From the NCBI GenBank assembly GCA_963514005.1, contig OY740781.1, forward strand, positions 125,550,001 to 125,614,000: a stretch of DNA of 64,000 nt, in the 5' to 3' direction. Each line of letters starts with the position of its first letter. Positions within the stretch are counted from its first letter, which is position 1. This stretch comes from Raja brachyura. Taxonomy: Eukaryota. The position numbers and the translations under genes are program-made. Below the pieces are notes generated by a model. That model saw only the letters and a program-made list of their open reading frames with translations. It ran no database searches and was not told the origin of the DNA. Shown one piece after another: positions 1-64,000 of the stretch.

Positions 1-1731
1 AACGGTAAATGTAAAATGTACAATATTAGTTTTTCAAGCAGGTTAGAATTGGGCAGGTTCAGTATAAGGACCAAGATTGTCTTGCAACACTGGTTCAGAA
101 ATCGGGCCACAGTTGCTGATTAAGGTAGTTACCAAGTAGCTCAAACTTCATCTCGAGTTTGGAGATGGAACAGACTTGCAAAAAAACATTAAAATTCTGT
201 TATTAGTATCAACTATCTATAGACTCTATGGGCATTGTATGGGTTATAGAATGATTGGACAAATAAGCATATTGTCATGTTCAGGTTGATGCATTGTGAT
301 GATGGCATATGTTAGTCACGAGGGTACAATCAGTTAAAGACCGCTGGAATGGTTACAGTTTAACAAACTGCCCTAAGATTTGGGTTGTTGCATCTATCCT
401 TCTATGTGTTCAAAGTGTTCGCATAGCACCAAACCGCTGAATTTTCTTTTCCAGGAGATGAAAGAGTTTGTTATGCTTATGTTCCATGGAAAATGGTATT
501 GATTGCTAATGTTTCGAGTTCATGCTAAATGATCGTCTGTTAATTATGGAGTTATGTGGCCATTAATTGGGTCAATGAGCTTCCTCATTGAGTTGGCTGC
601 AGCAAACAAGACTCGCTCTGTCGGGTCCACACCAGTTATCAAGGGGTAGGATATCTTCAAGGACCAGTATAATGCCATATGCGATGTTGACATTTGTGAA
701 CCCTATTTCACCAGGAGGCTGCAGCTATATCCTTAAATTTGGCTGGAGTTTATTAGGTAGTTATCCTTCTGGCACTGGTTTAGTGCAGCAGGTTCAGTCG
801 CTAAATAATTGTGATGGTACAGGATGATAATGTCTGTAAATTATAATATATTATAAATACTTGAGCAGACCAGAAGGGGGTCTCAAAATAGCCACAGGCA
901 TACCAGGGGACCATTGATAAGGTAAGCAACAATATGTCAAGAGCCTTGGAGTTCTGGACTCCAAAGAATTTCACAAAGAATTTGGGAGAACTTATTTTTC
1001 AGGCCATTCCAAATGAGAAAAAGGGAGTTGTGTTATGTACTAATGGATTCTGTTTCCAGATCTCATTCCACCAGGGCTGCTACAACATCAGCAGCAAGGG
1101 TATTTATGTTCCGCTGGGTCGCATTGTTACGGCTGGAGCATGGTCCATCGAACGAATCTCCAAACATCTGTAATGACCCATTGCTGAACCCGGAGTATTT
1201 GTTGACTCTATTTATGTTCTGGTTATATTTTCCATCAGGGTGAGAGAAGGAAATATTATTGTTTCATTTAAACAGCATCAGCATGTTTTGCATCTATGTT
1301 ATGACTGTATGCATTATGAATGTTTTCCCTTCATTTGTCAATGAAGCAGCTGTGGTTGTGTTTACTCGTTTCACATGGCATGAAGTCACAGAGCTTTGAA
1401 GTCTTCACGTAGTCACTCACGTGACTCCTAAGTAAAATAGTAAGATTAAACGAGAACTGACCAGTTTGAAGTTTGATCTTTATTTTATGAGGAGCGGAGT
1501 TGAGGGACTACATGCCCTCCGCTCCCAGCCCTCATAGATTTCATCTGGTAGTTCTAGGCTTTGTTATCTTACCATTATACTTCAGTCACTATTAGCTGTG
1601 GTTTCACACCGTTGCTTTGAAGATTGACGCACAAACGGCTGTAGGGGTTCTTCACGTAGCCCCTCAACTCGACTCCTCATAAAATAAAGATCAAACTTCA
1701 AACTGGTAAGTTCTCGTTTAATCTTACTATT
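1..1731 (+). mobile_element. Decayed DIRS-type element, 3' portion (5' end not found in window)
   Basis: YR remnant SHSTRAATTSAA (~1062-1097) and RNaseH-like remnant (~285-335). ICR at 1402-1513; 1436-1513 is inverted-complementary to 1653-1731; ends ...CTTACTATT. Termini nearly match the 20381-25161 element. Confidence 0.85.
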
Positions 1732-1984
1732 ATATCTAGTATTGTGCAAGAAGCTTTGAGTGCCCATACTGAGACTGCAAAGAGAGGTGAGAGACAAACT
1801 CCATGTTAACTTGATTGCTTCTAATACAAAAATACAAATGAATAATGCCTTTGCATTGTGTGGGCAGGAGGTGCTCCATTCTAATCTATTAGCATAATTG
1901 TTTTTTTAATGTACAGATACAGTAGGGTGAAAATGAATACACTAAGGCACAAAATTGAGGTCAGCACAGTGGCACAGCTGGTAG

Positions 1985-3749
1985 CAGGGCCTCTGAGGGG
2001 AATTTTATCAGTGGGTAAAAAGTTTATTTCGGGCCCCCTTCCCTTCTCCATTAGTCATCATGTTTTTATGCCATGAGCTGTAGCCTGCAAGGCCAAAAAG
2101 GGTATGGCAGATGAGAGAGGGGTGGAATGGAGTGATCCGTTGATTTTCTGCATTTGAGGCCTAATGCTCCTATACTCCCTCCATGATAAATATAACTATA
2201 ATAAAAGGATCAGAGAGAAGAAAGTACATTTGTTTTGAACATCTTTGTTTATGCTACAATACAGATAAGGAGAAATAATTCACTTTTATATTTCAATGCA
2301 GGTCAGATCATCAGAAGATATTATTAGTAAAAGAATGTAGATAGGCTTAGTATTTACTTTAAATAAAGAGCTTTGGCCTTTTTTCTGAAAAAAAATTGAA
2401 TCTCACCTTAAATTTATTATTCTGGTAATATTTGATTCAATACTTAGCCTGGCCAAATCCACAAGACATTCCTGAGACATTGTAGACCTTAAATAATTCT
2501 TAATCAGCTTGAGTTTGCTAAATTACCTATTTGCAGAAGCTACTGTTGTGGGAGTTGTTAATAGTATCCTTAAGCTAACACAAACATTTGGAAGCAGGTC
2601 ACCTAGTCTGTACTCTGTTAACAAGTTCAACAGATCTAATGGCTTTAGCTGTGCATTTACAACATTTGTTTTATATACTGAGGGTAAATGTTGCATTTCC
2701 TTTCCAAAATCATCACCGTTAAGGTCAGCAGGATATTGCTCTGATAAAGATAAAGCTTTTCTCTCCACATCACTTTCAGACACGGTGAGCTATTTCCACA
2801 AATCAAAATTTTCTGCCAACTGCTTAACATCATTGTAGCAGGCAGTTAATCTTGCTATAACGTTGTCCGCCAAAATGTAAAATGCACACTTTCTGAAGTA
2901 GGCCTCTTCTGGCATATCATCTGTGTCATTCAATTCCTCTAAGTTAGCATCAGGTGTGCTGTCATCATGCAGCCTTGCCCTCTTGCGCCGAACTCCACTA
3001 CATCTAAGGGAGAGTTTTATTTCTATCTTTGGGTTTGACGCAACCGATTTAGCTTCATTCCACATGGACACTCGCCCACTCGCCCACTCGACACTTCTCG
3101 CCCGCAGGTCTGGAGCTGGACCGCAGCTCCACCTGTCCGACCACCACAAGGCCGAGATGGCCACCACGGGAAGCAGCAACAACATCTACCCCTCTCTGAC
3201 CCTCACCGCCTTCCCGGCGAAACCCAGGCCCGGACCCCCGGCTGCCAACTCTCACCACCTCCCCAGGCGGGGCCACCCGATTTCATTGTCGCTGACCTTC
3301 ACTGTCTTCAGAAAACCACCAACGCTGCTGCCCATATCTCTACTCCAGCCCCCACATGGGCCTCCACCAACGACTCTGCCGACTCTTGCCTCTCCACCGG
3401 CCACCGGCTCCATGATGCAGACAGCATGTAGGCTGACTCTGCTGGGTCCTAGTGCTCCCCCCCCCCCCCCCCACAGGAAAGACTCATCAGTAGTGATGGG
3501 TCTTCCCCTTCCCCATCTTTTAATTAGGTTACCCCGACACACACCCACTGGTTAAATTCCCCGCTTTGTTATGGATCATAATTTCTATGAATTACAATAT
3601 ATAAAACAATGTAGGCTCACACAAAATGTGAATGCTAGTCCTCACAAAATATATGCAAACCTTTTCTGATATTTCAGGAAACTCCCGGCCTCCCTCCTTT
3701 TGAGCCCCAAGTACGATATACCCCCTGCACCCCCCTCTCATAGGCCCTG
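1985..3749 (-). mobile_element. Internally deleted hAT DNA transposon inserted in a SINE head
   Basis: TIRs CAGGGCCT(C/A)TGAG; exact 8-bp TSD GCTGGTAG (1977-1984 and 3750-3757); flanks rejoin into a SINE head (GGCACAGCTGGTAGAGTTGCTG). Confidence 0.9.
2420..3065 (-). pseudogene. hAT transposase C-terminal fragment (dimerisation domain)
   Basis: LPNVCVSLRILLTTPTTVASANR followed by frameshifted KLKLIKNYLRSTMSQ; upstream EEAYFRKCAFYILADNVI. Confidence 0.8.
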
Positions 3750-4404
3750 GCTGGTAGAGTTGCTGGCTCGCATCGCTTGCTAGACCTGCATTATTGACGA
3801 ATTGTCAGTGTCACGGCAGCCAACAAGAAGAATTTGTCCTCAGTCATGTTGCTGTGTTATCTGCATCACCTTCTCTAGCAGTGCATTCTAGGTTTTGTTC
3901 TCTGTATGAAATGTCATTCAATTAATTCAATTAACAAGCTAATTTCAGAAATGAAGCAAAACTTACACAGAAGTGTACTAACCTGCATGTGTGGAGCATG
4001 CACCTAAAGTGGTTCCACTATCCAGGAACAGGACAATTTTCCTCTCCACTCTGTTGAGGGTCAGGACTTTCTGCTTCCTGGCAGATTCTGGCTCAAATGT
4101 GGATATGAAGCAAATTGTAATTTTAAGGCCCGGCAACTGATAAGCTATTTCCCTATGCTGCCTAAATTGGACAGCTGTCTCTATTTAGTCATTGATTAGT
4201 GGTGTTGATTCATAGTTGTTGCTTACTGCTAATTGCCTTACTTTGAGTGGTTGGCACAGCTATTTTGGAAGACATGTGAACTGACAATCACAAGGCTGTG
4301 GGGCGGGAGTTACTTGTAGGCCAGACTGGATAAGAGTGGCAGATTTCTACCCCCAGTGGCATGAAAGAAGCAGATAGATTTTTACAACAAAACAATATTT
4401 TCTT

Positions 4405-5960
4405 GGCACCATGTTATGAGGTTCTCAATCTCCTTCCTATACTCCGTCTCATCGTTATTTGATATACGACCCGGTAGTTTGAGTTGAATTGGTATATGGC
4501 TGCAGAGTCATGAGCATATAAGGGTTACAGTGGGGGGCTGAGAATGCAACCTTGCAGGGCACCAGTGTTGAGGATTATCATAGAGGATTATTTGCCACCT
4601 ATCCTCACTGATTGTGGCCTGTTGGTCAGGAAGTCAAGCATCACGTGCAGAGGGGTATGCTGTCTCCAATTTCCACGAGTTTGGTGATGAGCTTGGCTGG
4701 GATAATGGAACTAGAAGCAGTGCTGTAATCTATGAACTGGAGTCTGACAAGAGTGTCTTTCTTATTCAAGTGTTCCAGGGATGAGTGCAAGGACAGGGTG
4801 ATGTCATCAGCCATGGACCTGCTATGGTGGCAGGCAAACTGCAGTGGGTGTTGGCTGCTTGGTGGACTGAATTATATGTGTGCCATAACCAGCCTCTCAA
4901 AGCGCTTCATGATGGCAGATGGCAAGGCCATTGGGCAATAGTCATTAAGGCATGAGTCTTGGTTTTCTTTGGCACTGGGATGATAGTGGTCTTCTTGAAG
5001 CAGGTGTGTACCTCTGAATAGAGTAGGGAGAGATTACAGACATCACTGATTAAATAGATTGGGTAAATGGGCAATTTTGTTTACCAAGAGTAGAGGTATC
5101 AAGAAACAGAGTACATACTGTAGGTTTAAGTTGAAGGGAGAATGATTTAATAAGCACCTGAGGGGCAACACTTTTACACAAAGGGTAATAGATTTTTAGA
5201 ACTAGCTGCCAGAGGAGGTAGTTTAGGCAGGTACTATCACAACGTTTAAGAAACATTTGAACAAGTAGAGTCAAGAGTGTGTTATTGTCATATGTCCCCG
5301 ACAGAACAATGAAATTCTTACTTGTTGCAACACGACAGAATATGCAAACACAGTTTGATATGACAAGTGAGAGAGAAAAGAATTGCTCATATTCACAAGG
5401 TACCCGTGTGTGTGTGTATATATAACAGTGGAACAATAATAATAATAATAGTCTATTGTAGTTCAGAGCCTATATGAGGTTGTAGTGTTTAATAGCCTGA
5501 TGGTTGGAGGGAAGAAGCTGTTCCTGAACCCGGAAGTTACAGTTTTCAGGCTCGTGTACCTTCTTCCCAATGGCAGTGGTGAAATGAATGTGAGGCCAGG
5601 ATGGTGTGGGTTTCTGATGATATTGGTTACCTTTTTGAGGTAGCGACTCCGATAAAACCCTTCGATGGTGGGGAGGTCAGAGCTGGTGATGGACTGGCCA
5701 GTGTTCACAACTTAGTGCAGTCTTTTCCGCTCCCGGACGTTAGGATAGGTTTTGACGGATATGGGCCAAATGCAGGCAGCTGGGACTAGTGTGGATGGGC
5801 AAGTTCCGCCAAATGGCCTGTTTTCAATGACTATCAATGTCCATGAACATTCCCGCTAGTTGATCCAGTCAGTTCCTAAGGATGCGGCCAGGGACACCAT
5901 TGGGCCAGATGCTTTCCCTGGGTTCACCCTCAGGGAGGCTGATCTAAGTTTTGCAACAGT
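4405..5960 (-). mobile_element. Rex1/Babar-like LINE RT remnant, interrupted by CR1 and Rex 3' pieces
   Basis: Minus strand reads LNTGALQGCILSP..YAHD and RISNNDETEYRKEIENL (4420-4580), and VNPGKASGPNGVPGRIL (5880-5930). Confidence 0.7.
5266..5740 (-). mobile_element. Rex1/Babar-like LINE 3' end and 3'UTR inserted in a CR1 3' fragment
   Basis: ORF 5463-5708 IIRNPHHPG...RRY...FRNSFFPPTIRLLN; CR1 tail sequence on both sides (5050-5265, 5741-5835). Confidence 0.75.
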
Positions 5961-5974
5961 GACCCTGGGAAACG

Positions 5975-6145
5975 GAATGACTTGGGGAACCTGAACAGAA
6001 ACCTCTGGAGACTTTGCGCCCCACCCAAGGTTTCAGTGTAGTTCCCGGAGGTTTTTGTCAGTCTCCCTAATGGTTGAAAATGGTTTCCGCTTCTATGTTC
6101 AGGCGATTATTTCAGAAAATTGAAAAAACCTCCGGGAACCTCAAG
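5975..6145. mobile_element. MITE-like fragment
   Basis: Internal inverted repeat GTTCCCGGAGGTTTTT / AAAAACCTCCGGGAAC; no intact termini. Confidence 0.4.
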
Positions 6146-7789
6146 TCTGATGGGATCTCTCTCACTACTCGCCTTCTGTGATTCCTGTTGCCCTCCTGCT
6201 CTTAAACATGGTCTGAAGAAGAATCCCGACCATCTGTCCATTCCCTCCACAGATGTTGCCTGACCCGTTGAGCTCCATAGTTTTTTTTTTTTTTGCCTGG
6301 TATTATTAATGTCATTTTTAAATGACATTTAAAGATTTCATTTTTCTACATTCTATTTCATTTTGACTCTTCTTGAAATGGTTCACATTGGCAAGGATTC
6401 TGTTCGCTGACACGTTCTGTCTGACTAAAAATCAGTTTGTTTGCTAATATGGGAGGGGAGTATATTGGGAAGTGAGCCTCAGTTGAATAGGTTTCATGTG
6501 TTTTGTACTGTGTTTTCACATTGTACCCATTGAATAATCAAGAGTGATTTTCATCTTCAGCTGAGCAGTTTGTTTGTGCTCGTATCTACCTGCTTTTGGT
6601 CCCACTGATTTGGAAATTAAATTGGGCCACTTTGACAATAGGTAGAAAACCCGTCCCATCAAATTACTTCCTTGGAGGTGAAGGTGAAAATTAACTCGAT
6701 TGTTTCTTGTATTGGCTTTCATTTCTTTAATTCATTCCTTAATGTATTTAATCTGAGCATCATAAACTACAGGGGCTCTCGGGTTATGAGTGAGCTGATT
6801 TATGGAACTTGAACTTCCTGCAAAATCTGCCATATATTTCTTAAGCATTCTCAAGATAATAATAATAATGTATTAATGACTAGGTACAGTATGTTCCATT
6901 CATTTAATCATCGATGATATTAGGAAAAGTATTCAATGAAATGAAAGAATTATAATAAATGTATGTGGAGTAATATAATGCAGTTACAATAAAAAAACAA
7001 ACATTTCAGAAATTGGTTTCTGGAATGTTCTCAGGAACATAACAGGATTGCCTGTACCTAATAATACAGTGAGTAATTTTATTACACACTAATTGACATT
7101 CTTACATATCATTCTAAAGAATTTATCACATTGCCCCCTCTGAATTCTACTGCTATTTGTGGTCCACATGAGTGTCCAGCCAATTATTTTCATACTGTTG
7201 AGACATTCTATTCTACTTTCTCTGTCATGTTCATCTAGATTATTTTTCAATGCATTTCGCTATTTGTCTCAAATCACCAATTGGCCTTGTTGGCAGCAGT
7301 ACATTTTCTTTCCCAGTCCACCCTTTCAAACACAACAAAATCTGGATATCCATGAACCTTCTCTTGCACAGTATAAAGTATTCTGCTCCAAGTGGCTAAA
7401 TGTTAGTTTAGTTTTAGTTTAGTTTATTGTCATGTGTTCCAAGGTACAGTGAAAAGCTTTTTTATAAATGCGTGCTAACCAGTCTGCAGAAAGAAAACAC
7501 AAGATAACAATCGATCCATATAGTCCTATCTATATTGCCCACTGTTTATGGATGACACAGATTGGATAGTCTATGGAACGGCTGTATAACCCTTAAATAT
7601 AGAAAGGGGGTTATTTAAATATCCGAAGTTCAAATAGGAATCGCAAAGTATCACTACTAATAAATAAAGTATAAATAAAAGTAGAATTTTATTAAATAGA
7701 ATTAAATAAATAAACACTACAACTAAATTAAGGGGACAAGCATAACCAAAGAAATAGTAGGGCCAATTGGTAACCAAATGGGCAATCCG

Positions 7790-9360
7790 TGCAGGGAGCC
7801 AGGGGACCTGGGTGAGGTGTTAACTGAATATTTCTCATATGTAATGACCAGGGAAAGGGATAGTGTAGTTAGAGATTTTGAAGGGAGGTGGGGAGCATGG
7901 TGAAATTCTAGAATGTATTATTATTAGAAAGAGAGTATTAGATGTTTTGGTGGAAAGGGGGGATAAAATCCCCAGGCCTGATGAGATGTGTCCCATGCAA
8001 GGAGGGAAATTACTCGGCTCCTGAAAGATTTTTAAAGATCTGCTGGCAATAGGCAGTATGTTAGAAGACTGGAGGACAACACACATGGTAACTTTATTGA
8101 AGAACAGGAGCTGGTATAAGCTAGGCAATTACATATCTGAAAGACCAAGGCCTGTGGCAGGAAAGTTATCAGAAAAAATCCTCAGACAGGACACATGAAA
8201 AGATGGGGATTTATTAAAGATAGTCAATGCATTTTTTATTGATGCATGTGCCTGCCTCAACATTTTGATCAATTATTTTTTGAAAAGGTAACAAATTATA
8301 TTGATTTGGGTGGTGCCGTTAATGTAATCTTCATGGATTTCAGTGAGGCCTTTGATAAGGTCCCATTTAGGAGGTTGGTTGGTTGAAAAGGTCAAGGGGC
8401 CAAGCACAAGGGGTCCAAGGCAAAGTGGAAAACTTTATCCAACATTTCTTTGGTTTTATGAGTTAGTGGATGATGGCAGAGGGGTTAATATAATTATTAG
8501 ATGCTTATAAACAGTCATTCATGCTTTGGATTTGAATGCAGAAGGTATGATGAATAAGATTGCAGATGAAATGAAAATCAGTAGTATAGTTGGTTGTGAG
8601 AAAGATAGTCATAGGTGACAATGGTGATAATATCATATTGATATGTTGGTATCATGGACAGACCAATGACAGATAACTGATGCGTTTTAAAAAGACTAAT
8701 AATTGTGAAGCATACATAATGAATGAAACTTAGGAGGTATTCAGGATGAAAGGGACCTAGATGTATATTCAAGGATCCCTGAAGAAAGCAACACGTAGAG
8801 AAGGTGGTTAAGAAGGCATATGGGATACTTGCCTTCGTTAGGTGAAGCACAGAATATAAGAACAAGGAGGTGGTGATGGTATAATTTATAAAACATTGCT
8901 TTGCCCACAGCTGGACTACGGTATTCAGTTCTGTTAGCCACACTATAGGAAATATGTGATTGCAGAATACTTGCACCAGTGTGTGCCTAGAATGTTGTGT
9001 TTCAGTTAAGAAGAAAAATTGGATAGATAGGATTTGTTTACCTTGGAGCAGAAGAGAGGGCGGGGCGGGGGGGGGGGGGTGCTGATGTATAGAAAGTTGT
9101 GAGGCGCATAAATTGGTAAGGTGGTAAGGAGAGTGGTTGGAAATTGGAACGGAGTAACTGAATGGGTGCTCGAGGAAGGGACACTCATGATAGATAATAT
9201 GTATGTAGACAAGTAGTGGAATCGCCAAGTTGTAGCAGGCTACAGATCAAGTGTTGGAAAAGGGATTAATTTAGATCGGTTCTTGATAGTCGGCATGAAC
9301 CTAGTGGGGCATAAACATTGTGAGTTGAAGAGCCTGTTCCCGTGCTTGACTTTTCTAATT
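7790..9360 (+). mobile_element. Old degenerate CR1-like LINE (RT region to 3' end)
   Basis: Remnants of DKSPGPD, EDWR..VT, MDFSEAFDKVP and KKAYGILAF...EYKNKEV, plus a CR1 3' end; many stops. Confidence 0.7.
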
Positions 9361-10895
9361 CCGTGTGGTAGCTGTGTGACAGTGGTAGAGGTTCAACTCC
9401 TCTCTTTGATTTGAGTTCTATGATTCCCTTTCTGCACCCCCACTGTGGTCTCAGTCCTGATGAAGGATCTCCACCTGATACTTTGAATAACCCTTTGACT
9501 CCACACATCTTGCTTGACTGGTTCAGTTCCTCCAATAGTTTTATGAACAAGAATGATAGTGTTTGGCAGCAAAGAATTTGCACCTAAGAAGCAATTCATT
9601 TTATGCACTTATTGATACAATGAGCCATTTTAAGGAAAAAGTTATTCACTGGTTTTCCGAACTTGTCAAGAACTGTTGATAAATTTGGTCATCTTAATTA
9701 CCTACTCCATGCTATTGCCTTTTGTAATTCAAAAGAATTTGTCATTAAGGAAAATAGTCAATAAGCCAGTTCACAGAAAATTTATCACAATCTAACATTA
9801 AGTGTTTTCTGAAAGATATTTTGACAACAGTTTTATTATTATGTCTTCATTCTTCCTGTGTAATTGCCTTTTGTAAATTGCTTTGTTTCAGCTATCACAA
9901 ACCTCAACCCTTGTTACATATCTGGTGTTGCCAGGGTAGAAATGTCAAAGACTGGACAGAGGGTGATGGATGCTTACAATGTACCGCCAGGGATGGTGGG
10001 GGAGGCAGATAAGATTGTGGTGTTTAAGAGGCTTTTCAGATGGGCACATTGATAAGCAGGGAATGTATGGATATGGATCATATGCAGGCGGAAGAGATTA
10101 GTTTATCTTGACAACATATTTGGTACCTATATTGTGGGCCGAAGGGCCTGGTCCCGTGCTTTACGTCTCAATGTTCTATATTCTATGACACAAATGATTA
10201 CACCCTCAATGGTCAGTTACTCTTCACTGGTGGGCTTCCTCTATGATTGGAAAATGGAGCTGCACCTGATCCCAGCAAATGTTTGGGGAAGGACATGATG
10301 GATGATTGGAGGTGAGGGGAGGTATGAGAGAATGCGGAAAATTGAGGGAGGCCAGCACTATTGGTTAGGTGAGGAGATTGCAAGTAAAAATATCAATATA
10401 CATTTAAGAGCTATATGTATCTGTGAAAGAATGATTTACTGTTGAGTCTATTTCTGCTGTGTGCATTTGTTTGCATCTAAGAGAATGGGATATCATATAG
10501 CTTGGGATTGTGACAGTGGGTAACGATCCAGTGTGGTCGGAGCAGAGAGCTGTGCTAACTGAATAGGAGCCTCACATTGGCCTCAGAGCTCAAAATTGCG
10601 TATGGTAAAATTGGACATCAAAGTGGGAAAGCTGAATGACAGGTATTCGACACTTGAATTTGAGAAGAGGGATAAAGTTTCATTAGTTCATTCTAAGACA
10701 TATGAGAGTTATTATAAGAGTCAGAAAGTCTTGATGCAGCTTTATAAAACTTTGCTTGGATCACATTCTGATTTTTTTTTAAATGCACTTTTGGTTGCCC
10801 CATTATTGGAAGAATATGAAGGCTATGGAGAAGGCACAGGGGAGGTTCACCATGATGCTGCCTAAATTAGAATAATTAGAAGGTATTAGATATAC

Positions 10896-10987
10896 CTGAA
10901 GAAGGGTGTTGACCCAAAACGTCGCCTATCTCCTTCGCTCCTTAGATGCTGCTGCACCCGCTAAGTTTCTCCAGCCTTTTGTGTACC
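10896..10987 (+). repeat. Penelope terminal module with hammerhead-like core, inside a CR1 fragment
   Basis: CTGAAGAAGGGTGTTGACCCAAAACGTC followed by the AGATGCTGC...CCGCTAAGTTTCTCCAGC module. Confidence 0.7.
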
Positions 10988-12419
10988 ATTAGATATAAAC
11001 TATACCTTGGATATAAAGATAGTTTGAACAAACTTGAATTGTTTTGTAAGGAACACCGGAAGTTGTAGAGAGACCTGATACAAGTGTATAAAATTATGAG
11101 AGGCATAGTATAGACGGTCAGAACTTTTATCCCAGGGTGAAAATGACTGAAGGCCACAGGCCTTTAAAAGGTTTTTTAGATAGGCCACAAATATGCAGGG
11201 AATGGAGGGATATGGATCACATTACAGGGAGAGGAAATTAATTTATATTGGCATCATATTCAGCATGCACATTGTGGGCTGAAAAGCCTGTTCCTGTGCT
11301 GTACTGTTCTTTGTTCTATTAATTAAGGTAGTAATGGGACATTCACATATTACTATTGTGGTAGTCACTCCTTTGCAGTCCAGGATATGCATCAGAAATA
11401 CCTTAACCACTTTCCATTGAGGCAGAACAAAATGGCATTGGACAAATGTGCATGAGCAGGCCTCAGTTATGAAAGAGATAGACTGTTCATTTGACCATGG
11501 AAACATAACAAATGAACAGATGGCAAACGTTACCTCTTGTGGTGAGGAGTTAGTTAAGCATGGGTTAGATTGAGTGATTATGTATATGAGAGAAACCAGC
11601 TATCGGAAAATATCCTGAAACCATTCATGCTTTGGATTGCACCGACCCAACTGAGCATCACTAATCAGGTGGGCTGGAAAGGTGGTAATTTGTAGCTGGC
11701 AAATAACTAGTCAGACTGTTCTCCAAAGAATCCCGAGATGGCAAAGAAAGTATAACAGGGATGAGAGTACATCAAAGATATGTTGCTCTCTCAACAAAGG
11801 CACATGTGTTAACTGAGATACAGGAACTAAAGCATCAGTCAATTTCCAATGGAATTTGACATCAGTCCATCTGAGAATAAATGTCAAGCTTTGGTGAAAT
11901 GGCAAGCTCAACAGCTAATGACAAGACGTGCTTTGGACGAGATAAGATGGATGTTGGATCAATGCACATGATGATTGCAAGCTGAGGAGATTGCAAAAGG
12001 ATCAAGCAATAAAGAACTGCATGGCAGAGTACTAAAGCATGATATTGCTAGGAATGGGACTGTTATGCAAGTTGTAATACAGGGCCTCGCTGCTTTATGA
12101 AAAACTGTACTTATGGAAATCGAACTTTGCTCCCATTCTCCTCCATATTTTTAAAGTATTTTACCATTCAGCAATAAAAAGAAGATATTTCATGGTATGC
12201 ATTAATGATTGGACACAATATATATTCCATTTGTTTAATTATGGTAGTCTTACGGTGATTATTCAATGCAGTGTTAGTATTAGAGCATGTGGATGTAGAG
12301 TGATGCAATATGGATAGCTGAAGAAAATTGTTGTGTCTGATCTTTGGGTATAAATTGGCTTGTGGACAGCTCTCAGGAACAGAGAACCCTAATGTAACTC
12401 AGAACTGCCAGTATCAGTA

Positions 12420-12628
12420 TAGTTGTAGAGTTGCTGTCTTACTGCGCCAGAGACCTGTGTTTGATCCTGACTATAGGTGCTGTCTGCATACCCCGGCCGT
12501 TAGAATAGGTTTTGACGGATATGGGCCAAATGCAGGCAGCTGGGACTAGTGTGGATGGGCAATGGTTTTTTTCTGGGTGCTCCAGTTTCCCCCCACATTC
12601 CAAAAATGTGCAGATTTGTAGGTTAACA
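12420..12628 (+). mobile_element. tRNA-derived V-SINE (HE1-like) with a foreign 71-bp insert
   Basis: Head GTAGAGTTGCTG...GTTTGATCCTGACT and V-domain GGTGCTCCAGTTTCC..CCACA.TCCAAA; 12492-12562 replaced by other sequence. Confidence 0.75.
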
Positions 12629-12659
12629 TTTTCAGAGGAAAGGGAGTACTACAGAGCAA

Positions 12660-13013
12660 AGGGTGTATAAAATCATGAGAGAAATTGGGTAGATGCACAG
12701 AATCTCTTGCCCAAAGTAGGGGTTTCGATGATCAAGGTGAAGGGGAAAAGATTTAATAGGAATCTGAATGGTGTCTTTGTCACATAAAGGGTGGTGGGTG
12801 TATGGAACTAGCTGCCAGAAGAGGTAGTTGAGGCCGGGACTATTCCAACGTTTAAGAAACAGTTAGACGGGTACATGGATAGGACAAGTTTGGAGGAATA
12901 TGGACAAAACACAGGCAGTTGGGACTAGTGTAGCTGGGACATGTTGGCTAGCGTGGGCAAGTTGGGCTGAGGGCCTGTTTCCACACTGTAGGATTGTATC
13001 ACTCAATGACTCT
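12660..13013 (+). mobile_element. CR1-like LINE 3' fragment
   Basis: RVVGVWN.LPEEVVEA-type C-terminus and GGGCCTGTTTCCACACTGTA tail. Confidence 0.7.
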
Positions 13014-13827
13014 AATTGTAATCCTCAATTATTATGAGAGGTGATTCAGCCGAGTATTGGCATGGCTGCTGTGCAATGCAAGAATCCAGAGATGGGGTGA
13101 AAAGTAGAAAAGTTCACACAAGAATATTGTTGAAGTAATTTCAAAGCAGAAAATTAGATAGCATATGCCTTGAGATAGAGGTTGACATTCATGTCTAGTT
13201 GCCTATGAAATTCTCAGTGGGTTGAACCAACAGGAGATTGAGTCGAGTGCTTTACAAAAGGTGGCATTGTGAGGTGGAGACCATTTCAATGTTCCAGCGA
13301 TATTTTGAGTTATGTCACACTCAAAGGACTTGCTGATGTCGGCTCAACAGTACAGCCGGAGGGAATGCAACAGGTTATGACAAAATTGTGATTACTGAAG
13401 ACAATCTCTGGAAGGAAAGTCAAGGGAACTGAATTTGGGACTTTAAAAGAATTGTCAGGAAAGAGAATATGTCCAATGCATATGAGAACTCAGAATAGAA
13501 TCTAAGATTCAAAGCTGTATGAATTGATATGATTGAATTTGTGGTATCTGATAAAATACTCATAAGTTGAAAGTATACAGTAGTTGTATCATAGAGGTTG
13601 ACAAGTGTTATTAGCCCGTGTTAAATGCAATGTCAACTGCTGATGCTTTGAAACTGCGTAACAGGGCATTTATAAATATGCATGGTTGTAGAACAATTGT
13701 GTTAAAGCAATGACTGCAGTACAGTTTCTGAGATCAACCATTTTTAAGCCTATTTAGGGAAGTTATCCCTGTGAATTATCATTCTCTGAATTGTATATTT
13801 TAGTGGTGATGTGTAGTATTTGGAGTC

Positions 13828-15860
13828 TTTTTTCGTGCGTATAGCGTGCACAGCCAAAAGTTGTAGGTCAAGGGTAGACATCGAGGCCAGGACCGCATCA
13901 GTTATTGGGTGGATGGCTTTGATGCTACCAGTGAAAAGCCTCAGTGAGCAGTAATTCATAATGTGTGGGATGGTCTGGCCTGGATGTACACAGTTGCAAG
14001 CAGGGCTGTCTGTCATTCCCCACTTATTCAAGTGATGGGCTGTTCTTGCATGGAGGGTGCTGATTCTGTTCAGGGTTAGCCATTGCTTGCGATGGAGGTC
14101 AAATCCCGGTGGTTTCACTGTGAGGTCTGTGATGACCTCTCCATTATTAGTGTTGGCATCTTTGCAAGCTTTGCACCACTCAGTCTTGGAGTCAAAGTCT
14201 TCCAGGGTTTTAACTGAAGACCAGAAGGGTTTGTGGGACTTCAGGCGCATGGTGGGCAGATTGTTCAAGTCAGCATGGATGGAAAGGTCGAGGTCAGCCT
14301 CGATGGTGCACCAATCTTTTAACATTCTCTCCCATCTGCGTATGCTGGGATGGGTGATATGAGAGAGGACAGGGAGCCACCATGATAATATCCTAGTTAA
14401 TAATGAAATATTTTATGATTAAAATAGATTGAGTAAAATATTAGCTTGAGTATAGCCTGAGTATAACTCAACTTTTTCTGGATGCTGAAATCTGAAGTTT
14501 GCAGAAATGTGGAAATCGGGAAATTGGAGGCCAGCTTTCAAACTGCCATTCAAGCTGGTTCCTATTATATGCCAAGTAGAACACCATCCGCAATGGTGAG
14601 AGGGGATGTACTTCCTGAGAAGGTTCAGGCTTCTGCAAACAGAAGCCTTGGGGAGGATGAGCTTCCTGATAACTTGATATTCTCTGCTAACAGGAACTTC
14701 TGTGGGTAGCTGACAATCAAAGATTATATTGTTAAGACAGAATTGTAAAGGTGTGTTTCTTGACTAACTCCCTGCTTTTGAATGTTTGTGATCAAAAGTT
14801 CTATGATTGATAGAAGCACAGGGTGGCAAGACTATTGTATCAGTGACAAGCATACTTTGAATGGGTAGAGCTGTGATTGATTTGTATTAAACATCATTTA
14901 TGCCATGAACATGTGACAATGTTTCCAAAACACTATAAAAGCTGTATATCTTAATTCATTAGTGTTAGCCCAGGGAGAGCCAAGTATCGGCTGTATACTT
15001 GACTTTGTATCCCCCAGCACTCTCGCTGGCTCACTGATCAGTAAAGCTTGTGTTGGTTTTACTTAATTTATTGTGAGTTGTCTGTTTTAAGAAATGACCT
15101 TTAACCACTGCAAAGGTGTTGACTAAAGCGTCCCTATGATTGCCAGCATTGCAGAGTTAAGGACAGTGTCAACTCATTTAGTGTGGCAGCTATTAGCCCA
15201 AGCTGGTGATCGAAACTTGGCTGTTGAGTGGACTAGGGCTAGGTTTGCAATACGGAGGGTGTGTGCACTGTCCCCAGCTGTTTCCCGCAAGTTTCCCGCA
15301 ATGATGTTGACCATTACTTTCAGTTTATCAGTTACCCTCTTCAGATGTTCGCGATAGGCGAGGGTGCGATCCAGGGTGACTCCAAGGTACTTGGGGAATT
15401 CTTCATTCTTCACTGGCTTATCACAAAAGGACACTCGGAGCTTTGCATTGGTGAGCCGATTGCTGAGGTGAGTGACAGTTGTCTTAGATGGGTTAGGGCA
15501 GTCGCCAGAAGGTGAAGTACTCCTCCATCCCCTTCAAATCTTGGGTTAGCACTCTGCTGATATCCTCAAGGGCAGCTCCCTGGTAGGCAAGGGCAAGATC
15601 ATCTGCATATGCAAACTTCCTGGACAAGGTAGTTGGCATGTCACTCACATAAATGTTGAAGAGTAGGGGAGCTAGGACAGAGCCCTGGCGGAGACCATCA
15701 TTCAGGGTCCTGATAGAGCTGGTCTAGTTCCAAGCAAAACCCTAAATCTGAGGATGGATGAGAGGGCATGCGTGGTGGTTTGGCACTTCAAGATCCTGGA
15801 AGCTTTCAGTAACAGACCATGTCTCCACATGGTGTCATAAGCTGATGACAGATCTAAATA
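13828..15860 (-). mobile_element. Non-LTR retrotransposon 3' half, Vingi/Ingi-like (I-group)
   Basis: YLDLSSAYDTMW, GLRQGSVLAPLLFNIY, RKFAYADD, PKYLGVTLDRTL, LALVHSTA..SPAW; C-terminal PPGFDLHRKQWLTLNR...KWG..DSPACNC..QTIPHI...C knuckle; short A tail; split by an insert at 14381-15104. Confidence 0.7.
14381..15104 (+). mobile_element. Solo-LTR-like insertion
   Basis: Flanked by a 4-bp CCAC duplication (14377-80, 15105-08); removal restores STPLQWLPVLSHI in the host LINE. TATA-like CTATAAAA at ~14933 and AGTAAA at ~15040. Confidence 0.55.
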
Positions 15861-16034
15861 AATAATTGTAGTGAAAATGACTAACCAACTTTGTCTGGTT
15901 AAATGTAACACAGCATGTATACATCTCTGAAGTAGTTAATTCCATAATTTTATGCAGGTAAATAGTTAACAGCATAATTTAATGTATGTGGATAGTTTGT
16001 ATGAATCTTACAGAGGAAACAGTGCAGTACATTT

Positions 16035-16314
16035 GTTTAGTTTAGAGATAAGGAGAAAACCTTTGGCCCACCAAGTCCACCCCAACCAACAATCCCCATA
16101 CACTTACACTATCCTACGCACACTAGGGGCAATTTACAATTATAGCAAGTTAATCTGCACACCTGTGTGTCCTTCGAGTGTGGGAAGAAATCGAAGATCC
16201 TGGAGAAAGCCACGGAGGGAACGTAAAACTCCGTACAGATAGCACCCGTAGTCAGGATTGTACCCAGATCTCAGGCGCTGTAAGGCAGCAAATCTACTGC
16301 TGCGCCACCATGCC
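16035..16314 (-). mobile_element. V-SINE (HE1-like), near full length
   Basis: tRNA-like head, V-domain and (TAAAC)n tail on the minus strand. Confidence 0.85.
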
Positions 16315-16594
16315 ATACATCCTATGGATCTACATTTAAGAAATGTGTGTACCGTATGGTTTGTCTTCAATGCGTTATAATGTGTGATCTGAGAGTTGAC
16401 TACTTCAATGAAGGATATTTTATTGTAATGCTATCTCCACTGCAAAAGTGATGAGTAATCTGAAGGCACTGTATGGGAAAAAATGGAAGAAACCAGGAAC
16501 TGATGAATGTAAGTTGAGGAGGCATGGATGGGACGTTAGGTTTAGGTTTATTATTGTCACATGTACTGAGGTACAGTGAAAAGCTTTGATTTGC

Positions 16595-18071
16595 GAAATC
16601 AATGTGGTTAAAAATGGAAAAGGAAGACTGTTTACCTTTCAATATAGAGTCGATTATTTTCGCACCAAAGGAAGTACAAAAAAAGACTTATAGGGACAAC
16701 CCTATAATTCATAATAATAGGCGTATTTGGAAACAGATAGTTAAGACCTTATCTGGATAATCTTTCTTTTAGGTTACCAATTAGGAATAACCCACTGTTT
16801 AAACCCTCAATCTTAGATGCGGGGTTTAGACTGTGGGAGGATTCAGGAATTAAAAGGATAGGACACCTTCATAGAAATGGAAAATTTTTATTATTTGAAG
16901 AGTTACAAGATATTTTTGGACTACCTTCACAACACCATTTTAGGTATTTACAAATTAGAGATTTTATTAAATGCAACACACAAGACTATAAAAATAAAGA
17001 ATCAGGCTTATTAGATGAGCTGTTTAATTTACATCCAAATACGGATAAGCTTATAGCTTATATATACAATATTATTTTAGATAAAGAGAACCCAACAACT
17101 GAAACATATCGTCAAGCATGGGAAAATGAAATTGGATTACCTATAATAAAAGAAACTTGGGAAGAAAGCTTACAAAGAATACATTGGTGTTCTTTGAATG
17201 CCAGACACACATTGATACAATTTAAAGTTATATATAGATTACACTACTCGAAAACCAAATTAAAAAGTATCTTTCCTAGTCTCTCCTCGATTTGTGATAA
17301 ATGTAAGAATCTTGAAGCAAATTTAATACATAGTTTTGTAACGTGCCCACGGTTGAATTATTATTGGATTGAAATTTTTAAAGTTATTTCGGAAGTTCTT
17401 AAGGTTGAACTCGACCCAGACCCAAAATTAATAATATTTGGAATCCCGGAGCCAAATTTGGTACTCACAGTAAATCAAAGAAATTTTTTTGATTACTGTT
17501 TAATAATAGGGAAAAAAATGATACTTAAATTTTGGAAGGGAACATTATCCCCAACAATTAAAATGTGGAAAGCAGAGATGTTGGAGACGTTGAATTTGGA
17601 AAGAATTAGATTTGTCCTTTTGGACAGGTATAATTCTTTTGAATCGATATGGTCTCCATATATACAGTATTTAGAGAAGTAGCTATTCTTGGAATCACGG
17701 CTCGAGGGGCACCCTACGGAATCCGATGCGAATAACTTACTTACATTTGATATTATTGCGCATTTATTATAGATATTACTGTATGAAATAGTATTTCGTA
17801 TAATGTATTTAGTTTTGTTTATATATATGTAATATTTTTGTTTTTTAAATTTTCTTTTTTTTTATGGTTGAAGTATGTGGGAAATTTTTTTTTTTATTCC
17901 CTTTTTTTCTTCTTTTTTTTTCTCTTTTATATATCTTTTTCTTTATTTCCAAAAAATAGAAGATATTAAGTATTGATATGTTATTTGTAGTAATATTGAA
18001 TTAAGGTGTTGGTTTATAAAGTAAGCTATACATTGTAAACTGATTACTTCAAATAAAAAAATATTACAAAC
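16595..18071 (+). mobile_element. 5'-truncated L1-clade LINE with 17-bp TSD
   Basis: TSD GAAAAGCTTTGATTTGC (16578-16594, 18072-18088); ORF2 C-terminus FRYLQIRDF...QFKVIYRLH...CDKC..NLIHSFVTCP; T-rich 3'UTR, AATAAA and A-rich tail. Inserted in a Rex-type tail. Confidence 0.9.
17194..17682 (+). pseudogene. L1 ORF2 C-terminal cysteine-rich (zf-RVT) fragment
   Basis: CxxC..H..C motif CDKC...HSFVTC and W.AEM..L.LE...F..IW.P. Confidence 0.8.
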
Positions 18072-20607
18072 GAAAAGCTTTGATTTGCATGCTATTTAAA
18101 CAGATCAGATGCACTATATATAAATATAATCGTCAACATCAATTACAATAGATAGAGTGAAGGGGAAGATACAGAGTGCAGAATATAGTTCTCAGCATCA
18201 TAGTACACCAGTTCATAGAGTCATTGAACCATACAGCACAGAAACGGATCCTTCGGCCCGACTCGTAGACCCTTGGCCTCCTGCACTCCAAATAATAAAA
18301 TCCTAGCTTTCTCTTCTATCGCAATAGCTCAGATTTTTTTGGCCTTGGCAACATCTTCATAAATCACCTATGCACTCATTCCAGACCACTCTTTGGACTT
18401 TAGACGAAGTCCAATGTCCACAGTGGGGTAGAGATGAATCAGACAGCACTCCCTGGTAGGAGTATGTGGTGGTGTTTGGTAGCAGCAAGTCATGAGATTT
18501 GGGCATGGGGCACAGGCGTCTGCAGAATAGGATATGGAAAGGAGACTGGGGGCGAGGCAGGCCAGGATGGTGCACCACTTGGGCTTTCTGGTGAAGGGCT
18601 GATGAATGAAGCTATTGATTTACCTGGCAACTGCCTCAATCCAGTGCTGTACCAGGAAGACCAGGTTTCCCAGAGATAGCCCAGCAATGGTCAACAATAT
18701 GGTAGTCGTCTGCCCGCAATATTCCAAAAGAGCATTCAAAAGTGCTATGAGCACCTGAGGTAGAACTTGGGTGGGGGTGGAAAGGTTGCTCAAGCTTCAC
18801 TGCAAAAACAAATTTCTCCACTTTTTTTTCCTAACGTTGTGGCAATGGAGTGAATGAAATCACAATGAGCTTCACCCACTATTCAGTGTGAATGGTCCAT
18901 GTAACCGATCTGTATTTTTATTTAACATTCCTGCTGGACCTTGTTTTGCCAGTGAAATGGATAGTTGTGAGAGTTTCAGAAATAATTTTTATTCAACCAT
19001 GCATATTCTAGCCTTCTTGTATGAATAATGTAGGAACAGCTGTAATAGCGTGCAAGAGGGTGAACAATAAATCGCACAGCCAAGGGGAATTTCAGTTTGC
19101 TTCCATAAAATAGATTTAAAGTATAAACGGTTTGGTTTATGAAGCTGGTAAAGTGCATAGTAAAATAAATTGCGAGGGAAAGATTATTGCCCAATTTTGC
19201 ATAGTTGCTGTTATAACAAATCAATGACATCCTAGCTTCCCTGACTGAGATTATATTCAAATCAAATAATTATTTGAAGGTAATTGTTTACATTAATTTT
19301 ATTCTTTAAGAAAATAATTGTTCAAGGAATTATGTGTGAGGGTTCATTTTGTATCAAAGCTATATATGCTGTTTAAGGAGTGAGATGGCTCGAAGAGTGG
19401 GTAGAATGGCTGCACCCAACATGGGGGGAAAAATGACTTCCTGTTTTAAAGTCTGATGAGGAGATGCATCTGCAATACATTGAAGAAAAGGTAAGCAACT
19501 TTGAAAAGCCAGAGAAGGGGTAATCGTTGGCTGCAAGGCCCCAGAGATAGAAATGGCTGGATGTGAGGAGGATCTCTTTTATATAAAAAAGCTTGCTTTG
19601 GAGAGGGATTCTGTCCAGAGGAAATCAACAAATTATCAACACATCCAATCAGATAAAGCAGAGTAGGGTGCAAAATCATAGGGCAGAATATGGATGTCCA
19701 AAACGCACAATACTCAATGATTGCCCTTTCAGATTTCACATTGAAACCACAGATCAAAAGGTAGAGAGATAAGATGAGCTATGGAAACTATGTGGACATT
19801 TTCAAGAATACTTTGGTAATGCTCACTTGGCTGTCTTTGAATTAAGCAGAGGACAGACACAAAACTCTGAAGTAACTCAGCGGGTCTGGCAGCATCGCTG
19901 GAGAAAAGGAATGGGTGACCTTTCAGGTGGGATCCTTCTAGCAGGTCAGATCAGGGTGTTATTTTAAACATGATCAAAAAAAAAAATGTCAAAGACTGTC
20001 AAACAATTTAATCATTGGTCATCACTGAAAACAGGGAAATATAATAGTCTTTGACTATCAAAGCTGTTCAAGAAAACTAAAGACAAGAGACTAACTGAGG
20101 TGTCAGTGTCTGCAGTTTTATTATTCTGATCAATCTGTACATTACCACAGCATAATGTAATCATTAATGTGCAATAAGTTCACCACAGTCCTAACACCTG
20201 CTAGATTTTAATGAGTCCTATTGAGTGCACAATTCATAATTTCCTTTTATGCCATTAGTCAACTACAGAGTCCAACAAACTGATCAAGAATGAGCACACA
20301 TATTAGTGTATTAAAGGTTGTATATTTCACTTAATATCTATCATGCACAAATTATTTTCAGTTGTTTAATTAGCCAGTTTAATAGTAAGATTAAACAAGA
20401 ACTTACCAGTTTGAAGTTTGATCTTTATTTTATGAGGAGTTACGATGAGGGATTACGTGAAGACCCCGCCAGCACGCATGCGCGACATTCTTCAAAGCAG
20501 TGGTGTGAAATCACAGAACAAACAGTCACAATGACTAATATAGTAAGATAAAAAAAGAGAACTTCCATACCAGGTGATCTTTATAATAGAGGGTTGGGAG
20601 CGGAGGG

Positions 20608-20720
20608 CACGTAATCCCTCATCGTAACTCCTCATAAAATAAAGATCAAACTTCAAACTGGTAAGTTCTTGTTTAATCTTACTATTTTACTTCGGAGTCA
20701 CGTGAGTGACTACGTGAAGA
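20608..20720. repeat. DIRS internal complementary region (ICR)
   Basis: 20608-20686 is the exact reverse complement of 20381-20459 (79 bp); 20684-20720 is the exact reverse complement of 25125-25161 (37 bp); the two parts overlap by ATT. Confidence 0.95.
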
Positions 20721-20872
20721 TTTCAAAGCTCTGTGATTTCATGCCGTGGAAGCTCCATGCTCACACACCGCTAAAGTTGGGATAAGAGGATGAACGTAAT
20801 TCAGACAAGACACTGGCTGAAAAACAAAAACAGGTATTTATTCATACCAAACAATATAGTCCCAAAAGGGTA

Positions 20873-21856
20873 CTATCTGGCAGTACTTAAAATCCTCCCT
20901 GCAAAAGTATCAGGGGAGGTCACGGGTTTAAAGTAAAAGCGGTGGAAGGTCTTTTCGTTCCTCCAACCCGCTGTGGCCAGGATGTGATCCAAAGGTACTT
21001 CCATCCTTCTAGCCGCCGAGGTGGATGCTGCCCTGGTGGAGTGAGATTTATAAATGTTAGTATCCACCCCCGCCGCATCCAATACCACCCTTAACCATCT
21101 GGAAATGGTTTGCACCGTGACTCTATGATGGGGTTTCTTGTGACTGATGAGCAATGCTGTCTCCGTGCCCCTTAGATTTTTAGTAACTGAGATGTATCGT
21201 GAGATTAATGAAACGATACAAAGGCGAGAATCTGTTGGGTAAGCCAGAAACTCTAATGTATGACCAGACACTCCGGGACGATCTTGTTTCAATAGTCCCT
21301 GCACATAAAAAGTGACTTTATCACTGGTGGAGGTCATTGCATCCAAATTGAGTTTGTGCAGGGACTGGAGCCGTTGTGCCGTGATAAGTGCCATAATCAT
21401 GACCATTTTGTACGTGAGTTTTGCCAAAGGGAGTCCCGTGATAGGCGTCCATCCTCGTAGCATAGTCAAAACTGTGCTGATATCCCAAGTATGGCTGTAT
21501 CTAGGCCTGGGGGGATTGGAATTGAATATTCCCCTCATAAATTTGGACACTAGGGGATGTGATCCAATGCCCAATTGGTCACTTCCCTGGCCCAGGTAGG
21601 ATGATAGGGCACTCCTGGCACAGTTGATGGCACTGTAACTCAAACCCTCATCGAAATGAAGGGTAGCCAAAAATTCCAGCACTTCCGTAATAGTGGCGGT
21701 TTCATAAGTGGTGTTGGCTGAGACGCAGAATCCTTCCCATTTTCTGATGTAGGTCAGATACTGCTTCCTTGTGGACTCTCTGCAGGCTGCTGTGATGGTG
21801 TCAATGGTCCTGTTGGAGAGTCCGTATCCGTGAAGTGGCCGTTTTAGAATCTGCAA
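20873..21856 (-). CDS. Tyrosine recombinase of the DIRS element (no 5' ATG in frame)
   Basis: N-terminal core-binding region (STRKQY..W..FC, YSAINCARSALS) and catalytic R (TAQR), K (LKQDR), HxxR (SHSTR), W (AGW), Y (FHRFY); uninterrupted. Confidence 0.93.
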   Translation of the reverse strand: MQILKRPLHGYGLSNRTIDTITAACRESTRKQYLTYIRKWEGFCVSANTTYETATITEVLEFLATLHFDEGLSYSAINCARSALSSYLGQGSDQLGIGSHPLVSKFMRGIFNSNPPRPRYSHTWDISTVLTMLRGWTPITGLPLAKLTYKMVMIMALITAQRLQSLHKLNLDAMTSTSDKVTFYVQGLLKQDRPGVSGHTLEFLAYPTDSRLCIVSLISRYISVTKNLRGTETALLISHKKPHHRVTVQTISRWLRVVLDAAGVDTNIYKSHSTRAASTSAARRMEVPLDHILATAGWRNEKTFHRFYFKPVTSPDTFAGRILSTAR

Positions 21857-23778
21857 ATCAATAGATCCATGCGATCATGACATGGGTGATGTTCCCCTGT
21901 AACAGGGTGAATGAGCAGACTTGGTCTTTTGTTCACCCTGATGCAGGGTTCTGTGGCCATCTTCCGTACCATAGGGAACCATGGTTGGGTAGGCCAGTCG
22001 GGCACCACCAAAATTCCCGATGCGGAGTCTTGCTTAATTTTCTGCAAGACCCGACTGATGAGGCAGAAAGGGGGAAATGCATAGCAAAATAGATCTCCCC
22101 AATGTAGCGAGAATGCATCCATCGCTACTGCCCCCGGGTCTGGTTCCCAAGCAACATATGTTGGTAGTTGGTGATTAAGCCTGGACGCGAAAAGGTCGAT
22201 ATCTGGTGTTCCATACCGTTCTACAATATCTGTAAACACACTCCGATCCAACATCCATTCTATGTTGTCGTTGAATTTACGTGATCTGGTGTCTGCCACT
22301 GTGTTTAGCTTCCCTGGAAGGTAAGTAGCTGATATCCAGATTTCTCTTTGCAGACACCAGTGCCAGATATTGTTTGCCAATTCATCACATGATATCGACT
22401 TAATACCGCCCATGTGGTTAATATAGGCTACCACCGTGGTGTTGTCAATTTGTATCCTTATATGGACTTTGTGCATATTAGTGCAGTATGCTTTAAGGCC
22501 GTGAAATGCTGCCAGCATTTCCGAATAGTTAATCCCCAAATTTTTGAAATGGGTTAACTCCTGTGCACTCCATCTACCTCCACAACTAGAGGTAGTGTTA
22601 GTAGCTCCCCACCCTTTGGCACTGGCATCTGTTTGTAAGGTGACCGAGGGATTGATGATAGTGATTGGTTTAGAGCAGTTTTGGGCATTGCCCATCCACC
22701 AATATAATTCGGCTTTTGCCTTCTCCGGTATTGTCATGGGCCTATCAAAATGGCCAGCATGATTTTTGAGCGCTGTAATTTTTGCTCTTTGTAAGTTTTG
22801 GTAATGTAAAGGCCCAAATTGTGCTCCAGGGAATGCAGCTACTATCTTTCCAATCACCCTGTCCACCTGTCAAATGGATGGATCCTTAGTGCCAAAGAGG
22901 CTCCTGCAAGCCTCTATCAGGTCCTCCACCTTGCTTGGTGGCAACGTGATAGACATTTGCCCAGAGTCAATGATGAACCCCAAGTACTTCATGGTAGTAG
23001 AGGGTTCCAATATAGATTTATCTGGATGTATAATGAAACCCAGCTTCTGAAAAAGCTGTTTAGTGGCTGTTACCGCCAAAGTGGCCGTTTCCAAATTTTC
23101 CCCCACAATGAGGATGTCGTCTAGATAAGCCATAACAGTATGGTTCTGTTTCCTTAAACAGGCCAAAGCTGGTTTCAATATCTTGGTAAACAATCTGGGT
23201 GCTGATGATAACCCATTGGGCAAGGCTTTGTATTGCCATAATTGTCCCATCCAGATAAATTTTAAGTATTTCCTATGATCCTTGTGAATGGGTACTGAAT
23301 AATATGCATCCTTAAGATCAATGCATGCCTTGTAGTACCCATGACCTATTAACTGTATAGCAGTGTCGAAGGTGTCCATTTTGAAATGAATATACTGGAC
23401 AGAAGTATTCAGTTCAGTTAAGTCAATAATGATGCGGCAACCGCCGTCTTTTTTATTTTTGGTGAATATATTGGACACGAACTCCCGGGGTTCTTTGGTG
23501 GCTTTCTCCACTACTCCTTTCTTTATTAACCTAAGAAGCTCAGCATGTCCTGCTGCCTTCTCTTGTTGAGAAAGGATAAATTTCCGGCTAGGGACATGCT
23601 GAACCGGAGTAGGGAGTTCGTGAATAAATTCAATTTCGTAGCCCTGAATACTCCTGAGTATATAAGGATCAGAGGTAACAGTGAGCCAATTCTCGTAGAA
23701 CAAGTGCAACCTGCCCCCCACATACAGTGAATTTAGACAAGATGTGTTTCTGGGGACTCCAGACCCACCTACCTCCAT
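21844..23778 (-). pseudogene. DIRS pol: RT + RNase H + N6-adenine-methyltransferase-like domain, one in-frame TGA at 22870-22872
   Basis: RT IDLKDAY, LPNGLSSAP, YLDD; RH TDAS..GWG, E, IDNTT, NTVAD; MT-like DIDLFASRLN, DAF, YAFPPF. ORFs 22870-23856 and 21844-22866 are in the same frame (PSI*QVDRVIG). ATG at 23778 in ACCATGG context. Confidence 0.92.
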
Positions 23779-23780
23779 GG

Positions 23781-24989
23781 TTACTGCCGGTGTTGAGGTC
23801 TCTGCCCTTGCTTCCTTGGCTGGTTGGGGGTGTTCTGGGAGTGGCGCATCTTCCAAGAAGGCCGGCCTGGGCCATGGCCTAAAAAAGACCTTTGTGCAGG
23901 ATTGCCGGCCTTCGAGCTTTCACCACCTGCAGACCTGGAATGGTAACTCTGCCTGGTGGATGTGTAGGGGTGCTGTCTTTGCGGGTAGTGGGGTTTAGGG
24001 AAGCCAGGTATCTTTATAAGGCCCAAAGCCTTTGCCTCCTCATCCAGGTCTTTAACCTGCTTAGGGAGATCTTCCCCGAACAGCAGGCTAGGAGGCTGAG
24101 TCTTCCCAGGCTTACACAACCCCGCAAACTTGGGGTTAAGCGCCGGCTTTATGATGCTTTTTCTAAAGTTGTTAATCTCGTACTGAGTGCTACACAGCCG
24201 AGCCAATGCATCTTGTAATTCCTCCGGCATATCCACACCCACTGCAGTTCTTGCCACTGCCGTAATTCCCGCGGTTAGGAGCTTCAGGATCCTCTGAAGT
24301 TTTATCTCCTGTCCTCTGCTCGATGGGCTCATATTCCCCCATATAGGGTTGTTTACTGCAGGGACATTCAATGAACTGCAGTTTGCTGGTGCCATGTATT
24401 TATCTGCCGTAGCATTTATGGCCTGTTCCTGCAGCTGGTTTGTTGCCATATAGTTAATACTGGCAGCCAGTTTGGGGTGGATGGGTAAGCCCTTCTGTTC
24501 GGGCATGGCATGCTTGTTCACCACATCCATATAGCCTTCACACACCCCTGACACAGTCGGTGATTCAGCCAGCTCCCCTTCTTCTGGGTCAGCCCAGTTC
24601 TGACCCTCAATGCTCCCCTGTATAGAGGGGGAGACATTAGGCAGTCCCCGGTAGGAACCTGCCGTGGGCCTGCTAGTAGGCCTACTGTGATCCTGCCCCT
24701 GCATTAGCAGGTCACGTTGGAGCAGCTGCTCCATCATCCGCTCCATGCGGGCAAGACGACCTCCGTCGCTGTCCGCGAAAGGGGTGTCCTCGGGACCGGA
24801 CTCCGCTGAGTCGGCCCCGGCCGACTTCCGGGTGGTTTTCCCGCCCGACCGTGGCGTACCAACGGTCCCAAAGGGCGAAAAGTCGGGAGCTGCAGGCAGA
24901 ACCTGTAGCTCTGGAGAGGCGGCTCTCTGCTGGCTGCTATCCTTTGCAGCTGTTTTTGCCGCGGCTCTTTTTGATTTTCTTGCTTCCAT
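23781..24989 (-). CDS. DIRS gag-like ORF1 (402 aa)
   Basis: Open ATG-started ORF in ORF1 position; conserved-type block EINNFRKSIIKPALN...LC...LLFGEDL; basic low-complexity termini. Confidence 0.88.
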   Translation of the reverse strand: MEARKSKRAAAKTAAKDSSQQRAASPELQVLPAAPDFSPFGTVGTPRSGGKTTRKSAGADSAESGPEDTPFADSDGGRLARMERMMEQLLQRDLLMQGQDHSRPTSRPTAGSYRGLPNVSPSIQGSIEGQNWADPEEGELAESPTVSGVCEGYMDVVNKHAMPEQKGLPIHPKLAASINYMATNQLQEQAINATADKYMAPANCSSLNVPAVNNPIWGNMSPSSRGQEIKLQRILKLLTAGITAVARTAVGVDMPEELQDALARLCSTQYEINNFRKSIIKPALNPKFAGLCKPGKTQPPSLLFGEDLPKQVKDLDEEAKALGLIKIPGFPKPHYPQRQHPYTSTRQSYHSRSAGGESSKAGNPAQRSFLGHGPGRPSWKMRHSQNTPNQPRKQGQRPQHRQ

Positions 24990-25448
24990 CGCTGTCGTCG
25001 ACTCACTCCTCCGGTGAGACTTACCTGGCGCAAGCTATTTAACTTGTGCTGGAGGAGCCCCGCTCCTCCCGACCGTCGCTTCCGCATGCGTACGACGATA
25101 TGTCGCGCATGCGTGCTGGCGGGGTCTTCACGTAGTCACTCACGTGACTCCGAAGTAAAATTATTATTGATGCACAAAGTGTTAGGTTTGATATTATGTA
25201 GTCAGCTTTGAAACTTAACAGAAAGTTCCTAGACTACTCTAGCTTCCTAAAATCAAGTTGAAGATTGAAAATTCCTCTTAAATCAAGATGAGAGCAAATG
25301 TATTCAAGCAAATTTAAACACAATCATGAAAAAGGAAGAATTCAACTGTTCATTCTTATAGGAACCACATTGACTATCTTCAATCTGAGCATGTTGACAT
25401 TTGTTTACCATTTTTCCCCCTCAATCTTCCATTGTGCAAGAACCTTTA

Positions 25449-26203
25449 TGGGCCTGTCACACTTGGGCGACTGCAGGGGATTATGCAGTCGCCACATGTT
25501 TGCGGGTGGTTGCTAGGGAGTCGCCTTCATGGTCGTGAGGAGTTCCCGCATTCTGGGAACTAGTCGCTGCCTCATTATGGTCGCAGCAAATTTTTCAACA
25601 TGTTGACAAATTAGTGGCGACTAGAATGAAGCAGTCATGGAGAGTAGCGAGAATTCTCGTGCCGTAGGTGCATCGCCAGGAGGTCCTAGTGGGTTGCCAG
25701 GAGGTTGAAGGTTCTCTTAGGTTCTCATGGGTTGTATCCGGTGCTGACCGGTGAATTTCATTGGGGAAAAAAAAGTAGTTTTCAGAACAAAGGATAAGCA
25801 ACCGGTAACGTTAATGTCCGACGAGCTTCACAGGTGTGTATCTCTGGCTTCTGAAAAGCTCTCTCTCCCCCCCTTCTTCCCCCTCTCTCCCCCCTCTCCA
25901 CAACCCCTTTTAAAGGACTTACTGTACACTGCTTTTTAGCTTAATTACAGCACCAATCTTCCTGTTCATCGTGGTATGTGTCAGTATCACATTGGATTTG
26001 CACCATTTGAATTTCACTCGGACAGCGCTTCCCCCTCTTGTCCTGTCCCCGCCTGCATAACGGACTGGTGAAGGAAGTGATGTGTTCTTGTGTGTGTGTT
26101 GCACTCTGACAGTTGCTGTTCCAGTTGCCGGTTTTTCAGGCGACTGCCAGCAACTTGAGTCGCCGGCAGTTGCCTGAAAAATAGTCAAAGTTGGACAGGC
26201 CCA
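25449..26203. mobile_element. PIF/Harbinger-type MITE
   Basis: TIRs TGGGCCTGTC..ACTT; 3-bp TTA TSD (25446-48, 26204-06). Confidence 0.85.
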
Positions 26204-26649
26204 TTAGGTGGATTATTATGGTAAAATAATAGCTGCAGCATTGGTATCTTGTGTAAGTTTATTCTGTGAGAGCTGTTGGTTGAATTTGCTTATCAAAAGA
26301 AGATGAGTACTGAATGTGGCTATAGTCCCTAAGAGTGTTATTGTTGCCTGCTGTCGTTAGACAGAAGTTAGTGCCTGAACCCCAAAGAAGTTCCAAATGC
26401 AAACTCTCAGCAAATTGGGCAGTATCTGTGAGAAGATGTTTTAGTTTGCTCTGGTATTTTACATGTTTAATTGATGTTTGTTTATTAATTTATATTAGGA
26501 ATGTTTTATGTGTCATTCCTAACTGTCACTATGTCATGTTGTCAGTTGTGGGCGGAGCACCAAGGCAAATTCATTGTATGTGAATATACTTGGCCAATAA
26601 ACATATTCATTCATAAACGTATTAATTAATTAATTAATTTCATACATTC

Positions 26650-26945
26650 ATTTGGAGATACAGCACGGAAACAGGCCCTTTGGCCCACCGAGTCCACACT
26701 GACCAGCGATCCCCGCACATTAGCACTATCCAACACGCACTGTGGACAATTTACACTTATACCAAACCAATTAACCTACATACCTGTACGTCTTTGGAGT
26801 GTGGGAGGAAACCAAAGATCTCAGAGTAAACCCACACGGTCACGGGGAGAACGTACAAACTCCATTCAGACAGCACCTGTAACCGGGGTCTCTGGTGCTG
26901 CAAGTGCTGTAAGGCAGCAACTCTACCGCTGCGCCAACATGGCCA
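26650..26945 (-). mobile_element. V-SINE (HE1-like)
   Basis: V-domain GTTCTCCCCGTGACCGTGTGGG...TTCCTCCCACACTCCAAAGACGTACAGGT on the minus strand, with head and tail. Confidence 0.85.
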
Positions 26946-27319
26946 ACAGAGTAAACATTTAAGGTTTTGGTGATCCCGCATTAGATGTGGGAATGTGAGA
27001 AAACAAGTTGTGGAGATAAAGAGAAGGGAATGATAGATGAAATATATAATATGTAGATGAAATGGATAGATAAGTCCGTTTGGGTGAGGGCAGGATCATT
27101 GATATGATCCAAATGGTTCAGGAGTGTTTGTTTAATACGTTAATATGGCTGTTCAGAGAGATGGTCAATGAACACAAGGTTGTGCAAAAACTCTGCAAGC
27201 TCAGAGATGTTACTGATGTATGAAATCAATAGGAGCAATGCTTTGCAGATCAGATGGTGTGTGCAGAGAGAGAACTAATATTAAGGGTGGATAACTTTGT
27301 ATCAGAAATGGCCAGGCCC

Positions 27320-27725
27320 AAACTGGGACTGTTTTCCCTGGATCGAAAGTGGCTGAGGGGCAACATTGTAGATGTTTATAAAATCATGATGGGCATAGAT
27401 AAAGTGGATGATCACAGCCTTTTTCCCCAGGGTTGGGTGTCTAAAACTAGGTGTAGATTAAAGGTGAGAGGGCAAAGACTTAAAGAGCCATCGAGGAACA
27501 GAATTTTCACCAGGAGGGTGGTGGGTATATGGAATAAACTGCCAGATGAAATTATGGAGGTGGGTGCAATTACAATGTTTAAAATATATTTGGGCAGTTT
27601 TGTGAATAGGAAACATTCAGTGGGATATAAACCAAATGTAGACAAATGGAATCAACTCAAATGTTTGGTTTGGATGAGTGAGGTCAAAGGGCCTGTTTCC
27701 ATGCTGTATAACACTATGAGTCTAA
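27320..27725 (+). mobile_element. CR1-like LINE 3' fragment
   Basis: KLGLFSL..KWLRGNIVDVYKIM...FTRRVVGIWNKLP. Confidence 0.75.
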
Positions 27726-30329
27726 CCAGGATCTGATCACACACAAACTAGTGCCTGATCCTTGTCCATGTTCTTCCAGTATAATGCTTGATTTGTTTGC
27801 TTCAAATAACCAACTGTATAAATCTTGAAGTACAGTGGACATTGTCTAACTGGACATTTGAAAGGTCTTTGATAAGAACACTTAAGGTAGGCTAGTCCAG
27901 AAGACTATATCACATGGTGAACCAGAGTGAGTTAACCAATTGGATTGAAAATTGACTTGGTGGTAGGAATCAGAGGGTGGTAATGAGGATTGGTTCTGCA
28001 TATTGTAGCCCTGTGACCAATTGTGTGCCACAGGGATTGATGCTGTTCCTCTGTTTGTCATCCATTTAAAAATGTGGATGACGTTGTTGTTCAGATGTCA
28101 CCGGTACTATCAGATGTAGTGGATAGTGAAGAGGGTTATAGGAGTGGACTTTTACAGATGTTCTCTAATTCATAGATTTAACCTCAGCAAGAAATGTATC
28201 CTAAAAAAAAAAAATAGAGTTAGTAAAGGGACCCTCAAATCCCTCTTAAATCTTTCCCTTCTCACCTTAAATCGACGCCCTCTTATTTTGGACTCTCCTA
28301 CCTTGGCCAAAACCACTGTGACCATTTACCTTATTATTGCTCCTTGTGTCTTTATAAACCTCTACAAGGTCTCCCCTCAATCACCTGGCAGGTACATATA
28401 TAGGGATGGCTCTGAGAGATGTGCACCAAATGCAGGTCTTGGTGGGCATGAACAAGTTAAACAAAAGGATCTGTTTTGTTGCTGTATGACTCTATGACTA
28501 TGAATTAGTCTGATAAACAAAGGCATTTTATGCATAAAATCATTTGGACAGTAGATGAATGGATATGTCATTTCCCCAAAAACTCAAAGTATAAAGCATT
28601 TATTCACTTGATTGCTGAAAACACCACATCTTGCTACACCAGGATTAATACTGTGTGTCCAGGATTGCACTACGATGCACATCTTTAGGGAATGGCTAAT
28701 GAGTGAAGGCTTGCATTTGTAACCAATTATAACCAAAGATACTGGAAATCTGAAATATAGGTTCTGCCTGACCTGCCGTGTATCTTAATCATTCTTTGTT
28801 TTTGTTTTTTTTCAACTGTGAGCAGCTTTTCAAGTGTGTATTGGTACACAGGAGATGCAAAGCAAAAGCTGTGAACTTCTGTTGATTGAGCAATAAACGC
28901 AGAATGGGCTGATGAACATATTTGGTGAATGTGTTCATAGCCCATCTAGTTGGATGATAGTCATGGTAATCACACCAAGACAGGAACTTTTAACACGTGT
29001 TTCTGTTAAATCCTGTGTGTGTGTGCGTGCTCGCGTCTGTTACTAGTATAACTCCCGCAACCTAATTAATTATCTACTGTAAATTGCCATAACTGTATAA
29101 ATGAGTGATAGAATGTTGGGAGGATACACTACAGGTAAAATAGAATGGTTTGTGAGCTACTGTAAACTTGATGGGCTGAATATCAAAAAGAAATATGGAA
29201 AATAAATATGAAATGTTGTTATTTTGTAAGGAAAATGCCAAATGGTGTTAAACAGAGCATTTTGAACTTGCACCCACTACGGATTGCAGTATATTATACT
29301 TTACCAGTTAGCAAGCAGAGAATCAAAGTTCTGCATCTCTTGTTCACGTGCTATGTTTCATGGCTTTGCATATCGTTTGCTTTACCTTGCTTTTTATCTG
29401 CTATTTTGTTCTTGCCATTCATATTCTGGAGAACCTGACAAATATTCAAGGACTATATGCGACCGCCCTGGCATGGAAGGAATAAAGTGGGTCAGTTAAA
29501 TGTTCCCGAAGGCCCTTGAAGGCTTCCTTGAATGTCATTGTTTGCTCCACTCTGTGTGATAGATATCCTGCCTGTGTGCAGAAAGCACATTCTGATCATC
29601 TAAATGACATAACCTTGCAAACTCAAGAGAGTTCAGCTCACTAAGCTCCCAGCATGTCATGCATGCAAAGTGCAGCTGTCCTTCCTTCACTGCAAGAAGA
29701 CTGCATAATCAGTGCCACACTGAGCTGACTCGGTAATGTAATCCAGTGTTCTGTTTGTTTTGTTGATTGCTGCTCTGCAAAGGCTTGATGTGGTGAGGGT
29801 AATTTCTCAGGAACCTCCACCTGCTAGCTGCGTGCTTCAGGTAATAGCTAACGTGCTTCCCACAGTTTTTCATTCATTATTTTTAATGGATGGAAGATCA
29901 GGGCCAGGGTACATATGATTCTGAGCAATATGCAGTTGGGATTGAGGGGAGAAGGGCAAGTCCTGTGGTTCTGCAGAGGGGCATGCAGAGAGACGATCTT
30001 GAACGCGTAAAGTTCAAAAGATTGCCTACAGATCTCTTTCAACCTCTCACTTTGCCAGTTAACAACAATCTTTGAAAAAATATATTGTCTGAATTTCATA
30101 TATCCAGAAGAAGTGGAGTGAGAAAATTAATACTTATCCTCATTCTGTTCCTTGGCACTTTGCACCAAGTAAACCTCCTACCAAAAATCCTTTGATTCGA
30201 TTATCATCCAGAACTTGTAGATTCATAAACTATGGTTCCATTATGCTAGCTTTGTGGTGTACAGGATACCGAGAGGAAGTATTTCTTTTTCACAGACAGT
30301 CAAACAGCAAGGCAACAGGCTAACCAAAG

Positions 30330-32800
30330 AAAGACACACAATGCTGAAGTAACTCGGTGGATCAGGCAGCATCTCTTGAGAACATGGATACGTGATGTTT
30401 TGGATCGGGACCCTTCTTCAGATTGATTGCAGGGGAGCAAGAAAGAAAGGTGGAGAATGGGATGTGCAGGACCGAGCAAGGGTAGTATTGGGTGAAGGGG
30501 ATGGAGTGAACAAAGGAGTCGTAAAGAATGATCCTTGTAGAAAGCAGGAAGTGCTGGGAGTAGAGGATGTGGCAGGAGGTGGGATCTCATTGCAGCTGGA
30601 GCAAATGATGAAGGTTGATATGGCAGATGCAGAGGCAGGTAGGATGAAAGGTAGGGACTGAGGAATTCTATCCATGTTCTGTCTTGGGGACGTGGGGTGA
30701 GAGCAGATGCCCAAGAAATGGAGGAAATACAAATGAGAACTCTATAAACCAGAGTGGAAGGGAAGCTAAGTTTACTTTAAAAAAAAAGGACAGTTCAGAT
30801 GTCCTCGACTGGAAACCTCATCTTCAGAACAGATGGGGTGGAGGTTGAGAATAAGAAAATATTAGTTGGTGTTCTTACAGGAGTCTTGGTGGGAAAGTAG
30901 TGGCAGGAGTCAGTTGGTTTACAGTAAATGTCAGCATATAATCTATCTTATGAGATGGAGAGAGCGAGATACAGAAAAGGGAGAGAGGTAGCAGAAATTG
31001 TCTACATTAATTTGAGGGCAGGGTGATTGTCTGTAGCAAAGTTGATAAAATTAAACAGATCCACATGAGACTGTTACATCAATGATTGTATTGGTGCTGC
31101 TACCAGAGGCAAAATTGGGGAGTGATGCCAGAGTAGGTATCAAACACGTATTGTTCCACATAGCCAACAAAAAGACCCTATGGCAATACCCTTGATATGG
31201 CAATACCCTTGATATGTAGAAAGTGAGAGGGAACAAAAGATAAGCTGTTCAGAGTAAGACTTCCTGCCAGGCAGATGAGAGTGTTAATGGAGATGGTTGG
31301 ATTGTTGTTCCAGAAAGAAATTGAGGGCCCTGAGGGGTTAAAGTATAACCTTTAACTGAAGGGTTATGCAGGGTATAAACTAAAGGTTATACAGGATGAA
31401 GGGTTAAAGGTGTATAAATACTGAACATCTATGGTGAGGATGCTTCTATGGTCAGGGAATTGAAAGTTGTCAAAGGTGTAGGGCATGTGAGGAGTCCCAG
31501 ATATGGCTGGTGTGAGACCGGATAAGGAAAGACTGAATAGAATGTGGTGTGAAGAAATAAGTGCAAGTGGCAAAAATGGGCAGAAACAATTGGCCTTGTT
31601 TGTTGATCTTGGATAAGAGATGGAGTCAATAGTGTTTTATTTTCATATGTCCCAGATAGAACAATGAAATTCTTACTTGCTGCAGCACAACAGAATATGT
31701 AAACATAGTACTCTGTAAATAATATAATAAAGTTCAGAGTGTATATGCACATAGTCACAAATACACACATATATAGATATATACATATATAATAAATACA
31801 TATTCGCTATGAATGTTCTACTGCAGTTGTACAGGGTTTTGGTGAGACCACACCTGGCGTATTGCGTACAGAGAAGGTTCAGAGAAGGTTCACCAGACTG
31901 ATTCCTGGGATGTCAGGACTTTCACATGAAAGACTGGATAGACTCGGCTTGTACTCACTTGAATTTAGAAGATTGAGGGGGGATCTTATAGAAACTTACA
32001 AAATTCTTAAGGGGTTAGACAAGCTAGATGCTGGAAGATTGTTCCCGATGTTGGGGGAGTCCAGAACAAGGGGTCGCAGTCTAAGGATTAGGGGGAATTC
32101 CATTAGGATGGAGATGAGGAAAACATTCTTTACACAGAGTGGTGAGTCTCTGGAATTCTCTGCCACAGAAGGTTGTTGAGGCCAGTTCATTGGCTATATT
32201 CAAGAGGGAGTTGGATGTGGCTCTTGTGGCTAAAGGGATCAGGGGGTATGGGGAGAAGGCAGGTACGGGATACTGAGTTGGATGATCAGCCATGATCATA
32301 TTGAATGACGGTGCAGGCTCTTAGGGCTGAATGGCATACTTTTGCACCTATTTTTCTATGTTTCTATAAAGGTAGGCATTCTGGGCTTGCGGTACAGTTT
32401 GAGGATGTGGAGGGGAGGTTGTCTGATGTGATGAGATGTGTGATTATCTGAGAGTCGGTGGCCAGCTGTTCAGGGGGAGATTTGAGGAAGTGTCCGAGAG
32501 CTGCCATCTAGCCTCTGCAAGGTAGAAGCTAGACCACAACAGCACTGCCCATGTCTGCAGGTTTGATGACGAGGTTGGAATTGGTGTGGAATGAATGGAA
32601 AACTGTGCAGGCCGCGGGGTCAGAAGAGAGTAATGGGAGGTGGTAACGTCATAAGGGTATGCAAGGTTGAGCGTCGTGTTCAGTTTGGGGCTGGGATAGG
32701 AGATCTGGGGAGGGTGCGGCAGATGAAGAGTGGGGTGGTCCCAGTGGAGTGTTGGACGCCTGGGCCTGGAGGAAGGCAGGAGAGTGAGGAGGCCACCATG
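30330..32800 (-). mobile_element. Degenerate Penelope-like element (RT remnants and terminal module), interrupted
   Basis: KPADMGSAVV...RWQLSDTSS (32490-32570), LFVGYVEQ (31150-31175), FHPAL-like segment (~31015), terminal module 30330-30425. Interrupted by a Rex tail (31620-31800) and a CR1 piece. Confidence 0.7.
31805..32367 (+). mobile_element. Young CR1 3' fragment (same family as 55056-59398)
   Basis: VQRRFTRLIPGMSGLS..RLDRLGLYSLEFRRLRGDLIETYKIL; CTATGTTT-type tail. Confidence 0.9.
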
Positions 32801-33442
32801 GAGCTTGTTCCTCATCTGGCTTCATTTGCTGATAAACCTCACGTACTGGGTCATCCACCCCCTCCATCAAATGGTTCCATCTCCCCACCATCCACCTTCC
32901 CCTTATCTGGGTCCACATTACCTTCCTCAGTTATCATGTTCCAGCATCTGTAGCCTCTTGTATCTCCATTTATCACCTTCCAGCCGCTGCCTTTACCTCC
33001 ACCTTCCCCACCCCCACCGTATTCCATCTGCCCTTTTTTTCTCTCTCCTCATCAATCTCTACCTTTCAACCACCTACTGCTGCCTTCCAACAACCTCTCC
33101 CTTCCCAGTCTGGTATTATTTGCCCATCAACCCCCTCCTCACCTCATTCCACCTACTGCCAGCCAGCTCCTGATTCACCCTTCCCTCTCATCTCCTTCTA
33201 CTGGCTATCTCTCCTCTGCACTCTCAATCCTGAATGAGAGTCTCAACCTGTAGTGTCGATCACCCCACTGCCATTGAGTTTCTACTGAGAATTTATTGAG
33301 GCCAGTCAACCTAATAATGCAATAATGCAGTATCTGTGGGACGTGGGAAAAAAACTAAACACAGACGGTTGCAAACTCCATACAGAGAGCACCCGAGATC
33401 ATGATTAAACTGGGTTGTCCATATCAGGACAGACATAAAATG

Positions 33443-34352
33443 CGACCGTTTTGCTGAACACCTTCGCTCAGTCCGCCTTGGCCTGCGCGATCTCCCAGTT
33501 GCCAAACATTTTAACTCCCCCTCCCATTCCCACAATGGCCTTTCTACCCTGGGCCTCCTCCACTGTCAAAGTGAGGCCATAGGCAAATTGGAGGAAAAGC
33601 AGCTCATATTTTGCATGGGCTGCTTAAACCAAGTGGCATGAATATTGACTTCTCTAACTTCAGTAACCCTTGCATTCCTTCTCTCTCCATCCCTCCCCCG
33701 TGTTAGTCATCTTGCTAATTTCACCATTTGTATTCCTTCGTTATCACCTTGTTACTCATTCGAGTTTAGAAGAATGAGAGGGGACCTCACTGAATAGTGA
33801 AAGGCTTGGATAAAGTGGATGTGGAGAGGATGTTTCCACTAGTGGGGGAGTCTAGGAATTTATTTAGTCAGAGGGTGGTGAAAATTGTGGAATTCTTTGC
33901 CTCAGGAGGCTGTGGAGGCAAAGTCAGTGGATATATTTAAGGCTGAGATAGATTCTTGATTGCTACAGGTGTCAGAGGTTATGGGGAGAAGGCATGAGAA
34001 TGGGGTTAAGAGGGAGGAAATACTGTACATCAGTCGTGATTGAATGGCGGAGTAGACTTGATGGGCCGAATGGCCTAATTCTGCTCCTATCACATGATCT
34101 TATGATCTTGTCCCCAGCCAACAAGGGACCATTGTGGACTCCACCTTTCCTGAGTCACTGATGCAGGCTCTGCTTTGTTCTGTACGTTCCTATACCACCA
34201 GTTTCCCCCTCCCTGACTCTCAGTCTGATGTAGGGTCTTGACCCAAAACATCACCTATTCCTTTTCTCCAGAAATGCTGCCTGATCCGCTGAGTTATTCC
34301 AGCATTTTGGGTCTATCTTCGGTGTAAACCAGCACCTGCAGTTCCTTCCTAC
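33443..34352 (+). mobile_element. Penelope 3' fragment split by a CR1 3' fragment (33757-34108)
   Basis: DRFAEHLRSVR..LPVAKHFNSPSHSH (post-GIY-YIG region) and terminal module 34219-34350. Confidence 0.7.
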
Positions 34353-37300
34353 TCATTTTGTCCAAATCAGGAGCCAGTAGCTCTACTTGTGCCGCTGTGC
34401 TGCTCAGACTTTGAGTCTGCTCGAGAAATAGTTAAATCCATTAATAACCAATTATTTGAGATCATTTTCCTTTATGATTAATGAGTGGTTCAGCAGCAGT
34501 TTTGCTGGCAAATTTTGAATTTCTGGAGTTCTGAATCTCCAATATCTGCAAATAGGAACAAAGTCAGTTATTTCTGTCAGCTATGAAATAAAAATAAGAA
34601 GAGAAACTAAGCTCACTGATTTAATTCTCCGTGGAAAAGAGTAGTTAACTTATTTATGTCCCCGTGTGCATTAGATGGAGAGTTAATTTTCTGATCTAGA
34701 ATATCAAGGTGAAAAGGATGCCAGAGAAGGAGAGAAGAGGAGCAAAGTGTAAATCCAGAGAGAGGTATATGGGTGAATGGGGGCAGGATAGTGGGAGAAT
34801 GGGTGCACACTGGGGTGGGTCTGGGCATTGGAAAAAGAGTGAGGATAGGGGTATATCCTTACATCTGGCTTTACAGTTCAATCCTATTTTCTCTGTATCT
34901 GACACCATTTGTGTCTTTTTTTGCCTCTAGCCTGTGTAACTTGCTCCACCCATCTGCCTTCCCACTCCTCATCTGTATCCATCTATTGCTTAGGTCTTGA
35001 CCCAAAACATCACCCATTTCTTCTCTTGGGAGATTCTGCCTGTCCCATTGAGTTATTCCAGCATTTTGTGTCTATCCACCTATTACTCCCCAGGCTTTGT
35101 CCTACCCCCACCTCTCTGACAGATTCACGATAATCAGTGAATAAAGGTGATTGGAGTGCTGGAGAAACGTTGTCTTGTGGCCTCTGACTCGATCTTGTAG
35201 CCAACAGACTAGTTGACAGGGTGGTATAACTGGTGTTATGGCACACTTTATTTTTTGGGGGAATTGAGTATAAAGGTTGGGAAGTTATGTTGCAGCTTTT
35301 GGAATATTGTGCTGGTCACCCCATTACAGGAAAATCATGGAGGCTTTGGAGAGGGTGCAAAAGTAGTTCACTATGACGTTGCTTGGACTCGATAGTATTT
35401 GTTAAAAGGAGAGGTAGGATCACTGCAGATGGTGGTTTATACCAAAGATAAACAGAAAATGCTGGAGTAACTCAGTGAGTCAGGCAGCATGACTGGAGAA
35501 ATTGAATGGGCGATGTTTCGGTTTGGGATGCTCCTCAGACTGATCATGCTGATTGTTTGTTGGGGGGGGCGGCGGCAGGCAATCTGGAAGCCAGAAAATA
35601 AACAGAAGAAGTTTGTGCCAGCAACAGCTTCTCTCAGGCAGGGAGGTTCTCTGATTGATTGAATGTTAGTTAGGGATAGTGTGATCCCAGGATGGTTACA
35701 TTGTTGTGAACTAAGAAATTAGTTAATCGGCTTTTAGTGGAGCGAGGGGAGCAATAGAGTGAAGATGGAGGGTAGGAGTGTGGAGAGTGTTTGCAGAAGG
35801 TACCTAAAATTAGAGAATTCAACACTCCCCTTCCTCTTCCCCTCTTGCCCCTCCTTCTCACTAAACATTGATTAACCAGTCCCACAGGCTGCAACGATGT
35901 ATCCCTCTTGGGATCACAGTGTCCCTCACCACCAATCAGCCAATCAGGGAGCCTCCCTGCCTGAGGTCATCTGTTGACAGCACCGATTTGTTCTGATGCT
36001 TTCTTACTTTTAGTTACTCCACCCTCCACACCCCCCCCCCCCCCCCACCCCTCCACAAATGGAGAGTTTAAAGGTGTTCAGGTGCCATCACTCTGATCCA
36101 ATGTGCCCTCACCTCAACCATGTAAAGCACCTCTACTGTGCTGCCTTCATCAAGTTTCTGGCTTATGTCCTCAAAACTCAGATTAGTGAGGTAGAGTTTC
36201 CGCTCCACAAAAACATGTTGAATCTTGGCATCTGTACACAGATAGGAAATGGTGAGGATCTTCAATTAACCAGATGGAAATATTGTCATTGAGACAGAGG
36301 GGCCTAACAGAAAAGGAAAAATCAAATAATCACATTGAAAATCTACAATTTAAAAAATGCATATACTCAGCGTCAATGGAGCTAAAAGATGCTTGCTCAA
36401 AAGTTGAGAATCTGCAGCTCAAATGTACAGACAATTTCATTGGAATAGTGTCAGAGGCCCAGGACAAAGTGGTCAGAGGAAGCAGAATGGAGATTAGATT
36501 GTTTTACTATCAGAGGTCAAGGGTTAACTTTTATAATTTATTCTGCTCAGAAATACAGATGAAATCAGGGAAAAGGATATGAATGCTAAGCAAATAAGGT
36601 AAGAAGAATATAAAAAGCTATACATCTTTTGATTGGCTCAGAGAAAGTAGGCAGTTGTAAAATATATTAATGTTTATGCCCAAAAGGCTGCTCAGCAGTG
36701 ATTAATACCTATTAGGCTGTTAACAATTTATTTATGCTTGAATGTATGCTTAACTCTCTCAAGAAAGGTAATGGACAGGAATGTCAGCTTCATACCAGGG
36801 AAGTCATTTTTGTGCCAAGCCTATCAGTAAGGACAGTGAGAAGCAGACAAATGCTGGCAGTGATGTTTGGATTTCCAAGCTTCAATGCACATGCTCAGGA
36901 ACCATTCATTGTTAGCTAGGGGGCATTTGCAACCTTATCATTATGATTACATTGTGTTGCACTAAAGGTTTGAGTGACTATCATGACTGTGACAACGGAC
37001 ATAAAGAGCTATTTACATTGTTTTATTCTCATGTCCATTCCATCTAACTTAATTGTTGTCCTCATATAGTTGGTTTCCTTTCCTTTATGGACCTTTGTTT
37101 CTTTTATTGCAAAGCATTTACTGTGCAAATAAAGATAAATATTAAATTCTCTCATCATTGGTCTGGTAGTGATTTTAATTTTATGTCCTGTTACTTCTGA
37201 TTCATTAGGGCAATCATAGAATTGTTATAATTAACCACATAATGGATTCTATTATCATAGAAACATAGAAGATAGGTGCAGGAGTTGGCTATTCGGCCCT

Positions 37301-39769
37301 TCGAGCCAGCACTGCCGTTCAATATGATCATCCAAAATTAGTACCCCGTTCCTGCTTTTTCCCCATATCCCTTGATTCTGTTAGCCCTAAGAGCTAAATC
37401 TAACTCTCTCTTGAAAACAAATTAATGGCCATTTTCGCATCACCAACGACATAGAATTACAGAATTGTACAGCACAGAAATTAACTAATTTGGTTGTCAT
37501 CACCCATGCCAATCATGATGCCTATCCACACTAATCCAAGTTGCTTACATCATGCCCGTATCCTTTTATGCCTTTCCTACCCAAGAACCTGTCAAACTGC
37601 CTTTTAAACATTGTAAACCCACCACAGAGATCTTTAAATTTCTGCAATCTTGACTTACATTTTTGATAGCAAAAAACTATATGTTAGAATTGACAAATAC
37701 ATCCAGTATTGAAAATACTCATTTTGCCAATCATTACAATCACTACCTGTGGGTAAAAAAAACAAAGTTAATGTTCTAGGTCAAATACTTTTCATCGGGA
37801 ACTCATTGGAATTCTTTGGGCTGAACTTGTATTTTTTTTTACTGTATTCCATGTTTTGTTAGTCTAATAGAATAAGGAAAATAATTTATATTCATGAAAA
37901 GTAAACTCAAAACAGATATTGGTAAAACTGTCCTTGCAGAAATTGTAGTTAAAAATTGGAGTAATCAATCAGGTAGGCGAGTGGAGTCAAAAACTTGAAG
38001 GGCATCAGTGAATTCATATTGTAGTGGAAGACGAGGTTAGATGAGTCTAATTATCAAAGGGCTGAGCTTCTGTGGGCCAACCAGCTGTTTCTGATCTGCA
38101 TTTTTCCAGCATTCCTTTGTAAATGCATCAGAAGCCTCAGGTTTTTTTGACTATTCACCTACAGAAAGAGTTGTGTTAATACTGCTTAATCAACCTGATC
38201 AAATTTATTGTGCATCATTGAAACATTGCATTATTCCCACATTGGTGATAGAAACAATTAGTTCTAATCTTTTAAAGTATATTTTTAGTTTACCTGCCTG
38301 GGTATAATACAAAGAATTTTGAATCCATAGAGCCGCACTTGAGTGTTGGATTATCTTTTCATTAATTGTAGTGGGGAAAATAGTATGGTTGGAAGATTCT
38401 CCCAGACACACCTAACTCTGCATTGTGGACAGATAAAGTGTGCACAGGTGATAAAGATGGCAAAATATCACAGGACTTCAAGGAGAATGAACAAATAAAA
38501 TAATTGCTTCTCAGAAATCTGAGATCTAATGATATCTGATATTTCACTCGTACCTTCAGGCATATTTTGATATTTGCACAAGATAAATATGGATGAGAGG
38601 GTTATTTAATCTTTTTTTCATTCATCTCTTCAAAAATGATTTCCTCACTGCACCAAATTGTTTTTTTTAAATATCAAACAGTCCTATCATGCACGCCTCT
38701 ACATTAACATAACTTATAAAACATTTAACAAAATCAAAATTGTACAAAGTAAATTTTATACCATGGAATACATTACACTTTGGCCCAGATACTGTGATAG
38801 AAATATGATGAAAAGGCTATTTACTGTTCTTAAGTATATTAAGGAGAAATTTCCAATGATAAACCAAGGACAATAAATGCAAAAATCAGTAAGTTGGTAT
38901 CTGAGCTGTCTTGTTTCTCAAGAAAAAGTATTCCACTTGTGCACAGATTTGACATTAAATACATGGAAAACTATGAAGGTGCTTTACTTACATGAACAGC
39001 CTATGTACTGTCAGTAAGAGTCATCAATTCAAATTGCATTCAGGGTTTTCCACTCAAAACTTGCAAAACTTATTCAGAATCATACAAAGGTAAATATATA
39101 AAGGAATAACTGGCAAACAACCTCTGCAGCAGTCAATATTACCTTTTTCAATAATTTGTTAAAGATGAAAGAACGACACTGCATTATTTAGCCATATTCA
39201 TTGACCACAGTCTGCCAGCAGCTTGAAATGGGGCACATATCTTGCTCGTAACAAATGGTCAATTTCACAACAAACAAAGTAATTGTACCCAGCAAATATC
39301 AAGTTTAGCACAAGGAAATTTTATGATGGAAGCCACAGCATCTTCTCCAATAAAAGCAGCATATTTACAGAAAATATAAAATGAGTGCAGGGCATTTATA
39401 TAAACATGAAGTCGGTGTAAACAACTTCTGCAATGAGTTCACCAGGCTTGATTAAAAGTGTCCAATTGCCCCAATGTTGCCTAGATATCTTTATTTTATG
39501 TCCCTTTTCTCTCCCTTCCTCCTATTTATTTCACCCTGCATGCAATTTGAATTGATTAATCTTGCTTACTTATGTTTTTCTGGCTTTACAGGCAGCATGA
39601 GGGTTCAATAATATAATGGATTAAAGGATATATTATTGTTTACCCGGATCACACAGGTCCTAGATCCTCTGCTTCTATAATCATGTCACGTTCCTGTGCA
39701 AAGTTTGTCAACTGCTGACTACTGTAGACATAATGAATCACTGGAGCTCCTCCTTCACAGAATGTCCCA

Positions 39770-40335
39770 TCCGGGTTATGTTTCTGGTGTCTTTTTAGCA
39801 GTCCTTTGTGATCAAGGATGAATTGCTTCCCCTCTTGTTCAGTGGGTTCTGAAGTGGCTGATGAGGCATGTGGGAGGGGCAGGTGGGTAGGTAGTTTGAT
39901 CTATTGTGCGAGTCGCCCCTCTCCACTTTTGAGTAGTTATGGGCCAGAGATTGCCAGGAGTTTAGCAGTGGGAGTGTTTTTTCAGGGAAGCTTTAAGTAC
40001 ATTGAACATTGTTCTCTAATTATCTGGTAGTCTTTTACTGTGATGGAGCTTGTAATGGAGTATATGTTTCAGGCATTGGTGTTGCTTATGTGAACGGCAC
40101 TGTTTCCCCAGCATTGCTGACAGAGCAGTTAGAGCCTCAATGCTGGGGATGTTGGGCTGGGAGAGAGCACTGACAATGATGCACTTATTCTTTCAGAGAC
40201 AGTATTGATGGTATCTTTCCAATATCTTGAGCTGTATGCCGTATGTGGTCCAGGTCACAGCAGCATAGTGAAGAATAGAGATCTCTGTTGCCAAGTTTGA
40301 AGTCTTGATCTTTAAACATCTTTTTCCTCAAGTAA
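39770..40335 (-). mobile_element. RTE-clade LINE remnant
   Basis: LRKKMFKDQDFKLG...TWTTY..QLKILERYHQYCL-type remnants on the minus strand. Confidence 0.55.
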
Positions 40336-40929
40336 CTGGACTTTATTGTGCACTGAACATTATTCACTTTATCCTGTATCTGTACACTGTGGACGGCTTG
40401 ATTCTAATCATAGTCTTTTCGCTGACTGGATAGCATGCAGAGAAACAATTTTTCGCTGTACCTGGGTACATGTGACAATAATAAACTAAACTAAATGAAA
40501 CAAAGGTGGCAGTGCACTATCGGGACTTCTCTTCCTTGAATCCAGGACATTGCGTGCAAACGTTGCTTGTCCAAGGCCAGCAGCATTATAAAAGACCCCA
40601 CACATCTCCATCATGGACTGTTCACTCTGCTGCCCTCGGGCAAAAGGTATCGCAGTATAAGGAGAAGAACGACCAGGTTTTTCAACAGCTTCTTACCCCG
40701 AGCCATCAGACTCTTGAATTCCATATAATGTGCCACCACTATTATCTATTTTATCTATTTTATCTTTTTATCTATTATATCCTTTTGTTTTATGTTGCAC
40801 AGCGAGCCAGATGCAACAAAATTTTGTTCAGACTTGCATTTGTTGGTGTATTTTTGAATGACAATAAAGTCTTTGATTGATTTGATTTTGACTGACTATA
40901 GGCAATGGAGGATTTCATCACTGGGCTGG

Positions 40930-41253
40930 CTTGGTGGTGCTGCAGTAGAGCTACTGAAATACAACACCAGAGACCCGAGTTCGATTCTGACTAAGGGTGC
41001 TGTCTGTATGGAGTTTGCACCTGCATGAGTTTCCCGTGACGTGCGTGAGTTTACTCCAAGATCTTCAGAATACTCCTACACTCCAAAGACATACAGGTTT
41101 GTTGGTTAATTGGCTAGGTATCAATGTATAAATGTTTTAAAAAAATTGGCCCTAGTGTGTGTAGGGTAGTGTTAGTGTGCAGGAATCGCTGGTTGGTGCA
41201 GACTTGGTGGGCCGAATGGACCCGTTTCCACGCTGCATCTCTAAACTAAACTA
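40930..41253 (+). mobile_element. V-SINE (HE1-like)
   Basis: Head with B-box-like GAGTTCGATTCT, V-domain, CTAAACTAAACT tail. Confidence 0.8.
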
Positions 41254-44200
41254 GACTGATTTGAACCATTGCCGAGTGGTGGCTTCCTAGATATGAGAAG
41301 TGGTTTGCATATTCCATGTTCTCTCCAGGTCGCCTTATTGTCAGATAAAATGTGGTGAAGTGGTTGCAGGTTAGTAGAGGATCTTTGGTGTGGACTGTTG
41401 AATGTAAGGCCCATCCTATCACACACATCAACAATGATTTGATCTCGCCCTAAAAGCATTAGCAAGGGGCAAATGTTCTGCATACTGCATGATGACCACT
41501 GAGATTTTGGAGTAGCCAGAAAATGAAAAATTATAGAAAAGAGATTGATCAGTTAGTCATACAGAGTGAATTTGGCCACAGTCGCCGTGCTGTCACATTC
41601 CATTTTTCTTACCCTCTTAATAAACTCAGCCTTCCCCTTCCGAGCAATTCCCACTCAACTACATGAGGAACAATTTACAATGGCCTGTTAACCTAACTAA
41701 CGGCACATTTTTAGCATGTGGGAAGTAACCAGAGCTTCTAGAGGAAACCCATGCAGTCACATGGAAAACATGCAAACTCCACACACAGCAACCAAAATCG
41801 ATATTCGTCATGGGTCTCTGGAGCTGCAAGGTGGTAGTATAAAAATATTGGGCAATCGCCCTGCTTTGTTTGATACAGATTTATTGAGATTGTCTCCATT
41901 GCAGTCCCATTAGTTAAGATCATGGGTTGCATGCCATCATAAAGCAAGCGTAAGATGGAGAATGATTTTTACAGACTGTTGAAATGGGAATAGCTCTCCA
42001 TCAACCCTCCATACTGCTAGAGGTAAAACTTCAATGGAGTTGAAGAAACCATGTTGTTGCTGGGCTCCCTGCTCCTCTCTTGGTATTATCACACGGTGAA
42101 GATTATGCCCAGTGTGTTTTTGATGAACCTCTTACCTGATCCAATATTGCTGCTGTTTAATTTTGTCCTAAATTAATGTGCTCATTCAAGAAAGAAAAAA
42201 TAGAATAATGGAGGTGAGGACTTCTTTTAATGCACACGTTGGATTAGATCATAAAATGGGGGGATATGGATCATGTGCAGGCATATGAGAATAATTTATC
42301 CTGTCATTATGTTTGGCATAGACACTTGGGGCCAACGGGCCTGTCCCTGTGCTGTACTATTCTATGTTCTGTATCAACAGGTCCCAAAATGTAATTTTAA
42401 TTTAAGAGCTCTGTGATGAGTTTGGGAGAATGATTTATCCTGTATAAATTCATGGAACTATGATGGCTGTGGCCATTAGGGAGAATGGGTTGCAAGAGGA
42501 ACAGGATAGGCAGCTCAATGTTCCAGGATTTTGCTGTTTCAGATGGCATAGGGTTAGGTTAGAAATGTGGAGGAGTTATATAACCAATCAGCAAAAATGT
42601 TGCAGCAGCATTCAGAGAGGACATACTGGAGGGTTCGTCAACTGTGGCAATATAGATAGAGCTCAAAAATAAGACAAATGCAATTACTTTGATGAGATTA
42701 TACGATAGTCTTCCCAACAGTTAGTAGTTGATCGAAGAATAGATATGTGGGCAGATTATGGAAAGATTGTCATAGTGTGTGACTTTAATTTCCCCAATAT
42801 TGACTGGGATATCTTAATTTTCAGAACTGATATCAAATCTGTCTACATTTTGACATGATATTCAATCTGATCTGTGTTTCTGCCATTCAGAGGGAAGGCG
42901 CTCGTGTCCTTCCCATGTTACAATCAGTACAATATGTACAGGATAGCAAATGATCAAATCAGCACCATGAACAATATTTAACATTTAAGATATGGAGATT
43001 TTCTTAATAAATTAGAACATAAGAACTGTGCCACGTCTGATGTAAGTAAATCCCATGTTTGACAGCATTCTTATTTTTAGTCATAGGTTTATTTGTAAAA
43101 TGTCCCCCTCAATTAATGCAAAATATTGAGTTTTTATTGTCCATATTAATATCAACAAGAAAATAAAATTTCAATATAAATTCAAATTAAAAACAATATT
43201 GGGATATTGGTACATTATTGTCTTCTCTGTTTATTAAAATAATACAATTTTAGCAAATGCTATTTTTAAATATGTTAAAATTGAAATGGGAAATAATTGA
43301 AACCATGGGGACAATATTGTACTAATATGCCGATATGGATTTAAGTTTGAGCACACATTACGTCCAACTTTAAAATTTTACTGTATGAATTGAGCCTGAA
43401 AATTAATGAGCCTAAGCCAATTTAGGAACAGAATGAAATCACAATGTTTCAAATATTTTATCTATGTTTGTATCCCATTATATATAATTGCTAAGCAGAT
43501 TTCTACGTTACATATATTTATTCTAATTTTTTATTGAGAAATTTACTGCATTTCTAATTTTAATGTCATTATTTTAATTATAAAAATCACACATTTTAAT
43601 GGTATGTAATAAATGTCAAATATTGGAAATAATTTGTAATAGATTTCAAATAATATTTACATTGAAGCATGCAATAACTACCTAAAATGATTGAAAATTG
43701 CACCATGTTCAACAGAAAACTGAACATTATAAAATATAATAGTTAAAAAAAAACCACATAATTGAAGATAATAAAAGCAGAGCTGACTACTACTTATTCA
43801 TGCAGTACAGATGACTTTGCTAGCCCCTTGACCTTCAGTTTCACGGTCAATTTTTGATTGGATTACTATCTTTCAACTTGGATGCTTTATTCCACACTTT
43901 GATATTTCACATGGCATTTTTCATGATGTGAAGGGGAAGGATGGCTGGAAAAGCAACAAAGTCTCATGGATAAGGGATCTGTAGGGACAAGCTTGAGAAG
44001 CACATCATGAGGGTGGGGTATCATATTGAAAGCAGGATTGAGTTGCAGTAATATTTATGGAGTGTAAGCTACCCTCTGAGCTACCAGAAGCTCTGAGTAT
44101 TCTGTTTAGTCTGTGTAGTGACTGTTTTATATTGCACCAATGGGAGTCGTGGAAGTGGGCATAAAATATCTGCTGGTGGGGATGCTCACTCCCATTTGAC

Positions 44201-44859
44201 AGATCACTAATGAGATGTTAATGACTAGGGATCACTATTTGTGTCAGGCATAGAGCTAAATAAATCCATGTTTTCCCCAATATTGACCATCAGTTCTGAA
44301 TCTTTCACATATCCATGACAAGCATGTTATTCATCTATTACAAACAAGACCACTGATTAGTGATTGGTTGAAGAAAAGGTGCAGTTGCAGCATAAGATCC
44401 TGAAAATGTTTAATTATAATGAAGATTGAATTTAGTTATTGAGACAAAAGAAAACAACAGACCTGATTATTAATGATCCAGATCATAGAAAGCAATCCCG
44501 AAAAATCCACTAAACCTTCCTCGATTTTTCTAAGAAACTACAGATCTTGATTTATTATTTCAGAGTATAACAGTGAGACTAATGATAAGACGTGGTGAAA
44601 TAATTTAACCTGTTGAAAAGGGCTTGCAACATTCACCTTCAGAGGAAGACAAGGGGAGACTAGAATTCTGATACATGCTTCTGAAATGAAAATATCTTTA
44701 CTGGAAGCACAAATTATGAGAAGTTGCTCATTACAGTACATGGTAATTGAAATGTATTCATACATATTCATGTGTATGTTAATGAGTTGGTGTTCAATAT
44801 ATGCAAGGAATGCTGGGTAATAAATCTCTCTCTCGTGATCCAGTCAACCAGTGTGTAAA

Positions 44860-45380
44860 GGGCCTGTCCCACTAACGAGACTTTTCAACGACTGTCTTCG
44901 ACCTTCAAGCTCGAGGGCACTCCCCTGAAAAACCTCGAGCTGGATCGACCGTCAGCAATGAAACCGCGAGCTGGATCAACCATCTGTGCACACAAACACT
45001 TTGCAAAGGTGGGGGTCAGGGAAAGTCGGGGAGCAAGGTCTGAAATTAACACGTGATGAAAAGGAAGGTAAAAGTCGGCAGGTGCAGTTACGGTAAGTAC
45101 TTTAGAGAGAGAGGAGGGGAGAAGGAGTGGAGACACTTTTAAGAAGCCAGACTACTTTTAATAAAGTTTAGCGGGCATTTAACATTACCGGTCAGTTTAC
45201 CTACTTTTTTTTCTCAACAAGCTTTATCTTCGATTATCTTCGATTACCTACAATAGCATTATGACCTACCTTGACTAAACCTACGAGTAAAAAAAATATT
45301 GATTTTTTCCATGGCAACCTTTTTTTACTCTGGCATTTTTCAGCATGTTGAAAAATTAATTCAGCATGTTGAAAAAATTA
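44860..45380. mobile_element. Truncated Harbinger-type MITE (same family as 49841-50552)
   Basis: TAA then AGGGCCTGTCCCACT; collinear with 49841-50400; right TIR absent. Confidence 0.8.
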
Positions 45381-45394
45381 CAAATCTATTTCAA

Positions 45395-46295
45395 TTTAAA
45401 TTTGCAGACAACACTACCATTGTGGACCGAATATCAAACAATGATGAGACTGGGTGTAGGAAGGAGATTGTGTCCTGGTGTTGAGACAACAATCTTTCTC
45501 CCAATGTGAGCAAGACAAAGGAGATGGTGATCGACTTCAGGAAGCGATACATGTACCCCAGTTTACATTTGCGGCGCCAAAGTAGAGATGGTTAGAAACT
45601 TCAAATTCCAAGGAGTCAATATCACAAACAACTTCTCCAAGACCACCCATATTGAAGCAATGACCAAGAAAGCACACTAATGCCTCCTCCTCCTTAGAAG
45701 GCTTAGGAAGTTTGGCATGTCCCCTACCACTCTTAACTTCTATCGATGCACCGTAGAAAACATTTTACTAGGATACATCATAACTTGCATTGGGAACAGC
45801 TCCATCTAAGACCGTAAGAAATTACAGCAAATTGGAGATGCAGCCCAGACCATCACACAAAGTAACCTCCCTTCTATTGACTGCATTTATACCTCACACT
45901 GTCTTGGCAAGGCCAGCAGCATAATCAAGGACGAGTCGCACCCTGGCCATTTACACTTCTCACCTCTCCTATCAGGCAAAAGGGTTGGAAGTGTGAAAAC
46001 ACACACCTCCAGATTCAGGGACAATTTCTTCCTAGCTATTATCAGGCAACTGAATCGTCCTTCCACAACCAGAGAGCAGTGCCGAACTACTATCTACCTC
46101 TTTGGCGACCCTTGGACTATCCTTGATCAGACATTGCTGGCATTTCCTTGCACTAAATGTTATTCCCTTATCATTGTAAATGGCTAGGTTGTAATCATGT
46201 GTTGTCTTTCTGCTAACTGGATAGCACTCAACAAAAACAAAAGCTTTTTGCTCTACCTCGTTACACATGACAATAAACTAAACTAAACCAAATTA
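45395..46295 (+). mobile_element. Rex1/Babar-like LINE 3' part
   Basis: KFADNTTIVDRISNNDETGCRKEI, SKTKEMVIDFRK, IIKDESHPGH, RFRDNFF; (TAAAC)n tail. Confidence 0.8.
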
Positions 46296-46920
46296 AAGGT
46301 AGACAAAAATGCTGGAGAAACTCATCGGGTGAGGCAGCATCTATGGAGGGAAGGAAATGGACAACGTTTTGGTTCGAAACCCTTCTTCAGACTAAACTAA
46401 ATTAAACAAACTAAACTTTACTGGCTAGCATGCAGCAAAAAGGTTTTCACTGTTCCTCAACATCCATTACAATAATAAACTAAATGGTGGTGCAGTGGGG
46501 GGTGGCGCAGTGTCTCAGCGGTAAAATTGCTGCCTAATAACACCAGGACTTTTTTTTTCCCACACTAAGGTTGCTGTCTGTAAGGCGTTTGTATGTTTTC
46601 CAATTAACGTGGTTTAATTGACTTTGATAAGAATTGTAAATTGTCCCTAGAATGCAAAAACACATTTGCTTTATTTCGGTAAATTCAGTTACTTTTATAA
46701 CTGCAGCTTAGCAACACTGCTAAGCATTGTGGGCTCTGCTGTCAGCTCTGACTCAGTCGCATTAGTAAGGTTACATCTGTGGTAGTCTGTGCCAATCCGT
46801 AGATTACTCTCTAATACCAGATAATTTTTCTCGCTAACGAATCTAGGGCTTCTACGCAAACAACGTTAACTTCTTTCCTTCGTAAACAAGCTGAGGAGTG
46901 TTACAAGAATAACGTACAAG

Positions 46921-47318
46921 TCTTTCCAGGTGTGAAAGATGTTCACCTGCACCTCCAACCTCATCTATTGCATCCGCTGCTCTAGATGTCAGCTGATCTA
47001 CATCGGTGAAACCAAGTGTAGGCTTGGCGATTGCTTTGCCAAACACCTCTGCTCGGTTCGCAATAACCAACCTCCCGGTGGCTCAACACTTCAACTCCCC
47101 CTCCCATTCCGAATCCGACCTCTCCGTCCTGGGCCTCCTCCATGGTCAGAGTGAGGACCACCAGAAATTGGAGGAGTAGCACCTCATATTTTGCTTGGGC
47201 AGTTTGTACCCCAGCGGTATGAACATTGACTTCTCTAATTTCAGGTAGTCCTTACTGTCTCCTCCCCTTAGCTCTCCCTCTAGCCCTCTGGCTCCTTCTC
47301 TTCCTTTCTTCTTCCCAC

Positions 47319-47352
<34 letters not shown>

Positions 47353-47486
47353 ACCCTCACATCAGTCTGAAGAAGAGTTTCGGCCCAAAATGTTTCCTTC
47401 ACTTCATAGATGCTGCCTCACCTGCTGAGTTTCTCCAGCATTTTTGTCTACCTTCGATTTTCCAGCATCTGCAGTTCATTCTTAAA
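46921..47486 (+). mobile_element. 5'-truncated Penelope element with 13-bp TSD
   Basis: GIY-YIG NLIYCIRCSRCQLIYIGETKCRL; terminal module 47363-47486; TSD AATAACGTACAAG (46908-20, 47487-99). Confidence 0.88.
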
Positions 47487-48206
47487 AATAACGTACAAGA
47501 GACTGGTTATAGTAAAAGTGACAAAAGCTGTGTTTTGCCTGCTTCTAGTTCAAATTTTCTAACTGGGTCCAAATGTAGTTCTGAAAGTAATGATGTTTCG
47601 AAGTCAGGCTTGTTTCCCTGTTCAGGTGTTTGGATTGAAAAAATGTGGAAGAAAAATAAATAAATGTATCCCTGGTTAGACTAAAAACAATGATAAACCT
47701 GGGTGTAAAGTATGTGCAAACAGAAGCAATCTGACACTTTTCACTTCTGAGGGTTTGAGGCTGTCAAATGAATGGCAAATGTACCCAATGTCATATTATG
47801 GAGCTAATCGAAGTACATGCTTGAAGTCTCCCAGAGAAAAAAATTGTTGATTGCAAACTATTAAAAGCTCACACTGCTGCTCTGCATGTTGAAAATAAGG
47901 CTAGTGAAGATGCTCTTGGGAAATTATGTGTCACCATCAATGCTTTGCATCTAAAGGCAACTTGTTCAATTTTTCCGTTTGCATATTATTTAGCTCAGAA
48001 TGACGGGCCATACTCTCATCACTTTGGCTTACTGGAACTTCAAAACAAAAATGGTATTGACATTGGAATTGGACTGCATTCCCGCACTAGTGCAACAAAG
48101 ATCGTTAACTATGTAGCCATATCAAGCAGATAAATGGCAACATTTCTGTTCCCATTGATGAAACAACAAGCCTAAGCATCAAGACAGCCCTAATAGTTTA
48201 TTTGAA

Positions 48207-48482
48207 AACAAAGAAAATAGGTGCACTAGTAGGCCATTCGGCCCTTCGAGCCTGCACCGCCATTCAATATGATCATGGCTGATCATTCAACTCGGTATCC
48301 TGTACCTGCCTTCTTTCCACACTCCCTGATCCCTTTAGCCACAAGGGCCACATCCAACTCCCTCTTAAATATAGCCAATGAACTGGCCTCAACTACCTTC
48401 TGTGGCAGAGAATTCCAGAGACTCACCACGCTCTGTGTGAAAAATGTTTTCCTCATCTCGGTCCTCAAGGAATTCCCCCTTA
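48207..48482 (-). mobile_element. CR1 3' fragment inside the hAT transposase
   Basis: RTEMRKTFFTQSVVSLWNSLPQKVVEASSL plus 3'UTR. Confidence 0.85.
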
Positions 48483-48828
48483 AAAGTGATGAGGAAGGTG
48501 ATCCCCATTCTATGTTTCTTGATCTAATTGAACGGCCTGATCAGGAAGCTGCTACTATTGCTAAGCATCGTTTCAACTGTCTCAGTAACCATGGATTTGA
48601 TGGCTCTAACTTGAAACACAACCTTGTAGCATTTGCTAGTGATGGGGCGAGCGTAATGCTTGGTGTCAAATCTGGTGTTGCTACAATTCTCAAGGAACTT
48701 TACCCTGATACGATAATTTGGCACTGTCTTAATTACAGATTACAACTTGCAGTAGATGATTCGATGAGAGAAGTTCATGGAAATAATAATTTTCAATAAT
48801 TTATGGACAAATTATACTCTGTTTACGG

Positions 48829-49118
48829 TATGTTTAAGATAGTCCTTGTATGTTTCAAGTGGTCCTTACTTTCTCCCTGCAGATGTCCTTGCTTTCTCCT
48901 TGAACATTGACTTCTCCAATTTCAGGTAGTCCTTGCTTTCTCCCTCCTACCCCTCCCCTCCTCAGCTCTCCAACAGCCTACTGTCTCCGCCTCTTCCTTT
49001 CTTCTTCCTGCCCCACCTCCACATCAGTCTGAAGAAGGGTCTCGACCCGAAACGTTACATATTCCTTCACTCCATAGATGCTGCCTCACCCGCTGATTTT
49101 CTCTAGTATTTTGTTTAC
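48829..49118 (+). mobile_element. Penelope 3'-terminal fragment inside the hAT transposase
   Basis: ATTGACTTCTCCAATTTCAGGTAG end of ORF plus terminal module; imperfect 12-bp TSD CTCTGTTTACGG / CTCTTTTTACAG. Confidence 0.75.
49025..49060 (+). ncRNA. Minimal hammerhead-ribozyme-like core (Penelope-associated)
   Basis: CTGAAGA-A-GGGTC-TC-GACCC-GAAAC-GTT: conserved core, perfect stem II, palindromic AACGTT stem III; stem I is only about 2 bp in cis. Confidence 0.6.
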
Positions 49119-49840
49119 CTCTTTTTACAGTTGATGACCTCTAAATCAAAAGGAAGTGTCTGAATGTGCCTCTCAACTAGAACAACAAATTTGCAAAATA
49201 GGCTGTGTTCTGGGCACCAGGTGGGTAGCTAGCTCATTTCAAACAGTTTCAGCAGAGTGGCAAAATTATGAAGCGCTGTGTCTTCATTTTGAAAAAGCAG
49301 TGAAGGATGAAACAAGATCTGGGAGTGACAGAAAAGCCTGTGACGGTCTGTTGACAAGACTCTCTTCAGAGTTTATATTGGATTTAGCTCTAATGTATGA
49401 CACGTTGCATGAACTTGGTTTACTGTTAGTGTTTACAGAAACGCACTACCACGATTGTTTATGCAGACAAACTGATCCAACGTAGCATAAGATCACAGAG
49501 CAACTGAAAGAGCAACCAGGTACAAAAAGTCTGGAAGCTCAAGAGGCAGTGGAAAAGGGGTGGTTTGGAGAAATTACCTTAACAAGCAACAACAAAATCA
49601 TCTCCATTAATTATCAACAGTTTGTAACTAGTCTTATAAACAATTTGCAGCATCGCATGTTCACGACAACATCCCTGAAAGGTTCTCATTCTTCTGAACC
49701 TCATAGTATGTATAAATCCCTGCTAAATGAATTGTGTGTCCTTTGTAAATGCTGTTGGCCTGCTGAAATACCACCTAATTATGGAGAAGCTGCAATAGCA
49801 TCTCTCTGTAAGAGGTTTAAGCTTTCTTCGTCCTCTGTAA

Positions 49841-50552
49841 AGGGCCTGTCCCACTGACGCGACCTTTCAACGACTGTCTTCAACCTTCAAGCTCGAGGGC
49901 AATCGCCTGAAAAACCTCAAGCTGGATCGACCGTCAGTGATGAAACCGCGAGCCGGATCGACCGACCGCGAACACACACACAAACACATCGCAAAGGCGG
50001 GGGCCAGGGAGAGCGGAGGAGCACTGTCTGAAATTAACACCCGCGATAAACAGGAAGGTAAAGGACGGCTGGCGCAGTTTGGTACGTCCTTTAGGGAGTG
50101 GGTGGGTGGGGGGGGGGGAGAGAGGGAGAGAGAAGGGGGGGAGAAGGAGTGGAGACTCGTTTAAGAAGCCAGACAACCTTTAATAAAATTTAGCGGGCAT
50201 TTAACATTACCGGTCAGTTTACTTACCCATTTTTCTCAACGAGCTTTACCTTTACCTCCGAATAACTTCGATTGACTTCAACTACCTACTAATAGCATTA
50301 TGACCTACCTCGACTAAACCCGCGAGTAAAAAAAATATCAATTTTTTCCACGACGACCTTTTTTTACTCGCGGGCATTTTTCAGCATGTTGGAAAAATAC
50401 GCTGCGACCTAGCTGAGCCCTCACGCATGAGGGGAATACTCTTGATCATGAAGGAGAGTTGCATAGACCTCCTAGGACCTCGTGTCGACCATGCTGCGAG
50501 TATGAGTCGAGGGCAAACTCGCGAATTAGGTTGTTGCAGTGGGATAGCCACT
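49841..50552. mobile_element. PIF/Harbinger-type MITE
   Basis: TIRs AGGGCCTGTCCCACTG / AGTGGCTATCCCACTG; TAA TSD; excision restores the hAT frame SSV-INAFRDYVE. Confidence 0.88.
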
Positions 50553-52102
50553 TAATAAATGCCTTCAGAGATTATGTGGAGTCATACGTGGATGCCGTAT
50601 CCCCCAAGATATAGGCCCATTACTGAGCTGTTCACAAATTATTCCTATTAGTACTGCTGAGAGGGGATTCTGTCACGTGAACTTGATAATAACACCAACG
50701 CGCTCAAGAATTCTCAAAAGTCATGTTTCATCACTTATGTTTGTTAAACTACACTGTTAGACCTCCTCTGTTTCAGTGGAATCCTGTGCCATACGACACA
50801 TCGTAGCTGCGGTACCACAGATCATCAGAAGACACTAAGACGAGTTGCTTCAGACACACGATCACATTTTACGTCTGACCCTTTGTGGTAATTATTGTGA
50901 AACTTCTCATTGGTGGCATTTGGTAAGTAGGTAATTACTTGTAAATTGGTAAAATACTTGATTACTGCCTTTTGCTATTTCTTGCTTGATAATTATATTT
51001 CATGATAATTAGTGAGTACAACCGTGCAATATTTTGTCATTTAGTATTATATGATTCATTGTACTAGTTATACACTGAGATGTAGTGATAGACTATAACC
51101 TTGTTTGACCCTCTTGGGTGACTAGCTTGCCCCCCCCTCCCCCCCCAGAAAAACCTGCAATTACGCCCCTGTTTGACAGTTCCGGTACCTAAAACAATAG
51201 CACTGCAACACTGAATCTGGCACTCCTCGCAAAAAGGCAATGTAGTTGAAAAACACGCAAGTACACTAGAATAGAAATTTGGAGAAGAAGTAAGGCTGTA
51301 TCTGACAAGTACTCAGGACATTCAAAATTGCTTTACAGTCAGTAATGTACTTCCAACGTGTAATCACTGTCGTGATTCAGGGAAACACAACAAACAATTT
51401 ATGCTCAGTGAGGTCCCTTTGACATTAATGGCCAAATGTGGAGATAATTAATTTTATTAAGAGATGTTGGCTGAGAGATTAATCTATTGTTGTCTTCAAA
51501 CAGTACAGTGGGTTTATTATATCCATCCAACAAAGCAGAGCCCCAGTTTCATGGCTCATCTGATAGATGCCTCTGATTGTACAATATTGCCACAGTGTTG
51601 CACTGAAGTCTCAGCTTGCTTCCAAGAATGACAATTGAACTCCCAATATCCTGAGGCTAAGACATGGCTGCCTTAAATAGGAGAGCAATAATGAGGAAAG
51701 AATCACAAGGCTAACAATGTTTTTAAAAGCAAGAGAGACTGATGTAAGATTTAATTGAGCCATATAAACTTATGAGGCCAAGACAGTAAATAGAAAGAAT
51801 CTATTTCCCTTGAAAGAGAAGACAAGGAGGGGTCAATGAGGTGGGGGTGGGAAGAGATCAGAGGTTCAAAGGTTTCAAAGTTTTCAAAGGTCTTTTATTG
51901 TCACCTGTACCAATTAAGGTAGAATGATATGCAAATTCATGTTAATTTATATGAATTTGAAGAAGAGTACTGACCGGAAATATTCCTTTTTCATGTGCTC
52001 CAGAGATGCTGCCTGACCCGCTGAGTTACTCTTTTTTATTTACATAAATTGGTTTGACTGGGAGATGTTGAGGAAACCCATTTTCTTGCAACAGCTGGTA
52101 CG

Positions 52103-52368
52103 ACGGCACGGTGGCGCAACGATAGAGTTGCTGCCTTACAGCGCCAGAGACCTGGGTTCGATCCTGACTATGAGAGCTGTCTGTATGGTGTTTGTATGTT
52201 CTCCCTGTGGGTTTTCTCTGGGTGCTCCAGTTTCCTCCCACACTCCAAAAGGTTTAATAAAGTTGTAAATTGCCCCTAGTGTGTGCAGGATAGTGTTAGT
52301 GTGCGGGGATTGCTGGTCAGCGTGGACTATAGGGCCTATTTCTGTGCTATATCTCTAAACAAAACTAA
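52103..52368 (+). mobile_element. V-SINE (HE1-like)
   Basis: GGCACGGTGGCGCAAC.ATAG A-box-like head, GGTTCGATCCT B-box, V-domain, TAAAC tail. Confidence 0.85.
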
Positions 52369-55300
52369 GCTGATTCCCTGAAAGGGCGGTGGAGAACTGA
52401 CTCTCAATGCTTTAAATACTCAATGAGTATTTGAGGTACTGTAACCTGCAAAGCTATGGTCTAATAGCAGGAATGTCAGATTACCCTAAACACTCCACCT
52501 TTGGACAGCGAAGATGAGGTGAACTGAAAGTTTCATCTGCATGTTAAATTTTCAGGACTGTGCAATAAACCTAGGATAGTCACAAGTTGTATTCCCATCC
52601 AGAGGTATTATGTGCTGTGCTGCTGTTACATTTGCCTGTGACTGGTATTTTATATAACGGTAAATTCTAGATCTATTTGTTCTCGCTATTCTCATGGTAA
52701 CATTAATTTTCTGTCATTGTGAGCAATTATGGCCCCCTGTCACAATATGCGTTGCAAGATTTCCATGTAGGGAGATGAAGTGAGAACAGGCAGAGCTGCT
52801 CATATTTTCAACTGTAATGTGGTTGAATTGGTTCAGTACTGTGAGCAGAATTTATGCAATAATGCACTCACAATAACAAACTGTATCTACAGATTATTAC
52901 ACTGGGATTTTCCATCACAGTCCGATCCCCACTGAAGGAGACAAGACATGTAGATTTTGGCTTGGTCCCATTGGAGAAGAAAAGAACAAATACAATAGGT
53001 GCTGCTAAAATAACAGAAAATAATTATTTTGGACCATATATTACAAAGTTCACGATGTGTCTGCCAAATCCTATACTTGTATACAGCTAATCTTAACTAA
53101 TGTAGTGTGGGCAGGCGGTGTCAGTATTGCCATGGACTAGGTGATTATTTTTACCCTAGTATCTGCTACTGATTGTTACAAGGGATTTTTTAAAAATATT
53201 AAATGTATGACAATCTTGTCCGTTTCATTGGAGAAAGGACTGATGGGAAATCCCAGTGTGATATGCAAGTAATGCTTGATAACTTTTGAACAAATTTCCA
53301 TATCTCTATTGCCCATCTCTTGCAATTTGGCAGCAAGGAATTACTGCTGATAATCAGACCTGATAACATAAAATAACATGAATCAAGCACATATATCATA
53401 CAGAAACCTTTACGCTGATGCAAGAAAGCCTCATAAATATCTTTCTGATAATGCACAATGATAGCTTGCATAGTTAAACTGAATTCTCATTATCTGTCCT
53501 GGAAAACCATTGCCCGCACAGGGTAACATGAACTCGTCAGAATAAGGAAAGGTGGTCGACGGTTTGGACTTCTTGGGATCAATTTTCCTCAAACTATTTG
53601 TGTAATTATTGCTATATGTGGGGCAATGGTGTGATAACAACCCCCAAAAGATAGTTTGATTGATTTACCCCAAAAGATCAGTCCTCAACAATTTTTGGAT
53701 ACACTTTCATTTTTGCTGTTATGACTGCTATGGAAAATGGTCAATTACAGTATGTGGTTAAGACCCTAGTGAAAGTTTCCCATTGATCTGCCCTGTCAGC
53801 ACAAGTTATTCAGCCTTTCCTGAAATCATGGGTTATGCAAGTGAAGTGGCAGCTAATTAAGTGAAATTAAACAAGGGAAAGCCAAAGACATCAGATACAC
53901 ATTTTTCTTTGTTTGGGTTTTGGAAAGTTCTGACTGACTTTTAATTCTTTGCTACTGGGTGAACTTTAATTTGTTTTTGAAAGCTGAAAGAATAAGTCTT
54001 CATATGGCTTCAGCATCAGTTTGCAGAGATACTCTGCTCACTCTTTGGTAGACTGAACTTCTCATAAAGATCTCACAATATTTTAAAGACAATATTTTAA
54101 AGACAATGGTTCAAAGACTGTGCTGCTGCAAGTAAGAATTTAATTGTTCTATCTGGGACATATGAGAATAAAACACTCTTGACTCTTCATAAACCTTTCC
54201 TAAGTTCTATCCTTTCCTTACTTGATAAGAACCCCTACAATGCAGCAAGCATAATAACAATGAATGATTACTCTCCTTAATAACATGGTTGCACTGGGGT
54301 CATCTAGTGGGAAGAGCATTTATAGAAAGAGTGAAAAAGCAATTACAGGTACTTTCAGTCAAAATGCCTGAAATTTGTATTGTTTCTATGATACAGAAAC
54401 TGTGGACAACGTGAGTTGGGTGGTGTAGCTGACAGAGCTGCTGCCTCACAGCATCAGTAACCCGGGTTCAACCCTGAACTCTGTGATGTATTTGTGGAGT
54501 TTGTACATTTTTTTCTGATTTTGTGGTGATTTGCCGACTTCCTCTCACATTCCAAATACATGCAGGATGGAAGGTTAATTGGCCACTGCTCTAAGTTTGT
54601 GGTTGAGTGACAATAGGTGCAGGAGTAGGCCATTCGGCCCTTTGAGCCAGCACTGCCATTCAATGTAATCATGGCTGATCATCCCCAATCAGTACCCCGT
54701 TCCTGCCTTTTCCCCATATCCCCTGACTCCGCTATCTTTAAGAGACCTATCTAGCTCTCTCTTGAAAGTATCCAGAAAACCGGCCTCCACCGCCATCTGA
54801 GGCAGACAATTCCACACTCACAACTCTCTGTGAGAAAAAGTGTTTCCTCATCTCCATTCTAAATGGCTTACCCCTTATTCTTAAACTGTGGCCCCTGGTT
54901 CTGGACTCCCCCAACATCGGGAACATGTATCCTGCATCTAGCGTGTCCAAACCCTTAACAATCCTATATGTTTCAATAAGATCCCCCTCATCCTTCTATA
55001 CTCAAGTGTACAAGCCCAGCCACTCTATTCTTCTAATCTCTCAGCATATGACAGTACTCAGTCTTCCCGTGGATTTTGAAGCAACAGCAACAAAGAGAAG
55101 CAGGAGAAAGCACTGATTGGCTCTAGCTCAAGTGGGAGGAGAGTTCTCAGTGAGTCAGAGGGGGAAAACAGTTGAAAACTGAGGAATTTGGTTTGTAAAT
55201 TAGGTAATTGAACAGTCAATATAAGCAAGGCAGCTCTTGGGGAGCGGCAGTGAGTGAGCGGCCTTGTGAGGGAAGTGCCCTGTGAGTAAAGTGTGAGTCT

Positions 55301-55372
55301 TTGGCTCAAGAGTCTTCGGAGAGGAGGCTGCACAATACACTGGATAGGGAGAGACCGAGGCAAAAGAAGGAG

Positions 55373-56299
55373 ATGTCAAGCAAGCTGATGCAGTGTGATG
55401 CTTGCAGTATGTGGGAGGTTAAGGACACTGCTGGTGCCTCTGGATGCTACAAATGTGAGAAGTGCATCCAGGTACAGCTTCTGAAGGACCGTGTTGGGGA
55501 ACTGGAGAAACAAGTGGATGACCTCAGGTTCATCCGAGAAACTGAGTCGTTCCTCGACAAGTCCTTCAGTAAGATTGTTTCACCCAAGGCACTAGAAGAG
55601 AGAAGGTGGGTGACGGTGAGAAAGGGAGGAAAACATGGAATGCAAAGGTCCCCGGGTGTTGTACCTCTTGTGAACAGGTTCACCCACGTGGAAGCTGCCG
55701 GGACAGAAGACGGTATCTCACTGAGCGGCGGACTGGCTTGCCAAACAAAAAGGGCTGATGAGCCAAAACCAAAGAGGCCAAAGTCGGGCAACGCCATTGT
55801 AGTTGGAAACTCCATTGTGAGAGGTACGGACAGGGGTTTTTGCGGCAACAGACGGGATTCCAGGATGGTGTGCTGCCTTCCTGGTGCCAGGATCCAGGAT
55901 GTTACGGACAGAGTGCAGACAATCCTCAAGGGCGAAGGTGAACAGCCGGAAGTGGTCGTGCATGTTGGCACAAATGATGTTGGAAAGAAGGGGATGAATA
56001 TTTTGCAGCGGGACTTCAGAGAGCTTGGAAAAACGCTGAAAAGCAGGACTTCCAGGGTTGTTATCTCTGGTTTGCTTCCAGTTCCTCGTGCTGGCGAGAG
56101 CAGGAACAGGGAGATACGGGACCTGAATGTGTGGCTGAGGAACTGGTGCAGGGGGCAGGGATTTAGATTCTTAGATCACTGGGATCTGTTTTGGAGTAAG
56201 GGGGAACTGTACAAAAGGGACGGATTGCATCTTAACAGGTGGGGGACCAGCATTCTGGCCGGCAGGTTTGCCACTGCTACACAGATGGTTTTAAACTGA
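55373..56299 (+). CDS. CR1 ORF1p: zinc finger, leucine zipper and SGNH esterase
   Basis: ATG at 55373; CDAC...CEKC; heptad VQLLKDRVGELEKQVDDL; SGNH blocks IVVGNS, LPGA, HVGTND, DGLH. Confidence 0.92.
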   Translation: MSSKLMQCDACSMWEVKDTAGASGCYKCEKCIQVQLLKDRVGELEKQVDDLRFIRETESFLDKSFSKIVSPKALEERRWVTVRKGGKHGMQRSPGVVPLVNRFTHVEAAGTEDGISLSGGLACQTKRADEPKPKRPKSGNAIVVGNSIVRGTDRGFCGNRRDSRMVCCLPGARIQDVTDRVQTILKGEGEQPEVVVHVGTNDVGKKGMNILQRDFRELGKTLKSRTSRVVISGLLPVPRAGESRNREIRDLNVWLRNWCRGQGFRFLDHWDLFWSKGELYKRDGLHLNRWGTSILAGRFATATQMVLN

Positions 56300-59214
56300 A
56301 TAAGGGGGGTGGGGTGTCAAATGGGATAATCGAGAACGGAGTTAAAGGGAAAGAGAGTAAAGGGATGGTTAATGACCCCAGAATTAACGGGAAAGAAAGC
56401 TCACAAAGGGATAGGAGAGTATGGCCAAGTGTAATAGGGATCGATGTGAAAGGGGCCACTTGTCAACATAATTGTATAAGGAGTAAGAGTGTTGTAAAAA
56501 CAAGCCTGAAGGCTTTGTGTCTCAATGCGAGGAGCATTCGTAATAAGGTGGATGAGTTGAAGGTGCAGATAGCGTTTAATGACTATGCTATAGTTGGGAT
56601 CACGGAGACATGGCTCCAGGATGACCAAGGCTGGGAGCTGAACATCCAGGGATATTCAATATTCAGGAGGGATAGACGAAAAGGAAAAGGAGGTGGGGTA
56701 GCGTTGCTGGTGAGAGAGGAGATTAATGCAATAGAAAGGAAGGACATTAGCGTGGAGGATGTGGAATCGATATGGGTAGAGCTGCGAAACTCTAAGGGGC
56801 AGAAAACGCTAGTGGGAGCTGTGTACAGGCCACCTAACAGTAGTATTGGAGTTGGGGATGGCATCAAACAGGAAATTAAAAATGCGTGCAACAAGGGTAA
56901 CACGGTTATAATGGGTGATTTCAATCTGCATGTAGATTGGGTGAATCAAATTGGCAGGGGTGCTGAGGAAGAGGATTTCCTGGAATGTATGCGGGATAGT
57001 TTTCTCAACCAACATGTGGAGGAACCAACGAGAGAGCAGGCTATTCTAGACTGGGTATTGAGTAATGAGGAAGGGTTAGTTAGCAGTCTTGTTGTGCGTG
57101 GCCCCTTGGGCAAGAGTGACCATAATATGGTTGAGTTCTTCATTAGGATGGAGAGTGCCAAAATTAAGTCAGAAACAAGGGTTCTGAACTTGAACAAAGG
57201 TAACTTTGAAGGTATGAGATGTGAATTGGCCAAGATAGACTGGCAGGTGATTCTTAAAGGGTTGACAGTGGATGTGCAATGGAAGGTATTTAAAGACTGC
57301 ATGGATGAAGTACAAAAGTTGTTCATACCAGTTTGGCAAAAGAATAAATCGGGGAAGGTGGTGCATCCATGGATAACAAGGGAAATCAGGGATAGTATAA
57401 AAACAAAAGATGAGGCATACAAATTTGCCAGAAAAAGCAGCCTACCGGAGGACTGGGAGAAATTCAGAATGCAGCAGAGGAGGACAAAGGGCTTAATTAG
57501 GAAAGGGAAAATAGATTATGAAAGGAAACTGGCAGGGAACATAAAAACTAACTGCAAAAGTTTTTATAGATATGTGAAGAGAAAGGGACTAGTTAAAACA
57601 TTTGTTGGTCCCTTGCAGTCAGAAACAGGTGAATTGATCATGGGGAACAAGGACATGGCAGACCAATTGAATAACTACTTTGGTTCTGTCTTCACTAAGG
57701 AAAACATAAATAATCTGCCGGAAATAGCAGTGGAACGGGGGTCAAATAAGATGGAGGAACTGAGTGAAATCCTGGTTAGCCGGGAGGTGGTGTTGGGTAA
57801 ATTGAACGGATTGAAGGCCGATAAATCCCCAGGGCCAGATAGTCTGCATCCCAGAGTACTCAAGGAGGTAGCCACAGAAATAGTGGATGCATTAGTGATA
57901 ATATTTCAAAATTCCTTAGATTCTGGAGTAGTACCTGAGGATTGGAGGGTAGCTAATGTAACCCCACTTTTTAAAAAAGGAGGGAGAGAGAAAGCGGGGA
58001 ATTACAGACCAGTTAGTCTAACATCGGTAGTGGGGAAACTGCTAGAGTCAGTTATTAAAGATGGGATAGCAGCGCATTTGGAAAGTGGTGAAATCATTGG
58101 ACAAAGTCAGCATGGATTTACGAAAGGTAAATCATGTCTGTCAAATCTGATAGAATTTTTTGAGGATGTAACTAGTAGAGTGGATAAGGGAGAACCAGTG
58201 GATGTGTTATATCTAGACTTTCAGAAGGCTTTCGACAAGGTCCCGCATAAGAGATTAGCGTACAAACTTAAAGCACATGGTATTGGGGGTTCAGTATTGA
58301 TGTGGATAGAGAACTGGCTAGCAGACAGGAGGCAAAGGGTAGGAGTAAACGGGTCCTTTTCAGAATGGCAGGCAGTGACTAGTGGGGTGCCGCAAGGCTC
58401 AGTGCTGGGACCCCAGCTATTTACAATATATATTAATGATTTGGACGAGGGAATTCAATGCAACATCTCCAAATTTGCAGATGATACCAAGCTGGGGGGT
58501 ATAGTTAGGTGTGAGGAGGATGCTTGGAGGCTGCAGGGTGATTTGGATAGGCTGAGTGAATGGGCAGATGCATGGCAGATGCTGTACAATGTGGATAAAT
58601 GTGAGGTTATCCACTTTGGTGGCAAAAACATGAGGGTAGACTATTATCTGAATGGTGGCAGATTAGGAAAGGGGGAGATGCAACGAGACCTGGGTGTCAT
58701 GGTACACCGGTCATTGAAAGTAGCCATGCAGGTGCAGCAGGCAGTGAAGAAAGCAAATGGTATGTTAGCATTCATAGCGAAAGGATTTGAGTATAGGAGC
58801 AGGGAGGTTCTACTGCAGTTGTACAGGGTTTTGGTGAGGCCACACCTAGAGTATTGCGTACAGTTTTGGTCTCCAAATCTGAGGAAAGACATCCTTGCCA
58901 TAGAGGGGGTACAGAGAAGATTCACCAGACTGATTCCTGGGATGTCAGGACTTTCATATGAGGAAAGATTGGATAGACTCGGCTTGTACTCGCTGGAATT
59001 TAGAAGATTGAGGGGGGATCTTATAGAAACTTACAAAATTCTTAACGGGTTGGACAAGCTAGATGCTGGAAGATTGTTCCCGATGTTGGGGGAGTCCAGA
59101 ACAAGGGGTCACAGTCTAAGGATAAGGGGGAATTCCTTTAGGACCGAAATGAGGAAAACATTCTTTACACAGAGTCGTGAGTCTCTGGAATTCTCTGCCA
59201 CAGAAGGTAGTTGA
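56239..59214 (+). CDS. CR1 ORF2p: APE endonuclease and reverse transcriptase (true start uncertain; first ATG 56365)
   Basis: NARS, GITETW, VYRPP, GDFN, SDH; LDFQKAFD, GVPQGSVLGP, KFADD; open for ~990 codons; last 13 residues read in a shifted frame. Confidence 0.95.
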   Translation: MGDQHSGRQVCHCYTDGFKLNKGGGVSNGIIENGVKGKESKGMVNDPRINGKESSQRDRRVWPSVIGIDVKGATCQHNCIRSKSVVKTSLKALCLNARSIRNKVDELKVQIAFNDYAIVGITETWLQDDQGWELNIQGYSIFRRDRRKGKGGGVALLVREEINAIERKDISVEDVESIWVELRNSKGQKTLVGAVYRPPNSSIGVGDGIKQEIKNACNKGNTVIMGDFNLHVDWVNQIGRGAEEEDFLECMRDSFLNQHVEEPTREQAILDWVLSNEEGLVSSLVVRGPLGKSDHNMVEFFIRMESAKIKSETRVLNLNKGNFEGMRCELAKIDWQVILKGLTVDVQWKVFKDCMDEVQKLFIPVWQKNKSGKVVHPWITREIRDSIKTKDEAYKFARKSSLPEDWEKFRMQQRRTKGLIRKGKIDYERKLAGNIKTNCKSFYRYVKRKGLVKTFVGPLQSETGELIMGNKDMADQLNNYFGSVFTKENINNLPEIAVERGSNKMEELSEILVSREVVLGKLNGLKADKSPGPDSLHPRVLKEVATEIVDALVIIFQNSLDSGVVPEDWRVANVTPLFKKGGREKAGNYRPVSLTSVVGKLLESVIKDGIAAHLESGEIIGQSQHGFTKGKSCLSNLIEFFEDVTSRVDKGEPVDVLYLDFQKAFDKVPHKRLAYKLKAHGIGGSVLMWIENWLADRRQRVGVNGSFSEWQAVTSGVPQGSVLGPQLFTIYINDLDEGIQCNISKFADDTKLGGIVRCEEDAWRLQGDLDRLSEWADAWQMLYNVDKCEVIHFGGKNMRVDYYLNGGRLGKGEMQRDLGVMVHRSLKVAMQVQQAVKKANGMLAFIAKGFEYRSREVLLQLYRVLVRPHLEYCVQFWSPNLRKDILAIEGVQRRFTRLIPGMSGLSYEERLDRLGLYSLEFRRLRGDLIETYKILNGLDKLDAGRLFPMLGESRTRGHSLRIRGNSFRTEMRKTFFTQSRESLEFSATEGS

Positions 59215-60629
59215 GGCCAGTTCATTGGCTATATTTAAGAGGGCGTTAGATGTGGCACTTGTGGCTAAAGGGATCAGGGAGTATGGAGAGAAGGCAGGTA
59301 CGGGATACTGAGTTTGATGATCAGCCATGATCACATTGAATGGCGGTGCAGGCTCGAAGGGCCGAATGGCCTACTCCTGCACCTATTTTCTATGTTTCTA
59401 TGACAGTCCCGCCATCCCGGGAATTATTCTTGTAAACCTACGCTGCACTCCCTCAATAGCACGAAAGTCCTTCCTCAAATTAGGGGACCTAAACTGCACA
59501 CAATACTCCCTGTGTGGTCTCACTAGGGCCCTGTACAACTGCAGAAGGACCTCTTTGCTCCTATATTCAACTCCTCTTGTTATAAAGGCCAACATGTCAT
59601 TCACTTTCTTCACTGCCTGCTGTACCTGCATGCTTAATTTCATAGACTGATGAACAAGGACCCCCCCCGATCCTGTTGTACTTCCCCTTTTCCCAACCTG
59701 TCGCCATTTAGATAGTCTGCCTTCCTGTTTTTGAAAGCAAAGTGGATAACCTCACATTTATCCACATTAAACTTCATCTGCCATGCATCTGCCCACTCCC
59801 CCAACCTGTCCAAGTCACCCTGCATTCTCATAGCATCCTCCTCAGAGTTCACACTGCCACCCAGCTTTGTGTCATCTGCAAATTTGCTAATGTTACTTTG
59901 AGTCCCTTCATCCAAATCATTGATGTATGTTGTAAATAGCTGCGGTCCCAGCACCGAGCCTTGCGGTACCCCACTAGTCACTGCCTGCCATTCTGAAAGG
60001 GACTCGTTAATCCCTATTCTACGTTTCCTGTCTGCCAACCACTTCTCTATCCATGTCAGCACCCTACCCCCAATACCATGTGCCCTATTTTGGCCACTAT
60101 CTCCTATGTGGGACGTTATCAAATGCTTTATGAAAGTCCAGGTACACTATATCCCTTGTCCATTTTCCTAGTTACATCCTCAAAAAATTGGTAGATTCTT
60201 GGAGGAGTTGATCAAAATATAGGGAGAATAAAAAATGGGTGTGTTGTGACTGTGATACCCGGACAATTTATTTGTTTATTTTCCGATGAAAACGATGAGG
60301 AATTTTCTCACAATTATTTCGTTTTCAATGCTTGATGGAAAAATACCTCAGTAAAAAGGGAGTGCTAATAAACTTACTCTCCTGTGTAGAAATTTGATAT
60401 TGTATTCTATTATCAAGATTTACTGTAAAGAAATGATAAGAATAGTAAAAAAAGTTCAAACCCAACAGTCGCATTGTCACATTATTTATGTGACAATAAT
60501 TGAGTTAATAAAATAGTAAATATCAGAAAGCCTGTATATAACACCAGATAAAACCCAGAATATGACCTTGGAAACACAAGGGATTGCAGATGCTAGAATC
60601 TTGAGCAGAAAAACTAACAGCTGGAGGGA

Positions 60630-60905
60630 CAGTTGTGCTGCGGTAGAGTTGTTGCCTTGCAGCGCTAGACACCTGTGTTCAATCCTGACTATGGGTGCTG
60701 TCTGTATGGAGTTTGTACGTTCTCCCCAGGACCATATGGGTTTTTTACAGTTTCCTCACACATTCCAAAGATGTGCAGATTTGTAGGTTAAATGGCTTTT
60801 GTAAATTGGCCCCAGTGTGTAGGATAGAACATATGTATGGCCGATCATTGGTTGATGAAGATTCTGTTGGCCGAAGGGTCTGTTTCCATGCTGTATCTCA
60901 TAAAA
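60630..60905 (+). mobile_element. V-SINE inserted in a minus-strand Penelope terminal module (60570-61000)
   Basis: SINE head and V-domain; module halves TGCAGATGCT... and GGTCAGGCAGCATC... on either side. Confidence 0.7.
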
Positions 60906-61094
60906 GACACTAATTGAGCAGGTCAGGCAGCATCCACTGGAGGGGATGAGGAATTTTCCATGTTTTGCGTTGATATCGTGCATCAGGATTGATTTTAGAG
61001 GGAAGATAACAGTATTGGGGGGAGATGGGGAGGGGTGGGAGAGGTGGACCGAGGAGAGGTGATCGAGGATGGGCAGGAGGAACCAGATAGGATT

Positions 61095-61412
61095 GAAACA
61101 TACAGAATAGTGAAAGAGTGAATGTGGAGAGGATGTTTCCACTAATGATAGAATCTAGGACTATAGTTCATACCCTCAGAATTAAAGGACGCTCTTTTTG
61201 GAAGGAGATGAGGAGAAATGTCTTTAGTCAGAGGGTGGTGAATCTATGGAGTTCTTTGCCACAGAAGGCTGTGGAGACCAAGTCAATGATATTTTTAAGG
61301 CAGAGATAGATAATTTCTTAATTAGAACAGGTGACAGAGGTTACGCGGAGAAGGCAGGAGAATGGGGTTAGGAGGGAGAGATAGATCAGCCATGATTGAA
61401 TGGCCGAGTAGA
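61095..61412 (+). mobile_element. CR1 3' fragment
   Basis: VERMFPL..ESRT..HTLRIKG...FSQRVVNLW.SLPQKAVE. Confidence 0.8.
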
Positions 61413-62126
61413 TGTAAATAGCTCGTTCTAAGCTTCCCCCCCAGTCTAGTTTCAGTCAATAAGATACTGAGTCAAGCACTTGCGCATGTAAACTTTATTT
61501 TGGAAAAACACAATAAGAATTCCCCACTACTATTACTAACCACCGTGGGTTCAATCCTTGTATATGCTTGGCCAAGCCCTCCTAGCCTCGTGCAAGCAGA
61601 GACACTCCAAAAGGTCACGCAGTCCTAAGCGTTCTCCCAGAAGATCGACACAGGACCTCGTGGGAGCCACCTTTTATAGGTCCCCGAACCACAGGGGGGT
61701 TGCCTCCTTACAGTCCAATAACAGGTATCGATTAACTCTGTACATGATAGACATTTCCCTAACCCAATAATACAGTAACCAATACATTGTATTCAAACTG
61801 AGCTTCTGGAAGGAAGCACACATAGCAACATTTGCCCAGATATTCAAGAAACCCAGACAAGGCTCAACACTTAACCAATCAACAGCTAGCAAAGTGAAGC
61901 TTTGCAACAATACTTACAATGTGTATGTCTGGTTTGCATTCACCCAATCCGTTTCATACAATTTACACCTAATTGTAAGAACCTGCAGATATCCCATTCT
62001 TTCCCTGCAACTATTATCAAGGCTCTAGACAAGCTGCCACCATTCTGCAGCTTGTCCCATTTCGGCAGAAGGCACATTTAAATTGACCAAATGGCTTAGC
62101 AGCCCAGAAGCCTTTACTCAATTTCA
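61413..62126 (-). mobile_element. Solo-LTR-like segment
   Basis: TG...CA ends, minus-strand TATAAAA (61672-78) followed by AATAAA (61494-99); interrupts a CR1 tail; no TSD found. Confidence 0.45.
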
Positions 62127-62229
62127 TGACCTTATGATGGAGCTGGGAGACAGAGGCAAGTGGGTGATAGGTGGAAGCAGAGAATGAAAATTAAAAGAAA
62201 TGAGCCACGTGGTGGCAGGGAACGGTGTT

Positions 62230-62475
62230 GGGCGAATGTTTACGTCACTTGGAAGGGTTGTTTAGGTCCCTGGATTGGAGTGAGGGAGGAGGTGCAGGAA
62301 CAAGTGTTGCTCCTCCAATTGCATGGGAAAGTGCCAAGGGCCGTGGAGGGGAGGGTGGGGAGAGATGAGCAGACTAAGGCTTCATGGAAGGAGTTGTCCC
62401 CGCGGAAGACCGAAAAGGATTGATAGGTGAATATGTTATTAGTGGTGGGATCCTGTTGCACAGATGGAAATGACG
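62230..62475 (-). mobile_element. Penelope fragment (linker before GIY-YIG)
   Basis: QQDPTTNNIF...SVFRGDNS...GTFPCN..NTCSCT...IQGPKQPFQV. Confidence 0.7.
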
Positions 62476-62490
62476 AAGGACAGTATATAT

Positions 62491-63655
62491 CCTTGTTGTT
62501 TTAGAAATGAACATTTCTGCTCTAACATAGTTCCATACTGTTGGTGAACTTTTTAATATCGTAAAGTCCCTCAACCTCTTTCTCTGGTCCATCTCCTTTC
62601 TTCCTTCACTTTCATTCTTAGACCTTCGATTAACCATTTCCCACACTGCCTTCCAAGAGAACCAAGAGAATCACCTAAATCTGGAGGCTGAATCATTGTG
62701 CACTTACCCAACAAGAATTCTATGTGTGTATCTTTAAATCACTATACATCTTGGAGCTCTGTGGTTTGCGGTTGAATTTCACGTTATTCCTTTGTCTTCA
62801 TGCCATGGAGTATCAGATTGGATTATTTTCTGTTACATTGTTACATTGTAGATTTGATATCAGATTAAATTACATTAAAATGTTGAAGATTCAATTATGT
62901 CCTGACTAATGTAGGTTCAGGCTTACCTAATTCTGATGTAATTTATTTATATTTATGTTGTATTTATCACATATTTAGTACAAATGAATGTGAATCACAT
63001 CTCAGGAGTAGTGTTTTGATCATTTAATAAGTATTTAAATGGTTACTAGCATGTTCTTGACCAAAGGTTTATAACAATTTGTATGAGTTATTGCATCCAT
63101 TAGACTATTAGTCATATTTTTAAGAATATGGACTCGCATAAATATTTTATTGTTAATTAGTGGAAACACTACCATGTATAATGTACAAGAAAATTTGCGC
63201 TTAATGATTGAGTCAACTCGGTGATCCTCAGTCATTTCTGAGATTTTAATTTCCTGGTGACATTTACAGAATTTAAATTTACATTCAATAAAAAATTAAT
63301 GAGGAAGAGGACATAAAGAAATTACAAGAAATAGAGACATATGTTGACGTTGCCATGAAGAGCAAAAGAACGAGGAATAAAACATTTTGACATTAATTTA
63401 TTTACTTGCAGTGAAAAATATTAACTAATCTGAAATTAATAAGAAAGAAATCCAGCTAAGTTTAGTATTATACCATTCCGTGGCACTGGAAGGCGGTGTG
63501 GGAAATGGTTAACAGAAGGTCTAAATACGAAAGTGAAGGGGGAAAGGAAATGGAACAGAAAAAGAGGAAGTTGAGGGGCATGACAATATTAAAGAGTTCA
63601 CCTTTGGAACCAGCAAGAGCCTAAACGTTCCTTACTAAAACATTTGATGACAAGG
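62491..63655. repeat. Diverged ~165-bp inverted repeat pair around an AT-rich spacer
   Basis: 62491-62656 aligns by eye to the reverse complement of 63487-63655 (e.g. TTAACCATTTCCCACAC / GTGTGGGAAATGGTTAA). Confidence 0.7.
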
Positions 63656-63761
63656 TGGCAAGAGTTCAGGGCATGCATGTTACTGTTAGAATGATGGATA
63701 AGGCAGGTGGGAGTTAAGAAGCTTGGATGAAAGAAGATAGAGAGAAATACAGGCTCTTGAC

Positions 63762-64000
63762 TTTGTGGCCAAGTTTGCAGATGATACAAAGATAGGTGAA
63801 GGGGCAGTTGGTGTAGAGGAAGCAGGGTGCCTGCAAAAGGATTTGGACAGATTGGGAGAGTGGCGAAAAAAGTGGCAGATGGAATACAGTGTAGCTAAGT
63901 GTGTGGCATGCACTTTGGTAGTCGGATTAAAGGTGTAGACTATTTTTTAAATGGGAAGAGAATTCAGAAATCGGGAGCACAAAGGGACTTGGGATTGCTG
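63762..64000 (+). mobile_element. CR1 RT fragment running off the window
   Basis: VAKFADDTKIG...LQKDLDRLGEW.KKWQMEY.V.KC. Confidence 0.8.

Follow-up and report, generated by a model that had tools for sequence, protein, structure and literature searches.

How is a tyrosine recombinase (YR) produced when its reading frame is the third of its element, lies behind pol and has no start codon? As far as searchable papers show, the expression of this DIRS ORF is unexplained. The window analysed here, a 64,000-nt stretch of Raja brachyura DNA, contains a full-length, young DIRS1-like retrotransposon that raises the question (Table 1). Its inverted terminal repeats (ITRs), internal complementary region (ICR) and right extension were all found, split direct repeats were not, and a YR ORF stands in place of a DDE integrase. 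Pol comprises reverse transcriptase (RT; RVT_1, E = 2e-21), RNase H and methyltransferase-like (MT) domains, the latter two from weak RNase H-like and Dam matches (E = 0.002–0.08, below cut-offs), and is interrupted in the window copy by a premature stop at 22872–22870. YR matched PF13495 at amino acids 21–85 (E = 3e-6) and PF00589 at 144–306 (E = 1.1e-5, below the curated cut-off), and its catalytic-type columns R160, H270, R273 and Y306 were invariant or nearly so in an alignment. Gag-like, RT–RNase H–MT and YR ORFs, ITRs, ICR, right extension and an ATT-type trinucleotide at both ends are common to the window's element and to DIRS1-like elements as presented in the searchable parts of Piednoel 2011 (PMC3266345), Gazolla 2021 (PMC9210276) and Malicki 2020 (PMC7192593). 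ORF overlaps are described there; in the same parts, splicing or introns are not mentioned in the first two papers and appear only as marker-intron passages in the third, and a route of YR expression was found in none of them.

Table 1. Features of the DIRS1-like element, in positions of the window.
Feature	Position	Strand	Remarks
Left ITR	25100..25161	-	complementary to ICR (first 37 nt) and right ITR
Leader, 21 codons	25025..25087	-	ATG private to the window's family, weak context (C at -3)
Donor 1, CAG|GTAAGT	25019..25027	-	position conserved across families of this genome
gag-like ORF, 402 aa	23781..24989	-	ATG at 24989, stop 23783-81; no Pfam match
Strong acceptor-like site within gag	24618..24637	-	in gag phase 0; may pair with donor 1
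-1 slippery heptamer T TTT TTA	23880..23886	-	predicted site, gag frame
Transframe segment, 36 codons	23773..23880	-	pol frame; spans gag stop (23783-81) and ATG 23778
Donor 2, GAG|GTAGGT	23767..23775	-	phase 0 of pol frame
Inferred intron, 1922 nt	21851..23772	-	nearly all of pol (RT, RNase H, methyltransferase-like)
YR acceptor, TTTGCAG	21851..21877	-	possible branch-point A at 21875; overlaps last pol codons
YR exon, 325 codons	20873..21850	-	Pfam
AATAAA	20837..20842	-	putative early polyadenylation signal, 30 nt past YR stop
ICR	20608..20720	-	repeat comparison
Right ITR and right extension	20376..20488	-	repeat comparison

An initial annotation had proposed that YR is made from a spliced, env-like mRNA. 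All of its positions were re-derived from the sequence and agreed: the leader ATG at 25087, followed by 63 nt (21 codons, MRKRRSGGAGLLQHKLNSLRQ) up to donor 1 at 25025|25024; donor 2 at 23773|23772, with a pol-frame ATG at 23778; the YR frame closed by TGA at 21877–75, with the acceptor AG at 21852–51 and no further AG back to 21898; and intron lengths of 3174 nt (donor 1) and 1922 nt (donor 2). The absence of an early ATG in YR was likewise confirmed, the first in-frame Met being codon 105, and a start there would drop the SAM-like N-terminal domain, since this spans codons 21–85. With approximate scoring matrices, which are not those of MaxEntScan, donors 1 and 2 ranked first and third among the 209 GT sites of the element. 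The YR acceptor, for which a weak polypyrimidine tract had been noted as a caveat, was weak (rank 20 of 320 AG sites). Among the 30 best copies, the leader ATG was present in 29 and the donor 1 GT, donor 2 and the acceptor AG in all 30, which, at 99% identity among the copies, is uninformative on selection. Two features had gone unremarked, the heptamer at 23886–23880 and the stronger acceptor within gag at 24619–18.

We consider it likely, from comparison of sequences, that pol is removed by splicing between donor 2 and the YR acceptor (21851|21850) and that a predicted −1 slip joins Gag to YR. Conservation of donor, acceptor and phase across DIRS families had been put forward as a check on splicing, and it was observed for donor 2. 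A donor-blind 120-nt interval upstream of the pol GGRL motif was scored in the 20 of 42 clusters that passed filters. The best GT lay in pol phase 0 in 18/20 families against 117/299 background intervals (p = 3e-6, a value that overstates independence because the families share ancestry), and it scored at least 4 in 17/20 families compared with 2.3% of 299 downstream intervals. The donor 2 position is just past the gag stop. In 27/36 families the best AG within 300 nt was in phase 0 and fell within the open YR frame; the frame opened exactly at this AG in 10 of the 36, and 15 lacked any Met ahead of the YR core. The Ser after the pol FPPF motif was encoded by AGY in 18/22 families vs. 104/464 background Ser codons. 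The ends of the putative pol intron are GT and AG, conserved and in phase. The letters of the window's acceptor also encode conserved pol residues.

Copies in a sister family of the same genome lack exactly this segment. At least 102 of them were pol-less and joined precisely at the homologous GT..AG sites, with the homologous segment of ~1.9 kb missing, and all 40 scored matches to a junction-spanning query were continuous. A degenerate junction motif recovered two pol-less copies (reversed control, 0). YR is likely made from spliced RNA, because about 100 sister copies lack pol exactly between splice signals. The unspliced sister parents (19/20 alignable) retained the GT in 18, the AG in 19 and an in-phase heptamer in 19. 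A second pol-less lineage comprised 100 copies, and two origins of pol-less copies are probable from the trees: the gag side rejected a single origin (p-AU 7e-5) and the YR side did not (p-AU 0.96). Such copies would derive from spliced RNA, and the window's family would splice as its sister does; a search for pol-less copies within the window's family gave 0 matches vs. 247 exact matches to the unspliced acceptor.

In one of 80 metagenome loci (L128), a gag end with TTTTTTA was joined in frame to YR at the pyrimidine-tract CAG|G of its unspliced sibling (L130, 99.9% identity); for L128 no donor GT was observed. Rearrangements in L153, L113 and L131 did not fit the predicted sites. No relatives were found in a single-protein scan of metagenome contigs or an alignment scan of viral contigs. 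A longer-protein search returned nine matches; the five long ones and the annotated isoforms were long-overlap YR frames or pol–YR joins, with no Gag–YR splice product among those examined, and P0123 showed no gag likeness. Neither predicted junction occurred among the 15 of 64 joints listed, from four contig runs of uncertain kind, a result of no weight either way. Early polyadenylation at 20842 was dropped as a general block on spliced retrocopies, because pol-less copies carry the ICR.

At the sister-family join there is a 4-nt microhomology, AGGT, so that the same letters could result from template switching or from a deletion in DNA. This, together with the many relatives that have a Met 2–3 codons upstream of the YR core and the frameshifting suggested for Ngaro YR (Poulter and Butler 2015, as quoted in PMC13003380), favours a reading without regulated splicing, in which YR would come from a pol frameshift or start at a near-cognate TTG located two codons ahead of the acceptor, the pol-less copies being microhomology deletions. 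We regard that reading as improbable. A −1 heptamer was absent from the pol/YR overlap of the window's element, where a conserved frameshift signal had been named as an argument against splicing, and occurred at this overlap in only 8/36 families; where the YR frame is closed by the TAG of the acceptor itself, an upstream slip would halt at once; the conserved phase-0 donor would be left unexplained; and eight other deletions in seven parents were scattered, none with GT..AG ends as aligned.

The initial annotation was thus upheld in part: its acceptor is likely used and its second donor was rightly flagged, but the main route through donor 1 was not supported. That route, in which splicing links donor 1 with the YR acceptor, gag and pol leave together as a 3174-nt intron and translation starts on an MRKRR leader, now appears very improbable. 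Donor 1 is the best donor of the element, and its position was kept in 27 of the 31 loci of this genome whose 5′ end could be recognised. Leaders open in phase 0 (from nt 52–75) were present in eight of these 27 loci, yet 12 had leaders in phase 1 or 2 only and seven had none. The phase-0 leaders, moreover, co-occurred with the strong phase-0 acceptor inside gag, an alternative cause of their phase; this site ranked first of 320 AG, was present in the 72–89% families and missing from the 60–67% families. Of the 27 loci, just one, that of the window's family, had a phase-0 frame that stays open from the ATG at element nt 75, and the reading of RKRR as a nuclear localisation signal was dropped with this family-private ATG. 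A strong donor upstream of gag was rare among invertebrate-type families with a visible 5′ end (2/14). Searches of the genome for donor-1-to-YR junction motifs gave 0 matches, although gag-less RNA might not be packaged, so that missing gag-less fossils are weak evidence; in the two pol-less copies for which the 5′ end could be observed, donor 1 was likewise kept unspliced. Genomic fossils and family comparison revealed no env-type joining of a pre-gag donor to the 3′ ORF: the conserved putative intron is pol alone, and gag would stay on the RNA. Donor 1 may still serve a minor isoform.

With gag retained, the predicted heptamer near its end could link Gag to YR. It is of the X XXY YYZ type, read in the frame of gag, and the −1 frame there is open. 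A heptamer of the same class and phase (TTTTTTA or AAAAAAC, pol open) was found in 15/20 families and 19/19 sister parents, and 15/16 such heptamers were in gag phase; a canonical one was absent in 5/20 families and in all three scorable held-out loci, two further held-out loci being unfitting or unscorable. In at least one family of this genome, gag and pol share a reading frame. Folding downstream of the heptamer, computed without pseudoknots, gave a mean z of −1.15 over 20 rows (10/20 with z < −1), and the window's region folded no better than shuffles (z +1.5; −0.3 in a second computation). In the large pol-less lineage gag was directly in frame with YR in 15/28 copies, one having a 734-codon open frame.

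The ATG 6 nt upstream of donor 2 permits a start without frameshift. On the same splice, reinitiation at 23778, two bases past the gag stop, would yield a free ME–YR of 327 aa. The TAA-CC-ATG spacing and strong context suit this, as does retention of the ATG in 30/30 family copies, 16/19 sister parents and all 30 pol-less junctions examined. We nevertheless judge it unlikely as the main route, since most invertebrate-type families and the own-genome L191-type family have no ATG just before donor 2, three of the 19 sister parents have ACG, and the heptamer and open transframe are retained alongside the ATG. Donor 2 as first flagged is thus conserved and in phase 0, but its short ME leader is not general. 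Reinitiation and frameshifting could coexist.

Under the preferred combination of pol splicing and frameshifting, one promoter would give two RNAs. The unspliced RNA would serve as the genome and encode Gag plus, by the slip, Gag-Pol; the spliced RNA would encode Gag plus, by the same slip at 23886–23880, a Gag–YR fusion of ~731 aa. We lean slightly towards a wider switch in animal DIRS1-like elements, in which unspliced RNA gives Gag-Pol, spliced RNA gives Gag-recombinase, and both are loaded into particles via Gag. Spliced RNA would itself have been retrotransposed, founding pol-less families, one of which, at 100 copies, would have replaced the frameshift with a hard in-frame Gag–YR gene and possibly acts as a helper supplying recombinase in trans.

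Such splicing of DIRS elements was not found described in the searchable literature, which did not include the main reviews (Poulter and Butler 2015; Poulter and Goodwin 2005), and neither was the predicted Gag-recombinase fusion in the papers found. The splice-plus-frameshift design would answer the question of YR expression with exact coordinates, and would explain long pol/YR overlaps because the YR frame opens at the acceptor. The evidence from pol-less families lies in DNA, so any assembly can be screened for it with no need of RNA; these families also call for a different annotation of DIRS ORFs.

Retroviral gag-pol frameshifting of the HIV-1 type uses U UUU UUA, and the window's element has a heptamer of the same class and phase at the gag end. 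In retroviral env splicing the donor precedes gag, and gag-pol is removed; the window's element is alike in its predicted spliced subgenomic RNA reaching the 3′ ORF, but its donor follows gag, pol would leave by itself, and the enzyme encoded at the 3′ end would be produced as a fusion to Gag. In Ty1/Copia elements, according to the searchable part of Oberlin 2017 (PMC5580714), a spliced subgenomic gag RNA with early termination yields Gag alone. Conserved alternative splicing setting protein ratios is common to both (predicted for the window's element), whereas the splice in the latter would replace one enzyme by another after Gag. Ngaro elements, for which a pol-to-YR frameshift was proposed (Poulter and Butler 2015, in the passage quoted in PMC13003380), share with the window's element a YR ORF that has no start of its own and overlaps the pol end in the −1 frame; in place of a heptamer, the overlap in the window's element carries splice signals.

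Rechecking of the window sequence upheld every coordinate of the initial annotation. The pol of the main element showed RT together with weak RNase H and Dam-like matches, and the closest named proteins were from a skate (54–57%). Full-length copies of this family were 99–100% identical to one another (31 scored); pol was open in 24 of 30 aligned copies, and the window copy carried a premature stop at 22872-70. Candidates for the tyrosine recombinase (YR) numbered tens of thousands in the 2.7-Gb genome. The absence of an early methionine in YR was confirmed: its first Met is at codon 105, downstream of the SAM-like domain, indicating that YR needs another entry.

Main features of the DIRS1-like element (ITR, inverted terminal repeat; ICR, internal complementary region)
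Feature	Position in window	Strand	Description
Full-length element	25161-20376	minus	left ITR, gag-like ORF, pol, YR, ICR, right ITR
Donor 1	25025/25024	minus	CAG/GTAAGT, before gag
TTTTTTA heptamer	23886-23880	minus	gag frame; -1 (pol) frame open 36 codons up to donor 2
Donor 2	23773/23772	minus	GAG/GTAGGT, just after gag stop
YR acceptor	21851/21850	minus	

The initial annotation had proposed splicing to the YR acceptor, mainly from donor 1 and secondarily from donor 2. This was partly supported with its emphasis reversed, since the splice signals at donor 2 and the acceptor were conserved and the donor-1 leader was not. The loci compared were 40 diverged ones from the Raja brachyura assembly (own genome; about 65–89% nucleotide identity) and 80 from metagenomes (YR identity 38–54%); the 110 with a usable YR start formed 42 clusters at 75%. 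Splice sites were scored with approximate matrices built for this analysis. Five loci (L211-L215) with a DIRS-like YR lay within records titled bacterial MAGs; the short contigs among them are likely eukaryotic contamination, and a search for a pol match to L215, within a 705-kb contig, gave none.

The gag/pol border was the site of the best donor in many invertebrate-type elements. A donor-blind test used the 20 of 42 clusters whose spacing was intact and whose pol start could be aligned; the best GT fell in pol phase 0 in 18 of them and scored at least 4 in 17, vs. 2.3% of 299 downstream windows. At the phase-0 sites, Val was encoded by GTA or GTG in 17/18. Three held-out loci were scorable, all with phase-0 donors (5.4, 2.9, and 0.8), and two further ones did not fit or were not scorable. 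An ATG 6 nt before donor 2 was common in the own genome and absent from most invertebrate-type families and the L191-type family.

Two arrangements of the acceptor were found. In short-overlap elements, including those of the own genome, the YR frame was closed 5–23 codons upstream and the AG fell at a pol Cys-Arg adjoining the YR core; this Arg was encoded by AGR in 10/10 own-genome loci, which are not independent, vs. a background of 65/128. In long-overlap elements, the AG followed pyrimidine-rich FPPF codons 201–216 nt upstream, with Ser as AGY in 18/22 vs. a background of 104/464, although this codon class is inherited, which weakens the argument. YR was intact in 36 of the 42 clusters. 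In 27 of these, the best AG was in phase 0 and inside the open YR frame; in 10, the frame opened exactly at it; 15 lacked an upstream Met, and just 8 had a -1 heptamer of any kind in the pol/YR overlap. Counting against the acceptor, the best AG in the 300 nt of the window element was a different, out-of-phase site.

A 5′ end was recognisable in 31 own-genome loci, and 27 of these had donor 1 at element nt 116–139, indicating that its position is conserved in this genome. A donor scoring at least 5 preceded gag in just 2 of the 14 invertebrate-type families whose 5′ end was visible. Among the 27 own-genome loci with donor 1, an open phase-0 leader from the ATG at nt 75 occurred in the window family only; in the others, a phase-0 frame began at nt 52–53 in 7, phase 1 or 2 alone was open in 12, and none in 7. 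The env-like route with an ATG-started leader was not supported, as the leader was not conserved and searches for the donor-1-to-YR junction motifs gave 0 matches. Phase-0 leaders went together with a strong acceptor within gag that is likewise in phase 0 (24619-18 in the window), and a pyrimidine tract and AG lay 53–58 nt after donor 1 in several families, so that donor 1 has nearer candidate partners. Use of the gag-internal acceptor (24637-24618, minus strand; L067-L080) would yield a shortened Gag, and the 53–58 nt after donor 1 in several families form a candidate 5′-UTR intron.

Copies lacking pol were found. One of the 80 metagenome loci, L128, had both termini, gag with TTTTTTA and a transframe running in frame into YR; at a pyrimidine-tract CAG/G, it became 99.9% identical to the unspliced L130. 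On its own side the join lay 3–5 nt past the gag stop; L130 is too short to show the donor GT. In the own genome, a degenerate donor-2/acceptor motif retrieved 2 pol-less copies, and a junction-spanning query gave 40/40 scored matches that were continuous. A second pol-less lineage comprised at least 100 copies (at most 1 mismatch) vs. 642 unspliced acceptor matches in that clade. Of 20 fetched unspliced parents, 19 aligned, with GT in 18, AG in 19, and the heptamer in 19, and an intron mostly of about 1.9 kb; the join carries a 4-nt AGGT microhomology as a caveat. The two-copy pair matched an unspliced parent at 97% and the other pol-less lineage at about 85%. A single origin of pol-less copies was rejected by the gag-side tree (p-AU 7e-5) and not by the YR-side tree (p-AU 0.96). 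The own-genome pol-less copies belong to a sister family that shares about 69% with the window family; the donor-2/acceptor junction of the window family itself gave 0 genomic matches vs. 247 unspliced sites.

In the large lineage (L220-L247, L290-L297), the slippery T-run was shortened and gag was directly in frame with YR in 15/28 copies and out of frame in 13/28; in one copy the open frame ran for 734 codons, with matches to gag and YR and none to pol. A younger, out-of-frame branch of this non-autonomous lineage was degenerating, yet still spread.

TTTTTTA or AAAAAAC in the gag frame with an open pol frame occurred in 15/20 families; TTTTTTA resembles the HIV-1 site. Folding downstream of the heptamer exceeded shuffles on average (mean z -1.15; 10/20 below -1, three rows being from one clade), and in the window element was no better than shuffles. 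Single gag-pol frames spanned 1053 codons in one own-genome family and 1078 at another locus (L204, L205, and L210, 1053–1078 codons); L204 has a strong, in-phase donor 2, and its spliced RNA would therefore encode Gag-YR without a frameshift.

The observations comprise the splice and slip signals, their phases, and the pol-less copies; we infer RNA splicing in the window family and frameshifting. Unspliced RNA would give Gag, plus Gag-Pol through a -1 slip; spliced RNA, without pol, would give Gag, plus Gag-transframe-YR through the same slip (predicted 370+36+325 = 731 codons). Reinitiation at 23778 may add free YR in the window element. Expression of a DIRS YR by splicing plus frameshifting was not found described in the searchable literature, including the accessible portions of PMC7192593, PMC9341512, PMC3266345, PMC4495291, PMC13003380, PMC9210276, PMC3783388, PMC6681497, and PMC5580714; prior mention elsewhere, including in the main reviews, is possible.

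At 1374-1734 (plus strand) lay a lone 3′ end, comprising ICR and right ITR, from a diverged DIRS copy with 83% likeness to the main element. A strong donor-like site in the right extension (20400-20409, minus strand; rank 2 of 209 GT) recurs in that fragment, and the ICR carries the complementary sequence near 20660-20666; U1 binding close to the 3′ end is a speculative role for this site. In the X2 and X4 contigs (3 and 6 contigs, at 25162 and 20380), one element end was joined back to the other, a pattern that a circle junction or head-to-tail copies would produce. Two imperfect palindromes lay outside the element, upstream (25567-25634 and 26125-26188).
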